A DNA stretch of 64,000 bases from assembly GCA_053919585.1 (NCBI GenBank), contig CM132810.1. One strand, given 5' to 3'. The translations under genes were made by a program, and so were the position numbers. Shown here piece after piece: positions 1 through 64,000 of this stretch. Positions within the stretch are counted from its first letter, which is position 1; each line of letters opens with the position of its first letter. This DNA comes from Euprymna scolopes (lineage: Eukaryota). The notes beneath the pieces were generated by a model. That model did not search any database, was not told the DNA's origin, and saw only the letters and a program-made list of their open reading frames with translations.

Positions 1-80
1 CGATCCTGGCTTAAAGTAGTTGCCTGTCTAACTGCACTGATGAGCTGTGAAATAGGGAAACAATACTGTATGTAGATGAC
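1..80 (+). mobile_element. 3' part of tRNA/hammerhead (retrozyme-like) repeat, cut by the window edge
   Basis: Reverse complement of 12421-12500: CTGCA-CTGATGA-GCTG TGAAA TAGG-GAAA-CAATACTG-TA-TGTAG, followed by ATGAC and a TA-rich tract. Confidence 0.8.
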
Positions 81-855
81 CATATATATATGTTTATATA
101 TATGTATATATATATATAATGGCGTAGTATCAGTCTTTGTTGCCCGGTGTGGTCGGAAAATTTGCTGGCATATAATTACCCCCCTCCCTGGCCTACTGGC
201 ATATGATTACCTGTTTTGCCACCTTCCGCCTCCTGCTGGCATATGACAACCTGTTAAAACCTTTGAAATTCCAAAAAGCCCTCAAAATATTTATTTTCAT
301 TGAACTAATGTTTACATAATTCCCTTCAGATTAATGTTTACACAATTCCCCTTTTTTCAAATTTAAATTTAATTTAACCATTTATTTTCATTAATTTGAA
401 TAATAATACGTACGTAAAAATTAATCTGAAATGAATTATGTAACAGCAGCATTTTTTGTATTATTAATTGGGGTGAGGCAGTGACGTAGCATGAGTTTTT
501 GCCATCCGGGGCGGTCGTAAAATTTGCCCCCCTACTGGCATATAATTATCTGTCTTGGCCCCCCCCCCCCCCCCGCGCTAAAAAATGTTATTTTTTCAAT
601 TTGTAAAAAAGACATATTACAAACATTTATTTCCTTCTCTGCTACATAATTTATTTATATCAGCAATATTTTAAAAAAAACTAATGTGACAAAATTTTGT
701 TTCAGCATTTTGTGTGTTCGACTGAAATTGTCATAACATATTACTCCGCTCCACCCCAGAAAATTAAATATAATGCCTTTATCCTATCATGATTTGTTTT
801 GAAATATTTGTAATGTTAATGTTTTCTAAAATAGCATTTGCTTTGTTGTTATTAG

Positions 856-1049
856 GAAAATATTATAATGCGAGAACGGAATTACGAAGATCAAATGGCA
901 TCTTTACGTCTTAAGGTGGATGAATTATTACAGGAGAATCGACAGCTGAAAAGTGATGTGACTGATTCACAGACGAACTTAGCAATCATCCGAAGTGAAT
1001 TAGCCACACTTCGCCAGGAATACACCGACAAATGTCATGAATTGGAAAT
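856..1049 (+). CDS. RASEF: RASEF (Rab45) internal exon, coiled-coil region (ENIIMRERNYEDQMASLRLKVDELLQENRQLK...ELE), phase 0-2
   Basis: TAG acceptor ending at 855 and GTAAGC donor at 1050. Open heptad-rich frame that splices in phase to the exon at 3226. Confidence 0.85.
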
Positions 1050-1170
1050 GTAAGCTGATTTCATCTTTGTTTTCATTTTTTATGGATTTGAAGAATTTCG
1101 ATATCAGTTTAAAAATTCGGTGTTTCAAAAGAACAAGAAGGATTTGATGTAATTTTTAAAGAATCAATTA

Positions 1171-1580
1171 AAATTATGTTATAATCAGTTAATTATGTTA
1201 TAATCAGTTAATTATGTTATGATCAGTTAATTATATTATAATCAGTTATGTTATAATCAGTTATTTATATTATAATCAGTTAATTATATTATAATCAGTT
1301 AATTATGTTATAATCAGTTAATTATGTTATAATCAGTTAATTATATTATAATCAGTTATGTTATAATCAGTTATTTATATTATAATCAGTTAATTATATT
1401 ATAATCAGTTAATTATGTTATAATCAGTTAATTATGTTATAATCAGTTAATTATATTATAATCAGTTATGTTATAATCAGTTATTTATATTATAATCAGT
1501 TAATTATATTATAATCAGTTAATTATGTTATAATCAGTTAATTATGTTATAATCAGTTATTTATTTTATAATCAGTTAAG
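1171..1580. repeat. ~19-bp AT-rich minisatellite (ATAATCAGTTAATTATGTT)n
   Basis: About 20 visible tandem copies, degenerating further to ~1710. Confidence 0.95.
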
Positions 1581-1820
1581 ATATCAAATGCGCTATAACC
1601 AATTACAAAATCGAATACATTATAATCAATTAAAATATCAAATGCTTTATAATCAATTCAAATACCAAATATGTTAAAATCAATTTAAATATCAAATACG
1701 GTATAATCAATGAGAAAAGTGAAGACATTTTATGTAGCAGCAAGTAATTTGTTTACATAAAAAATTTTAAAAAATTGTTCTTTTTTCATTTTTATTGTTT
1801 TAATAATTAAGTTTGATATT

Positions 1821-1999
1821 TCGGATCAAGTAAAGATTAGATACCCCGGTAGCAGACCGCAAAGATAGGCGTACATTTCAATTGACACCGGTTGTTCGAC
1901 CCTGACATTGCCATTGGTTGGTTGTAAGCATGTCAATTGAAATGTGCGTCTATCTTTGTCTTCTGCTACTGGGTTTTTTAAAATCTTTACTTGATCCGA
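1821..1999. mobile_element. Foldback/MITE-like element with ~65-bp imperfect inverted arms
   Basis: TCGGATCAAGTAAAGATT...CATTTCAATTGACA pairs with TGTCAATTGAAATG...AATCTTTACTTGATCCGA. Confidence 0.75.
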
Positions 2000-2147
2000 T
2001 ATTTTATCATCTCACCTGACATATTTCTTTTTTTGGTTTCATTTGTTGTCCATAAACTAAAAGTAAAAATAAATAAATTCAATGTATTTGCTTGAAATGT
2101 TTTATAAAAATAATTTTTTTCTTGCAGTTTGTGTTTGACATCTTATA

Positions 2148-2850
2148 CAGGGTGGCCCACTTAAAATTAGCCCAGAATATAGTAGAGAGGGGGGAACATT
2201 CTTTTATTATTTAAATTACCTGTAATATTGTTTAAATTACCTGTACCATTGTTTAAATTACCTGTAACATTGTTTAAATTACCTGTAACATTATTTAAAT
2301 TACCTGTAACATTGTTTAAATTGCCTGCAACATTGTTTAAATTACCTGTAACATTGTTTAAATTACTTTTAACATTGTTTAAATTACCTGTAACATTATT
2401 TAAATTACCTGTAACATTGTTTAAATTACCGGTAATATTATTTAAATTACCTGTAACGTTATTTAAATTACTTGTAACGTTATAAAATATGCTGGAAGTA
2501 CTCCCCGTTGACATCTATGCATTTCTGGGCATGTTTAACAAAGTTTGCAGATACTTCCTGTAGATCTTCTCTGGTGATTTTCCTGATAGCGTTAGTAATG
2601 TTCTCCTTTAGTTGGTCTACATTGTGAGGATTATTTGCATAAACTTTTTGTTTTAATGTCCTCCAAAGATAAAAATCACATGATGACAAGTTCGGGGAAT
2701 GTGATGGCCATAACCTTTTGCTTATTGTTCATACATACCATGAACTTGTGTCAGTGATGTGAGACGTGTGGCATGTAACACCATCTTGTTGGATAAAGAA
2801 TTGCATTTTGTCTTGAGGCGTCAGTTGGTCGTTAACCTGTTTTAAATGTT
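2148..2850 (-). mobile_element. Tc1/mariner transposase remnant (3' half plus TIR)
   Basis: Motifs IQQDG...WPSHSPNLSSCDFYLW...NGEYFQHIL (ORF 2480..2689). TA|CAGGGTGGCCCAC terminus at 2146-2160. Confidence 0.85.
2205..2482. repeat. 21-bp tandem repeat (TTGTTTAAATTACCTGTAACA)~13 within the mariner 3' UTR
   Basis: Directly visible. It produces the spurious NNVTGNL and FKLPVTL ORFs. Confidence 0.95.
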
Positions 2851-3225
2851 GAGTTTAAGAAATTAGGAAGTTTAATCTGAAAAAAAAAAAAAATTTGGTT
2901 TATTTCCAATCATTCATCATTCATTCCAATATTTCACTTCCAATTGTACATTCATATTTTTTTTTTCAGCAATCTATTAAAAATCTATGATTTTTTCCAA
3001 ATACAACAAAAATATTCAGAAATTCATTTTTGTAAATATTGAAGTCAATCTTCAATTCAGCCATAATTTTCAATGTTTTCAACCCTGAAATTAAATGAAT
3101 TTAATAAATTTGAAAAAAATTCTATTCATTGAAAACATATAAAAACATCTTTTTTTAGCTATTCTAAATATTTTATCAGATTTTCATTTATTTCTATAAT
3201 ATGTCATTACTTATTTCCGTTTCAG

Positions 3226-3294
3226 GGAAAAAGACACTGTAATGGATTTTATCAAAGAACAGGACAATTTAACAAGGCAGTTACATTTATTGCA
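3226..3294 (+). CDS. RASEF: RASEF exon (M-EKDTVMDFIKEQDNLTRQLHLL), phase 2-2
   Basis: tttcAG acceptor and GTGAGT donor at 3295. 69 nt, in phase with both neighbours. Confidence 0.85.
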
Positions 3295-3549
3295 GTGAGT
3301 AAAACTTGATTTATTACTTGTGAACTTTGGTGTGAAAAATCATGAAGCAGTTTTATCAATTGAAATTTTGACCTGTCAGTCATAATTATTAGATTTGCTC
3401 ATCTATGTTAAGATCTGATACAATGAAAAGTCTTTAATGTGATGAAATAAAATGCATTTTTATCATCGTTGTACAGATTCCATGTTGCATAAAGTAACAG
3501 ACAGCCATTTTCCTACTTTAGATGAATGCAAACGGTGTATTATTATTAC

Positions 3550-3552
<3 letters not shown>

Positions 3553-3625
<73 letters not shown>
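3553..3625. repeat. (GA)n microsatellite
   Basis: Visible. Similar tracts occur at ~7304-7362, 11634-11683 and 22910-22967. Confidence 0.97.
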
Positions 3626-3628
<3 letters not shown>

Positions 3629-5527
3629 GCAGATTTAACCAACATAAGTCCAGTTCAAACAGACAGAAGTTTATAGAAGCTAGAAGTAATTGTAAGAGAG
3701 AAATGGTGACAGCTAAGAGAGAATACACTGAAACAACTAGAAAACGCATTGAAGCACAGAAATTAGGAACCCTTGATTTTTGGAAAATCTACAACAGTGT
3801 AGTAAATAAAGGGCAATCAACAATTCCCCCACTATCAAACAATCATAAGATTGTTTGCATAGCAACCGAGAAGGCTAACATGCTTACCAGTCGGTTTGCC
3901 TCAAACTCCACATTGGACCCAGAAAACTACTCCCTCCTTGACTTTCCTTTGCGGACAGGCGCCACACTAGATGATCTGAAAATCACCCCTTATCACATCA
4001 TAAAAATCCTAGACAACTCAAAAGCATGTGGACCTGATCTCATCCCGGCTGTGCTATTAAAAAAAATGCTCTGCTAAGGTTGCTCCAGTTCTCTCCAAAC
4101 TTTACAACAAATGCATCTTGCTTTTCTAACTGCTGGAAAACTGCTTCTGTGGTACCAATTTTCAAGAATTCTGGCAAAAGAACTGATCCATTAAATTATC
4201 GCCCTATTAGCCTCCTCCCACTTTTCGCCAAAATATTTGAGTCCATAATTAATCAAGCTTTAGTCTATTACATTATTAAACTTCTAGCTGCTAAACTTCT
4301 GATCGACCAACAAGCCCGTTCCACAGCAGATATCCTAACTGTAATCTCTGAACGTATATACCATTCACTGGACAAAGCAAGGGAGGGTAGAGCGATAGTC
4401 CTAGATATATCTAAGGCTTTTGACAGGGTATGGCACGATGGTCTTCTTAGGAAAATCAGATCATACAGTATTACTGGACGAATACTTAATATAATTAAAT
4501 CCTTCTTAAGTAAGTTAAGAATCTAGGTTGTCCTTGACGGTCGTACATCTAAACAATATGATATAAATGCGGGAGTACCTCAGGGGACTATGTTTGAACC
4601 TCTATTATTCCTAATATTCATAAATGACCTCCCTTATAATATTGTCTCTGAGATGTGTATATTTGCTGATGACACCATGCTCTATAATAAGCATGAGGGG
4701 GAAAAATTAACACATACCTAAGGAAATGGCAAACCTCCAATCTGTAGTGGAATGGAGACAAAAATGGATGGTCACATTCAATGCTGCCGAGACTAAGTTT
4801 GTTTCCTTCAATAATTACAAGAAACCTTCTCTACCACCAATAGCAAAGACCAAGAACACATTGCCCAAAAGTACTACCTTTAAACTCCTCAGCCTAACGT
4901 TTACAGGGAACGAACTGGAATAGATACATTGAGAGCATTGCCAAAGCTGCTGCAAAGAAGGTGGGCTCTCTCTACTATGCTAGAAAGCTACTTACGCCTA
5001 AAAGTATCCTGTACCTCTATAAGGCCACCATTCGCCCGTGTATGGAGTATTGTCACATTTGGGCTGATGCATCTACTACTAGTCTCTCCCTCTTAGACAA
5101 GGTTTAAAAGAGAGTCGCCAACCTGATAGGTCTTGAACTGTCATCTAAGCTTCAGCCTCTGTCCCATTGATGAAATGTTGCATCCCTCTGTCTGTTCTAC
5201 AAGTATTTTAATGGTGAATGCTCTGATGAACTACAAGCACTTGACTTAAATACCCCTGGCAAACCTGACAAGCAGCTAAATCCCACCCCTACACAGTAGA
5301 GATCCCTAGGTGTAAGAAAGCAATAGTTTCTTCCCCAGAACTGCTAGACTTTGGAACTCCCTTCTGGGATTTTATATTCCCAACTGTACTGACATGCAGA
5401 AGTTCAAGAGTAATGTGAACAGATATCTCGCTGCTCGGCTCCCTGCAACTTATGTCCCCGATAGTAACCCCCTACTTCAAAGTGGCACTGTGCCTTGTTT
5501 GGGGTGAAAATTGAATAAAAAAAAAAA
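3626..5527 (+). mobile_element. 5'-truncated CR1-clade LINE (RT pseudogene with poly-A tail)
   Basis: Motifs KACGPD, YRPISLL, LDISKAFDRVWH, GVPQG, FADDT and IRPCMEYC, with stops and frameshifts. 3' UTR ends in AATAAAAAAAAAAA. Confidence 0.92.
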
Positions 5528-5629
5528 TTCAATTCAATACACGTATATCTCTTTGTTTGCAGTTCATATTAAAGAAATTCTTTAATATGAACTGCAAATG
5601 AAGAGATATACATGTGTATTGAATTGAAT
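5527..5629. repeat. ~100-bp near-perfect palindrome abutting the LINE poly-A
   Basis: ATTCAATTCAATACAC...TATTAAAGAA-A-TTCTTTAATA...GTGTATTGAATTGAAT. Confidence 0.9.
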
Positions 5630-5899
5630 GTGATAGTTTATTTATGTATTTGTTTCATGTTTTCTGTGTAGATAAAGAAGTGATATAATAGGAATGGATA
5701 AGTAAATATTCTTGGAATTAATTTATTCTCGTATCACGTTGAGTTTAGGAAAATAAAAAACGAAACTGAATAACAACTTTTCACTTCAGGTGTTCTTATC
5801 TAAGAGGAAAAACATCACATGACTGGTTCATTTTTTTATGTACAATGATTTATATCTCTATAAGTTATGTGGCAAATCACAACTCTGAACTAATTGTCG

Positions 5900-6760
5900 T
5901 TTCTGATTTACAGGTGTTTAAACTGAGTCAGATGTGAAATGAAGCCTGTTGAGTGTTGCGCAGTGATCCAGTTTTTTTTTTATTTAAAAGGACGCACACC
6001 ACAGGAGATTTTGATGAAATAAAAGAAACGTATAGTAATAATAGCCCACCATATTACCTTGTAAAACACTGGCATTCAAACATGGCCAGAAATCTGTGGA
6101 ATAAGTTCGCAGACTTGGTTCCACCCACCCTTCTGTCATTGATTAGGCATCTGTCAGTCAAGGCTACCATTTTGAAAGATTGATGCATGTGTATTCACCA
6201 ATTAGCTCAAGAGTTCACGATTAATAGAGAATCTGTGGAAACTATTATTCTTGACCCTTTGCAAATGAATAAAGTGTCTGCCAGGTTGTTGATACCTTTC
6301 CAAAAGTGAGAACATGTGGAGTGCTTAAAGATGAAGCTAAAGATGTGCCAAGAGGATGAGTCAATGTTTTTAAAAAAAACTGATTACACAGGATAAAACT
6401 TGGGCCTATCACGTTGATCCAGAGATCTAAGCCCATTCAATGCAGTGTAAACACTTGAATTCATCACTTCCAAAGAAAGCAACAGTGCAGACATCTACTG
6501 GCAAGGTCATGCTTACAAGATCAGTACAAATTAGTGATGACAGATTTCATGGCAAAGGGTACCACAATTACAAGACTTTATTATGCTTCACTTGTGTTAG
6601 GAAAGTAAGAGAAGTTATCAAAATTAAGAGAAAGGGGGTAAGATCAGCAAAGACAATGCTCAGGTCGACAGTGGGCATGTTGCCAAATCAGAAACACAGG
6701 CATGTGACTATGAAATCCTCCCCCATCCTTCCTACTCTACTAATGTTGAACAATTGCTAA
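5900..6760 (+). mobile_element. Degenerate mariner transposase remnant
   Basis: QCKHLNSSLPKKATVQTSTGKVML resembles QWKH..SP.PKK..QPSAGKVM. HPPYS-like motif near 6720. Confidence 0.75.
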
Positions 6761-7023
6761 TATCAAAAAATTTTTTATTATGATCGAAAAATCCAAATCA
6801 GCAAGAGTAATGACTTATATTTTAAATTAAAGACTATACATTTATGTTGTTTTTCTGTATATGTTTTAAAACATATGCAAACAAACAAAAATAATTTCAC
6901 AGCATCCCAGGAAATGTCATGTAGGTACAGCTAGTATATCCCGGTTTAAGGAAGTTGCTTGTGTTTAAACACACTAAAGAATTGTGAAACAACAAAATAG
7001 TCTACCTCAGGATAATTAAATAT

Positions 7024-7286
7024 CCTTCCCTTATTGAGTTAAGCTTTTGGTAAGCGAAATCGCCAGCTGCCATTAGAATATAATGCAATAATCTTTGTGT
7101 AAACAAATGAAGCTTTCAGCATTCGACAATATTTATCATTGTAATTTCGTTTCCTCTCAGCAGCAGTCAAATGATGCTTATGTTGGTAGAAGCACCAACT
7201 GTTTCACATTCAGATGTTCAGGTTTTGATCACAGCTTGTTAACTGCACTGAAAGGCTGTGATATGACGAAACAGTCTGTGATGACT
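7024..7286 (+). mobile_element. Old degenerate copy of the tRNA/hammerhead repeat
   Basis: Shares CCATTAG.ATATAA...CTTTGTGTAAACAAAT with the reverse complement of 12600-12660. Ends CTGCA CTGAAAG...GAAACAGTCTGTG ATGACT plus (TA)n. Confidence 0.65.
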
Positions 7287-7321
7287 AATATATATATATA
7301 TAAAGAGAGAGAGAGAGAGTT

Positions 7322-7365
<44 letters not shown>

Positions 7366-9559
7366 ATATTATGGTTTTTAATATTGAAAATAACATGGAC
7401 TTGAACTTATGAAAGAAACTACCATGACAAAAATATGAAGACCCTATAAAGACACACTGAATTGGTTTGGGGAAGTTCTGAATTATAAGAAAGAAGAGAC
7501 AAAGAAAAGGAAAATTGGGAGAGAAAGAGTAAGAGGAAGAGAGAGGGAGAGAGAAGATAGAAAATGCACAAAATAGATTATTTTGCATAAGTAATTTAGG
7601 TATGATGGAATCTGAAAGAGTGAGACTGCGTCTTTCTCGTAAATATATGCATGGATAAAAAAGGTGAAATTGGTCGTTAAGTTTTAAAAGACTTTGTTGA
7701 TTTCCTTTTATTTCCAAAGATATTTTAATTTTTTCTTCGATATTTTGGTCATGTGTGCCGAGAAATATATATATTTTTTTTGCTCCTGCATTATCAAATG
7801 TACCAAAAGATCATTTGAATAAAAATTTGCACCTGACATCTTAATATTTAGGCCACAAGTACCGAAGATCGTTTTTACATAAGCATGTACCTGTAGAGCA
7901 ATAATGATTATCAAATGTACCAAAAGGTTATTTGAATAAAAATTAAAAACCTAACAGACATCTGAGTATAAAAGAAACAAACTTGGAATTGTCAGAAAAA
8001 AAAGTTAAAAGTATGATGTTCGAAGGCTCAATTTCGGCAAAAATTTATGTGGGTGTAATCAAAGTTAGTCTGGTGAGTCACGAGGACAGAATAAAACGCT
8101 CTTAGGGTGCGTTTACAGGACAATACCATCCCAAAGGGACGTTTCAGGTGGTCATAAATGCTTATACAATAACAACCAAAAAGGATATTGTTGTAGGTTA
8201 ACCATTGGGTCAAGAACAATCAATCTATCAAATTTCTGTGTGTACATCTCTCTCCTAACACCAACCAACCAACCAACCAACCAACCAACCAACCATATCA
8301 AGAATAAAGACATATTGTTATATTTTTATATTTCAGTGTGTCATCATCCTTTTGAATACAACTTCTAATTTTTCATCCAAATAACTTTTTGGTATTATTG
8401 TTCCACAGATACATACTTATGTCAAAATGATCTTTGGTACTCATGGTCTAGACAATAAGATATCCAATAATAATAATTTCCACTCAAATGATGTTTTGGT
8501 TCACTTGATAATGCAGGTGTAAAAAACTGATTTGTCACACACAGTGCCAAAATATCCAACATTTGATTGTTACTTGTAAGATCAAATATGTAAGTGTACA
8601 AATACAAATATGGAGGCAACACCGATTTTCCAGCAACTCATGGCTGAAATTTCTATTTATTGTATATAGCACACCATGAATTTGTTTGTTCACACTGTAC
8701 CTGCTGGTGGTAGTGTCCTTTTATTTTGAGATTATTTCTTATTTTACTAAAATTTAATGTTTGTCATGGTTTCACAGGCAAATCCAAGCTTATGGCTTCA
8801 GAAGCAAATCCAAGTGGCAGCCATAATATTATCATATATTGATTCAATTTTATTTCTCCATGTTTAATTTATACTCGTTTAAGTTCCTAGTAATTTTTGG
8901 TGGCTGATAGACATGGTAACGATATAATTAATAGACTAGAAGTGTTAATGAATTATTATTACAGTGAAATCAGATGGTCTGGCAAAAAAAAAAATGGTGT
9001 TGAGATAAATTCTTATGTAATAATAAGATTGAGACAAAGGCTGGTCTTTGGGTTAATTAAACTTATGAATGCAAATCTAACCACACACAACAACTGTTCC
9101 TCACCTAGCCTTATATGTCTCTTATAGAACCACCATTTTTAATTAAGAACGTGTGTTAATTTGCAACAAAAATTTCATTAAGAAAACAACAACACTCGTT
9201 TTATGGTTCACAGATGTATTGATTTTATATCTCCTTGACTTGGTTATTGTAAACTATACTTATTAATCAGCCGTTATTAAAATATTCTAATTAGAGAACC
9301 AAAAAGAGCCAAACCACCCTCTCTTCTTTCTTACCTCATTTTTTTATGTCACTTTTATTGAAACCTGTTTCCACGATACTCACTAGACAACATATTCTAT
9401 CCACATTGTTTCAATTTTTATAACAAATTAACAAAGTCATTTCCAACAAACACCACAAATTTGCTATGGCACTTCCATTAAGACTATTTTTCACTTTTTT
9501 TCTAAGTATTTTCTCACAATCTTCTTAAGATTAACTAAGAATAACAACATTAACATTTC

Positions 9560-9760
9560 TAACTCAGTTATGGCGGATAGAACGAGAACAGTTTAATTGC
9601 ATATATTAAATAAAGAGTATAGTTCGAAATTCTGTACAAGTTCTTGAGTTCAATGTAAAGATTTTCACATTCAAAAAGATGCACCTAAGAAGTTTGGAAG
9701 TTACATCGGCCAAAGCGTTGAGTATAGTAGTCGGAATAATATAAATAATATAAATTGTCA
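9560..9760 (+). mobile_element. Possible Penelope-like terminal repeat remnant with decayed minimal hammerhead
   Basis: CACCTAAGAAG-TTTGGAAGTTACATCGGC-CAAAGCGTTG resembles the PLE pattern CCTGANGAAG..CGGCCGAAACGTTG. The core is degenerate. Confidence 0.35.
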
Positions 9761-10562
9761 ATGATCATTAAAAAAAATTCTGAAACATAGCAACCGACAC
9801 AGTTTCACCCATTTTTAAAGTAATCTTCCTTCATCTCGAATGTACTTTTTCTTGTCCTTCTTCTCAGAATTTATCAATCCTCTACTTGTGATAAGTGTTT
9901 TCTTGTGAATTTGAAGAGATTCATAGAATTGCATGACAATTCAAAAAGGGAGATGAGGGGTGGTTCTATGCAGTTTTACAATTTATTAAGAAGGAATTAA
10001 CTTTTATCTCATATTCACCTGGATAAAATGTTCTTTTCATATTCATAAGATATACATTTTGATCATATACAACTAAAAACTATCTGCCTAAATGCAAGTA
10101 AAATTACTTTCACAAAAACTAGTTTTGCACCGCTTTTATGCCCTCTTACAACGATTAAAATCAAGCTATATTTCCAAATTTGGTCAAATTATTTTTTAAA
10201 TAATCGATTTATAGTAAATAAAAATTAGAAGTCATGCAAAGACGAGAAACATTCACATAGATATAATCACACAATGTTATTAATATATATCTAGTATCAC
10301 CTTGAAAAAGTTAAAATAATTGATGCTGTTTACAGTTGTAAATGTTTCATAATATTTTGTATTTGCTTTTGACTTGAATATATTCAATTGTTATGTTATA
10401 AAAATTATTCTGAATTAAATATTTGCATAAATACATGTAAATATTTACAAATTATTAATTTTTCATGTGATTTGCTATTGTTTTATTTTTAATTTTTGCT
10501 ATATTGTATCGATTTTGTCAGTTATCTTGTTTGTTGCTAATATTGATATTTTTGCTTGTCAG

Positions 10563-10659
10563 TGATGCTAACAAAAAATTGCATGACACAAATGATGATT
10601 TAAGGGAAGCAGTGGATATCAATCGTCAATCAAATCATAAAAGATCCTATTCGTCTGGA
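10563..10659 (+). CDS. RASEF: RASEF exon (H-DANKKLHDTNDDLREAVDINRQSNHKRSYSSG), phase 2-0
   Basis: Polypyrimidine tract plus cAG acceptor, GTAAGT donor. ANKKLHDTNDDLR resembles the ANRKLHDSNDGLR motif I recall from vertebrate RASEF. Confidence 0.9.
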
Positions 10660-11631
10660 GTAAGTATTTTCTCCACATTTCTAACATTCAGATATTCAAC
10701 AAACTTTGATAAAGTTCAAATCAAACTTCTTTTTGAAACTCTCTTGTTAAACTTTTAATGCATAAAAAAAGGAAAGTGATTTTTTAGTATCATATGAATT
10801 CAAAGATTCTATTGTTAGTATTGTTTTTTTTTTTAGTCAGAATTCTTTCGAGAAAGATATTATGTACTTATGGGAGGGACCATGTGAAGGTGCCACCATC
10901 CTAAGTGAAAATGATTTTTGTGGAGCAAACTGGATTCACACAGTCCATGTCGTTGACCACTGAACCACCTTCACTTTTTAAAATGAATAAGCTAGCAGTG
11001 ACGTGTAGACAACTTTTTCAGGGCAGGTGCTCAAGTGAAAAAAAAAAAAAACGGCAAAAATATAGTAATGAACACCACTGTGGGGCATGGGCCTATAATA
11101 CATTCCTCTGAAAAGGTCATTTTTAACACAGGAGTAAAAGGGACAGGTCCTTCGGCACCCTAGTTCCCCATCCCCTTGCATGTCCCTGTAAGCGCGACAC
11201 AATTATAAAAATCCATTAAAAAATTATGCTTATATCAGAATGTGGAATGTGTTTTCCAACAATATCTGCTTTCTGAATTCATCGATCATTTATTTTTTTA
11301 ATGGCAGATTTTTGTTTCAAGCAACTAAATTGTGCACTCACAAAGTGCATGGTGAGGTGCATATGCCAATGGGTATTTCATAAGAATCTTTCCTCTTGAG
11401 TTCATCATTTAATTCCTTAGGAGTTCTGGGCAGAACCTTAAAGTGGATACACGTTGAAAGTTTTTTTTGTGAAAGGTTTCTCAACAGAGAATACTACTAT
11501 GCAAATTAGATATATTGAATTACAAGTGTCAGTACATCTCCCTAAAACATAAATGTTTTTTTGACTCTAGTAGGTCTTCTACTTCTTATTATTTAATTTT
11601 CAAGATTACTGTTGTCAAGCCTTCTCTAACT

Positions 11632-11685
<54 letters not shown>

Positions 11686-12087
11686 ATTATATAGGCTCTT
11701 TGCTATTCTTATGCTCATCCGCCATACTTAATTGTCAGTATCACTACATTCTCCTTCTCAAACTCAATTGTTTTACTTAAAGGTAAAAAAGATTGAACTG
11801 ATTTTACATTTTTATTTCTTGTTTTGTAAATAAATGAATTTAGTAAAACAAAATATTTATCCAAATAATAATGTTCTTTGATTTACAATTAGTGTTAATG
11901 TTTTATTTTGCTATCCAAATTATTTCCCTCAATGTATTAAGTTGAGAGGCGAACAAGTGAGTTTTTTTTCGAAAGACTTTTTATATTCCTACACATCAAC
12001 AAATAGGAAATAATTCCTACACATCAACAAATAGGAAATAAATACAGAAAAGATATAAGCATTTATATATTTTTTGTATTGATTTTT

Positions 12088-12090
<3 letters not shown>

Positions 12091-12149
<59 letters not shown>
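12091..12149. repeat. (CA)n microsatellite
   Basis: Visible. Others occur at 14313-14374 and 48380-48436. (TA)n tracts are at 12362, 25303, 26860, 32977 and 54521. Confidence 0.97.
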
Positions 12150-12150
<1 letters not shown>

Positions 12151-12356
12151 CTGTGGTTCATCTTTCTAAAATTCATCAGTGTGGTAATACGTTTAGCTAT
12201 GCTGGGATTAAAAATTCAAACAGCCCGTTATATCCAAGTGTGATTAGCAACCAAGTAAGTTGTCCACTGCAGCAATAAACTCATAAATTTATAGAGTTAC
12301 TAGCATTTCAGCCCAGCTTTGCTCGGGCCCTATGTACTGTTCATAACTTTATGTGC

Positions 12357-12419
<63 letters not shown>

Positions 12420-12426
12420 TAGTCAT

Positions 12427-12470
12427 CCACATACAGTACTGTTTCGCTGTTTCGCAGCTTATCAGTGCAG
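12427..12470 (-). ncRNA. Type I hammerhead ribozyme with core mutation (CUGAUAA)
   Basis: Minus strand reads CUGCA CUGAUAA GCUG CGAAA CAGC GAAA CAGUACUG UA^UGUGG. Stem II is perfect; the G8>A change probably impairs cleavage. Confidence 0.72.
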
Positions 12471-12731
12471 CTAGACAGGCAACTACCTCAAGCCAGGATT
12501 GAAACCTGACCGCCTGTACAACAGTCAAGGCTCCTAACAATTATGCTAATCGGCAGCTGCTGTGCGAGTCGTGAATTAACGATGTTTTGACATCGTCCGA
12601 AATACCTCAATAAGCTCAATTTGTTTACACAAAGAGCATCGCTTTATATGCTAATGGTAATTCATGTATCACTTCTCAATATGCTCAACTCAAGATAAGG
12701 AGCCACATACAGTACTGTTTCACATCCACAT

Positions 12732-12775
12732 CCACATACAGTACTGTTTCGCTCTTTCACAGCTCATCAGTGCGG
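12732..12775 (-). ncRNA. Type I hammerhead ribozyme with intact core
   Basis: Minus strand reads CCGCA CUGAUGA GCUG UGAAA GAGC GAAA CAGUACUG UA^UGUGG. Stems I, II and III pair and the core nucleotides are canonical. Confidence 0.8.
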
Positions 12776-14310
12776 CTAGACAGGCAACTACCTCAAGCCA
12801 GGATTGAAACCCGACCACCGGTATATAAAAGTTTGACTCATGTCCAGGTAACCTACATCTAAAATTTCAAGTGCTTAGACCCAAAATTGGCGGAGGATTT
12901 TCGTAGAGTCTGCAAAGGTCAACTCTTTCAACTTTGACATCTTGGCAGCTAATTTTCGCCCAAAAAACTAATTAAAAAGCTTGCTGCATGTCTGAATACC
13001 CTTCATGTAAAATTTCAAATGTTTAGACCTAAATATTGCTGAATAGTTTGCTAGAGACAGCAAAGGTCAAATCTTTTGAACTTTGATTAAAAAGCTTGCC
13101 TTACGTCTGAATACACTTTATGTAAAATTTCAAATGTTTAGATCAAAAATTGGCTGAGAAATCAATTTTTTTAAAACGTTGACCCCAATTTCGACTCCTT
13201 AACATTTATTGTTTTGGGCTCAAATCAAATTAAAAAGTTTGATCCATGTCCAAGGAATCTACATCTAAAATTTCAAGTGTTTAGACCCAAAATTGGCAAA
13301 GGAGTTTGGTAGAGTTTTCAAAGGTCAAATCGTTGAATTTTGACCTCTTAACAACTAAATTTCTGGCCACAACCCAATTAAAAAGGTTTTCCCAAATCTC
13401 AATACCCCTTATGTCAAATCTAGAGTCCGTAGACAGAAAATTGACAGAGTAACTTGATAGAGAAATGTACACATCCAGGCCGACACACAGACAATTTCGC
13501 TTTTATAGATATACTAGCATGGGTTCCCGGCGTTGCCCGGGTATTTGGAGGTGTATGTTGAGCAAAAAAAAAAAGAAAAAAAAAGCAATCAGTTTTTTTA
13601 ACTTTAACCCCTATTATGACCCTGCAAAATTTATTGTTTTGAGCTTAAATCGAGTTATTAAATTAGATCCATGTCCAAGGAACCTATATCTAAAATTTAA
13701 AGTATTTAGACACAAAATTGTCGGAAGTGTTTGTAGAGTTCTCAAAGGTCAAATCGTTGAACTTTGACCCTTTAACAGGCAAATTTCTGGCCGAAAACCG
13801 ATCACATCGATTTTCCCAAATCTCAGTACCCTGTATATAAAAATTTCGAGTCTGTAGACTTAAAATTGAAAGAATTATTGCGTAGGGAAATGTATGCAGA
13901 CAGACACACACACAGACACACAGACAGATTCACTTTTATAGATATACTAGCATGGGTGCCCGGCATTGCCGAGGTGTTTGGAGGTGTATGCTGAGCAAAA
14001 AAAAAAAACGGTCAATTTTTGAAAATTTGACCCCTATTATGACGCCTTAAAATTTATTGTTTTAGGCTCAAATCCAGTTATTAAGTTAGATCCATGTCCA
14101 AGGAACCTATATCTAAAATTTCTAGTGTTTAGACCCAAAATTGTCGGAGGAGTTTGGTAGAGTTCTCAAAGTTCAAATTATCGAACTTTGACCCCTAAAT
14201 AGCTAAATTTCTGTCTGAAAACCGATCACATAGATCTTCCCAAATCTCAGTACCCTGTATATCAAATTTCGAGTAGACTAAAAATTGACAGAGTTATTGC
14301 GTAGGGAAAT

Positions 14311-14380
<70 letters not shown>

Positions 14381-17079
14381 TTTCACTTTTATAGATATAT
14401 TAGCATTTCAGCCTGGTGTTGCCCGGGTGTTTGGAGGTGTATGTTAAGCAAAAAAAAAACAAACAAAAAACGGTCAATTTTTTAAGATTTGACCCCTATT
14501 ATGACCTCTTAACATTTATTGTTTTGGGCTCAAATCGAGTTATTAAGTTAGATCCATGTCCCAGGAACCTATCTCTAAAATTTCATGTGTTTAGACCCAA
14601 TATTGTCGGAGGAGTTTGGTAGAGTTTTCAAATGTTAAATCGTTGAACTTTGACCCCTTAACAGTCAAATTTCTGGCCGAAAACAGATTACAAAGATTTT
14701 CCCAAATCTCAGTACGTTCGACCTTCACCTGGCAAATTTCATTTTTTTTAATTTTCACACTTTTGCACCGATTTTTCCGGGCTAAAACCCAAATATGAAG
14801 TTTTGCATGGATTCACATACCTTATATATGAAGTTTCATGTCTGTAGACATAAAACTCTAGGAGGAGTTTAGTAGGCAAAATTTGTTAAACAAAAATATA
14901 TATGTATACATAAATATATATGGAAACAATTTTGTGTTTAATATAAACTTTTTACGTAAATATTAATGCAAGTATACATCATGTAGAATATCTGCATGAA
15001 TATAATTACACGTAATAGTAAACTAAAGATGATTATCCCATTAGAAAACCGAAGCAACTAATACGGAATTAATTAAAATGTATGTTTAAAAGAATATGCA
15101 AATTAGCTAGATCTTTTGCTAGTGAATGCAATTCCACAACCCATGTATAAGAAAATTGTATTTTCTTTTTAATAAATAGAAAAGAGGGTTTTTAATATGA
15201 ATATCAATAAACACAAAAGAGAAACGAATTTATAGGAGTATAGATAGATATAGATAGAAGATAGATAGACTAGCATTTCAGCCCAGCGTTGCCCGAGTGT
15301 TTGGATGTGTCTGTTGAGCAAAAAAAAAAAAAGTGGTAGTAGGAAGGCAGGCTTGAACCCGTACTGTGAAGGAGGGAAAGAATGGGGAAAAAAACCTGAC
15401 ATCTATGCTGTTACGACCACCACCAAACCGGAAGTGACATTTTTTAAAATTAAGGCTAGACAATTGAAAGGAGAGGATGACTTTCAAAAATATCAGCGAA
15501 AAAAATCGACCCCCACTGTAGAAAAGGTCTCAGTTGAAGGTGAAGATATTAATGTTTTTAGCCAATTTTTCGATATTTGTCGTCTGAAAGCTAGGACTTT
15601 AAAACGATACTGATCTTGGTAAAATCTGTCACCTTTGTCGAAAGTTTTAGGCAGACATGCAAACATACATACATACATTTATATATTGGTAACTAAAAAT
15701 TTTCGACCCAAGCCGATTAAAAAGCTAGCCCTATCTCTGAATACCCTTTATGTAAAATTTCAAATGTTTAGACCAGAAATTATCTTTAGTAATTTGGTAG
15801 AGACTGCAGAGGTCAATTGTTTTTAACTTTGACCTCTATTATGACCCCTTAAAATTAAGTTATTAAGTTAGATCCATGTCCAATGAAACTATATCTAAAA
15901 TTTCACGTGTTTAGACCCAAAATTGTCGGAGGAGTTTGGTAGAGTTCTTAAAGATCAAATCGTTGAACTTTGACCCCTTTAACAGCCAAATTTCTGGCCG
16001 AAAACGGATTACAAATATTTTCCCAAATCTCAGTACCCTGTATATCAAATTTCGAGTCTGTAGACTGAAAGTTGACGGAGTTATTGTGTAGGGAAATGTA
16101 CACAGACAGACAGACACTTTCACTTTTATAGATATATAGATATATGTACTTCATTTAGATGTACATGTTTATACTATAAACCTAAATTAGATGAATATAA
16201 CAAGTGACATAACTCTGATTATGACTAACAAAAATTATGGCCCTTCGCATTGTTTAACAATCGCTGACATAACTAATACAACTTTATACGTTACTAGAAT
16301 TACAGGCCGGTGTTGCCCGGGTGTTTGGAGGTGTATGCTGAGCAAAAAAAAACAAACAAAAAAAACAGTCAATTTTTTTAACTTTTACCCTTATTATGAC
16401 CCCTTAAAATTTATTGTTTTGGGCTTAAATCAATTTATTAAGTTAGATCCATGTCCAAAGAAACTATATCTAAAATTTAACGTGTTTAGACCCAAAATTG
16501 TTGGAGGAATTTGGTAGAGTTCTCAAAGGTCAAATCGTTGAACTTTGACTCCTTAACAGTCAAATTTCTGGCCGAAAACCGATCACATCGATTTTCCCAA
16601 ATCTCAGTACCCTGTATATCAAATTTCGAGTCTGTAGACTAAAAATTGACAGAATTATTGCATAGGAAAATGTACACAGACAGACAGACACTCAGATACA
16701 CAGACAGACACACAGACACGTTCACTTTTACAAGATATATAGATAGATAGATAGACTAATAGATTAAACAAAAATATATACGTATGCATAAATATATACG
16801 GAAACAATTTTTTGTTTACTGTAAAGATTTTACGCAAATATTATGCAAGTATAAATCATGTAGAATATCTGCATGAATATAATTACATGTAATAGTTAAC
16901 TCTAGATGATCATCCCATAATAAAAGCGAAAAAACTACTAGGGAATTAATTAAAATGAATGTTTAAAAGAATATGCAAATTAGCTACATCTTTTGCAGAC
17001 GAATTCAATTCCATTATCCATATATAAGAAAATTGTATTTTCTTTTTAAATAAATAGAAAAGAGGCTTGCCTTTTTTCT

Positions 17080-17122
17080 GTTGTTCTTGGCTTCGGGCCG
17101 GATCAAAGTGTAGTATCTGTTC
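17080..17122 (+). pseudogene. U2: U2 snRNA 5' fragment (divergent stem I plus branch-point recognition sequence)
   Basis: GATCAAAGTGTAGTATCTGTTC (17101-17122) matches the invertebrate-type U2 branch-site-pairing region. Upstream TTCTTGGCTTCGGGCCG resembles stem I. Confidence 0.8.
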
Positions 17123-17379
17123 CGGCAGATGCTGCACTTAAGATAATTTGTACCAGTCAATGGAGGGGAAACCCTCTATACTGGGACAATTATTATTTTT
17201 GGTAACCAGAGTGCCCCCTTTTTGCCTACTTTTAGGGGAGCTGGTTTTTACCTCACATTAAAAACGGCCTTGTGCCTAATTTGCTCAGTGGGGGAGCAAA
17301 TAAATACCATCTGTTCTGCAGATGCTGCACTTGAGATAATTTGTACCAGTCAATGGAGGGGAAACCCTCTATACTGGGA

Positions 17380-17608
17380 ACCGCCTGGGTAATACCTAGG
17401 AGGTCCACCCTCCCAGGCCTTGCCACCGGGCTTTCCGGTGGGGCAAGTTTATTGCTTGCTGCCTGAGGCGCCCCGACCGGGGAATGCCGACGGGGTTACT
17501 CAGGCAATTTTTAAAATTGCAGGAGTGCCCCTCCTTTAGGGGAGCCTGCGGGGTTCCCACTTTCCGGCCTTGTGCCACATAATGCTGATGTGGGCAGCAT
17601 TTAAATAA
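17380..17608 (+). mobile_element. 229-bp GC-rich structured retroposon nested in unit 2, with 18-bp TSD
   Basis: TSD AAACCCTCTATACTGGGA at 17362-17379 and 17609-17626, with an AAATAA tail. Shares GAGTGCCCC, AGGGGAGC and CGGCCTTGTGCC with the host units. Confidence 0.85.
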
Positions 17609-19449
17609 AAACCCTCTATACTGGGACAATTATTAATTTTGGTAACCAGAGTGCCCCCTTTTTGCCTACTTTTAGGGGAGCTGGTTTTTACCTCACATTA
17701 AAAACGGCCTTGTGCCTAATTTGCTCAGTGGGGGAGCAAATAAATACCATCTGTTCTGCAGATGCTGCACTTGAGATAATTTGTACCAGTTAATGGAGGA
17801 GAACCCTCTATACTGGGATAATTATTATCTTTGGTAACCAGAGTGCCCGCTTTTTTCCTACTTTTAGGGGAGCTGGTTTTTATCCCACACTAAAAACGGC
17901 CTTGTACCTAATTTGCTTTGGTGGGGAAGCAAATAAATACATTAAATAAATAGAAAAGAGGGTTTTTAATATGAATATCAATACACACAAAAGAAAAACG
18001 AATTTATAGGAGTATAGATAGATATTGACTTACCTTTCTCATATAAAGACGTATTTCCTTCTATATTAATTGATAAAAAATATGTTCTTCAATATATTAC
18101 AGAATATTAGTAAAACAATAAAAAAATATTTTTGCATTTTAACATGAATAATAATATTTCAGGGAAGAAAAATAATTTCGTTTTTATTTTCTTAGTGTAT
18201 ATTTTGAAAAGAAAAATTTCAATGTGTTCATTCTCCTGACAGAAGAGTTAGAAATGTAAATAAAACATCAACAGACAAAGATCTAAAAATAAAGACAAAA
18301 ATTCACATTTGAAGAAAGAAAAAAATGTCATGAAATTTGGGTTGGTTGCACATATTTTTCTCTATCAAAGAAACATATGCACGTAGACTTTAATTTCTTT
18401 TTTTTTTTTAACAGTTGCAACGGATAGCATGGATTATGTATAAACAATTGAACTGAATTGCATTTACAAAAATGAAACTTGTCAGCATTAGAGAGAACTA
18501 CCTAATAATATTGACATCCGGTTTGAACTAATGTAAATGTTGATTATTATCCATGGAAAATACTTGGAAATTTTTAAATAAAATATAAAAAATCTATTTG
18601 TAATGATTGAATTAATAAATACAAGATTAGCCACATGTCTCGTCGAAGATAATTGCTCAACTAAAATCATAAAAAATGCTGACAGTTTTTTTCTGTTCCT
18701 TTAAAACTAAGTCAGCACGTTTAGATTCTGAACATCCTTGGATAATCCATCTGTTGTAATGGTATACATTTCTTTTTCAATGCGAGCTTGTAGATTAGGT
18801 AAATAGATAGACTTGGTATAATGATAAACATGAACCTTTAGGTAACCTCAGAGCCTATAGTATAGGGGAATTGAGGTCATCTGAACATTTAATTTCTTCT
18901 GATGATAAGTGACTCCTTTGAGGAAGCCCCCTAACTAAATATGCTGAATTGGAAGATGGGAGAAATGTCAAACATTTATTATGACTTTAACATAAACAAC
19001 TATTGTTTCCGATTATAAAATCAATAAAAGTTTACTTATTTCGGTTTTCATATTCATATGTAGTTAAGTAGACATGTATTTACTATTTGAATCATTATAA
19101 ATAAGAAACTTTTGAAACATACACACTATCAGAAAATCAAATTGCAACAATTTAAAGGAGAACAATGTTGCTTTGCACCTAGCAAATTCATATATATTCA
19201 TATCTGCACGTTTGGCAGAAGGAGGAGGAGGAGGAGGAGGAGAATATTCTTTGAACATTTAATGGAGAACCTCATCCTAATGTATCGGATCACAGGCTGT
19301 TCAATTCAGGAGAATTGTGCTGCATGAGACACATAGATGCAACTTTAATATGAGCAACAGAGCATTCGATTAAACATCCATCATACATATTTGCAACATT
19401 TACAATTTGGATGACTTTAAGAAATTGATTTCCAAAGTAACCTATTCCT

Positions 19450-20260
19450 GATCAGCTCTATATTTCTCTTTTCATCAGGTCCATTTTTATCATTTCTTTG
19501 CATGTTTCCCTTCCCCTGTGATCTCAACCAGGTATTCTATATTTATTATATTATTTATTTATATTAACCCAAGAACTCTCATCCATTCTTTCAATGTGGC
19601 CATACCATCAAAGTCTACTTATTTGCACACATCTCAGAACAAAGGTTGTCTTTAAAATTCAGATTACACATCCATTGTATCATTCTCATATCATTTCCAT
19701 CACATTTCACGTCCCTACATCATCACACTGATTATGTATGCCTGATATACTTTTTTCTTGGACGACAGTGGTAATGCTTTGTTGGTTAGTAATGACCAAA
19801 ATTTCATAAACTTAGTTCATCTACTCTTAACTTGAAATTACAGTAGCACCTGCTCTGCCTTATTCTAAAGTGCTATCAGTCAGGTAATAAAACTCTTTGA
19901 CAACCTCTCGGTAATTCCACTGCATTTCTTGTGTACCCAATCCTTACAGGTACCACAAAACAATTGAATCTCATTTCTTTACAAAAACTGAGAAGGGGAA
20001 CATTATTCTTTTTGGGAACTACAACAAAACTACAACAAAACTACAACAAAACTACAACGACTGATCATCACTTTCGCCTTGGTAACATTCACTTCCAGAC
20101 CTTTACTTTCTTTAATATTCGTTAAAACGAATTAACAAGTAAATCATCTATTATCCATAGACAAGTACTAAATACATACAATATCTCTTCCAGACGATCA
20201 ATACAGAATTCTGTAAACAAGACACAAATGAAAAGCAACGAATTCAGAATTCTGATGTAC
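19450..20260 (-). mobile_element. Highly degenerate RTE-type LINE RT C-terminal fragments
   Basis: Remnants such as KGLEVNVTKAK and V..F.YL. A similar fragment lies at 30650-31050. Confidence 0.5.
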
Positions 20261-20451
20261 TTCTACTTTAACTTTAAATGTTTTGTTAATTTTAATACAA
20301 CAGAGACTTTATACATTCTACACATTGCTTGAACAATCTTGTTGTTGTTGTTGTTTTTGTTGTTGTTTTCTTTGTCTTCTTCTTCTTATTGTATTTATAA
20401 CTCGATAATGGAGATCTAGCTACATAACCATATATTCTATAAATACATTAC

Positions 20452-20780
20452 TCAAATTACTTGGTTAAGTATATTTCATTTTGATCAAGGTAGGGACAAC
20501 ATTATTGTTAGGTTTGCACTCATGCTTGAAATCCATAAAAAGTGAAAGTGGGGTTTTATTTTAATTAATAGCTTAAAATTATGGAAATTACAAAGCAAGA
20601 ATAAAAATGTTAAAGAATTTAGGGATTAGAGCAAGAGTGTTTGGGGTTCCTCATTGATTTTCAGGTGTTCAATAAGCGTGGGGGAAGACTATAAATGAAC
20701 CGAATTTTATTTCAGTTATTATCGTTTTACAGTTCTTACATGTGATCAATGTTGAATATATCTTTGTGTTCCACTTGCCT
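20452..20780. repeat. Interspersed ~330-bp repeat (second copy at ~27497-27825)
   Basis: Both copies begin TCAAATTACTTGGTTAAGTATATTTCATTTT and stay colinear to CTTTGTG. Confidence 0.8.
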
Positions 20781-21850
20781 TTAATTTATGCAAAGCCAAC
20801 CAGGTAACTTGTTTTGCCTGCCAAAAGCTTTCTTCAGGTTCACAAAGGCAAAATACAGGGTTTTTTTTTCATACAAAAATATGCTTTGCATTTGTTTGGT
20901 ACTTTGCCCAAGTATAAAACCAAATTGCATTTGATATATACTTACATTACTTCTTATTTGCTGCTCAGTTATTCTCTTAATTACTTTCAAGACTTGATCC
21001 ATCAATTACAAACCTACGTAATTATCTCATATATAGCATAACCACGCTGACACACTGTTTCCCATTAGATCACCAAAATCTAGCAATATTGAGCCTCATC
21101 AGTAGTAAAATGGGTGACTATTTGAAAATACCAGATGCTGTATGTGTTTTCTGCTTATCTTTGTTTTCAGTCATCGTGGATTGTTCCTTACCACTAGAAT
21201 CAAGTAGTGCCATCTTAGGAGAGGTGTGGATAAGGATTAAGCAACCCTTGCTTCACAATTACACTTGCAGCCACCGTTACAAGGGGTATCTATTTACTAA
21301 ACAGAGATCATACATGTAATTACCTCTATCGAGTGTTTCCTATAATCCTTGAAACAACTCAAAATTGTACTAAGTTCCCAGTTTTTTTGTGGGGTGGGGG
21401 ATAACATCTTTTTTGATTTAAGTCTATGATCATCTCATTGTCTGTTTCCCTAACAGCCTCCAACATTTCTCCAACATTTCTGCAACAATGCCTGAGGGCC
21501 TTGCAGCCTTACCCTTCTTCATCTTACAGCTTCTCATACTATTTCTTTCTCAATTCTTACAGTTATACCAAATACTGATTCTTACTAGCACCTATGCTTT
21601 TGCCTTTGATATACTTTTCAACTTCCTCATTGAACCATCATGTCACCTGATGCCTTGAGGAACTTTCTGTCCACCCATAACTATAGTATGTTACATCTAA
21701 AAATCTATCTCTCAGCATCTTCCACTGTTCTACTACATCTATTGTAGTGGGTCGGATAGATGAACGCTCCATCATTTGGTCTTTAAACTCACATTTCACA
21801 TGTTCTTCATTCAATCTCTACACCTTTCTCTTCATAATAAACTTTCTATT
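20780..21850 (-). mobile_element. Degenerate RTE-type LINE RT fragment interrupted by a SINE3
   Basis: ORF 20781..21005 has QMQFGFILGQST...LYFAFVNLKKAF. MKKGKAARPSG lies near 21500. Confidence 0.7.
21030..21295 (+). mobile_element. 5S rRNA-derived SINE (SINE3-like)
   Basis: The head CATAACCACGCTGACACAC..CCCATTAGATCACCAAAATCTAGCAA...AGTAGTAAAATGGGTGACT..GAAAATACCAGATGCTGTA resembles 5S rRNA. The body is shared with 22320-22588. Confidence 0.7.
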
Positions 21851-21899
21851 TATTCCATATATTATTTTTACCCTTTTTTTTTTAATCAGCAGATATTTG

Positions 21900-22760
21900 A
21901 CTTGCTGTCATATAGAATATCACATGGAAAGATTATGTGATATAGAATATTGCATGGATAGATGTATGGATATCGCATGGATAGAATAGATGTCTTATAG
22001 AATATTGCATGCATGTCTTATAGAATATCACATACATGGATTAGATGTTGTATAGATTATTACCTGGATATATAAGATGTCATAGGATATCAGATGGGTA
22101 GAGTAGATGTCATATAGAATACCACATGGATAGATTAGATATCATTAATAATATCAAATGGATAGATTAGATGTCTCATAGAATATCACATAGACAGAAT
22201 ATCTTATAGAATATTTCATACATAAATTAGATTAGGATATCACATTGATCGATTAAATGTCATATAGAATATCAGATGGATAGATTAGATGATGATGCCT
22301 CCGTTCAGTCTCGAAAGACAAAGGATACCCCTTGTAAGGGTGGCTGCATGTGTAATTGTGTGGCAAGAGTTGCAAAATCTCCAACCCAACCTCTCTTAAA
22401 TCAGCACTGCTTGAGTCCAGTGGCAAGGAAAAGTCCAGAACAACTGGAAACAATGCCGAGATAAGCAGAGAGCACATGCAGCACCTGAAAGTCACAAATA
22501 GTCACCCATCTGGTACTGGCCAGGCTCATCATTGCTTAACTTTGGTGATCTGACGGGAACCGGTGTGCCAAATGTGATGATGCTGTATATAGATTAGATA
22601 CCTTATAGAATATCACATGGATAGAAAAGATATGAATAAACTAAATATCGAATAGAATGTCACATGGAAAGAATAGATGTCTTATAGATTTGATGCCATG
22701 CATAGATTTGATGCCATATAGAAAATCACATGGATAGATTAGATGTTGTATAGAATGTAA
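21900..22760. repeat. Degenerate ~30-bp minisatellite (ATGTCATATAGAATATCACATGGATAGATTAG) interrupted by a SINE3
   Basis: The TAGAATATCACATGGATAG motif recurs throughout. Confidence 0.8.
22320..22588 (-). mobile_element. 5S rRNA-derived SINE (SINE3-like), inverted relative to the 21030 copy
   Basis: GTCACCCATCTGGTACTGGCCAGGCTCATCATTGCTTAACTTTGGTGATCTGACGGGAACCGGTG is reverse-complement 5S-like sequence. Confidence 0.75.
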
Positions 22761-22906
22761 TGCTCTCCCAAATCACATTCTAAGTTCATTTGTTGACATA
22801 TACACAGATGACACTGCTTTTTCTGAACGTTTTTTATGCACGTGACCTTTTGTTGGAATTACTTAATTTTCTTATTTTTACTTTTGAGAAATGGGGTGGT
22901 ACAAAT

Positions 22907-22971
<65 letters not shown>

Positions 22972-23569
22972 GTCTGGGGTCATTCGTTTGGATCATTTTC
23001 GTTTGGATTTAGGTTGTAGGTATTCAGAGGATGAGAAGTGTTGTTGCCTGTCATTATAATAGGGAGGGTCTGTCTGGTTTTCTGTGTTTATGTCACAATA
23101 TATATATATATATATATATATATACACTAGCTGTACCCTGCCACGCATTGCTGTGGCTCAATTTGGTGTAATGGAAAATTCTAATAAAAAGAGAAAATGC
23201 ATGTTTCTTATATTCTTAGTACAGCAATCCACATCCACTCCAAAAAGTAAATAAAAAAAGGCGAAAATGAAAAAAAATGGTACTCTTGCAGAATTGGATC
23301 CTGATCCTCAGGATTATCGTCAATCATGGCTTGGGCTCGACCAACAATCAGTGGATAAAGCTGAACGTAGCAAAAATATTGAAATGCTAAATGTTTTTTT
23401 TTTTTGTTTTCTGTATACAAAAATGTGAGTTAGTAATTAATATTTGAGTGATGAGGGGGGGGGGGGGTTTACTATACACAGATTCGAAAAAGTTGTCCAA
23501 AAATAAATAAATGGAAGCAAAGGTAAGGTAAGTTATGTTTCTCCTAACTGGATAATTGTTTAGTGTTTT

Positions 23570-24200
23570 TATGTAATGTAAAATGTTTAATCGGCTGGAA
23601 AAACAGAAATGGTTGCAGACTCTGTTGAATACGTTAAGTTTCGGAAAGTAAGTTGAAAACTAAAAACTATACAATATAGTGTCAAAAACCCACCGAATAT
23701 ATGTTACCATGACATAGGCTGACATAATCAGTGGGTTTGTGACAGTATTTTGTATAGTTTTTTAGTTTTAACTCACTTTCTCAAATTTAACGTAAGCAAC
23801 AGTGTCCGCCACCATTTGTATCTTTCAAATACACAGATAAACACTGTTTTTCGAGCCGACTAAACGTTACATTAAATGAAAAGGGTTTGTATTACTAAAT
23901 ACAGATACAAAGAAGTTGTCAAAAAATAAATATATAACAAATAAATGTTATCAAAGGCAAGAAAAGTAAATGTTCTACCTAACTGGATAAGATTGTAGTG
24001 TTTTTATGTAATGTATAATGTTTAATCAGTTCAAAAACATGCAGTGTTTATCGGTATAGTTGAAAAATACAAATGGCGGCAGACAGTATCAAACACGTTA
24101 AGTTTGGGAAAATGAGTTTAAACTAAAAAACTATACAAAATACTGTTAGGAACTCACTCAATATATGTTACTGTGACGTAGGCTGACATATAATCAGTGA
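23570..24200. repeat. MITE-like ~310-bp inverted repeat (23570-23885) followed by a partial direct copy
   Basis: AACTAAAAACTATACAA pairs with TTGTATAGTTTTTTAGTT. The left arm is repeated at ~23980-24200. Confidence 0.65.
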
Positions 24201-24326
24201 TTTTAAACTTTTGCTCGATACAGGCGACGACTTTTAAGAGTCCCTTTTAGTGATTACCTGGTTTGAGGATATTATACAACCAAACGGCAAATCTGCCTCA
24301 AAAATCCGGTATTATTTTACTTTAAA

Positions 24327-25054
24327 GCCCGTCTCATGTTCGTATATAACGAAATATTTTATTGTAGATTTCAGTGTACTAAAAACGAATCTGCAAACCG
24401 TTTCCATCGCAAAAAGAAAGTTTTTATGATATGAAGAAATTACCTTTTCGAAAAGTGGGTGATCACTTTTCAATGTAAATTTAACTTAGAATAAGCACCC
24501 ACTTTCTGGCCACCTGAGAGAGGGGCATTTTTCTGTGTGTGGGGGTTGTTTTGGCAGCCGCAGCCGCCAAAACACCCCCCGCCCCTCCAACCAATTCAAA
24601 CAAGTAATTTTAAAGGATTTTCCAAGGGTAGAAAGAAAGCCCCCCCCCCAAAAAAAATCGTAGCCACAAAGTGGGTGATCATTTTACGTTAAATTATTAT
24701 GGAAAAATGATGCTTCACTTTTTTAAACTAACATTTTTTCATATCTTGAAACTACTCGTTTGCCTTAATTATAAACGTTATTTTCGTTTTCAGCGACCCT
24801 GAAAACCTATAAAAGTGGTAATTTTAAAGGAATTTTCGAGGGTGGAGTAAGTCTTCATATTTACCTTCTTTTTTTTCCCAATAACATAAGAAATTAAGAA
24901 TTAGACAAGCCAGCCAGGAAAGCTTTTAAAAATAAAAAATTAAGATAAACAAATGGTGCTAGTGCACTTACCGATCCTCGCTATTTTAAGTCTGCTGGTC
25001 GCTATGGAACTGAACGGCCACCCAAAAAAGTATTTTGACGAACGTGAGACGGGC
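24327..25054. mobile_element. Non-autonomous DNA transposon with 17-bp TIRs
   Basis: GCCCGTCTCATGTTCGT (24327-24343) and ACGAACGTGAGACGGGC (25038-25054), one mismatch. No clear TSD. Confidence 0.6.
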
Positions 25055-25298
25055 CATAATGGAAAATTTTATCAAAATTCCGGGATGATTTTTTTTTTTT
25101 TCAATAACATAAGAAATTAAGAATTAGACAAATTTATTTTAGGCAGGCTTCGCTAGGAAAGCTTTTAAAAATAAAAAATTAAGATAAACAAATGGTGCTA
25201 GTGTACTTACTGATCCGTGCTATTTTTTAAATCGTATTTCCAAGTTTAATTAAAGTTTTATGATATGTTTTTTTATTCAATTGTAAGGTTAAAGTAAA

Positions 25299-25362
<64 letters not shown>

Positions 25363-25570
25363 AAAAAGCTCGTGAAAGGCTCATTTCTACCGGAAATGAA
25401 ATGGCGGACACTCTCGCAGTTACGAAAAATATTTTTATTTTATTTAATATATTTTTTATAATTTGCGATATTAATTTATTTTAATAACATGTAAACATTC
25501 CTTGACTTTACAGATAAATTTTCTGAAAATTTCAATTAAATTGGTAACGTAGAAATATGGTTTTATTCAC

Positions 25571-25719
25571 NNNNNNNNNNNNNNNNNNNNNNNNNNNNNN
25601 NNNNNNNNNNNNNNNNNNNNNNNNNNNNNNNNNNNNNNNNNNNNNNNNNNNNNNNNNNNNNNNNNNNNNNNNNNNNNNNNNNNNNNNNNNNNNNNNNNNN
25701 NNNNNNNNNNNNNNNNNNN
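25571..25719. other. Assembly gap (149 N)
   Basis: Run of N. Confidence 1.
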
Positions 25720-25936
25720 TACATTGTTTTTTTTTCATATTTCTCAAAAAATATCAACTTAATTTGTATGAAATTTACACACAATCTTTGAAAAGATATT
25801 ATCTATCTCAAAATAAAAGAGAAATGAAAATATACTTAGTTGACAAATATTTATTAACAAAAAATCATATTACCCATATGCGAAAGTATTTAACACATTT
25901 ACTAATATTTAGTTGTATATCCTCTGTGAACTGTAG

Positions 25937-26060
25937 GACATCGCGGACATTAGCATGGCTGAGTTGCTCAGAATGGTGCAGAACCGGAGTCAATGGCGAC
26001 AATTCGTGAAGAGTGCCACGGTTGGTCATTACTGACCATTCCGTCAAAGAGGGAGAGAGA
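25937..26060 (+). mobile_element. Short 3' end of an RTE-type LINE
   Basis: DIADISMAELLRMVQNRSQWRQFVKSATVGH* resembles an RTE C-terminus and is followed by a GA-rich tail. Confidence 0.55.
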
Positions 26061-26089
26061 TCCTCTGTTCTACCTTACAGCCTCCAAAC

Positions 26090-26720
26090 GCTTTCCATAA
26101 CTGTCTACTACTTTCTTACAAGCACTTGCTGGTAGTTTCAGCCATTTCTTCTTCACAAACTTTTTTCAATTCCTTGATATTCTTGGGATCTCTTGTATGC
26201 ATGCTTAACTTCAAAGTTTTCCACAGATTTTCGATAGGATTTAGATCGCGTGACTGGTTAGGCAACTGTAGAAAACTAATCCGATTATCCTTAAACCATT
26301 TCCTATTTATTTTACCCTTGTGCTTGGGATTATTTTCCTGCTGGAAAATAAAATTAGGCTGCAATCCTAAATCTGCGGCACTCTTGAACAGATATGTTGA
26401 TAAAATCTTCATGTAGTTTGCTGCATTTATTTCCTTTCTATGATTTCCATTCCTTCTTCATTTGCAAAAAAGCAGTCCCAAATCATCACCTTTCCATCTT
26501 TTAATTTTACAGTGGAAATGGTATTTAGTTTCCTGTAACTCCTTTCCATCTTAATGTAAACAAAATTTTAAGTTGAATTTATGATGGTACAAACTTTGAT
26601 GATACAAATATCAAACATTGCCTTTTGTTTACTTGAATTTTTTGATTTGTCAGTATTGAAATGATGTCATTTCCATTGTTCATTTTAACTTTAATGTACA
26701 TTTATTTTCTTTAATTTTAT
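26090..26720 (-). mobile_element. Tc1 transposase remnant
   Basis: ORF 26116..26412 has FIFQQENNPKH and PNQSRDLNPIENLW. Confidence 0.85.
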
Positions 26721-26856
26721 TGTTGGATACATTTAGGATTTTTGCAAATGAAATGTTTTTTCAATCAATTCTTAATTAACCATGTTGCATGTTATTTAGC
26801 AGTCATCACATCTTTATTTCATTCACTTGTTTGCAGTTGGCACTTAATAGTATTTT

Positions 26857-26924
<68 letters not shown>

Positions 26925-26960
26925 GTTTTTTTTTCTTTTTTCATTATATTAATTTTTTAG

Positions 26961-27028
26961 TCCCCAGTACTTCCTATTTGCATATCTGGAAAGAAACCTT
27001 CAGAAAATCGACCAGAAAGTCCACTTGT
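26961..27028 (+). CDS. RASEF: RASEF linker exon (SPVLPICISGKKPSENRPESPL), phase 0-2
   Basis: ttttttAG acceptor and GTAAGT donor at 27029. Its phases bridge the exon ending at 10659 (0) and the exon at 28316 (2). The peptide is poorly conserved. Confidence 0.7.
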
Positions 27029-28315
27029 GTAAGTAAAATACAAACTATGTTTCATTATGTTTATGAAGTAGCAATTTATGAAGATAAATTCTGTTTATAC
27101 AAAAGTAAGTGTTGCAATGTCATTCACCTCATAAAAAGTCAAACTATAAAATATTTTTGATGTCAAATATCATTCTATGCCCCAACAACAATAATTATCC
27201 ATCATATTTATTCATAAAATAACTAATTCAGTTTTTTTTCATCCAACATTTTTGCTCAACAATAAATACATAGTAAAATGATAAACTTTTCAGCATTATT
27301 AAGTACAAAAAATACATTTGTATACATTAAAAGCGTTTTAAATTGAAAACTTAACATGATAGATCATTTTTTCAACAGAAATAATCTTAAAAATTGGGTA
27401 CAAATATTTGTAAAATCCGATCCTTTTGCCAATTTACTTTAAAAAATATGTGATTTATATGCATTTTCTAATAAAGAACATCGTCCACCTTCTTCTTCAA
27501 ATTACTTGGTTAAGTATATTTCATTTTAATCAAGGTAAGGACAACATTAGGTCTGCACTTATGTTTGAAATTTGTAAAAAGTTAAAGTGAAGTTTTACTT
27601 CAATTAATAACTTAAAAGTATGGAAATTAAGAAGCAAGAACAGAAATATTAAAGGGTTCAGGGATTGGAGCAAAAGTACTTGGGGTTCTTCATTGATTCT
27701 TAGGTGTGCCTCAAGCGTGGATGAAAGGTGTAAAGGCTAAAAATGAACTTAAATTTATTTCAGTTAATGTAATTTTACTTCCAGTTCTTTCACCCAATCA
27801 ATATTGAATACATCTTTGTGCCTCATTCCAAAAGTTGAAAATTATATTTTTTATGATTTGTCTCTAGTGTTCTAAGTGTTTAGCTGCATAGTTTAAGTAA
27901 TTTGTTTCTTTATTATTTTCTTTTGTCATAAGAAGAGTTATTCTGAAAAAATAAAATTATCTGTTTGAACCGTATGCAACTGCGATGAAAGAAGAGATTT
28001 TTTTTTAATCTCTGGCCTAACATCAACGAATAGTTCTAAAAAGGAAATAAACTTATCATTACAAGGGAGATAACTAAAAAATGACTAAGGGAGATAACTT
28101 ACAACATTACACCTATCATATGTAATTTTCACACATAAACTAAATACAAGTGTGGTTCTTTTAATAAAAGAACGATTGTTGTGTATCATTAAAGAAGAAA
28201 CAGCAATTTATTTTCTTATTACATATCTAAATTTATTGACTTTTCTATGTGTTGTATGTTATCTTTGAAAAATAGATTCTTGTTAAATCATTTTTATTAT
28301 TATTTCATGATAAAG

Positions 28316-28449
28316 TGGACAACCATGTCGAACTACAACTTCGCTGGCCGAAGAAGTCGTCATGGCAGAGGCACTAGCAAGAAAACCAAATCTTTTCCCC
28401 AGAGTTCGTAAAGGCAGTTATGAAGAGGGCAGCATTACTGAAGATATTG
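28316..28449 (+). CDS. RASEF: RASEF linker exon (V-GQPCRTTTSLAEEVVMAEALARKPNLFPRVRKGSYEEGSITEDI), phase 2-1
   Basis: GC-richer open island with a weaker aAG acceptor and GTAAGT donor at 28450. Joins in phase to DSGHST. Confidence 0.75.
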
Positions 28450-28672
28450 GTAAGTCAGACTTTATAAACCGAATATTTATACAAGAACAGTATTAAAGAA
28501 AATCTGCAAAGTCATTAAATTTTCAATGACAAAGATTAAAGTTATTGACTTTACTTAGATTGATGAAATGTTGTTAATTACTCTTATTTTTGTGATTGGC
28601 AAAATATAAATATATGATGTCAATTGTTACCGATAACTCAAGAAATCATCATCATCATCATCGGCATCGTCG

Positions 28673-28709
<37 letters not shown>

Positions 28710-28789
28710 TGTCATAATCATCATCATCATTGTTGTTTTCATTGCTGTCATCTATGGCTACGTATCACATTAGATTTCTTGAACATCTC

Positions 28790-29620
28790 ATTGTTCTGAT
28801 TTGGGGTTCCATTGCATGTAGTGACAGATCGAGGAAGCCAGTTTAAAAGGAAACTGTTCAAAGATCTACAATTATTGGATTCCATGATTATTGGATTCTA
28901 TAGAATCTGTACAGTGGCATGTTATCCTCAAAACAATAGGATTATTGAAAGGTTACACGAAACCCAAAAGACTGTGATCATGGCACCAAATCAGCATTGG
29001 CTGGATGGACTACTAATCGTATTATTTGGGATTAGAAATATACCCAATGACCAAAGTTTTTCCCAATCCACCGCAATTACAGGAACATAACTACTACCAA
29101 CAGAACTCATAATGAATTAAGAGAATCTGGATCTACATGGAGATGACATAAGAAAAATTGCCAAAGAAATGCAAAATTTGGACATGGCCCTACTTTTAGA
29201 AGGATAGAAACATACAACACAGAAAGTATTTATACCAGAAGATTTGAAGTCAACAACCTATGCATGGCTTCGAACAGACAGAATTCAAAAGTCACTAGAA
29301 ACTCCATAGTTGGAACCACATTGGGCCATCCCAAGACAAAGCGAACATTTCCAAATAGAAACACCATCTGGAGAGAAGCAAACAATCTCGATAGAAAAAC
29401 TGAAACCAGTTAAATTTAGTCGTTGCAACAATGATAGTAACACTGGTGACAAAAACAGCAAATGGAGAACAACAGATGACAATGAGGAGACGAGTCATCT
29501 CAAGCACAAAACCTACTGTCACATGCAGACATGTTCTAGGTTTGTAGGTCCTCTATAGTTTTGGCAAAGGTGTCCACAACATATTTAAGGATTTGATTCA
29601 TATTATAACTTGTCCTTGGG
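28790..29620 (+). mobile_element. Gypsy integrase remnant (CsRn1-like)
   Basis: Motifs FGVP.HVVTDRGSQF, YPQNNRIIERLH, VLFGIR and ISIEKLKP. Confidence 0.8.
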
Positions 29621-29739
29621 GAAGCATCGATGCAGACTGTGCATCTACCGACTCTTGGTGGTGGTGGTGGTGGTGGTGGTGGTGGTAGTGGTAACATTAT
29701 GAACCTATTTGTGATTTAAAAATCGAACTATTTACATAT

Positions 29740-30650
29740 TCATATACACAAGCATTTTTAACTATCGCTATAACTGGGGTTATTTCAATGCATGAATTTG
29801 TGGCACACGAGTTTCTTTCCCATGCCTATTTTACTAGCTGTTGCCATCAGTTCATGTACGTATGTTGACGGTTTTTCTCCACCATAGTTGATAATAAGTC
29901 TGTCGAACAACATGGACTTTGATTGTTCACGTATATTTATCACAGCCTCTCTCAGTTCTGTGTAGCTCTTAGCGGTAATGAAAGTCCAAAGGAAGATTCA
30001 AAAGAACATAAAATTTTGTAGCCTCATTGGATATGTTCCTGAACTTTAGCCTCACATATGGCAAACCACACGTCAACAGTAGCATACATAAACCCTGAGA
30101 TTTTTAACAACACCAATGACACAGTATCATCCATTGTAGACTTTGGAAGTTTAAACGTTAATGGTTAGCAGAAATATTTTAGAAATTTTATTTGTTAATC
30201 TAAATATTCTTTTTAGTTAAGAACTTTTATTTTAAATAAAAAAACAATTTTTTTGTCATTATTTTCAGTGAAAATGGAAAATTTTCCTTTTGCTCTCTTT
30301 TGGAGAAAAGTGTCTTCTTTTTAGAAGAAAAGCGTTTTCATAATTAACTTTATGTTTATTCCTACTTCGGACACCCTGGAAACAGATTGTTTTTTTTTTG
30401 GAAAGGCAGAGTCCAAAACGTTGGAAGGTCACCATTTATGGCCATGTTTTATGCGTTAGAACATGCAATATAAACTCCTTGTAATTATTAAATCAAGACA
30501 AACAAGGAACATTTAAATCTTGAGATAACTTTTATACACAATGGAATCTTAGTTTGAATGTGAATGTTCAAAAGTTTGGTTTTATGCGTCAGAAGTAATA
30601 TGCTTGGAAGGAAAAAGAAAGGAGGGAATTGAAATACAAATGTTTATTAT
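29740..30650 (-). mobile_element. Gypsy gag remnant with candidate PBS TGGTGACC and upstream LTR-like segment
   Basis: Minus strand reads SYTELREAVINIREQSKSMLFDRLI...GEKPSTYVHEL. TGGTGACC lies at ~30427-30434 on the minus strand. Confidence 0.5.
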
Positions 30651-31254
30651 ATCCTCAACCTTAACAAGCCATACATCATCACACTGTACATACTCTGCTG
30701 ATTAATAAGAATATGGCAAAAGATTCCTCAACTTCTAACTCTTGCAATCACACCAAATACATTTTCTTCACATTTAAATTCTTATCAGTCTCCATTGTCT
30801 TACACTTCTTGCACACAAACTGTTTATCATCTCTCAACTTACCTGTAATTTCACTTCACTTCTTGCATATCCAATGCTTACAAGTACTACAAAAATGGAC
30901 TTTTTCTTAAACTGAGGAGAGGAATTTTCCTTGTTCTGCAAACTTTACAACATTAAAACCACTCATCATCACTTTGCTTTCAGTAACATTCATTCTAAGA
31001 CCTTTACTTCCCAAGGCTTTCCTCCAAATATACAGAACATGATTAGAATTTCAATAATAAGGCTCTATAGAAGAAATTAAACCAATGTATTTGTGAAAAC
31101 AAATTCATTTTGTCATTTCAGAACAGTCTCATTAATTTTGATTTATGTAAATCTTCATGAATAAAAAAAACACAAGTTCTAATAAGTATTCGAAATAATG
31201 TCAAAACTTATTACAATTTTGACATTTTGAGAATTATTAATGTTTTTCTTGTAG

Positions 31255-31373
31255 ATAGTGGCCATTCAACTATTCGAGACACATGCGATGTGGATACTGA
31301 GTCTGAGGGTGCAAGTCCAAATTGTGATCTGAGAAAGGGGCGCCGACACAAACGAGCTCGTCCAACATATGAT
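31255..31373 (+). CDS. RASEF: RASEF exon (D-SGHSTIRDTCDVDTESEG...RPTYD), phase 1-0
   Basis: ttcttgtAG acceptor and GTAAGA donor. DSGHSTIRD resembles the DSGLSTLRD motif of RASEF. Confidence 0.88.
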
Positions 31374-31577
31374 GTAAGACTATAACTTTGGCAAGAAAAG
31401 ATCAGCTTCATTTAAAGCTATGAACTTGTTTTCCAATTTTTAAAGTTTATTTGCATAAATTATTTAAAACTCTTTTTACTATTGGTTTATTATCTAAACT
31501 TTGTTCCATATTTGTAACATATTACTTTCAGAAATCATAGTTGTTACATTGAAAAATACATTTGTATTTATTTGCAG

Positions 31578-31805
31578 GAACAAGATTCCCATGACGAAAT
31601 GGACACAGAAACAGACATTCAGGTTGATGATCAAGATGCTGACTTATTCAAAGTTGCCAACCATTATCCTGGTTCGGTTGGAAGTTATGGATCGAACCGT
31701 AGTTTACGCAGCCTCGGTAGAGATAATAACAATGAATTTTCAAATCCAAATCAACTCCAGGCACCTTTACGGACAAATCGCAGAGGAATTAATAATCAGC
31801 AAGAA
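31578..31805 (+). CDS. RASEF: RASEF exon (EQDSHDEMDTETD...GINNQQE), phase 0-0
   Basis: tttgcAG acceptor and GTTAGC donor. 76 codons inside ORF 31572..31835. Confidence 0.8.
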
Positions 31806-32419
31806 GTTAGCATTCTTGTTTTTTGTTTTTCTTAAGATTTTGACAGCATTTTTATGTGTGTCACCTGATTAACTTAGAAATATGAAACTCTATGGAATGC
31901 CTAAAATACCTCAGAAATTACATTTTTTTTTTCAACTCATTCTTAAAAGTTGGATCAGGGAATTCCAAAGATTAAGTAGGTTTGTAATTGCCATTATTCA
32001 AAAGAAGAAGAAAATATTGTAATATTTTGTGCATGTCACAAAGTTTTGAAAAAGATCTCTTAGAAAAGAGAAAGTTTCACTGCTCAGTTTGCAGAAAAGG
32101 AGTCAGGTGCAACTTGACAACTATTGACTGTTAATGCCATCTCAGTCATTTCTGTATTAAATTTATTCAACAGATATTTTAAGCACATTTACTGGAGATC
32201 ATGAAACCTAATTCTGTAAATTTAACTTTTATTTATACACCCACACACACCTGGTATCTGGTATACTATTTACCATTGGGTTGAGCTGGATTTCCTCCAA
32301 AGAGTAAGTTGCTAGGGAATTACATTCACAAACAGCTCTCAATTGCATGTAAGTCTCAGTCAGGAGAGATGATAACATTGTTTTTTTGCATTGTTTTGGA
32401 GGGAGTTGTCACCCTCCTT

Positions 32420-32536
32420 CCATATACAATTCTTGGTATTCTGAAATGGTCACACATCTGGTACTGACCTGGCTACACATTGCATAATTTTGGTAATCTA
32501 ACTAGAACTGATGTAGCATTGCGAGTATGGCATACT
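32420..32536 (-). mobile_element. 5S-derived SINE head, degenerate
   Basis: GGTCACACATCTGGTACTGACCTGGCT...GGTAATCTAACTAGAACTGATG...GTATGGCATAC is reverse-complement 5S-like sequence. Confidence 0.55.
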
Positions 32537-32593
32537 TATGAATAAAATAATGTTTTATTAATATTAAATGTACTTCGATGAATTTCTTTGTAG

Positions 32594-32732
32594 GCGTTGA
32601 ACACAAAGATAACAAAGGAGCCAGAACGAATGTACAAAGTAGTATTGGCTGGTGATGCAGCAGTTGGCAAATCAAGTTTCATTATGAGGTTGTGTAAAGG
32701 GAAATTTGTCAATAATTTAAGTTCAACATTAG
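32594..32732 (+). CDS. RASEF: RASEF Rab domain exon with G1 P-loop ([34 protein letters not shown]), phase 0-1
   Basis: tgtAG acceptor and GTAAGT donor. The GDAAVGKS P-loop is typical of RASEF/Rab45. Confidence 0.95.
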
Positions 32733-32974
32733 GTAAGTCTATCAACATTATAAGGCATTTTCTCATTTCGGCATTAATGAGTTGAAGGTAAATCATTTCT
32801 GTTTGTTTTTTAAGTACAAAATTTGCAAAGATTTATATACAATCAAGAAATAAATTGTGTGATACTTGAGATAGAGCAATTCTGAATATGGTTTCATTGA
32901 CAAATCCAAAAATTATCAAATGACTTGTTATAAATACAACCATAAAGGAGCCTTTAATATTTTGAAACACAAAA

Positions 32975-33038
<64 letters not shown>

Positions 33039-34310
33039 GGAAATTGCTGGAGACAAGGTATGAAGCCACTTGATGTAAGGAGCTAACAAGAATGAAAAAT
33101 GACTGTTGTAAAGACAAGAGATGTCTATTGTCCTTAGTCTTGAAAAGAACAAAGCTGTAGGTAAAAGGAAAAGCATGAACAGGAAAGGAGTTTCACAACC
33201 TTGCAATCCTTGAAAAGAAGCTACTGGAATAGGAAGCTGTATTACAATAAGGTATTAAAACATTTTTATGTCATTGATATTTTTCTGCTATTTGATATGA
33301 ATTAAAAAAATCCAACATAATCATCTGTTAAACTGTTATGTTGACTTAAAAATGTACAAGTTTTATGGAAAAAAATACATTCATAATAAGATAATTTTAA
33401 TAAATAGAAGGTCAATCAGTCTATGAATAATTACATGCGATAACTCGAAAAAGAAGTTGGAACATGGAAATGGATAGAAATGAAGAAGTTAAACAGTTTT
33501 TCTTTTCTGCATTGCAACTTCTGCTGTTGTTCTTGGAGTAGAAAATAAATGTACATCAGGAACATTAAATCTACATCACTTTTTTTTTTTTACTCGTGTT
33601 CACCCCTTACAAAGCATATCGCCACTTGGATGTAAGGGGCTATTATTTGGGGCCATGTCTAGGAAAGATTAACAAGCGAAGGGGAGATAGAGTAAGTCAA
33701 TCCAGTTCATGGAGAGGGAAAGCGTATTAAGTGTGCTTGCGCTTGCCCCACATTACAGTAGCAGGGAAAATGACGTTAGAACATGCGGTCAGTTTGTCGA
33801 CTAAGCAGGTCGAACGCTGGTCCAGATGCAAAAAAAGGGGAAGTTGACAGGTTTTGTTGACTTTTATACTGGGGTCAGTGTTCTGACTGCGCATGCCTGG
33901 CTTTCTCTTTAAAGGAAGTGACGTTTCGCATGTGTGTGTACTTGTGCGCGTATGTGTGCTTATATGTGTGTACGTTAGCGTGTGTGTGTGTGCACATGAA
34001 TGTGAGTTTATATGAGGCTGTGTATATGCGTGCGTGTGTGTGTGCGTATGTGCTTGTGTATATGTAAGGGAAAACATGTTCGAACAAGAGGTACAGGAAA
34101 CTCTCAGGTGGAAGTAGTCTTCTAGCTCAGTAGAGGGAACCCACCTTTTTTGCAGCAGCCTTTGCAATATCCTCTATGTATTTGTTCACATTAATATTGC
34201 CCACAAATGTTAGGCTGAGGAGTTTGAAGGTAGGGTTTTATTTTTCATCGATATAGGTGGTTGAAGAGGCATCTTGTAATTGTTAAAGGAGAGCAGCTTA
34301 GATTTACTAG

Positions 34311-37300
34311 TGTTGTGTAGATGTATGACGAAATGTGAGCGGCGAGGAGATGTAGGAGTGCCAGTTTCAGGGGCATAATTTTCGATGTCTGCCAGATAAT
34401 TAATAGCAGAGTCGTTAGTGACGCTTGGTGGAGGAGGATGATCAAGGCTAGACTTGATAAGATCCTCCGTAGCAGCAAGTTTAGGCTGTGAATAGTTGTT
34501 TTCGTCACCAAGTGTAGCAATATAGCGTAGTGACACTGTCGTTTCTCGCCTATTATTAAGTTGCACATACCCATAGTTTGGATTGACATCCAGAATTTCC
34601 ACTGTCTCAACTAAGGGTTCATATTTACTTCCGCGTACATGGCATCTCAGGAGCGCAGATTTTGATTTGGCTAACCAAGTTGGTATAGAATTGCCAGACA
34701 CAGATTTCCTTTGGAAATTAAACAGACGTTCATGAGGGGTGCAGTTGGAGACGGTAGAGAGCAATGAGCGTATGCAGTGTAGTGCTACATCTAGCACCTT
34801 TTCCCAGCTAGTTATGGGGAGATTGTTTGATCATAGAGCGAGGCTAACTGTTTGCCAGATGATTCCGTTATATCTCTCCACTTGGCCGTTGCCTTGTGGA
34901 TTAAATGCAGTTGTTTGACTAGTAGCAATACACCGAGAGAGAAGGAATTCCTTGAGTTCGTCGGACATGAAAGCAGTGCCTTGATCCGAATGTATGTATG
35001 AAGGATTTCTGAAAATAGAAAATAGACTGGTAAGGTGTTTCTTGACAGTTGCTGCCGAGACATCTGCACAAGGGTAAGCAAAAGGGAAACGGGAGTATTC
35101 GTCTACTACAGTTAGCAAAAATCGATTTCGAAAATTTGTTGGCAAAGGTCCCTTAAATCTATACTTAACCTCTCAAAGGGTTGACTTGCCTTAATAAGCG
35201 TTTGAGGCGGAGTTTTAACAAATCTAGGCTTTATCTCAGAACAGATCTGGCATTATCTGGTTACTGCTCTTACATCATCTATGCATATTCTTGCTTCTAA
35301 CAAAGTGCACTATTCGGGTTACTCCAGGGTGACACAAATCCCTGTGCAGAGCATATAGTTTCTCGATAGAAATTGTGGCTGAGCAAATTCGAGATAGAGC
35401 ATCTGCAACTGCATTTTGTTTTCCTGGACGATAAGTTATGTCGTAGCTGAAGCAGGCGAGTTCTAGCTTCCATCTTGTGATCTTCTCATTTTTTATTTTG
35501 CTCTTGCTTTTGGGGTTGAACATAAAAGAAACAGATTTTTGATCCGTGACAAGTTTAAAATGTTTTCCAAGTAGTAGGTGTCGCCATTTTCGAATGGCTT
35601 CTACGATAGCATAGGCGTCTTTTTCAACTGAAGAGTGTTTCTGTTCAGCAGATGTTAAAGTCCTAGAAAAGAAAGCCACAGGACGACCATTTTGGGTGAG
35701 CAAGGCGGCGATGGCATGTTCTGAAGCATCTGTTTCGACCTCAAATGGTAGAGTTGAGTCTATGGCTACGAGGGATGCTTTTGGAATTTCTTTCTTCAGA
35801 TGCTTGAAGGCATCCGTTTGTTCCTCGTTGAGGGGAAAGTGGGTGACCCTAGTTAAAGGATGTAGTTTTTCTGAAAAGTTTGAGACCCACCTGGACTAGT
35901 GGGAAAACATCCCCATAGCTCGCCGAAGAGAAGTATGGTCTAGAGGTAGAGGGAGGTCCACCAATCCCTTGAGTCTGTCGGGGTCGGGTCTTACTGAACC
36001 ACTGCTTATTGTATATCCGAGCAGATTCACAGAGCTAAGCGAATAATGGCATTTGTTTTTATTCAGTGTCAAACCGTACTTATCCACGCTATTCATGAAC
36101 TGCTTCAGATGGTTATCATGTTCTGCCTGGTTTTGGCCACAGATAATGACATTATCAATGTAGGCATAAGTTCCTTTGAGGTCTTCTTGCTTGATTATGC
36201 CATCCATAACTCGCTGGAAGCTAGCTACCCCATTGGTCACTCCAAAAGGTATCTGACAAAATTGGTAGAGGCTCCCTGCAGCTTCGAATGCAGTATATTT
36301 TCTTTCTTCTGGTCTGATGGCAACCTGGTGATACACACTGGTTAAATCCAGATTGCTAAATACTTTATAACCAGCAATCTCGTTTACCATGTCCTCTATC
36401 CAAGGTAGGGGATAAGCGTCCAGAAGAGTAAATCTGTTTATTGTCTGGGAATAATCTACTATGAGTCTCTTCTTGTGGTTATCAGGGGATATCACAAGCA
36501 TTTGAGCTCGCCATGGAGACTGAGAGGGTTCGATAATCCCTTCCTTCAGTATGCGTGATATTTCAGATTTGATGAATTTAGCACCTGGTAGGCTGTGCCT
36601 CCTTGATTTTACTGCTATTGAACGACAGTCGGGGGTTAGGTTCATAAACAGAGAAAGATAAGGGATATTATTAATTGCTGTCAATCCACAAATCGTAAGA
36701 GGTGGGAGCTGTCCTCCAAAAGGTATTTTCACATGTTGGCATAGGAAATTATGTCCGAGGATGATGTCACAGCATAAGTCGGCCATAACAGCTAGTTTGA
36801 CATCATCATATTTTCTTCTGCCCAGATTGAGGGATACTATGCAATGCCCGAGAGTAGAGGACGAATGCGAACTGCTAGCCATAAAAATTTTTCTCGAACT
36901 TGCCATGGTCGACAGTCCCAGCCTTTTCACCTTATCAGGATGAATGAAGTTTTCTAAGCTTCCCATATCAATGAGTATATTAACAGACTTGCCCTTAATT
37001 TTACCACAAACGATGAGTGAGATAGACTCTCTGTAAAATTGTAAGATGGAATAGAAGCAAGAATCAACTCACCGTGATTTATAGCGGCTGCTGTAGGGGA
37101 TCGGCAGACACAAGCAAAATGTCCTTTCTTGTTGCAATTCTTGCAAACGGAGCTTCGGGCAGGGCACCTAAATCTATCGTGTCTTGGGTTCCCACAGAAG
37201 AAGCATTTTTGTCCCGAGGCAGCAGTTATAGTGCGTCCCTCACCACAATCAGACTGGTCATCACTCTCTGTAACTTCGGTCCGGACAGTGGAGGCAGATT

Positions 37301-38310
37301 TTTTTTTTTACACAGTGATCACCACTTATCAAGGCCCGGAAGCCACTCAGGGATTCAGCTAGATGGGTGTTTTTCGTGAAAGATTGGCGAGGGGGGACCA
37401 GAGATTGGAGTTCAGACGAGCACCTGCCATGGAAATAACGATAAAACAAGGATAGGCTCGCAACGTCTCTTCTGTGGGAGAGAGGTTGCAGGGTAGAGAA
37501 AAGGGCATCCCTATCATCCAGGATAGGCTGTTTTTATGGCAGATGCATTCAGAGAGTTCTGTAGGGAGTAAGAGGCTAATTGCTTTTGCGTCATTTCGAG
37601 GGTTAAAGCCTGGTCATATGTCATGCTTAAATCCAGCTTCTTGTTCTCCAGGAGTCTCTGTCGTATATGATTGGAAGAAATTCCATTGATGAAGGCGTCT
37701 CTGACGTAGTTATCCCTTGCCTGAGTAGCTGTGATGGCTTGGAACTCGCAGTCCTTGGCGAGTTTATTAAGGGCCTGTAAATATTGGTCTACACTTTCGT
37801 CCGTTTGTTGACGATGAGTAGCCAGTAAATGTCTGCAGAATATAGTATTTTTAGGCTGCACGAACACAGCTTCGAGATCGTCCATGTCCGATATATATTT
37901 GAATATAGTTGTAGAGACAAGGTTAATTAGTAAACATAGTTTTTGTCTGTCTGTTAGAGGAGTCTGCTGCGTTTCGCCGACCTTGTCAAGAAAGATGTGA
38001 AAAGATTTTTTCCAGTGACGCCATGTGTCTGCCGCGTCCGATTTACTGCCGTCCACATCTAGTCAGTCTGGTTTCAGATATTTTTCCATCCTTTACTTTT
38101 TAGCTGAATAAGTTGTTGTGTAGATGTATGACGAAATGAGACTGAAGATTTATATAGCTTGTATAAAGCTTTATTCAGCTAAAAAGAACAAGGGGCAAAA
38201 CAAGGGGAAAAGAAAGATGGCCGATCGCTGCTACTACTAGAAGGAGAGAGAAACAGGGGAGGTAATTCGGGGTAGGGAAGAAAAAGAAGAGTTCTTTTAT
38301 TTTCAGGTCA
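34311..38310 (-). mobile_element. Ty3/Gypsy LTR retrotransposon (gag-CCHC, PR, RT, RNase H, IN), degenerate, with 5-bp TSD ACTAG
   Basis: TSD at 34306-34310 and 38311-38315, with TG...CA ends. 5' LTR at 38114-38310; 3' LTR reduced to ~25 bp (34311-34335). ORFs 37514..38056 (gag), 35896..36966 (RT, YIDN), 35275..35703 (RNase H) and 34210..35145 (IN). Confidence 0.95.
37300..37537 (-). mobile_element. Short deleted 3' copy of the 50824-54390 LINE family nested in Gypsy gag, with 7-bp TSD GGCAGAT
   Basis: Near-identical to 50835-50888 plus 51127-51340. TSD at 37293-37299 and 37538-37544. Confidence 0.9.
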
Positions 38311-39129
38311 ACTAGCATTAAATGTTACCATCCATTTGCGGCCCCAGGTCATTTTCTATCGATTCTACCATTGTCTTAGATTTATGTACATCTATTCTTC
38401 CCTCATGCATCTTAAAGAGCATTGTATCATCATACAAATATACAGAAAGCACAAGTTCCTATCTTTTGCGATTCTATGGGTTCTCTGATTATTTCCGCAT
38501 GCTTTCTTTTGGCTGTTGCTATTTCATTCTTAAAATGATTTCTAGCATTTACAAATTTTTGCCTATTTGTATTTGACTCATGCATATATCTATCCGAATC
38601 CTTACAGCAAAGAATAATCCTGTCATGTTAAAGTAGTTAGAGGGGATTGAAGAGTGTAAGTTTGTTTCACCTAATGCTAAGATATCTGGGGAGTTTACTA
38701 AAAGGTAAGACTCTACATCATCTATATTACCTCTAAGCCCATGGATATTTGTGAAAGTGAGCCTCAAGGCTGGAGTCGAATTGGTTTTGTTTGGGTGGTT
38801 GTCTGGTTTTACCATGATATTTGTTTGGGCTGTCATTTCATTACGTTTTTGTCTAATGTCAGGTTAGGAGAAGAGTGTAGAGCAAAGTGGTCAATTAGTG
38901 GAGTCCTATCTAGAAAGTTGTGGCCTCGTGAAAGCCCACCAGAGATAGCAGCAGGGTCCCTTTCCATGTGCGACATGGCACTACAAATATCCTGATATTA
39001 TACAACTGATGATAGAGCACCCACTCTAAGCGCTACCAAAGAGTTAGGGCCCCTGTACTGTCAGACAAACTGCCAATCAGGTACCTTCAACCTCTCAAAT
39101 CTAGTGAGCACAAGTGGCATGCAAGCAAA

Positions 39130-39525
39130 CCCAATTTGCTCAGTTTCTGAGAGAAAGAGAAAAATTTTAAATAGGGAATAGGAGAACGACCTTCAATATC
39201 CTTGTCAAGAGTGGCTCAGGTGAGTCCCTGGTATTGTACCTCTGCACCTGGCTAATAGACAAAGAAGGAGTGTGAAAGCCAGCGATAGGCAGAGCCAATC
39301 TACTCTTTAAGCAAGTTAGGTTTGCAACCCGGGAATTTGTTTGAGTCACCAGCTCTAGGAAGGTTATCGTCCATAACTGAGGAGGCCTTCCTCCCTCAGT
39401 TTTATTGTAAGAGTTTTCTTTCTCTTAGATGGATGATCTGACAAGATCTACAGGTCCATCAAACCGAGAGGGGTAACCATACGCCTGGTTTCTACACCAA
39501 ATATTTCTGCACCCTCGCATGGATG
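39130..39525 (-). mobile_element. RTE-like 5' UTR fragment
   Basis: GAGTTTTCTTTCTCTTAGATGGATGATCTGACAAG resembles the RTE 5' UTR motif I recall (GAGTTTTCCTTCTCCTAGA...). Confidence 0.45.
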
Positions 39526-40219
39526 AAGATATTGAGTTTATTACTTCAAAGTTTTTTCTATTCTACATAAATAAGCGGAAGATTGGTGATAGATTCCCCT
39601 CTAACAGTTACAAGAAATTGTATTTGGGTGATATTGCAGGACTTTTCAGTATTTATAGATCTCTTAAACCAAAAAGTTCTCGAAAGACTAAATGCATGAC
39701 TGCAGAAAAAACTTATAGAACTTTGAAACTATTTCACAGATGCATTTAACAATTTAGGATTTCTGCTACAAATGACTTTGATGAAGCATTACAACACTGC
39801 ATACGTTTTTAATGAATAACTTTCAACAAAAACACTTTAAAAACATGTCGTATCACATAAAAACTGATCTTACTAAGATGTGTGCTGACAGATGTGTTAT
39901 ATGTTCATGAATGTGTCAATTAGATAGGCAAAAAAATAGAAAAGCACCAAAATATAATAATGTGTGGAGTGAATGAATCATATTAGAATAAGCCATAAAG
40001 ATGAAACTCACACTCATATCATATGCAGCTAAATGTGTTAGAGCACAAAAGAAAAACAACAGTCCATGAGAGCAAGGTATATCTAACAGGTATGGTGGAA
40101 AGATACAGAAAAAGTGATAGTGTGATCATTTATATTCCTGGATTTTCAAATCAGTTTGTCAGTTAAACAAAATAATGAGAGAGAGAAAATATCTTAGAGA
40201 GAATTTAAGATAGATTATA

Positions 40220-41030
40220 ACACATCACTCAATAAGTCTTGAGCTTAACTAATAAAATGGAGGCTTTTAGGCAAAATTCAAATTTATTCATCAACATAGT
40301 CTTGTTCTAGAATAATAATGAAGTCTTGTTCTAGAATAATAATGAAGTCTTGTTCTAGGATAATACACTGATTCCAATGCTAACAAGTCAATATCTTTTT
40401 GGTAGAATGATTTACATTTAACCTCAAAATATATCTCCATTTCTGATATCACTTCTACATTGGAGTCAAATTTCTTTTTTCTGGAGCATTCTTTTGAGGT
40501 ATGCAAACAGTTAATAGTCCCTGATGGCCAGATCTGGAGAATTGGATAGTTGTAGAACCAATTGAAATGAAATTCATATAGTTTTACCATAATTGTGATC
40601 AACTTAGGACATGGTGCATTGTCTTGGTGAAAGAGTACTTTTTCCTTTTCAGTTGGTGAATTCCTTCTTTAAACTCACCAATAATGCAATATTCTCTGTT
40701 GATGATTATTTCTTTCTCAAGGTAATTGATGAACAAAATACCTCATATATTCAAAAATACACAGGCCAAAAACCATTGTCTGCTAATATTTGCTTTTTTT
40801 TATGGCTTTAGATGGTTTTTCACTGTTAATTGCCGATTTGACTCCGGTGATCCATGTTTCATTTATTTTCACATATTGATGCAAAAAGTTTTTTCATTGC
40901 TTTATGCATTTGCTAATAGTAGCTTCACTTAAATATTGGTAAGTTGTAAACTTATAATCTGAAATAGCACACATTTTGACATATGCCATTTGAAGGTTAG
41001 TACTTTATAAAGATCATATGGATTTTTATT
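40220..41030 (-). mobile_element. Degenerate mariner element
   Basis: ORF 40291..40602 has KKFDSNVEVISEMEIYFEVKCKSFYQKDI. HQDNAP-like codons near 40620. Confidence 0.8.
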
Positions 41031-41246
41031 GCTGGCATCATCTATATGGTAGGCCTATTACTTATTGAGTGATGTGTTATTCTGCAGTATGTAGAGATAA
41101 TATAATGATAAAGATGTCATTTCAATTGTTTTAAATTTCCAATCCTCAGAAGACTAAGCCTTAAGCCATATGTCCATGAATGAAGTGTTTTTGTCTCTTA
41201 TTTCTTTCCAAGATGACAGCTCTCTTTTCTTTCTCTCTATGATTAG

Positions 41247-41328
41247 GTGTTGATTTTCAAACGAAGATTGTGAACGTTGATGGTCATACAATTGCTTTAC
41301 AACTTTGGGACACTGCTGGACAAGAAAG
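41247..41328 (+). CDS. RASEF: RASEF Rab domain exon ([27 protein letters not shown]), phase 1-2
   Basis: ttAG acceptor and GTATTC donor. Carries RabF1 (GVDF) and G3 (WDTAGQE). Not in the ORF track. Confidence 0.96.
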
Positions 41329-43268
41329 GTATTCTTGTTTGTTACATTTCAACATTTTGGTGAACATTTATTAGACATTTTTCTGAAAAATGTTTACATT
41401 TCTAAACTGACAGCTAAAATAATTGCAAGAATTTGTTGCTTTTTCAAACTGAAAAATTTTTCCAAAAATGATTGATGTTATAATCTTTGCAAAGTTTTAA
41501 AGAAAATCACATGAAACTCATCCAAAACTTTTTTTTCATGTAAGAATTTCAGATCTGTAACTCTATTTATCTTAGTGTTGGTAAACTGTAAAACTATTGT
41601 TTGTCATCATTAAAATGCTAAGTCTAAACAAAAATCTACTACTTCATAAATATTAAGACAAGATAATTAGGATTGAAATGAAACCCAGATTAAAATGTTT
41701 TAATTTTTTTCTTAGGGTGAATCTATTTCTAAGTTTTAATGCTTCTTCTGCAACAATAATCATCAAAATCTAAAAATACATGAAAAAAATATGCGTATGA
41801 ATTTTAAAATTTTATTTTTAATACTCATTAAAAGAGAGCATGAAGAAAAAAACAATATCCTCATAATTTTGTATTTTTGAGCTCAGATTGTAAATGTTCA
41901 GCAAAAAATATTGCAATTTTACTCTTGTTACTGAATAATTCTGATGAAGCAATTTTGTAGACTGCATTTAATAATAATTTTATTTTACTTTATTATTCTT
42001 ATTTTGTAACTCCAGTATGTTAAGCTTATACTAAAAATCTGCTGTGTACGTCAGTGATTAGCTGTTTGTACATCAGTAAATCAGCTGCTCTCGTATTTTC
42101 ATCTTCAGTTTGTAAGAAAAATCCAAACATTTTTAAGGCTGCTGTAGGCTCATTCTCTGTTTAAGTGATTTGAACTTTTATTTCTGGTTGATTTCTATTT
42201 AAACATTTCATTTCAACATCAATTCAACATACAAGGAAATATACACACACAAATATATAACATTCTATATCTCATGTTATGCTATTGTGAGCTAATTAAC
42301 TGCTGCAATGTTTTATCTTTACATATTCAATCTTCATTGACCTGCCTGATTTCAAATATAATCAGTGACTATTACTGAGAAAAAAATCAGCTGTTTTTCT
42401 GGCTTTTTTCATTCCAACTGATGTTCGCAATCAATCCAACAGACAAAGAGCTGCTATGGTAGCATCAGGCCCTCTTTGTTGGGATGTGGTATGGTTTAGG
42501 CATTAGGTATCAATTAATAAATATTTCTAAAATTTTAGGTTCTTTAGAGTATTTTAAAGGGTCTTTATAGACATAATTTGGGCACAACCATTTGAAAATT
42601 CAAATATTTCAGATTTGCATTAAATTTGATCTATGAAATAAAGAAGATTCCTTAAATTTCAATTTCTCCTTGAAGCTGTAACCTTAAACTTTAAATATTT
42701 TCTAGAATACACAGCATCTAATGAATTTTGATAAAAAGTTGTATAAGAATTCTAAACATAAGGTTTAGTAGTATTATATCTTGATTTTGACCTTTTTAAG
42801 TAGACATAAAAGTGGTGCAAAACTGTTCTTTTTCAAGGAGTTAATTTTACCTGTCCTGAGACGGGTATTTTTTAGTTTTATTATAAAACTTGAAAAAGAC
42901 ACACAAACTGTAAAAGATGAATTGCTAAAAATCGAATGCATAATTTTATTGACACAATAATTAAACATATTTTTACCAAATAATAAAATAATTTTTTCAT
43001 GAAGGAAAATTATCTAAAGAAACATAGAATTCCTTAAAAAATGGCCTTAAATAATAAATAATAATGATATCAAAAGTTTTAATGTTTGAAGATTAACTCA
43101 TCTTTTATAGAATCTGAAAATAAATGATTTTTTCTAAATATTTTTGTATTAAAACTTTATTTCCAACAAATTTGATGCGTGTATTTTTTAATTAAATTCA
43201 AACATTTGGTTTGCTTTTAAATTTAGAAATATTTACTTTTTCCCCCTCTTTTTATTCATTTCATTTAG

Positions 43269-43383
43269 ATTTCGAAGCATTGCAAAATCTTATTTCCGGC
43301 GAGCTGATGGTGTCTTGCTATTGTACGACTGTACTTATGAGCGATCTTTTTTGAATGTCAGAGAATGGTTACATGCCATCGAA
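43269..43383 (+). CDS. RASEF: RASEF Rab domain exon ([39 protein letters not shown]), phase 2-0
   Basis: tttAG acceptor and GTAAGC donor. Carries the RabF3-F5 motifs. Confidence 0.96.
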
Positions 43384-43639
43384 GTAAGCCATTCTTCTAT
43401 TTTTTTGTTAACCCTTTTTTCTCACACTCTCTCAGTGTTCTCTTTATAAGTTAACAATAAAACGACACATTTGGTTAGGGTGTTTTATTTTACAGTTTTG
43501 AGGTTAGCACCCCTCCATATTTTATTGTACAAGAATGTGCAAATTAGTTAACTTTATTTACGTTTATATCACGTGTCGATGACTGGGTATATTAAGAAGT
43601 TTGTTATAATAATTTCTAAATAGAAAAAGGAGACTTTTA

Positions 43640-43727
43640 ATATCAATATAAGTACAATGAAAAACTAAACTTTATATATATATATATATATATAAAGTTT
43701 AGTTTTTCATTGTACTTATATTGATAT
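43640..43727. repeat. Perfect 88-bp AT-rich palindrome centred on (AT)10
   Basis: ATATCAATATAAGTACAATGAAAAACTAAACTTT(AT)10AAAGTTTAGTTTTTCATTGTACTTATATTGATAT. Confidence 0.95.
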
Positions 43728-43740
43728 ATATATATATATA

Positions 43741-46700
43741 CTAGCATTTCAGCCTGGCGTTGCCCGGGTATTTGGAGGTGTATGTTGAGCAAAAAAAAAA
43801 AAGGGGGGGTAGTAGGAAGACAGGCTCGAACACGTACCGCAAAGAAGGAAAAGAATGGGGGAAAAAACCTGACTTCTTTGCTGTTACGACCATCACAATA
43901 CCGGAAGTGACATAGGTTTAAAGGAAGGCTAGACAATCAAAAGGAGAGGATGACTTTAAAAAATATCGGTGAAAAAGCGACCCCCCCCCTGTAGAAAAGT
44001 GCCTAGTTGAAGGTGAAGATATTAATATTTTTAGCCAATGTTTGGATATTTGTTGTATGAAAGGTCAAACTTCAAAACGATACTGATCTTGGTAAAATCT
44101 GTCACCTCTGTCGAAAGTTTTAGGCAGACATGCAAACATACATACATACATACATTTATATATTGGTAACTAAAAATTTTCGACCCAAACCGATTAAAAA
44201 GCTTGCCCTATCTCTGAATAACCTTTATGTAAAATTTCAAATGTTTAGACCAGAAATTGTCTGAGTAATTTGGTAGCGACCGCAGAGGTCAATGTTTTAA
44301 AAAGTTTTGACCTCTATTATGACCCCTTAAAATTTATTGTTTTGGGCTCAAATCGAGTTATTAAGTTAGATCCATGTCCAAGGAACCTATATCTAAAATT
44401 TCACGTGTTTAGACCCAAAATTGGTGGAGGATTTTAGTACAGTTCTCAAAGATCAAATCGTTGAACTTTGACCCCTTAACAGCCAAATTTCTGTCCGAAA
44501 ACCGATTACAAAGATTTTCCCAAATCTCACTACCCTGTATATCAAATTTCGAGTCTGTAGACTTAAAATTGACAGAGTTATTGTGTAGGGAAATGTACAC
44601 AGACACACAGACAGACACACAGACACGTTCACTTTTATAGATATACCAGCATTTCAGCCCGGCGTTGCCCGGGTGTTTGGAGGTGCATGTTGAGCAAAAA
44701 AAAAAAAAGAAAAAGAAAAAGAAAACGGTTAATTTTTTTTTACTTTGATCCCTATTATGACCCCTTAACATTTATTGTTTTGAGCTCAAATCAAGTTATT
44801 AAGTTAGATCCATGTCCAAGGAACCTATATCTAAAATTTCAATTGCCGAAAACCGATCAAATAGATTTTCCCAAATCTCAGTACCCTGTATATCAAATTT
44901 CGAGTCTGTAGACTAAAAATTGACAGAGTTATTGTGTAGACAGACACAGACAGGCACACAGACACACAGACACATTCACTTTTATAGATATACTAGCATG
45001 GATACCCGGCGACGCCTGGGTTGACATGAAATTCCGTTTGGCACAAATCTGCTATACTAAGGATATTAATCATTTTCATAGTGGGCAGCGTCAATACTCT
45101 CATAACAATTTCAAAAATAAAAGAACAGATAAAAACATGTAAATGTAATCGCCCCCCCTCCCAAAAAAAAGTACATGATACCCTCTCCACTAGATATTTC
45201 GGCAGAATAAATACAAAGAGAAGAAACTGTTCTCCAGACATTGAGCACTTTTTGTTGCTCATGCGCTGGACCTCACCCCCGCCAATAGATAAATAAATAA
45301 ATAAAATAAATAAAAAATAAATGAATCAAAACAACATTTTTGTTTCAATAAAAATAGCAGCGAGTGGCGGAGTGACTGAAAAAAAAAAAGCCTGAAAAGC
45401 GAATAAAGGGAAAAGCTAATTTGCTCAGTGGAGAGAATAATAACGTTATAAACATTAACGCGTTTCAAAAGTTAAAGAACAAAATGAAATTCTTTTTATT
45501 GGCTTTTTTTTTTCTTGTTTGTTGTTTTTATTTCATTGGCTTTTTTCTTTTTCGTCAATAAAAGAAATTTTCGATTTCTTTTTTTCGAGGGGGGGGGTTA
45601 ATTCCCGGAACGTTCAAAGATTTTGTATAGTCGTTTCAAGAATAATAAAAACAAACAAATGAGATCTTTTCGTTTATTCGTAATGTATTTCTTTATTTAT
45701 TTTTTAATATTTAAACATAAATCAAAACATGTTTCTGTCTACACGAAATTATGTTTTCACGCTAGAAACTTATTAGCAAATTATTTTATGTGGGGAAGAG
45801 TTTCTTTTTTTTATCTTTCGAACTTCGGAACATGTAAAAAAACTCGTCAGGGGAAATAACTCTACCCGTTACTAAAAATAATGAATGTCGGAAATAATAA
45901 TTCCAAATAAATGAAATTAAATATATTATCAATATAATTGCTATGGAAAGTTGATGAAATAACAATCTTTAATAGAACACTTAAACTAACTCTCTTGATA
46001 GAAATTTAAACTAACATACAGCTATTTAATAAAATCGATTTTCGTTAACATATATGCAAATGAGGTAACCTCTTAATTGTATATTTTGAAAGAACCATAC
46101 TATATATATAGAAATAAATGAAATATTAAAATAATAGACCTTTTGTATAAATTAACTGTGAACACACAGACAGAAATACGAATTTATATATATATTAGCA
46201 GAAGTACCCGTCGTTGACTGGGTTCAAAAACAGCCTACAGAAAATGGACTGTGATTGATGAAAGTATGATAGGTTATGAAAAGGAGGGGGTTGTGAAGAG
46301 ATAGGTTTTGATACTCAAAAATTTTACCCTAAGCAAAATATGATAAAAGTAAAGATAGTTTTTGCAAAAATATATTTTTTTATATCAACTTTGTTTCCAT
46401 TCGTAGCCAAGAGTGACCAACAAAATCATGTTCCTTACAAAGAGAAAATGTTATATATATAATAATATAAATATACAAGAAATAAATGTTACCATAGTCA
46501 ATAAAAGTTACTTTTATGGTAGAAAAGTTCATTGGTTTGTATTTTTAAGAAGTTTATAAAAAAATTTTTTTTTTTAAATTCACGAACTGGTTTAAAAATA
46601 ATCAAAATGGCAGCGACTTTGAAATGGAGAGCCTCATTTTCAATTTGAAGGAGGGGTACCTGAGCATTCTGTGTTAACAATTTAAGAGAGTTCCGTCAAC

Positions 46701-48200
46701 GTAAAGAATATTTATAAACATATTTTAATGTTTTCCGTTATTTTGTGCTTGAGGAATATTCGATTATGGCATGTGTAGTTTATATAAAAATTCATTTAAG
46801 TAGTTATTGTCTCAAATTTCGTTTTAATTTCGGTTCGCTGAAATTATTTCAAGTAAAGAGCATTAAAAACTATTTCAAAACAAAAAAAACATGAACTGAA
46901 CTTTTATTGACTATGGTAACATTTATTTCTTGTATATTTATTTTTTCGGGTAGTCGTTTGTTGGCTTTTCTGCTAAACACTCTTACTAAATAATATCGAC
47001 GAAATATTGAAAAACAAAGAAACAAAAACAGTTTTGAAAAATAACAAAGCTTTACTTACTTTAGTAAAATAATCCGAAACAGCAAAATGGGATATTAAAA
47101 AAGTAAACACATAATTACTTTAGTTTTTTAAAGCAAAGAATCAATGTAAATATGAATAAGAAAAAAATGGCGCCCTTTTCAAGCAGAACAGCTTCGTTTC
47201 AGTTTTACAGTATTGAACGGTGTAGTATTGCGCCACCAGATTTAGGGTTGTACTATTGTAATGTAAAGAACACGCAGAAAGGGTTGTAATCAACTGAATT
47301 CCTTCTAGTACACTGACAAAAAAAAGCTTAAACAGATATATAAATAAAAATAAAAAGGTTATGTAAATGTTTTTAAAAAGATGCGTAATCACGTGAGCAG
47401 GATTTTTTCCTTCTTTTGACATGATAACAAGTAACGTTCTTATTTTTATTATTTATCTATTTTCGAAAGAGTGCAACGTGCAAGTGGAGAAGGAAAAAAA
47501 CAGAGTTATGCAAAATTTGTGTCGAGAATTGTCTCAAGTTCCGACTTTTTTTTGGCTTTCACTTTAATAAGAACGTGAATGTATGAGGTGAATTTATTGG
47601 ACACAATATGATTCAACTAAAAAAAAAATAAATAAAAGCTAACGTGAATTAAGATTAAAGTTAAAGTGTTATTGTGGACCCTCACCCCTTTTAAAAAACC
47701 TTGTTAAACTTTGTGACATATTTACATTCTATGGAGGTCAGGCGCGAACGAACACCCAATAATTTTATTATACCATATTTCTTCAAACTGAAACATAATT
47801 ATCAAAGTATACTTACGCAAAAAGATATGAAAAGTCTTTGTTAAAGTTTGTGCCATATTTCCATGGAGTACAGGCGTGAAAGCAGACCCCACAATTTTAT
47901 TATACCATCCCTATTTAAGTTGAAACATACTTATCAAAGTATTCTTATGTACATCTATATCAAAAACCCTTGTAAACGTTTTTTTTTTCATTTTTTATTT
48001 CCATACTTTGGGGGCCAGGTGCGAACGCAGACCCCACAATTTTTATGAACCACCGTTCTGCCAGATCAAACATACCCATTCGTGATCCTCGATAATCTTC
48101 TATCATTATATGTAACCAGTTTTTTAAAATAGTCACCCATATAGGAGCCTATTCGTGAACACACACACACACAGACGTTCAGCTTTATATTATAGAAGAT
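43741..48200 (-). mobile_element. Second cluster of tandem non-autonomous Helitrons
   Basis: Hairpin plus CTAG-type 3' ends at 43741, ~44646, ~44993 and ~46196. The body at 43741-44990 matches 15270-16130. Confidence 0.72.
46467..46941. mobile_element. MITE-like element with perfect 43-bp inverted repeats
   Basis: ATAAATATACAAGAAATAAATGTTACCATAGTCAATAAAAGTT (46467-46509) and its exact complement at 46899-46941. Confidence 0.8.
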
Positions 48201-48376
48201 ATATATATATATAAGATTTTTGTACAATTGTTTCGACTCATTTTAAATGGTAAATCAGTATACTATAAAATATTTATAAATTTTGTATTGCACTATTGGG
48301 CTATCTAAAATAACTTTGTGTTATTTTCTCACATATTTGAATACTATTCCTATTAGTAATATATAGAAACGCGCGT

Positions 48377-48442
<66 letters not shown>

Positions 48443-48462
48443 CCATGCATTATTTTCTTTCA

Positions 48463-48510
48463 TCTAATATATAAGGACAACTTTCACTCCGAGTAACGCC
48501 GGATAGCTAG
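48463..48510 (+). mobile_element. 48-bp minimal Helitron (termini only)
   Basis: A|TCTAATATATAA...TCCG AGTAACGC CGGA TAG CTAG|T. The 5' 12 nt are identical to the 5' end of the 57344-57821 element. Confidence 0.55.
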
Positions 48511-49026
48511 TTCTTCATAAACAGGAACTGATAACAAAATTCTTTTTATGCCAGTTGATATGCTGTGTCGGTATAAGTGTGCAATCACTCACGCCTTTGT
48601 CATTTGAATACAAATGTCGTTAACATAAAATGCAAATTTTACCAAAACAACATGAACAACAAGAGAAAATACATATAATGAACAATGCTACAAGAAAAGT
48701 GAAAAATGAAAAACAACGCTGTGGCAAATTTCGAATCAATCTTATGCAGTAAATACTTCGAGATTTATGGGCAGCTGAACGTATGTGTTTTTTAAGTGCA
48801 GTTGAATTACTAATTTTTCGCAGATACAGTTTTCATCTTAGAGCAAGAACACCATGGCAAAAATAAATTAAAAAAAAAAAACGCGAAGTAATTATATCTC
48901 AGCCCAAATATCTACTTCATCCATGTCATCCATCTGATTTCCGATAATTTCAGCACAGTGACCTATCTTGAAACACCGATACGTACATATAAAAATTAAA
49001 AAAATGAATAATCGTATATATATATA

Positions 49027-52000
49027 TGACTTTCAAAAATATCGGCGAAAAAAGTGACCCCCCCTGAAGAAAAGTGCCCAGTTAAAGGTGAAGATATTAA
49101 TGATTTTAGCCAATTTTTCGATATTTGTCGTCTGAAAGGTCGAACTTCAAAATGATACTGATCTTGTAAAAATCCGTCGCCTCTATCGAAAGTTTTAGGC
49201 AGACATGCAAACATACCTACATACATACATTTATATATTGGTAACTAAAGATTTTCGACGCAAACGGATGAAAAAGCTTGCCCTATCTCTGAATAACCTT
49301 TATGTAAAATTTCAAATGTTTAGACCAGAAATTGTCTGAGTAATTTGGTAGAGACCGCAGAGGTAAAATTTAAAAAAAACTTTTACCCCTATTATTACCC
49401 GTTTACATTTATTGTTTTGGGCTCAAATCGTTATTAAGTTAGATCCATGTCCAAGGAACCTATATCTACAATTTCAAGTGTTTAGACCCAAAATTGTTGA
49501 AGGAGTTTGGTAGAGTTCTTAAAGATCAAATCGTTGAACTTTGACCCCTTAACAGCCAAATTTCTGGCCGAGAACCGATTACAAAGATTTTCCCAAATCT
49601 CACTACCCTGTATATCAAATTTCGAGTCTGTAGACTGAAAGTTGACAGAATTATTGTGTAAGGAAATGTACACACACACAGACAGACACACAGACACGTT
49701 CACTTTTATATATATATATACTAGCATTTTAGCCCGGCGTTGCCCACGTGTTTGGATGTGTATATTGAGAAAAAAAAAAGTGGTCGTAGGAAGGCAGGCT
49801 CAAACCGTACCGCAAAGGAAGAAAAGAGCGGGGTAAAACCTAACGTTTATGCTGTTACGACCACTGCCAACCCGGAAGCGACATTTTAAAAAATTATGGC
49901 TAGACAATCTAAAGGAGAGGATAACTTTAAAAAATATCGGCGAAATAAGTGAACCCTCCCCCCTGTAGAAAAGTGCCTAGTTGAAGGGGAAGATATTAAT
50001 ATTTTTAGCCAATTTTTCGATATTTGTCGTATGAAAGATCAAACTTTAAAACGTTACTGATCTTGGTAAAATCCGTCGCCTCTATTGAAAGTTTAAGGCA
50101 GACATGCAAACATACATACATACATACATTTATATATTGGTAACTAAAAATTTTCGACCCAAACTGATGAAAAAGCTTGCCCTATGTCTGAATAACCTTT
50201 ATGTAAAATTTCAAATATTTAGACCAGAAATTGTCTGAGTAATTTGGAAGAGACCGCAGAGGTCAATTTTTAAAAACTTTGACTCCTATTATGACGCCTT
50301 AAAATTTATTGTTTTGGGCTCAAATCAAGTTATTAAGTTAGATCCCTGTCCAAGGAACCTATATCTAAAATTTCAAGTGCGTAGATCCAAAATTGTCAGA
50401 GGAGTTTGGTAGAGTTCTCAAAGGACAAATCGTTGAACTTTGACCCCTTAATCGCCAAATTTCTCTCCGAGAACTGATCACATGGATTTTCCCAAATCTC
50501 AGTACCCTGTATATCAAATTTTGAGTCTGTAGACTAAAAATTGACAGAGTTATTGCATAGAGAAATGTACACACACACACACACACAGACACGTTCACTT
50601 TTATAGATATATAGATAGATGCATAAATATATATGGAAACAATATTGTGTTTTCTGTAAACATTTTACGCAAATATTATGCAAGTATAAACCATGTAGAA
50701 TATCTGCATGAATATAATTACATGTAATAGTTAGCTAAAGATGATCATCCCATAAGAAAACCGAAAAAACTAATAGGGAATTAATTAAAATGAATGTTTA
50801 AAAGAATATGCAAATTAGCTAGATTTTTTTTTTTTTTTTTTTCACACAGTGATCACCACTTATCAAGGCCCGGAAGCCACTCAGGGATAAGGGTTATTGC
50901 AAGTACATTACGTTAGTGTGGAGATTTGATGAAGTGTTTACTTAAGGGGGCGGTTCATTAGGAATTTGTTAACATTGGACTTGAAGACATCCAAGTTGTA
51001 GTCCGGAGGGAAGCAGGCAGACGGAACAGAGTTCCACAGGCGTGCAGTTCTAAGAAAGAAGCTTTGTTCATGGAATCCGCGTTTTGATTTAGGCACAGAT
51101 ATAGAGTGGGGGAAATTTTTCACAGTGGATTCAGCTAGACGGGTGTTTTCGTGAAAGATTGGCGAGGGGGGACCAGAGATTGGAGTTCAGACGAGCACCT
51201 GCCATGGAAATAACGATAAAACAAGGATAGGCTCGCAACGTCTCTTCTGTGGGAGAGAGGTTGCAGGGTAGAGAAAAGGGCATCCCCCACTAAGCCACGA
51301 AGTCTTTTTTATACTCTGTCAAGGCAGGATAGGCTGTTTTTAGCAGCTCCTGCCCAGATATGGCAACAGTATTCCATCATTGGACGTACTTGGCTTTTAT
51401 ATAGATAGAGAATTGCATTAGTAGTGAGATATCTTCTGGAGCGGTAGAAGGATCCCACCATCTTTCCAGCGACCTTGGCAACAGACTTGATGTACTTGTT
51501 CCATTTCAGATCAGGAGTAAAGGTCAAACCCAGAAGCTTGTCAAAACACGGGGCCTCACCCAGACGAGAGCCATCCATCACAATTGATGCCAGCTGGGGA
51601 TCAGAGCGTTGATGATGTAAGGATAGGAGTTTGGTTTTGGATTCATTAAAGGTAACCAGCCACATCTTCCCCCACTGAACCACGCGCTCGAGATCAGAGG
51701 AGAGAGAATCAGAGAGAACTTTGTCATTTACAGCCTTTGATGTGTTGCCGTAGATGGTCGTGTCATCAGCATAGATGTCAACGAATGATTTAAGTATGTG
51801 TTTAGGGAGATCATTGATGTAGATCAGGAAGAGAGTTGGGCCCAGGATTGACCCCTGAGGTACTCCAGCATTTCTATTGCAGGCCTCCGATTTTTGTCCA
51901 TCTACCACTACTCTTATGAGCCTATCAGAGAGAAATGATTTAATGATTGAGAAAACATTTCCAGTTATACCGTAGCTGGAAATCTTGTGAAGTAGACCCT

Positions 52001-54505
52001 TATGCCATACCTTGTCGAAGGCCTTTGATATGTCAAGAGCAATTTCCCTAGAAAGGAAGCCTTTGTCAAGAGATTCACTAATCCTGTGGGATATAACCGT
52101 CAGCACATCTGCGGTAGATCTTGCAGAGCGGAAACCATATTGTGTGTCACTAAGAAGGTTATTCCTGCTGAGGTGGTTGACTATTTCTCTATTTAATATG
52201 GATTCCAGCAACTTACTCATAACACACAGGAGACTTATAGGTCTGTACTGAGAGTGAGATGACTTATCACCTGAATTCTTAAATACAGAGCAAACTGATG
52301 AGGTCTTCCAGGGAGTCGGAAAGCACTTCTCCTTAAGGCAGCACTTAAATAGTTTCGTAAGTATGGGAGCAAGTTCTGGTTAAAGCTTTTTTAACACTAT
52401 AATTGGGATGCCATCAGGGCCAGTTGCTTTACTGGAATCTAGGTTCTTTATTAGCTTGGCGACCTCATGCACGGATATTTGTATGTTACCTAGCTTGTTC
52501 TGTGTTATAGGAGGAAATATGGGGAGTTGATTGCCTTCGTCGCATAGGGTAGAATTAGCTGCAAAGTTCTTTGCAAATAGTTTGGCCTTGTCTGACGCTG
52601 ACGAGATGACCTCTGGTCCATTGATAATGGTTGGGATAGAACGCACACTTCTGTTCAGGATCCTATTTGCTATTTGCCAAAACTGGTGGGATCCAAGCCG
52701 CTGATCAGCTACCTTGGATTTAACAAACTGGGCATATAGCTCTCTTGCATTTTTTATTACCCTTTTACAGTGGTTGCTGGCAGACCTGAAAGCAGCTTTG
52801 GTCTCAGTGCATCTATTACGTTGGTAGCTATGGAAAAAGTGATTTCTGTGCGCGATAGCAGCAGCACATTCTGGGGGAGAACCATGGCTGGCTGTTAGGT
52901 TTTTGTTGGAATTTTTTAGATGGTATGAATTGGTCTATGCCTACAATTAACCATTCGGTCAGATCTGATACTATAGAGGACACTTCCTTTTTAAACATGG
53001 AGTGCAGAGGTAAATCAGATATGAATGTACGGAAGCTATCCCAGTCAGCCATAGAGTATCGGTATACAGTACGGTGGAGGGGTATGTCTGGGGGCTTCTT
53101 ACATTTTGTTTTTATCTTAACTGATACGACGGAGTGGTCGGAGGATCCTAGAGGAGAATGAACGGAACATGAACATAGCTCAAGGGAAGTTGAGAGAAAA
53201 AGGTCTAGGAGGCTTGCATATTGACCGGGTGTATCGGGCACACGGGTGGGTTCGCAAACAATCTGAGTGAGGTCATAAGCAATGGCAAAATCATGACAAA
53301 ACCTCCCCTCATCATCTGTCTTATTTGAATGGGTCAGCCATTCCACGTTATGGACGTTGAAGTCACCACAGATGTGGATGTTAGCCGAGGGATGTGAAGA
53401 CAGTATGTGGTCTATTTTCTCAGATATGCTCTTAAAGATAGTAACTCCGCTGTTGTGGGGCCTATAGAGGGCAAATATAAATGCAGTGGTGTTAGCAAGT
53501 GCAACCCTGAAGCACATATAGGGTAAATTAGGATCTTCTCTAGATATATCCCTGCCACACGGGAAGCCATCCTTAATGTAGGCACATATTCCATGCCCAT
53601 GGCGATCTTGGGTGTCAGATTTAGCTGTTAAATTAGAGTATCCATTAATTATGAACTCATCTAGGGAAGTGGTCGGCCCTATTCCAGTTTCACTTAGAAA
53701 TAATATGTCCAGTTTCGTCTCCTGTAATTGGGTTTCAACATCTGGAAGGTTGGAACGTAGACCCCTGATGTTGGAGAAGGAGACCTGGTAGTAGGGGTCT
53801 ACGTTGGAAGATGGGGTTCTAGGTTTAATCGAGTTTTTATTCTGGAGATATTTCATGTTGAGGTTTTGGGATTTGTGGAACAGGTCGGCATACTTGGTTA
53901 GAGCAGTACAGAGAGGGAAAGTAAGAGAGAAAAAGACAGGAAAATTTTTTTTTGTAGCACACTTAAAACTGTAACAATTACCCACTAGTATGGCATCGAG
54001 AGGCTCCACCAGAGACTACTGCATGGTCCAGATCCACTCACCAAGTGGCAATACAGCAGTCCCAGTACTTTGCGCCTGCTGATAGGACAGCCTCCTTAGT
54101 GGTTAATCCAAGGTTCGGGTCCCTGACTATCAGGCGGATAACGTCAGCCCAGACAAAACGTTTACCTCCAGCACCCTTACTAGTGACATGGCCACAAGGA
54201 CAGACAGAGACAGAAAAATTTCCGACATCTCAGACTACTGGTCACCAAGTACTACCGACCTTTAAGCAGCTTTTTCTTCACCCTTTGTCAGAAAAATCAC
54301 TCATTGAATGAGGACTGAATGACAAAATAGGAGAAGCGAGAGTTACTGGAGCTGCCGATAACACATCCACTGTATTATCTACTCTCCATAATCTTTTGCA
54401 GACTAATTCAATTCCATTACCCATATATAAGAAAATTGTATTTTCTTTTTAAATAAATAGAAAAGAGAGGTTTTAATATGAATATCAATACACACAAAAG
54501 AAAAA
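49027..54505 (-). mobile_element. Third Helitron tandem cluster, interrupted by the CR1 LINE
   Basis: Same body as 15270-16130, with a CTAG end at 49721. The host sequence TAGCTAG|ATCTTTTGCA resumes at 54391. Confidence 0.75.
50824..54390 (-). mobile_element. Near full-length, young single-ORF CR1-clade LINE (APE plus RT)
   Basis: APE in ORF 52828..54009 (SNIRGL, LSET, GDFN, SDH) and RT in 51309..52220 (KAFD, GVPQGS, YADD). Poly-T at 50824-50842. Disablements are few: stops at ~52380 and ~51309 and homopolymer frameshifts. Confidence 0.95.
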
Positions 54506-54518
54506 CGAATTTATAGGA

Positions 54519-54570
<52 letters not shown>

Positions 54571-54635
54571 GCTCATATACGCTCTGTTACACAAATGCAC
54601 ATACTGTACATATAAAAATAATTTCAATATGTTTA

Positions 54636-56978
54636 TGTAGTGATATGCAAATGAAGTATAATTTACATATGAGCAGATAGCTCATATTTATAAACTGACA
54701 CCAACTAGAACAGGTTGATTGCTGAATGGTTACTTAACGCAAAAAGTTGAAAGATAACAAAACAGCGGAGGGGAAAATGAAATCACCGACTTATTTTTGG
54801 CTAGCGCTGGTTGTGAAACAATTATGAAGGTTGCTACAATGGTTTTCCCCTCGAGAACTAGAAGAAATGATTTTCGAAGAAATAAGTCAGGTTATCAAGG
54901 GAAACATGAGGCCAAAGAAAAGACTGTTGATTGCAGAAAGGACCAAGTTTATGGCAATGAAGCAGAAAGTGGATGAACCGATAGTAAAACATTTACAACA
55001 GTTAAGAAGTGCGAGTAAATACTGTGACTTTGAAAAACTAGGAACAGAAGAACAGACAACAGAAGAAGAGTTAACCCAACCTAGATTAATTGAAGGTATG
55101 CATAATTCAGCACATAGATATAAGCTAATGGAACAGTTACAACCCAACAGTACAAATTTTTAACCCTAAGAAGTGAGCATTGTCGTATCCGGTATATTGT
55201 CACAAGATGGTCATCCTGTAATGTACCTATCGAGGAGATTAACAAAGACTGAACACAATTATTTGAATATAGAAGAGGAGCCATAGTGTGGACAACGTAT
55301 AGATCAAGACAGTTCTTGATGGAAAAAAGTTCTTGTTGAAAAGTGATCACAGACCCCTGGAATATACTTTCAACCCAAGAACTACTGAAAGTTACAACGT
55401 CCAGAATATTATGTTGAGTGATCAGACTGATGGCATTCGACTTTGACATTGAGTATGTTAAAGAGAATATGATACCGCATGTTGATGCCTTATCTAGGTT
55501 GATGCTTTATAGAGAGGATAAGGAAAAAAATTTGAACACACCTTCCTGCACCTTGTAGAAACCGATGTAATATCTGTAGATAAAATAGCTACTGAAACTA
55601 CAAATAACCCAGTGTTAAACAGAATAGTGTTGAACAGAATAGTGTTAAACAGAATAGTGTTAAACAGAATAGTGTTAAGGATAAAAGAGAATCGCTGGGG
55701 AAATTGTTCAATGGCTGAAAGACCATTCAAAGAAACAAGGCATAAACTTACTATAGAAAACAGGGTAATATGTAATGACATGTGGAGTGGCAGCTATGCA
55801 AAGAAGGTTAAAATTGGAAGCTTCGTGGCCGGAGTACTCAAGAGATGTAGAGGACTATGTAAAAAATTGCAAAAAATGCACAGAACTTAGGAATTTCAAG
55901 CAAAAGAAAATACATATGTGGGCCCCAAGAAGTAGAACCGTGGAGCAGAGTACACATGGATCATGCCTATGTCAATTAATATTAGTAGATGCATATTCAG
56001 GTTGGCCTAGAGTGGTGAGAGTACCTGATAAAAAAGTACCACCGTAAAACAAATATCAAGATATATCGGGATACCGAGAACATTGGTGACGAATAACGCG
56101 CCAGAATTTGTGGATGCTGATTTGCATGAATGGCTAAGAAAAATAAGATGCAGACCTTACAAGACCTCTCCCTACCACCCTCAAAGTAACGGGATAGCAG
56201 AAAGAATGGTCCAGACAGTAAAGAAGGGCATAAAAGCATGTTTGCAACAGAAGGAGAAAATCAATGCTTTCCTACCAAGACTATTACTAAGTTATAGAAC
56301 AATTCCACATGCAGGCAGGCCAGAAAGTCCATCTGCCTTAATGAGCAGACAATTAAGATCCCTTTTAACTATGTCATATGCCACAAATCAAAAGATGTGG
56401 TACAAAAGAAATAGGAACACAGAAGCCGAGACAGCAGAATTTATTATGCAGAAAGGACATAATACTGCAATATTAAATAAAGAAAATGGGAACAGAGTTC
56501 TAGCTTATGTTGATCAAATGGGAACAGAGTTCTAGCTTATGTTGATCAAATAAGATCCCAAGGAGAACAATTGAATGAGGAAATGCCTTCAATCTGCCCA
56601 TTATTGACATAACAGAAGAGTTACTGCAGAATGAGATTGCGGAGCAAGAAGTAGAGAGAGACGAAGTAGAAGAGGAATAAGTAGAATGACACAGTTCAGA
56701 AGAGGAAGATCAGAATATGCAGGAGGAACCGTTCGATTATAGAGAAAGACGTGATAGATCCAAATCTCCAAGGAAAAGGAGAGAGATAAAGAAGATGTTC
56801 AGGAGGGCACAAGAAGAAATACAAGAAGGACTCGCAGCATAAAGCCCCTCCGTTATAGGGAGATGTAGTGATATGAAAATTAAGTATAATTTGCACATGA
56901 GCAGATAGCTCATATTTATAAACTGACACCAACTTGAACAGGTGGTTGTTGAACGCTTATTTAGCATTATTCACGACA
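54636..56978 (+). mobile_element. Internally deleted Gypsy (Mag-like) LTR element
   Basis: LTRs TGTAGTGATATG... at 54636 (partial) and 56864-56978, with a purine tract before the 3' LTR. Gag remnant at 54831, RNase H remnant at ~55200-55500 and integrase in 56083..56535 (YHPQSNGIAERMV). No RT seen. Confidence 0.88.
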
Positions 56979-57343
56979 TATCAATTTATAATGTGTTTTG
57001 CATTTTTAATAGGTGGTAGATCATTTAGACTTAGTCATAAGTAACTCTCATGCTGGAAAAATGTGTGCACCCCTGATATATATATATATATATATATGCT
57101 TTGAATGTTTTATATACATGTAATGACAGTATGACATTTAAGTAAGTAAATTTTAATCAAGAGGAAATTTGCATAGTAAATGTAATATATACTAAATTAT
57201 TTCAATTTGCTCATAAAACAAACGTTATACCTGACATTATCTAGGATACTTTTGACTTTCAATTCTGGAAAAGTATGTTGTTTTAACTTAAAATAATGTC
57301 GACTTATAAGATTTTGTTTTATAATTCTTCAATTTATGAATAA

Positions 57344-57821
57344 CTAGCGGGGGTACATGGTGTTGCCCGGATATGGAGAGGTGGTGTAGTAAGGAACCTT
57401 AAAACAACAGTAGGCAGTCCAGGTGGAGAGAGGTGTTTAAAAATAAGTGGTAGTAGGCAGACGTAACATGAAGTAGGAAAAGAAGGTGAAAAAAACCTGT
57501 TTTAGCTAATGCGTTCATCATGATGCCAGAAAAAGTTGCAAGTGTTCGAATTAAGGGTAGTCAATCAAATGGGGACGATGATTTGCGAAAATGTTGACAA
57601 AAAAAAAACGGCCCGTCCTGTTGAGAGTGAAGGAGTTAATGTTTTTGGCCAAATTTTCGATATTTGTCGTCCAAGAGACCGTGCTTTAAAATGATACTGA
57701 TTTTGTCACGTTCCAATGCATCTGTTGGAAGTTTTTGTGAGACATTCACGCACACACACACATACACACACACGCACACACACACACGCACACACACACA
57801 TTTTGCCTTTTATATATTAGA
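57344..57821 (-). mobile_element. Solitary non-autonomous Helitron
   Basis: Minus strand reads A|TCTAATATATAAAAGGC ... hairpin ... CTAG|T, with an internal CA tract. Confidence 0.7.
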
Positions 57822-58015
57822 TAAGAACTTAAAAGTCAATTGCAAGGCAGTCGATTTTCATAAATAATTCCTTTTTGTGAAATTCAAATTATATATTATT
57901 CTTATATATTATATATTTTATTAAGGTATTTTGTTGTCTTCAATTTAATACATCACTGAATAAGTTCTGAGTATGGCTCCAGTAATATGAAACATGATTT
58001 TTTATAAAGCACGTA

Positions 58016-58218
58016 CAGTAGAACCACGGGATATGGTGGCCCTAGGATACAGTTTTTTCAGATTACGATGTGGAATACAATGTTTTTCCCGCTCCTGGTT
58101 ACCATATTTGCCCCACCTTATGGTGTTATTTATAATGTCATTTGATTATATACATATGCATTATATCTGTACTGCATTTTGTTACTGATTTTTAATGCTG
58201 TATCCAAGGGTTCTACTG
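58016..58218. mobile_element. pogo/Tigger-like MITE with TA TSD
   Basis: TA|CAGTAGAACC...GGTTCTACTG|TA. Confidence 0.8.
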
Positions 58219-58224
58219 TACTTG

Positions 58225-59950
58225 CAAATGACATCCATCAAAATTTGAGCCCAGTTGGATTATTAGTTTACAAATTATAGTAAGTGAAGCAATTTTTCAA
58301 AACAATGGAAAACTTAATTCGTGTGTTAATAAAGCATTGCTTTCTGATGTGAAAAATACTGTTCAAGCAAAGCAATGGCTTAATAAGTTTTATTCAGATT
58401 CTGGTTCATTGAAAACAATGGTTAAGAGGTGGTATGCTAACTTTAAATGTGGTCGTACAGACACAAATGATGCCAAATGCTCAGGTCATCTTAATTTGGC
58501 AGTTGTCATGAAAAACATAAAGAAGTCCTCAAACTCGTTTTGGCTGATCATAAAGTTCATTTCACCATTTTTCCAGATTTGTCAAATGAGAAAGTTGTGT
58601 TCGAAATGTGTGCTATATTTGCTCACAATCAATCAAAAACGATTACCCTTCAATGTGTCACAGCAATGAAAAGTTTTTTGTGTTAATGTTTGACAATGAA
58701 TGAAACACGGATGGTCAAATTAATTGCCAGCTAAGTGGACAACAACAGATGAAAACCGTCCAAATCAACAACAGCAATTTGGCCTTCATATTTTGTATTT
58801 TGTTTATCAATTATCAAATCATTGAGAAAAGAACAAACTATTAAAAGTGAATATTACATCGCATTATTGGATCGTTTGCAAAAAAAAAAAAAATGTAAAA
58901 ATAAACAGCCACAAATAAAGAAGAAAATGCATTCTTTTATGAACATGATGCACCATGTTATAGAAATGAGATAACGACGAAATGGAAGTTTCATTCTATA
59001 TTAATAAACTTTATTTGTTATGTTCGCTGGTAGCTTTATAAGAAGAGTACAAGAGAGAACCGTATTAGTCAGAGAGTTCATTGTTCGTACACGCTTGTAT
59101 TTATAGAAGTCATGAAGAGTTCGTTGATAGAGAGAAAAGTGTTCCATTTAAAGATAGAATTAATATATTGCTAGTGCATTGAGGGAGACAATAGTTCAGT
59201 GTTCGTGCGTGCACATGTTTATAGCTAGTAGCCATCGGTACAAAGGAAGCTGGTTAAAAGAAAGAAAGGGCAAAGACTTCAGCATGTTGTCATGAGTGTG
59301 TGTGAGTCGTATCAACGAGGACAGTTCTTTTGCATGACAAAGAATGTTCATTTGGGTACGGCATGTGGAAGCAAGTAGTAGTTTGAAGAGAAGCTTGGTT
59401 AGTACTCACGTTAGGCCTGGCGATGTTTGCTGTTGGGCAAACCAGCTGGAAAAAGGGTTACAGGTTCGTGATTCTGTCTTTTATTTACTCAGTCATGTGA
59501 TAGGTCATGTGATAGGGAGCTGGCTTGTGATTGGACAAGCCAGGAGGAAATGAATTTCAAATCTCAAAGTTATGAGAAGTAATCCCTGCTTGTTAGTAGC
59601 GGCTGCTACAATGTCCTAAGTTAATCATAGTGATAGCTACAAAGCTACATAAATTGTACTGTAAAATGCTTTTGCAGCCATCTATACTCTAGATTTGACC
59701 CTCTTGCAAAATTAAAACAAAAATGCTTCAGGAAAAACAAAATTTGACTCCAATGGAAAAGTGATATCGGAAATTGAGGCATATTTTGAGGCCAAAAATA
59801 AATCGTTCTACAAAAATGCATCGAATTGTTAGGGAAAAATTAAAATCAGTGTATCATCATAGAAGTCAACTATGTTGATGAATATAGTTCAATTTTTCAT
59901 AAACGTTGCTGCTTTATTAGTTTTATGCATAGAACTCATTGAGGGATATG
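58225..59950 (+). mobile_element. Degenerate mariner element containing a solo LTR
   Basis: ORF 58337..58669 has KNTVQAKQWL...VKRWYANFKCGRTDTNDA. YSPDL-like and FEAKNKSFY remnants lie at ~59680-59820. Confidence 0.82.
58959..59610 (-). mobile_element. Solo LTR (~650 bp) with 4-bp TSD ATGT
   Basis: ATGT at 58955-58958 and 59611-59614, ends TATAG...CTACA and AATAAA on the minus strand. It interrupts the mariner DAPC codons. Confidence 0.7.
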
Positions 59951-60144
59951 TTAATTGAATGCAATTGTTTAAAATTTGAACTTAATTCAAACAGTTATGT
60001 TTATTCATAAAATTACAGACAGACAATATCTTATAAAGATGTAAACCTAAAATGGGAAGAAATCGTAAATTTCTATAACTTTTTTTATAAATGAAGCAAA
60101 CATGTTGATATGAAGTAAATTCTGTTTTTCATTTTCCTTTTCAG

Positions 60145-60264
60145 AATGGAGCCCAAAAGCGTCTTCCTATTATGCTTTGTGCCAATAAGACCGATCTTAG
60201 ACCAGAAATGGAGGCTTCAGGTCGCCGTGTTGTTAAGTTTGAAGATGGCTTAAGATTATCTAGA
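60145..60264 (+). CDS. RASEF: RASEF Rab domain exon with G4 (NGAQKRLPIMLCANKTDLRPEMEASGRRVVKFEDGLRLSR), phase 0-0
   Basis: ttttcAG acceptor, GTAAGT donor and NKxD motif. The G5 (ETSAK) exon is expected beyond the window. Confidence 0.93.
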
Positions 60265-61214
60265 GTAAGTACTATATATGTGTTTGTGAGAGTGTGTGTG
60301 TATTTGTGTGTGTTTGTGTGTGCGTACATGTGTGTGTAATAAAAAAAATTTATATAAACATAATATGGCTACACATTTAAAAAATGTTTCAGTTACAGTT
60401 ATAAAAAGCCAGTATAGCATAATTTCATTTGTGTCCATCTTCAACAAATAAAATGAAAAGTCACCGAGTTAAGAGCCTAACAGAGGTTTAGAGAAGCACA
60501 TATAACTGTCTGGTGAATCAGCAACTGCACATAAAACACACAAACACACATCTCAAAGACGTACACATGTAGCATTTGTATAAGCACATACAATACAGTA
60601 AATAATGATTACAGAAGTAATCCTAGTTAAAATAATATATCAAGGCCCAAAATAATTTTAACTGTAAAAGAGCAACTGATTTCCCCCAACAACAAAAGTG
60701 TTTATCGTCCTTTATAGTTTATCTAGCTATTAGTTCACCTGAAAATCCGAAAACCAAAAATAGATTTTATATAGCCTGCTTAAGACAATTTTAAAAACAA
60801 TTCTACAACCACAAATTGCCCTTTAATTATAATAATTATAACAATAAAACTTCACTTGCCCAACAGTTCCTAATCAGAAATAATAAACATCAATAGTTAT
60901 GTAGAATATTACTAGTCATGTTATCTTTGCCTTTGCGAAAAATTAGAGATGATGAGATTGTGACAAGGGGTAGACTTCTTAACAAAAAATAAGAAATCTC
61001 AATTAATTGTATGCACAATAGGATACATACCTTTAGCAATTTGAATATAACTCCTTGATTATGTGAAACTTCCACATAAACTATTCAAAAATATTATTAA
61101 TTTACTTGTATAGATGCTATTTCTGTTCATGGTTTTGCTTTTCTATGATTCATGTTTTATAAAATTTGGTTCTTTAGAACATTATTTCTTTCAAACTTTG
61201 AAGCTTTCACACTA

Positions 61215-64000
61215 TGTATTAATAAGCAAAATTATTCTATATAAAAGTAATACAGCAAAGGAATAATGTTTCAAGCTTGAGTGAGAGGAACGAACAGTGT
61301 CATTTACAGTCACGAGGTTATTGTGTTACTATTGCGAGCGTTGGTGACAATTTAAGTTGAATTCGATACAAGCTATTTCGGCTATTGCTGTGAAAAATGA
61401 CTGACTCAAAGTTTGATCTGAAACTGATTCCAGAATTTGATGGGTGCACATCTGTCGTTGACTGGATTGAGAGGGTCGAGTTGACCTGCAATCTCTGTGA
61501 GGTAAAGAGAGTGCACACTGTGATTCCCCCGAGATTAGCGGTGGGGGGGGGCGCTCTGAGTGTGTATCAGCAACTTAGTGCCACCGAGAAGGCTGATGTG
61601 ACCACTATAAAAATGCGCTGTACAAGGCATTTGCTATGGATCCTTGGCTTATGAAAGATTCGCCTCCAGGAAGTTCATGCCGGGAGAAACCGTGGATGTG
61701 TTCTTTGCGGAATTGAAGAAACTTGCTGTGCTGTTTGGCAATGGAGTGCCGGAGAGGACATTGGCATATGCATTTGTGGCCGGCCATCCCACCCATGTTA
61801 AGCAATTGTTGAGAGCCTCTACCAGTGTGTCTGCAACACCTATGAAGCACTTGATGGAATGCTATCATTAGAGATGAGGAGGACCTGGGGTAACCAGTTG
61901 TGATGGCGACAAAGGCAGCCGAGATTGAGGCCGGAGAGATTCCCAGTTTGAGCCCCGCGACTAATGGAAGATGTTACTGCTGTGGTCGGTGAGGTCATTT
62001 TGTGAGAAGCTGCACTGACAAAGGGCGGGGGGTGACTGCGCTGTTTCCAACGTGGCGGCATAGGACACCTAGCCCAAAACTGTGCACGAAACTCATCAGG
62101 GGGCAGGATGTCAGCGCCGCCCTGCTCCCCAGACAAGATCTAAGTGACACGCAACCTACAATAACTGTGTACGTGAACCGAGTGCCCTGCTCAGCTCTTC
62201 TCAACTCCGGCTCCATCATGAGTGCCAGATTGTGTTGGACATGAACTAAAAGGAACATTAAAGTCACCACAATAGGCGGCAAGACACAAGCATGCTGTGG
62301 AGCCGGAACCGTGAAGGTTCACACGGACTCTGGTGTGGCCGTGGAAATTAATGTGTTGGTGACGCAAGGGGATTTGCTGGGGTTCAACATACTGCTGGGA
62401 TATGATGCTATCAAGGCACTGGGTGTAGTGATCATCGAAAGAGACGGGAACGTGCGCTTTTTAAAAAACCCGGTGTGTGCTGCAATCCACATTGATCGCC
62501 CTGACTTTAAGGTGGGTTATGACTATAGCCAGCAGGCCTCGACTGCATCATGGAAGTGGACCGAGGGAAGGGCACCAACTGAATTAAAGAATCGCGTCGC
62601 AGAATACCCTATACCTGACGAGGCTCGTGATGAGTATAAGCAAGAGCTTGAGCCATGGATCTGAGATGGATGGCTGATCCCCTACCCTGAGAAGCTTGGT
62701 TCGACCAAGCGTCTGATACCCTTAATGGTGGTTATCCAGCATAACAAGTCAAAAAGTAAGACCAGTGCTGGATTATCGTGAGCTCAACCAGTACATTGAG
62801 GCTTACACTGGCGATGCTGATGTGTGCGCCAGCAAACTGAGGGAATGGCGGCAGAAGGGCCCAGTGTGTCAATATTAGACCTGCGGAAAGCCTACTTGCA
62901 GGTGCGAGTAGATGGGACGCTGTGGCCATTCCAGACAGTGTGGTTTCGGGGCCAGAAGTACTGCCTAATACGAGTCGGCTTTGGTCTGAATGTGGCACCG
63001 CAGATCATGAAGACCATTGTGAATGTTGCCTTAAGAAAAAACCATTGATGATGCAACATCATCCTACATTGACGATGTTTACATGAGGACATAAAATCTG
63101 CATCGTGTGTCAGGGAAAAATTGTCTCAGTTTGATCTGCAGTGCAAGAATCCTGAACATTTGAGGGATGGAGCATGCGTATTGGGATTAAACGTCTGTGA
63201 GGAAGACGGCACCCTACGATGGAGGTGTGGCTGTGGGATTGCAGGCATCCCTGACATTGTTACGGGGCGGACCGTTTTTTCCTGTTGTGGGAAACTTGTT
63301 GGACACTTACCAGCCTGTAGCTGGCTCTGTGTAGCTGTGAGTGTTATTAAATGCAGAGCGAATTTGGTAACCACAGGTTGGGGCGATGTGCTTGATGATG
63401 CTCTTCTAACTCTGATGGTGACTGAAACCCTGGAGAGAGTCAACAAGGAGAACCCTGCCCGTGGAAAATGGTGTATTGATGCAGACCACGTAAATGTGTG
63501 GGTCGATGCTAGTTCATTAGCATTGGGAGTCGCATTAGAGTAAGGAGAAAATGTGTTTAAAAACGCATGTTGGCTGCGATTCGTGAATGATGTTAAGCAC
63601 ATCAACTGTTGTAAAGGGAATAAATCTCGCTCTGCAATGGCAATCAAAGAAACTGCACCTGTACATGGATTCTCTCTGCGTCTGCCACTGGGTGTCTGAT
63701 ATGCTTTCAGGACAGACAAGAATCTGCATTAAGGCAGCAAAATGTTTATCTGGCGAAGGCTAGATATGCTGAAGAGTTTAGTCTCTGAGTATGGACTATC
63801 AGTGAGGGTAACGCTGGTAACATCACATTGCAATCATGCCGACCAACTAACCTGTGTACCTCACAGATGGTATGAAGCCATGAAGATGGGTGTGGAGCAC
63901 ATTGCTCGATCTCGCGCAGTTGCAATTGGCGTGATTAGCCCATGTCAAATACAAAAGATTCATGCACAGAGCGGACATCCAGGTGTCGAGAGAACAGTGT
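61215..64000 (+). mobile_element. Gypsy-type LTR retrotransposon (gag, PR, RT, RNase H, IN start), degenerate, runs off the window
   Basis: Gag MTDSKFDLKLIPEFDG, protease ALLNSG, RT LDLRKAYLQV...FGLNVAP...YIDD, RNase H WVDASSLALG and IN zinc-finger start HAQSGHPGV. The 5' boundary is approximate. Confidence 0.9.

What the first reader, a model, noticed from the sequence alone, without database searches (positions are those of the whole stretch)
12421..12825. Tandem type I hammerhead repeat (non-LTR retrozyme-like) predicted to release a ~276-305-nt monomer
Seen on the minus strand: an intact hammerhead at 12732-12775 (predicted cut 12737/12736), a duplicated half-site GAAACAGTACTGTA^TGTGG (12708/12707), the body, and a second hammerhead (12432/12431). 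Stem I varies while keeping its pairing across copies (CCGCA/UGUGG, CUGCA/UGUGG, CUGCA/UGUAG). Stem III is the short palindrome ACAGUACUGU. Established: tandem type I hammerhead repeats in animals (Schistosoma SM-alpha, newt satellite 2, non-LTR retrozymes) yield monomeric and circular RNAs, and short palindromic stem III favours dimeric cleavage. Inference: a circRNA-producing selfish RNA family in this genome.
Basis: partly seen in the sequence, partly recalled or inferred. Interest (0 to 1): 0.8.

Follow-up and report, generated by a model that had tools for sequence, protein, structure and literature searches.

The report
Decayed hammerhead-ribozyme retroelement copy in (TA)n
This is an old, mutated 1.3-unit copy of a short non-coding jumping element that carries a self-cutting hammerhead RNA motif and sits at over 10,000 TA-microsatellite sites in this 5.9-Gb mollusc genome; the kind of element is already known, and this copy is probably dead.

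Summary
The locus is one 1.3-unit copy of a dispersed 284-nt family. Whole-genome exact counts are 7,357 family hammerheads, 10,268 3' ends running into (TA)n, and 2,464 internal unit junctions.

This copy is damaged:
- The upstream hammerhead keeps its core but has a private stem II mismatch.
- The downstream one has a private G8-to-A core change.
- The "half-site" belongs to a rearranged unit junction found nowhere else in the genome.

So the predicted 276-305-nt product is a feature of this locus only.

Every sampled copy ends at ...GTA^TGTGGATGACTATA(TA)n, 14 nt past the predicted cut. 5' ends vary, and about a quarter of insertions exceed one unit. That fits reverse transcription of a multimeric or circular RNA primed at a (TA)n nick.

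PolyA RNA-seq shows family transcripts on both strands, but no molecule ends at the cut sites and no diagnostic circle junction. Cleavage, circles and the mobilising enzyme (probably Penelope-like) remain unshown.

This is a new member of a known kind (animal non-LTR retrozymes, Sm-alpha). The scan has already reported such elements elsewhere in this genome.

The parts
12424..12823 (-). Whole insertion: 1.3 units of the 284-nt hammerhead retroelement family (partial upstream unit, aberrant junction, full downstream unit)
   Evidence: Read. 95-nt arms found. 84-93% identity to over 40 genomic copies. Aligned to typical 1.3-unit copies. The last unit differs from the family majority at 5.7% of positions. 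No ORF longer than 63 aa.
12732..12775 (-). Upstream hammerhead (HH1): core intact, stem I CCGCA/UGUGG, predicted cut 12737/12736. Stem II has a private G.G mismatch (minus-strand G at 12754).
   Evidence: At 12754, 189-280 of 215-296 reads in the more covered orientation of each run, and 87-112 of 97-118 in the other, carry the family base.
12694..12728 (-). Aberrant unit junction.
   Evidence: Alignment. The junction ACAGTACTGTATGTGGCTCCTTATC occurs once in the genome, at this locus. RNA depth collapses here. In the predicted fold of the whole transcript it pairs with the HH1 stem III.
12427..12470 (-). Downstream hammerhead (HH2): CUGAUAAG, i.e. G8-to-A at 12460. Stem I CUGCA/UGUGG, predicted cut 12432/12431. 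Probably inactive.
   Evidence: At 12460, 65-147 of 82-168 reads and 230-301 of 247-340 reads show the G8 base.
12493..12548 (-). tRNA-related segment: A-box-like TAGCATAATTG (12548-12538) and a T-arm/B-box-like hairpin UCAGG UUUCAAU CCUGG (12509-12493). A second T-arm copy lies in the upstream partial unit (~12814-12798).
   Evidence: Read. Moderately similar to the clearer tRNA-like head of another hammerhead family, z about 4.9. Not called by ARAGORN or the Rfam tRNA model.
12351..12423 (.). (TA)n tract that the 3' end (..GATGACTATA) runs into: the tail and target microsatellite
   Evidence: The same arrangement is seen in all sampled copies and at 10,268 exact sites genome-wide.
1..78 (+). 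3' end of another family copy, cut by the window edge (CUGCA/UGUAG stem I; stem II and stem III each have one broken pair), followed by an interrupted (TA)n
6940..7290 (+). Older, strongly decayed relative with the same layout, ending GATGACTAATATATA

Best explanation
The locus is an old, decayed 1.3-unit insertion of a high-copy, non-coding, 284-nt retroelement of the animal 'non-LTR retrozyme' / Sm-alpha type.

Each family unit carries a tRNA-related A/B-box-like segment. It is followed by a type I hammerhead with a 4-bp helix II and a palindromic helix III (ACAGUACUGU).

Inferred life cycle:
1. The hammerhead strand is transcribed from multi-unit copies. This may be by Pol III, since the ancestral unit has no T4 run on that strand.
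2. Two neighbouring motifs fold into a double hammerhead and cut after GUA. This gives a unit-length RNA that a tRNA ligase can circularise.
3. A reverse transcriptase, most likely from the abundant Penelope-like elements of this genome, nicks a (TA)n microsatellite.
4. It primes on the UAUA stretch 10-14 nt downstream of the cut site and copies a multimeric or circular template for a variable distance.

Shown here: family membership, copy numbers, a constant 3' end with variable 5' ends, (TA)n targets, and the defects of this copy. Inferred: cleavage, circularisation, the promoter and the mobilising enzyme.

This copy has a G8A core mutation in one hammerhead, a weakened stem II in the other and a unique rearranged junction. 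It is not expected to release a unit-length or circular RNA.
For: - **Family and numbers.** The 400-nt query gave 6,667 first-look candidates, with 84-93% identity on many chromosomes. Exact whole-genome counts, each with a reversed-pattern control of 0, are 7,357 for the 39-nt hammerhead, 10,268 for the 3' end plus (TA) tail and 2,464 for the internal junction.
- **Retroposition scars.** All 29 sampled loci end at ..TGTGGATGAC + (TA)n, and their 5' ends range from 1.0 to 2.3 units. Many are flanked by (TA)n on both sides, with TA microhomology at the 5' joint.
- **Templated junction.** The internal junction is constant (GACTATAATGC), so it is copied from the template and not made by nested insertion.
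- **Spike at one unit.** Exact-unit starts after (TA)n number 276, against 930 that continue into an upstream unit. That is a strong spike at one position.
- **Spacing.** In the first 83 loci on C1, 70 hold one, 9 two and 4 three exact motifs, mostly 284 nt apart.
- **Hammerhead.** The full core and three helices are intact in 21 of 55 sampled motifs. The predicted minimum-energy dimer of two typical motifs is the double hammerhead, at -38.6 against 2 x -14.7 kcal/mol.
- **Genome context.** The genome holds other families with canonical RF00163 hits (53-57 bits) and the same layout of tRNA-like head, hammerhead and (TA)n tail.
- **Possible mobiliser.** There are 15,395 first-look GIY-YIG candidates and intact 806-aa RT+GIY-YIG ORFs, and one of these abuts (TA)n at its 3' end. 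Penelope-like elements are published as (TA)n-biased and as the likely mobilisers of retrozymes (PMC8557442, PMC7229834, 10.64898/2026.07.22.740005).
- **Defects of this copy.**
- **Other properties.** GC is 44.5%; the sense strand lacks TTTT in 26 of 31 units, whereas AAAA is present in 30 of 31. No ORF.
Against: - No Rfam hammerhead model reaches its gathering score on this family: best 19.8-25 bits with RF00008, and RF00163 scores lower.
- Within-family covariation is not above chance: 91.9% of cells paired against 91.5% when shuffled.
- PolyA RNA-seq shows no excess of molecule ends at either cut site, and reads run through the cut into the (TA)n tail.
- The better-covered orientation would be antisense to the hammerhead if the library follows the usual dUTP convention.
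- No sequence similarity to the 33 Penelope loci examined.
- No inverted 5' partial copy, a Penelope scar, in 29 loci.
- No other abundant element shares the 3' terminus: only 118 sites have a different upstream triplet.
- The tRNA-like segment is not called by ARAGORN or the Rfam tRNA model.
- The sample of 29 loci was chosen by score against a 1.3-unit query, so it favours long copies.
Confidence: 0.8

Rival explanations
1. One reading: this locus is an active tandem retrozyme. Its two hammerheads, or the hammerhead plus the half-site, release a 276-305-nt monomer that becomes a circular RNA.
For: HH1 keeps all core nucleotides and a 5-bp stem I. In the predicted fold of the whole transcript, the HH1 stem III pairs with the half-site palindrome, which could position the HH1 core to cut at 12708/12707. 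Family RNA is present in the transcriptome.
Against: - HH2 has G8A with C3 unchanged. G8 is a catalytic residue, and this is a private mutation.
- HH1 has a private stem II mismatch.
- The junction that creates the 276-nt option occurs once in the genome.
- RNA depth over that junction is 3-14, against 100-400 on the arms.
- The copy is 5.7% from the family majority, at the old end of the sample.
Confidence: 0.06
2. An ordinary LINE-mobilised SINE. Here the hammerhead is a passenger or a 3'-end trimming motif, with no circular RNA stage. Copies longer than one unit come from read-through transcripts of tandem master copies, followed by 5' truncation.
For: The pattern of constant 3' end, simple-repeat tail and variable 5' truncation is classical target-primed reverse transcription. 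About 70% of insertions appear shorter than one unit. RNA reads run uncut through the hammerhead into the tail. No Penelope scar or Penelope sequence similarity was found.
Against: - No abundant element shares the 3' terminus, as a partner LINE normally would.
- The tRNA-like promoter module is not at the 5' end of single-unit copies, so a single unit cannot regenerate itself from an internal Pol III promoter.
- 5' ends show a strong spike at exactly one unit.
- Published retrozymes with this layout do make circles (PMC7229834).
- (TA)n bias is documented for Penelope-like elements (PMC8557442).
Confidence: 0.2
3. The head-to-tail arrangement is made by independent insertions of single units into each other's (TA)n tails, not by copying a multimeric or circular template.
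For: Every copy brings a (TA)n tail and the family targets (TA)n, so nested tail insertions must sometimes occur. L028 shows a fragment of an earlier 3' end just upstream of a unit.
Against: Internal junctions are constant (GACTATAAT-GCTCC) with no (TA)n tract of variable length between units. This holds in most sampled multi-unit copies and at 2,464 exact sites. Spacing is a sharp 284 nt. Upstream units are 5'-truncated at arbitrary points while the downstream units are complete.
Confidence: 0.04
4. The hammerhead-like motif of this family is catalytically dead or too weak to matter. It would be a fossil kept only because the copies are young.
For: It scores below Rfam thresholds. Stem I is only 5 bp, with no evident loop 1-loop 2 contacts. 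Covariation is no better than chance. There are no cleavage ends in RNA-seq. Penelope-type minimal hammerheads cleave poorly in vitro (PMC4209133).
Against: All conserved core positions and three helices are in the correct register in the family majority, and 7,357 copies are exact. A diverged relative (L011:1296-1345) keeps pairing through double changes in stem I (C-G to G-C) and stem II (C-G to U-A). The predicted dimer is the double hammerhead. Several unrelated families in this genome keep the same module.
Confidence: 0.12

Closest known systems
Animal non-LTR retrozymes (Cervera & de la Pena 2020, NAR, PMC7229834)
   Same: Non-coding units of about 300 nt with low GC (44.5%). They carry a type I hammerhead, occur head-to-tail from dimers upward, are dispersed in thousands of copies, and lack LTR, PBS, PPT and ORF. 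Mussel, another mollusc, has about 5,000 such ribozymes.
   Different: Most insertions here are single or 5'-truncated units, and only about a quarter pass one unit. There is a strict 3' end in (TA)n. Stem I is short with no evident tertiary loop contacts. Helix III is the short palindromic kind that the paper associates with amphibian, dimer-dependent ribozymes rather than with invertebrates. Circular RNA is not demonstrated here. No cephalopod is mentioned in that paper.
Schistosoma Sm-alpha (SINE-like element with Pol III boxes and a hammerhead; cited in PMC4209133 and, from my own knowledge, Ferbeyre et al. 1998)
   Same: A tRNA-related A/B-box module joined to a type I hammerhead in a short, highly repeated retroposed unit.
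   Different: The host phylum and the sequence are unrelated. The tRNA likeness here is weak (ARAGORN and Rfam tRNA negative). The other family in this genome (410-nt unit) resembles the canonical Rfam type I hammerhead model far more closely (RF00163, 53-57 bits).
Penelope-like element hammerheads and pseudo-LTR organisation (PMC4209133, PMC8557442; preprint 10.64898/2026.07.22.740005)
   Same: Hammerhead in the repeated terminal part, partial-tandem copies with variable 5' ends, a dimer-type helix III, and insertion bias for (TA)n. Abundant intact RT+GIY-YIG elements are present in the same genome.
   Different: There is no ORF. No sequence similarity to the Penelope loci examined. No inverted 5' partial copy in 29 loci. 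Helix II is 4 bp, as in canonical type I, not the 6-8 bp of the Penelope minimal hammerheads.
Newt satellite 2 and amphibian retrozyme hammerheads (Forster et al. 1988, as cited in PMC4209133)
   Same: A short palindromic helix III that is unstable in a single motif and is predicted to form an extended helix in a double hammerhead between neighbouring units.
   Different: Those are long tandem arrays in vertebrates. This is a dispersed, mostly single-unit family in a mollusc.

Membership tests
Hammerhead ribozyme, type I (Rfam RF00163, clan CL00010) | Conserved core: C3 U4 G5 A6 N7 G8 A9, G12 A13 A14, the A15.1-U16.1 pair, and H17 at the cut | tested here: met
   Met in HH1 (12770-12737) and in the family majority. 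Not met in HH2, which reads CUGAUAAG (G8A at 12460); that change is private to this copy.
Hammerhead ribozyme, type I (Rfam RF00163, clan CL00010) | Three helices around the core, with helix I open (5' and 3' ends in helix I) | tested here: met
   Helix I is 5 bp (CCGCA/UGUGG). Helix II is 4 bp in the family and 3 bp in HH1. Helix III is 3 bp in cis, or 10 bp in the predicted dimer. A type III reading is excluded because the would-be helix I hairpin is only 6-8 nt.
Hammerhead ribozyme, type I (Rfam RF00163, clan CL00010) | Score at or above Rfam's curated gathering threshold | tested here: not met
   No hammerhead hit at gathering in the window. The best clan hit is RF00008 at 19.8 bits (cut-off 48.5) on HH1 and 25 bits on a typical copy; RF00163 scores lower. 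Other families in this genome reach 53-57 bits with RF00163.
Hammerhead ribozyme, type I (Rfam RF00163, clan CL00010) | Self-cleavage 3' of H17 | not testable with these tools
   PolyA RNA-seq showed no pile-up of ends at the predicted sites. That library type is a poor test for non-polyadenylated cleavage products.
Animal non-LTR retrozyme | Type I hammerhead inside short (150-450 bp) head-to-tail repeats of low GC, without LTR, PBS, PPT or ORF | tested here: met
   284-nt unit at 44.5% GC with no ORF longer than 63 aa. There are 2,464 exact internal junctions against 10,268 3' ends, so only about 1 in 4 insertions is multi-unit.
Animal non-LTR retrozyme | Expressed as unit-length linear and circular RNA | tested here: inconclusive
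   About 2,000 family-level reads per polyA RNA run, on both strands. There are 17-21 unit-junction reads per run, but the same junction exists in genomic tandem copies. No ends at the cut sites.
tRNA-derived SINE | Pol III A and B boxes in a tRNA-derived 5' head | tested here: inconclusive
   A-box-like TAGCATAATTG and B-box-like GGTTTCAATCC are present, about 40 nt apart, and resemble another family's clearer tRNA-like head. The module lies in the 3' half of single-unit copies, and neither ARAGORN nor Rfam tRNA calls it.
tRNA-derived SINE | 3' tail shared with a partner LINE | tested here: not met
   The terminus TGTGGATGACTATATATA has a different upstream triplet at only 118 genomic sites, mostly indel variants of the family itself.
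Non-autonomous derivative of Penelope-like elements | Sequence relationship to the pseudo-LTR or hammerhead of an autonomous Penelope-like element in the same genome | tested here: not met
   No BLAST similarity between the family unit and 30 GIY-YIG loci. One abundant Penelope family was also inspected over 10-kb stretches.
Non-autonomous derivative of Penelope-like elements | Insertion scars: partial tandems, microsatellite target, inverted 5'-truncated copy | tested here: inconclusive
   Partial tandems and the (TA)n target are met. An inverted partial copy was seen in 0 of 29 loci of this family, but in 2 of 12 loci of the 410-nt family.

The most novel reading that the evidence does not exclude
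The genomic scars of this family may record how retrozymes transpose. The reverse transcriptase would prime from a nicked (TA)n microsatellite onto an internal UAUA stretch 10-14 nt downstream of the hammerhead ligation joint of a circular, or multimeric, RNA. It would then run round the template. That would explain a constant 3' end past the cut site, about a quarter of copies longer than one unit, and a sharp spike of copies of exactly one unit. If so, this would be sequence-level evidence for rolling-circle reverse transcription of ribozyme-made circles. It would also be in a lineage (probably decapodiform cephalopods) where genome papers report almost no SINEs and where I found no published description of hammerhead elements.
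Probability: 0.3. Interest if true: 0.55.

Novelty: new member of a known kind. Interest (0 to 1): 0.3.

Why it matters
The locus itself is a dead copy and matters little. The family has some value for four reasons:
- It has over 10,000 insertions in (TA)n microsatellites of a 5.9-Gb mollusc genome.
- It belongs to a set of hammerhead-bearing families that probably sit in the large "unclassified" repeat fraction reported for a decapodiform cephalopod genome. The one genome paper I checked (PMC13218726) reports almost no SINEs.
- Its constant 3' end lies beyond the ribozyme cut site, which constrains how such elements are reverse-transcribed.
- Its natural intact dimers would be convenient substrates for testing dimer-dependent hammerhead cleavage and circle formation.

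For annotation, these copies should be masked as retroelements and not read as ribozyme genes.

Tried and rejected
- **Type III hammerhead reading** suggested by the RF00008 alignment (GUC^U upstream). Rejected: helix I would be a 6-8-nt hairpin and helix III only 4 bp.
- **Thermodynamic support from single-motif folding.** z-scores were -0.7 to -1.4 for HH1 and HH2 and +1.3 for the window 1-78 copy, so none was significant. The hammerhead fold is not the monomer minimum. One sequence was given on the wrong strand and is ignored.
- **Within-family covariation.** Not above shuffled controls.
- **ARAGORN** on the window copy, 28 family loci and 5 loci of the 410-nt family. No tRNA was called anywhere, so a negative result is weakly informative.
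- **Search for the autonomous partner.** BLAST of the family against 30 GIY-YIG loci, a hammerhead regex on Penelope loci, a scan for the shared terminal motif TGTGGA..TATATA, and a relaxed Rfam scan of three 10-kb Penelope loci that was swamped by microsatellite hits. None gave a link.
- **An unbiased sample of 60 loci.** The structural statistics therefore rest on exact-pattern counts and on 29 score-selected loci.
- **First pattern search.** It had the wrong spacer length and found nothing; corrected.
- **Literature.** I found no paper on hammerhead elements in cephalopods in the searchable library.
- **Species.** Not determined.
Full report
**1. Observation**

On the minus strand of 12823-12424 the sequence reads as follows:
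- A 50-nt leader with a T-arm-like hairpin.
- A hammerhead: CCGCA CUGAUGAG CUGUGAAAGAGC GAAAC AGUACUGUA^UGUGG (12775-12732).
- A 29-nt stretch that repeats the 3' half of the motif (12721-12703).
- A 184-nt body.
- A second copy of leader plus hammerhead (12518-12424), which runs into a (TA)n tract.

The two 95-nt arms are 93% identical and 305 nt apart. The 34-nt family pattern occurs 3 times in the window and never in 100 shuffles. An old decayed relative lies at about 6940-7290 (+).

**2.

- The downstream motif reads CUGAUAAG, a G8-to-A change at 12460.
- The upstream motif has GAGC instead of CAGC, which breaks one of four stem II pairs (12754).
- Both changes are private to this copy. 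Other genomic copies, and 79-99% of RNA reads laid on the locus, carry the canonical bases.
- None of the three window motifs is fully intact, whereas 21 of 55 sampled family motifs are.
- Rfam gives no hammerhead hit at its gathering score. The best is the type III model at 19.8 bits (cut-off 48.5), or 25 bits on a typical copy. The type III reading fails structurally.

**3. The family**

- The 400-nt stretch has 6,667 first-look candidates in the 5.9-Gb assembly. The scored ones are 84-93% identical and lie on many chromosomes.
- Exact pattern counts, each with a reversed-pattern control of zero:
  - 7,357 copies of the 39-nt family hammerhead.
  - 10,268 copies of the 3' end joined to (TA)n.
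  - 2,464 internal unit junctions.
- Among the first 83 loci on contig 1, 70 have one, 9 two and 4 three exact motifs, spaced 284 nt in most cases.
- The unit is 284 nt and 44.5% GC, with no ORF.
- The last unit of the window copy differs from the family majority at 5.7% of positions. That is the old end of a 1.8-6.8% range.

**4. Insertion anatomy**

- Every one of 29 sampled loci ends at ...CAGTACTGTA^TGTGGATGACTATA followed by (TA)n. That is 14 nt beyond the predicted cut.
- 5' ends vary from 1.0 to 2.3 units. Many copies have (TA)n on both sides, and 5' joints often fall on TA dinucleotides.
- Inside multi-unit copies the junction is constant, GACTATAAT-GCTCC. So units are joined in the template, not by nested insertion.
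- Of copies that reach the unit start, 276 begin exactly there after (TA)n and 930 continue into an upstream unit. This is a strong spike at one position.
- Roughly, about 70% of insertions are 5'-truncated, about 7% are exactly one unit and about 24% are longer. These estimates rest on exact-match patterns and are crude.
- The pattern says the cDNA was not primed at the 3' end of a hammerhead-cleaved linear RNA. It was primed on the UAUA stretch of a template longer than one unit, or a circular one, paired to a nicked (TA)n target.

**5. This copy's junction**

Aligned to typical 1.3-unit copies, the window copy replaces ACTATAAT with TGGATGTGAAACAGTACTGTATGTG. The resulting junction occurs once in the whole genome, here. 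RNA depth collapses over it. The "half-site" and the 276-nt option are therefore private accidents of this locus. In the predicted fold of the whole transcript, the half-site palindrome pairs with the HH1 helix III.

**6. The ribozyme**

- The family motif has the usual metazoan type I design described in PMC4209133: helix II of 4 bp and a short palindromic helix III that is unstable in a single motif.
- For two typical motifs, the predicted minimum-energy dimer is exactly the double hammerhead. It has a 10-bp intermolecular helix III and helix I formed in trans, at -38.6 against 2 x -14.7 kcal/mol. The HH1 pair behaves the same way; HH2 does not.
- Within the family, pairing is kept in 91.9% of cells against 91.5% after shuffling.
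- One diverged relative (L011:1296-1345) keeps pairs through double changes in stems I and II. That is an anecdote, not a test.

**7. Expression**

- Three polyA RNA-seq runs of the species gave about 2,000 reads each at 85% or more likeness. Most were 85-95% alike, so they come from other copies or related families.
- Both orientations are present. One is 2-3 times commoner over the hammerhead arms, while the flanking unrelated repeat is about 1:1. Under the common dUTP convention the commoner RNA would be antisense to the ribozyme.
- No place showed an excess of molecule ends, and reads cross the cut site into the tail.
- Unit-junction reads (17-21 per run) exist but match genomic tandem junctions. 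Cleavage and circles are therefore neither shown nor excluded, and polyA libraries are the wrong material for the question.

**8. Promoter and mobiliser (inference)**

- The unit has an A-box-like and a B-box/T-arm-like element. They are moderately similar to the clear tRNA-like head of a 410-nt hammerhead family in the same genome.
- ARAGORN and the Rfam tRNA model call nothing.
- The ancestral sense strand lacks TTTT (26 of 31 units), while the antisense strand has it (30 of 31). That is compatible with Pol III.
- The genome is rich in Penelope-like elements: 15,395 GIY-YIG candidates and intact 806-aa RT+GIY-YIG ORFs, one of which abuts (TA)n.
- The literature links retrozymes and (TA)n bias to such elements (PMC8557442, PMC7229834, 10.64898/2026.07.22.740005).
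- Against this, I found no sequence link to the Penelope loci sampled and no inverted-copy scar in this family. No other abundant element shares the terminus. The mobiliser is unproven.

**9. Comparison and novelty**

The element works like, and fits the descriptive definition of, animal non-LTR retrozymes and Sm-alpha. It differs in three ways: it is mostly single or truncated units, it has a strict (TA)n-embedded 3' end, and in an invertebrate it uses the dimer-type helix III. I found no published description for cephalopods.

Earlier agents of this scan have already reported several such families elsewhere in this same genome. My results agree with them on the (TA)n targeting. They only partly support their Penelope attribution.

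**Verdict**

It is an ordinary member of a known kind, and this copy is dead.

Noticed in passing
window 22473-22590 (-) and 21029-21146 (+): Two 5S rRNA-like sequences in opposite orientation about 1.3 kb apart. One is a clear match (67 bits); the other sits exactly at the Rfam threshold (38 bits) and looks decayed.
   Followed up: no
window 12823-14000 and 12288-12327; also the 5' flanks of L010 and L012: Another repeat family (units of ~148 and ~406-433 nt, containing ..CCCGGGCAACGCCGGG..GCTAGTATAT..) flanks the retroelement. It also abuts the (TA)n next to two other family copies, so it seems to be a second (TA)n-associated repeat.
   Followed up: partly
G000:C8:10432194-10435515 (L068-L076); also L064-L067 and L077-L083: A different hammerhead family. 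It has 410-nt head-to-tail units (at least 9 here), a clear tRNA-like head directly upstream of a canonical type I hammerhead (RF00163, 53-57 bits), and ends in TTATTATATA(TA)n. L077 and L078 carry an inverted partial copy upstream, a Penelope-type scar.
   Followed up: partly
window 12611-12679: PolyA RNA-seq depth peaks here (500-700) with strong strand bias. Reads leave the stretch on both sides into one well-defined foreign sequence (agreement 0.96-0.99). An abundant transcript elsewhere evidently contains a ~70-nt fragment of the family body.
   Followed up: no
L061:4629-7046 (-), = G000:C12 near 14.496-14.499 Mb: An intact 806-aa ORF with reverse transcriptase and C-terminal GIY-YIG domains (Penelope-like), in a cluster of tandem and inverted copies. 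Its 3' untranslated region ends at a (TA)n tract and holds only a non-canonical hammerhead-like stretch.
   Followed up: partly
L028, minus strand, near position 1401: A further hammerhead-like motif of another family (CCTACA CTGATGA .. GAAAC ACTAGTGTC TGTAGG), with its own palindromic helix III and a matching 6-bp stem I.
   Followed up: no
window 12595-12610: The window copy carries a private 4-nt duplication (ATTG) in the body. About half of the laid RNA reads lack it.
   Followed up: partly

What the first reader, a model, noticed from the sequence alone, without database searches (positions are those of the whole stretch)
17204..17941. Covarying kissing-loop 3' RNA fold shared by the tandem units and the divergent nested element
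Seen in all four sequences, in the same order. First, a stem with an AGUG/AG internal loop (ACCAG..CCCC/GGGG..CUGGU versus GCAGG..CCCCU/AGGGG..CCUGC). Second, hairpin A with loop CCUCAC, UCCCAC or CCCAC. Third, a near-invariant GGC-CUUGU-GCC mini-hairpin (ACC in unit 3). Fourth, terminal hairpin B with loop GUGGG(G), complementary to loop A, followed by AAAUAAA. Stems change compensatorily (UUUGCUC/GAGCAAA, UUUGCUU/AAGCAAA, AUGCUG/CAGCAU) while the loop-loop complementarity is kept. Inference: a selected tertiary RNA element, most simply the RT-recognition signal of a partner LINE, although another activity cannot be excluded.
Basis: partly seen in the sequence, partly recalled or inferred. 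Interest (0 to 1): 0.72.

Follow-up and report, generated by a model that had tools for sequence, protein, structure and literature searches.

The report
Structured SINE tail, kissing loop unproven
Four copies of short parasitic retroelements in a large mollusc genome end in the same folded RNA tail. Compensating mutations keep its stems, and its core is shared with LINEs that insert into U2 snRNA genes, so it is most likely the handle their reverse transcriptase grabs; the proposed loop-to-loop contact is possible but not shown.

Summary
All four sequences carry, in the same order, a two-part stem (S1), a CCNCAC motif, the GGCCUUGUGCC mini-hairpin (MH), a terminal hairpin (HB) with a GUGGG loop, and an AAUAAA-rich end.

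- **What the sequences are.** They are three A-type units of a U2-snRNA-headed SINE array and a young nested SINE (N).
- **Covariation.** Across about 10 subfamilies, S1, MH and HB change on both sides while staying paired. The covariation score is 0.21, against 0.10 for shuffles and at most 0.09 for slid controls.
- **Shared with LINEs.** MH, a hairpin and the A-rich end also close the 3' UTR of LINEs inserted in this genome's real U2 gene array. That part is most likely the reverse-transcriptase handle of a stringent LINE/SINE pair.
- **Not shared.** S1 and the GUGGG loop are absent from every LINE tail sampled. The hairpin A stem is missing in two abundant SINE families (B and C).
- **Loop-loop pairing.** Only wobble-compatible changes occur, with a 1-nt register slip between A and N. 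Shuffle p is 0.0005-0.07 in A and N and not significant in B and C. The kissing loop therefore stays a hypothesis (about 40%).
- **Other checks.** No Rfam family or ribozyme matches.

This scan had already noted the LINE-SINE tail module and the U2-headed arrays on other DNA of this genome.

The parts
17046..17068 (+). left copy of a 23-nt direct repeat flanking head + array (right copy 17942-17964)
   Evidence: 22 of 23 identical. The same sequence plus upstream flank precedes the head in 9 of 29 other loci. Contigs join 17065 directly to the right flank, i.e. an empty site. Whether it is a TSD or part of a host repeat is not settled.
17069..17114 (+). head: diverged copy of the first ~46 nt of U2 snRNA, ending ...GATCAAAGTGTAGTATCTGTTC
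   Evidence: Weak Rfam U2 hit. Direct comparison with the real U2 gene and with the LINE 5' junction, which lies right after ATCTGTTC.
17115..17307 (+). A-type unit 1; 3' module at 17203-17307
   Evidence: 130.6 bits.
17205..17245 (+). S1 of unit 1: ACCAG/CUGGU and CCCC/GGGG with an AGUG/AG internal loop
   Evidence: Three of 5 outer pairs change on both sides between the A and N families. In the B and C families it is a continuous helix.
17246..17263 (+). weak hairpin A (UUUUA/UAAAA) presenting CCUCAC (17251-17256)
   Evidence: in the MFE of the whole module only. The stem is absent in B and C units.
17266..17276 (+). MH motif GGCCUUGUGCC (also at 17566-76, 17706-16 and 17898-908, the last with GUACC)
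   Evidence: Kept in all LINE tails. The middle pair is G-C or A-U in different lineages.
17280..17308 (+). HB (UUUGCUC-AGUGGGG-GAGCAAA) plus the UAAAUACC end, which contains AAUAAA
   Evidence: Three of 7 pairs change on both sides; 98.6% of cells are paired.
17308..17380 (+). 5' part of A-type unit 2, up to the N insertion
17381..17609 (+). nested 229-nt SINE N. Module: S1 GCAGG 17519-23 / CCUGC 17545-49; GGGG 17550-53 / UUCC 17562-65 with CCCAC 17556-60; MH 17566-76; HB AAUGCUG 17581-87 / CAGCAUU 17595-601 with loop AUGUGGG
   Evidence: At least 44 copies in the genome are 100% identical. Flanked by the 17-nt duplication AACCCTCTATACTGGGA. Model hit of 51.2 bits.
17610..17747 (+). rest of A-type unit 2; 3' module at 17643-17747
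17748..17941 (+). A-type unit 3, older A2 subfamily; module 17835-17940 with UCCCAC, GGCCUUGUACC and UUUGCUU/AAGCAAA
   Evidence: 91% identity to unit 1. (the same variants in L012).

Best explanation
The stretch holds four copies of one LINE-derived, folded 3' domain of non-autonomous retroposons. Three are A-type units stacked behind a U2-snRNA-like head; the fourth is a young SINE (N) inserted into one of them.

Shown:
- The domain has at least three helices kept by selection in the master copies: S1, the GGC/GCC mini-hairpin (MH) and the terminal hairpin HB.
- The sequence 'invariant GGCC(U/A)UGUGCC-UAA, then a hairpin, then an AAUAAA-rich end without poly(A)' also closes the 3' UTR of LINEs inserted at U2 nt 24|25-46 in the genome's real U2 array and in U2-like heads elsewhere.

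Inferred:
- MH, HB and the A-rich end are the handle by which the LINE ORF2 protein picks its template and starts target-primed reverse transcription, as in stringent LINE/SINE pairs.
- SINE RNAs carrying this handle are copied into U2-like sites. Because each copy brings or keeps a U2-like head, arrays grow at the head, with the youngest unit next to it.
- S1, the CCNCAC motif and the GUGGG loop are additions of the SINE lineage. CCNCAC and GUGGG can pair (5-6 bp), as a kissing contact in A and N or as a pseudoknot in B and C. This pairing is not needed by the LINE tails and is not demonstrated.
For: Anatomy.

Real U2 array with about 7-kb insertions.

LINE ends:
- The LINE 3' end reads ...AGGGCCUUGUGCCUAA + UUUUGUUG...CAAUAAAA + UAAAUAAAUAA | GATCAAAGTG.
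- The 5' junction lies after ATCTGTTC, giving a 22-nt TSD.
- The ORF end carries a zf-RVT domain.
- Four further diverged LINE-type tails have the same order of parts and a U2 junction.

Covariation:
- S1 outer helix is ACCAG/CUGGU in A, GCAGG/CCUGC in N and GCAAG/CUU(G)C in old N copies. B and C have CCAGCUCCC/GGGAGCUGG.
- The HB closing pair is C-G, U-A or G-C. Its first two pairs are UU/AA or AA/UU.
- MH is GGC/GCC or GAC/GUC, the latter in four A3 copies and two old N copies.

Array age gradient, with the oldest unit at the 3' end.

The A-unit body is homologous to the LINE 3' UTR, including a hairpin that covaries at 4 pairs.
Against: - No binding or retrotransposition data exist.
- The direct partner LINE of the A, B and C units is not pinned down. 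Most unit junctions lie before ATCTGTTC (8 nt kept), whereas the sampled LINEs join before (GATC)AAAGTG.
- N inserts at a different target (GGGGNA|AACCC), so at least two enzymes or specificities are involved.
- MH is almost invariant, so its stem rests on one covarying pair, and the A2 subfamily spread with a C.A mismatch there.
- In the LINE tails RNAalifold prefers other partners for the MH bases.
- Single-sequence stabilities are unremarkable.
- The covariance-model alignment leans towards its own structure, and the sequences are related by descent.
Confidence: 0.65

Rival explanations
1. The loop-loop pairing CCNCAC/GUGGG(G) is real and selected. It would be a SINE-specific tertiary lock (a kissing complex in A and N, an H-type pseudoknot in B and C) that compacts the tail, for instance to compete for the RT or to protect the 3' end. 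This adds to the best explanation rather than replacing it.
For: - At least 5 contiguous pairs are possible in every subfamily seen in two or more loci. These are CCUCAC, CCCCAC, CUCCAC and UCCCAC opposite GUGGGG, and CCCAC opposite GUGGG.
- Master-level changes in the hexamer are all C/U opposite G, while the G run never changes.
- In the N2 subfamily one end pair is lost on both sides and a U-A pair is gained at the other end, keeping 5 bp. N2 makes up about a quarter of N-type depth in run X1.
- Shuffle p values are 0.0005-0.07 in A and N.
- Duplex energies are -8 to -12 kcal/mol.
Against: - No pair changes on both sides in register.
- The register differs by 1 nt between A and N, so column-wise pairing is only 75%.
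- In B and C the G-rich loop finds equally good partners in the polypyrimidine tract (p 0.65-0.71).
- The sampled LINE tails have no GUGGG loop, although several carry CCCAC or CCUCAC upstream of MH. The motif can therefore be kept without that partner.
- Nested MFE folds use the same bases in a competing long-range helix.
Confidence: 0.4
2. The module serves RNA 3'-end formation or stability of Pol II read-through transcripts (an AAUAAA hexamer with upstream hairpins), rather than RT recognition.
For: - Every tail contains AAUAAA near its end.
- U2 genes are Pol II units and the head lies where a U2 promoter would drive transcription.
- The repeats are present in poly(A)-selected RNA-seq assemblies.
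Against: - Copies end 3-4 nt after AAUAAA, without poly(A). This is too close for a cleavage site and typical of RT initiation at a fixed tail.
- The contigs cannot show RNA ends or even prove transcription.
- This reading does not explain why LINE and SINE share MH.
Confidence: 0.12
3. There is no RNA-level selection. The four tails look alike by common descent, and the apparent compensation is chance or hitch-hiking among related copies.
For: - The sequences are related, and the shuffle controls ignore relatedness (tool caveat).
- Units 1 and 2 are near-identical.
- Folding z-scores are near zero.
Against: - All three differences in each strand of the S1 outer helix between A and N are mutually compensating.
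- The HB closing pair occurs as three different Watson-Crick pairs.
- Slid-partner controls, which keep relatedness, give less than half the observed score.
Confidence: 0.05
4. The element is a self-cleaving ribozyme.
Against: No Rfam ribozyme family matches at the gathering threshold or at E up to 10. The only hit is RAGATH-13 noise on the opposite strand (16 bits against 80 needed). No known catalytic core motif is present.
Confidence: 0.02

Closest known systems
Stringent-type LINE/SINE 3' tails (eel UnaL2/UnaSINE1, zebrafish ZfL2; PMC1636434, PMC4176376)
   Same: The SINE and the LINE share a short 3' tail with a conserved stem-loop and no dependence on poly(A). An internal loop in a stem, as in S1 of A and N, is important in UnaL2 according to that paper's abstract. 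The stems are kept by compensation.
   Different: The partner here is a U2-targeting LINE with a zf-RVT C-terminus (earlier notes of this scan call it Tx1-like), not an L2. The shared part is an invariant 11-14-nt motif followed by a hairpin of very variable length (7 bp in the SINEs, 50-90-nt AU-rich in the LINEs). The SINEs add a second stem and a possible loop-loop contact. Nothing has been tested at the bench.
SINEU, snRNA-headed SINEs of crocodilians (PMC4494074)
   Same: The head derives from the 5' part of U2 snRNA. Tandem copies arise by repeated insertion at one site. The presumed partner lies in the Tx1/Keno group.
   Different: SINEU elements carry poly(A) tails, and no structured tail or shared LINE tail was reported for SINEU-1. 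The elements here are from a mollusc genome, end in a structured non-poly(A) tail, and form long arrays of mixed unit types.
Keno (Tx1 clade) and Utopia (RLE) U2-targeting LINEs (PMC4640811)
   Same: They insert into the 5' part of U2 genes. About 20-bp TSDs are seen in some lineages, and tandem insertions occur in U2 arrays.
   Different: I did not establish the clade from a full ORF. The LINE 3' junction here lies before GATCAAAG (U2 nt 24|25), whereas most SINE unit junctions lie before ATCTGTTC. The passages I searched in that paper do not mention a stem-loop or a tail.
R2 3' UTR RNA
   Same: It is a multi-helix 3' RNA recognised by the element's own RT for target-primed reverse transcription at a specific gene. 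This comparison rests on my own knowledge.
   Different: There is no sequence or Rfam relationship. R2 belongs to a different LINE group, and no SINE partner logic was tested here.

Membership tests
Stringent LINE/SINE shared 3' tail | SINE and autonomous LINE share the 3'-terminal sequence | tested here: met
   GGCC(U/A)UGUGCC-UAA + hairpin + AAUAAA-rich end is present in SINE families A, B, C and N and in five LINE-type tails. S1 and the GUGGG loop are not shared.
Stringent LINE/SINE shared 3' tail | conserved stem-loop close to the 3' end, kept by compensatory change | tested here: met
   In HB, 3 of 7 pairs change on both sides and 96-99% of cells are paired. The LINE versions keep a closing stem of different sequence.
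Stringent LINE/SINE shared 3' tail | copies end at a fixed tail without poly(A) | tested here: met
   Copies end in ...AAAUAAAUAC(C) or ...AAAUAAA directly at the junction.
Stringent LINE/SINE shared 3' tail | the tail is required for recognition by the LINE ORF2 protein and for mobilisation | not testable with these tools
   Needs binding and retrotransposition assays.
SINEU (snRNA-headed SINE) | 5' head derived from U1 or U2 snRNA | tested here: met
   The head at 17069-17114 aligns to U2 nt 1-46 and ends where the LINE 5' junction lies. 5'-truncated heads occur at unrelated loci.
SINEU (snRNA-headed SINE) | 3' poly(A) tail | tested here: not met
   No poly(A); the end is a structured A-rich tail. 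It works like SINEU at the head but is not a member by its tail.
Keno/Tx1-clade U2-targeting LINE as partner | APE-type LINE of the Tx1 clade inserted at a fixed U2 site | tested here: inconclusive
   The insertion in the real U2 array with a 22-nt TSD is shown. Only the last 203 aa were read (zf-RVT).
Intramolecular kissing-loop or pseudoknot element | loop-loop base pairs supported by two-sided covariation or probing | tested here: inconclusive
   Complementarity is kept, but only by one-sided C/U changes and a register slip. One possible compensating shift occurs in N2.
Known self-cleaving ribozymes / any Rfam family | match to a curated covariance model | tested here: not met
   There is no hit on the module at the gathering threshold or at E up to 10, apart from noise.

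The most novel reading that the evidence does not exclude
The SINE tail is a true tertiary fold. The CCNCAC and GUGGG loops would lock the helices around the invariant motif, an innovation of the parasites that the LINE itself lacks. The invariant motif GGCCUUGUGCCUAA would in turn imitate, or be a fossil of, U2 stem-loop I (GGCCUUUUGGCUAA, 12 of 14 identical). That stem-loop ends exactly at the LINE's insertion point, so one protein surface might read both the template RNA and the U2 target.
Probability: 0.12. Interest if true: 0.7.

Novelty: new variant of a known kind. Interest (0 to 1): 0.42.

Why it matters
How target-specific LINEs outside the L2 and R2 groups choose their RNA template is poorly known. 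Here a natural series offers a ready-made mutational map of what the reverse transcriptase needs and what it does not. The series comprises five LINE tails and at least ten SINE subfamilies that share one invariant motif and a covarying hairpin. The map makes template recognition by a U2-targeting LINE directly testable.

The result also matters for annotation. The units were abundant in every own-genome search I ran. A published cuttlefish genome paper (PMC13218726) states that decapodiform cephalopod genomes have almost no SINEs. I could not confirm the species of this assembly, and the units would probably be filed as unclassified repeats.

Tried and rejected
- **Rfam.** Searches of the whole window and of the region at E up to 10 gave nothing on the module. 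The ribozyme reading is rejected.
- **Single-sequence folding.** Stability against shuffles was uninformative.
- **Rfam U2 search of the genome.** It failed twice with tool errors.
- **Pattern searches.** A first pattern was too long. A second used the wrong U2 base and found nothing. The corrected U2 pattern found the array.
- **Whole LINE insertions.** The LINE clade and further LINE families could not be studied, and I worked from the 1.5-kb flanks already held.
- **MAFFT alignments.** Alignments of all families mis-register HB and the B/C inserts. I used a covariance model and an A+N-only MAFFT alignment instead.
- **Nested element.** It looked like a simple insertion, but many copies share the same left flank and some are A5'+N+B3' chimeras. 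I did not resolve this.
- **Public runs.** Only contigs were available, so RNA ends, strand and true expression could not be read.
- **Ceph-SINEs.** They are RTE-related elements and have no link to these units.

Full report
**What is at the coordinates**

The window is G000:C28:56854001-56918000 of a 5.9-Gb genome. Earlier notes of this scan call it a mollusc.

Positions 17069-17941 are one composite element flanked by a 23-nt direct repeat. It has four kinds of part:
- A 46-nt head resembles the first 46 nt of U2 snRNA (weak Rfam U2 hit; direct comparison with the real gene).
- Three ~193-nt units follow head to tail. Each restarts at ATCTGTTC, the last 8 nt of the head.
- Unit 2 is split by a 229-nt element, N, bracketed by the 17-nt duplication AACCCTCTATACTGGGA.
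- Unit 3 belongs to an older subfamily, 91% identical to unit 1.

N is very young. At least 44 copies elsewhere are 100% identical to it.

The unit family is also abundant. It usually occurs as long arrays of mixed unit types, which I call A, B and C. B and C share only the last ~57 nt with A at high identity.

**The observation**

- S1 is ACCAG-AGUG-CCCC...GGGG-AG-CUGGU in A units and GCAGG-AGUG-CCCCU...AGGGG-AG-CCUGC in N.
- A short hairpin presents CCUCAC, UCCCAC or CCCAC.
- MH is GGC-CUUGU-GCC.
- HB is UUUGCUC/GAGCAAA, UUUGCUU/AAGCAAA or AAUGCUG/CAGCAUU, with a GUGGG(G) loop.
- The end is A-rich and contains AAUAAA.

Folding energies of single sequences are no better than shuffles. The case therefore rests on comparison between copies.

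**Comparison across subfamilies**

I extracted 364 tail instances from 60 loci and grouped them. Further old copies turned up in the same loci. This gave about ten subfamily-level variants: A1, A1-short, A2, A3, B1, B2, C, N1, N1b, N2 and two old N copies.

*S1.*
- The three differences in each strand of the outer helix between A and N are all mutually compensating.
- Old N copies have GCAAG/CUUGC-type strands.
- B and C replace the AGUG/AG internal loop by Watson-Crick pairs, giving CCAGCUCCC/GGGAGCUGG.

*HB.*
- The closing pair occurs as C-G, U-A and G-C.
- The first two pairs occur as UU/AA or AA/UU.

*MH.*
- It is nearly invariant, but its middle pair is A-U (GAC/GUC) in four A3 copies and in two old N copies.

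*Counts and controls.*

| Alignment | Covariation score | Shuffles | Slid partners |
|---|---|---|---|
| Structure-blind MAFFT, 10 representatives | 0.213 | 0.098 (0 of 500 reach it) | at most 0.090 |
| Covariance model, 66 distinct copies | 0.178 | 0.073 | at most 0.070 |

In the MAFFT alignment HB is 98.6% paired, with 3 of 7 pairs changed on both sides. I take S1 and HB as real, selected helices, and MH as probable.

The A2 subfamily, which includes window unit 3 and a copy in L012, spread with a C.A mismatch in MH. That closing pair is therefore not strictly needed.

**Hairpin A and the loop-loop pairing**

The hairpin A stem is 5-6 A-U pairs in A units and GGGG/UUCC in N. It is absent in the abundant B and C families, where a polypyrimidine tract precedes CCUCAC.

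The complementarity between CCNCAC and the HB loop is kept in every variant seen in two or more loci. The evidence for a real pairing is mixed:
- The only master-level changes are C/U opposite G (helix 4).
- The pairing register differs by one nucleotide between A and N, so column-wise pairing is 75%.
- Composition-preserving shuffles give p = 0.015 for A1, 0.07 for unit 3, 0.0005 for A3 and 0.04 for N.
- The same test gives p = 0.65-0.71 for B1 and C1, where the G-rich loop has many partners.
- The N2 subfamily gives one suggestive event. The end pair is lost on both sides (C to A and G to A), and a U-A pair is gained at the other end, so 5 bp remain.
- N2 is a real subfamily. Its diagnostic letters make up about a quarter of N-type depth in run X1.

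I put the loop-loop pairing at about 40%. In B and C it would be a pseudoknot rather than a kissing complex.

**The partner LINE**

The real U2 genes form a 764-bp array on contig C9, with four gaps of 7.9-8.4 kb between neighbouring repeats, which correspond to ~7-kb insertions. The flanks I already held show a LINE in one of these gaps:
- Its 5' junction lies right after ...GTAGTATCTGTTC.
- Its 3' junction lies right before GATCAAAGTG, which gives a 22-nt target duplication.
- Its ORF ends in a zf-RVT domain.
- Its 3' UTR ends ...CCCUCCCCCUCCC...AGGGCCUUGUGCCUAA, then a long AU-rich hairpin closed by UUUUGUUG/CAAUAAAA, then UAAAUAAAUAA.

Four more diverged LINE-type tails in the fetched loci have the same order of parts and join U2-like sequence at (GATC)AAAGTG.

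The body of the A unit is also homologous to the last ~200 nt of the LINE 3' UTR. That region includes a hairpin that covaries at four pairs.

So MH, a hairpin and the A-rich end form the LINE-SINE shared tail, and the SINE 3' region is LINE-derived. This agrees with an earlier follow-up of this scan on other DNA of this genome (s1-254975).

None of the LINE tails has S1 or a GUGGG loop. Several do carry CCCAC or CCUCAC about 20 nt upstream of MH.

**Mechanism**

Shown:
- the helices and their compensation;
- the shared tail;
- the LINE in the U2 array;
- arrays whose youngest units lie next to the head.

Inferred:
- The LINE ORF2 protein recognises MH, HB and the A-rich end and starts target-primed reverse transcription there.
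- SINE RNAs carrying this handle are copied into U2-like sites, and arrays grow by repeated insertion at the head.

Open:
- Most unit junctions keep only ATCTGTTC, whereas the sampled LINEs duplicate 22 nt. The direct partner of A, B and C may therefore be another LINE.
- N uses a different target, so the handle seems to be shared by enzymes of different specificity.

**Comparison with what is known**

- Stringent LINE/SINE tails with essential stem-loops are established for UnaL2 and ZfL2 (PMC1636434, PMC4176376).
- U2-headed SINEs are known only as crocodilian SINEU, which have poly(A) tails (PMC4494074).
- The known U2-targeting LINEs are Keno and Utopia (PMC4640811).
- A full-text search for kissing contacts in LINE or SINE tails found nothing relevant.

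This is therefore a new variant of a known kind. Only the tertiary contact would be a new feature, and it is unproven.

**Limits**

- No other species could be searched.
- The public runs were contigs only.

Noticed in passing
window 17266-17279; U2 gene in L078 (minus strand, about 790-810): The invariant tail motif GGCCUUGUGCCUAA matches U2 nt 11-24 (GGCCUUUUGGCUAA) at 12 of 14 positions. U2 nt 24|25 is exactly the LINE's 3' junction. By shuffling, 17 of 20000 14-mers and 35 of 1000 whole tails do as well. It could be a fossil U2 fragment in the 3' UTR, or mimicry of the target.
   Followed up: partly
window 17363-17380 and 17610-17626; L037, L036, L050, L058, L041: Element N lands at GGGGNA|AACCC, in the 3' half of a GGGG-GNAA-CCCC hairpin of A and B units, with 17-18-nt duplications. 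L037 shows a longer form with a ~100-nt 5' extension. Some copies are chimeras of an A 5' part, N and a B 3' part, and L041 holds a tandem array of N.
   Followed up: partly
window 16990-17068 and 17942-17990: The left copy of the 23-nt repeat, together with at least 40 nt upstream, precedes the head in 9 of 29 other loci. Contigs of public runs join 17065 directly to the right flank, which is an empty site (table 7). Head and array therefore sit in a repeated host sequence, which earlier notes call a Helentron-like landing pad. Whether the repeat is a TSD or a 5' leader is not settled.
   Followed up: partly
L002-L030 arrays: Within arrays the units next to the head are closest to the family's modal sequence, and the 3'-most unit is the most diverged (for example 100% then 76% in L003). 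This fits growth by repeated insertion at the U2-like head.
   Followed up: partly
L020, L047, L059 (LINE-c); L030, L061 (LINE-d): In these LINE tails the 6-8 nt just upstream of the motif can pair with the very 3' end plus the first U2 bases (CUUUUGAG/CUCAAAG, CACUUC/GAAGUG). That would close a three-way junction around the motif and the long hairpin.
   Followed up: no
window 21029-21146 (+) and 22473-22590 (-): Two 5S rRNA matches lie in opposite orientation, one strong (67 bits) and one exactly at the threshold (38 bits). They may be genes, pseudogenes or 5S-derived repeats.
   Followed up: no
window 16050-16130 and 16590-16730: A ~550-bp repeat ending in (ACAG)n occurs twice just upstream of the element (tandem rows). 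It is another interspersed repeat family.
   Followed up: no
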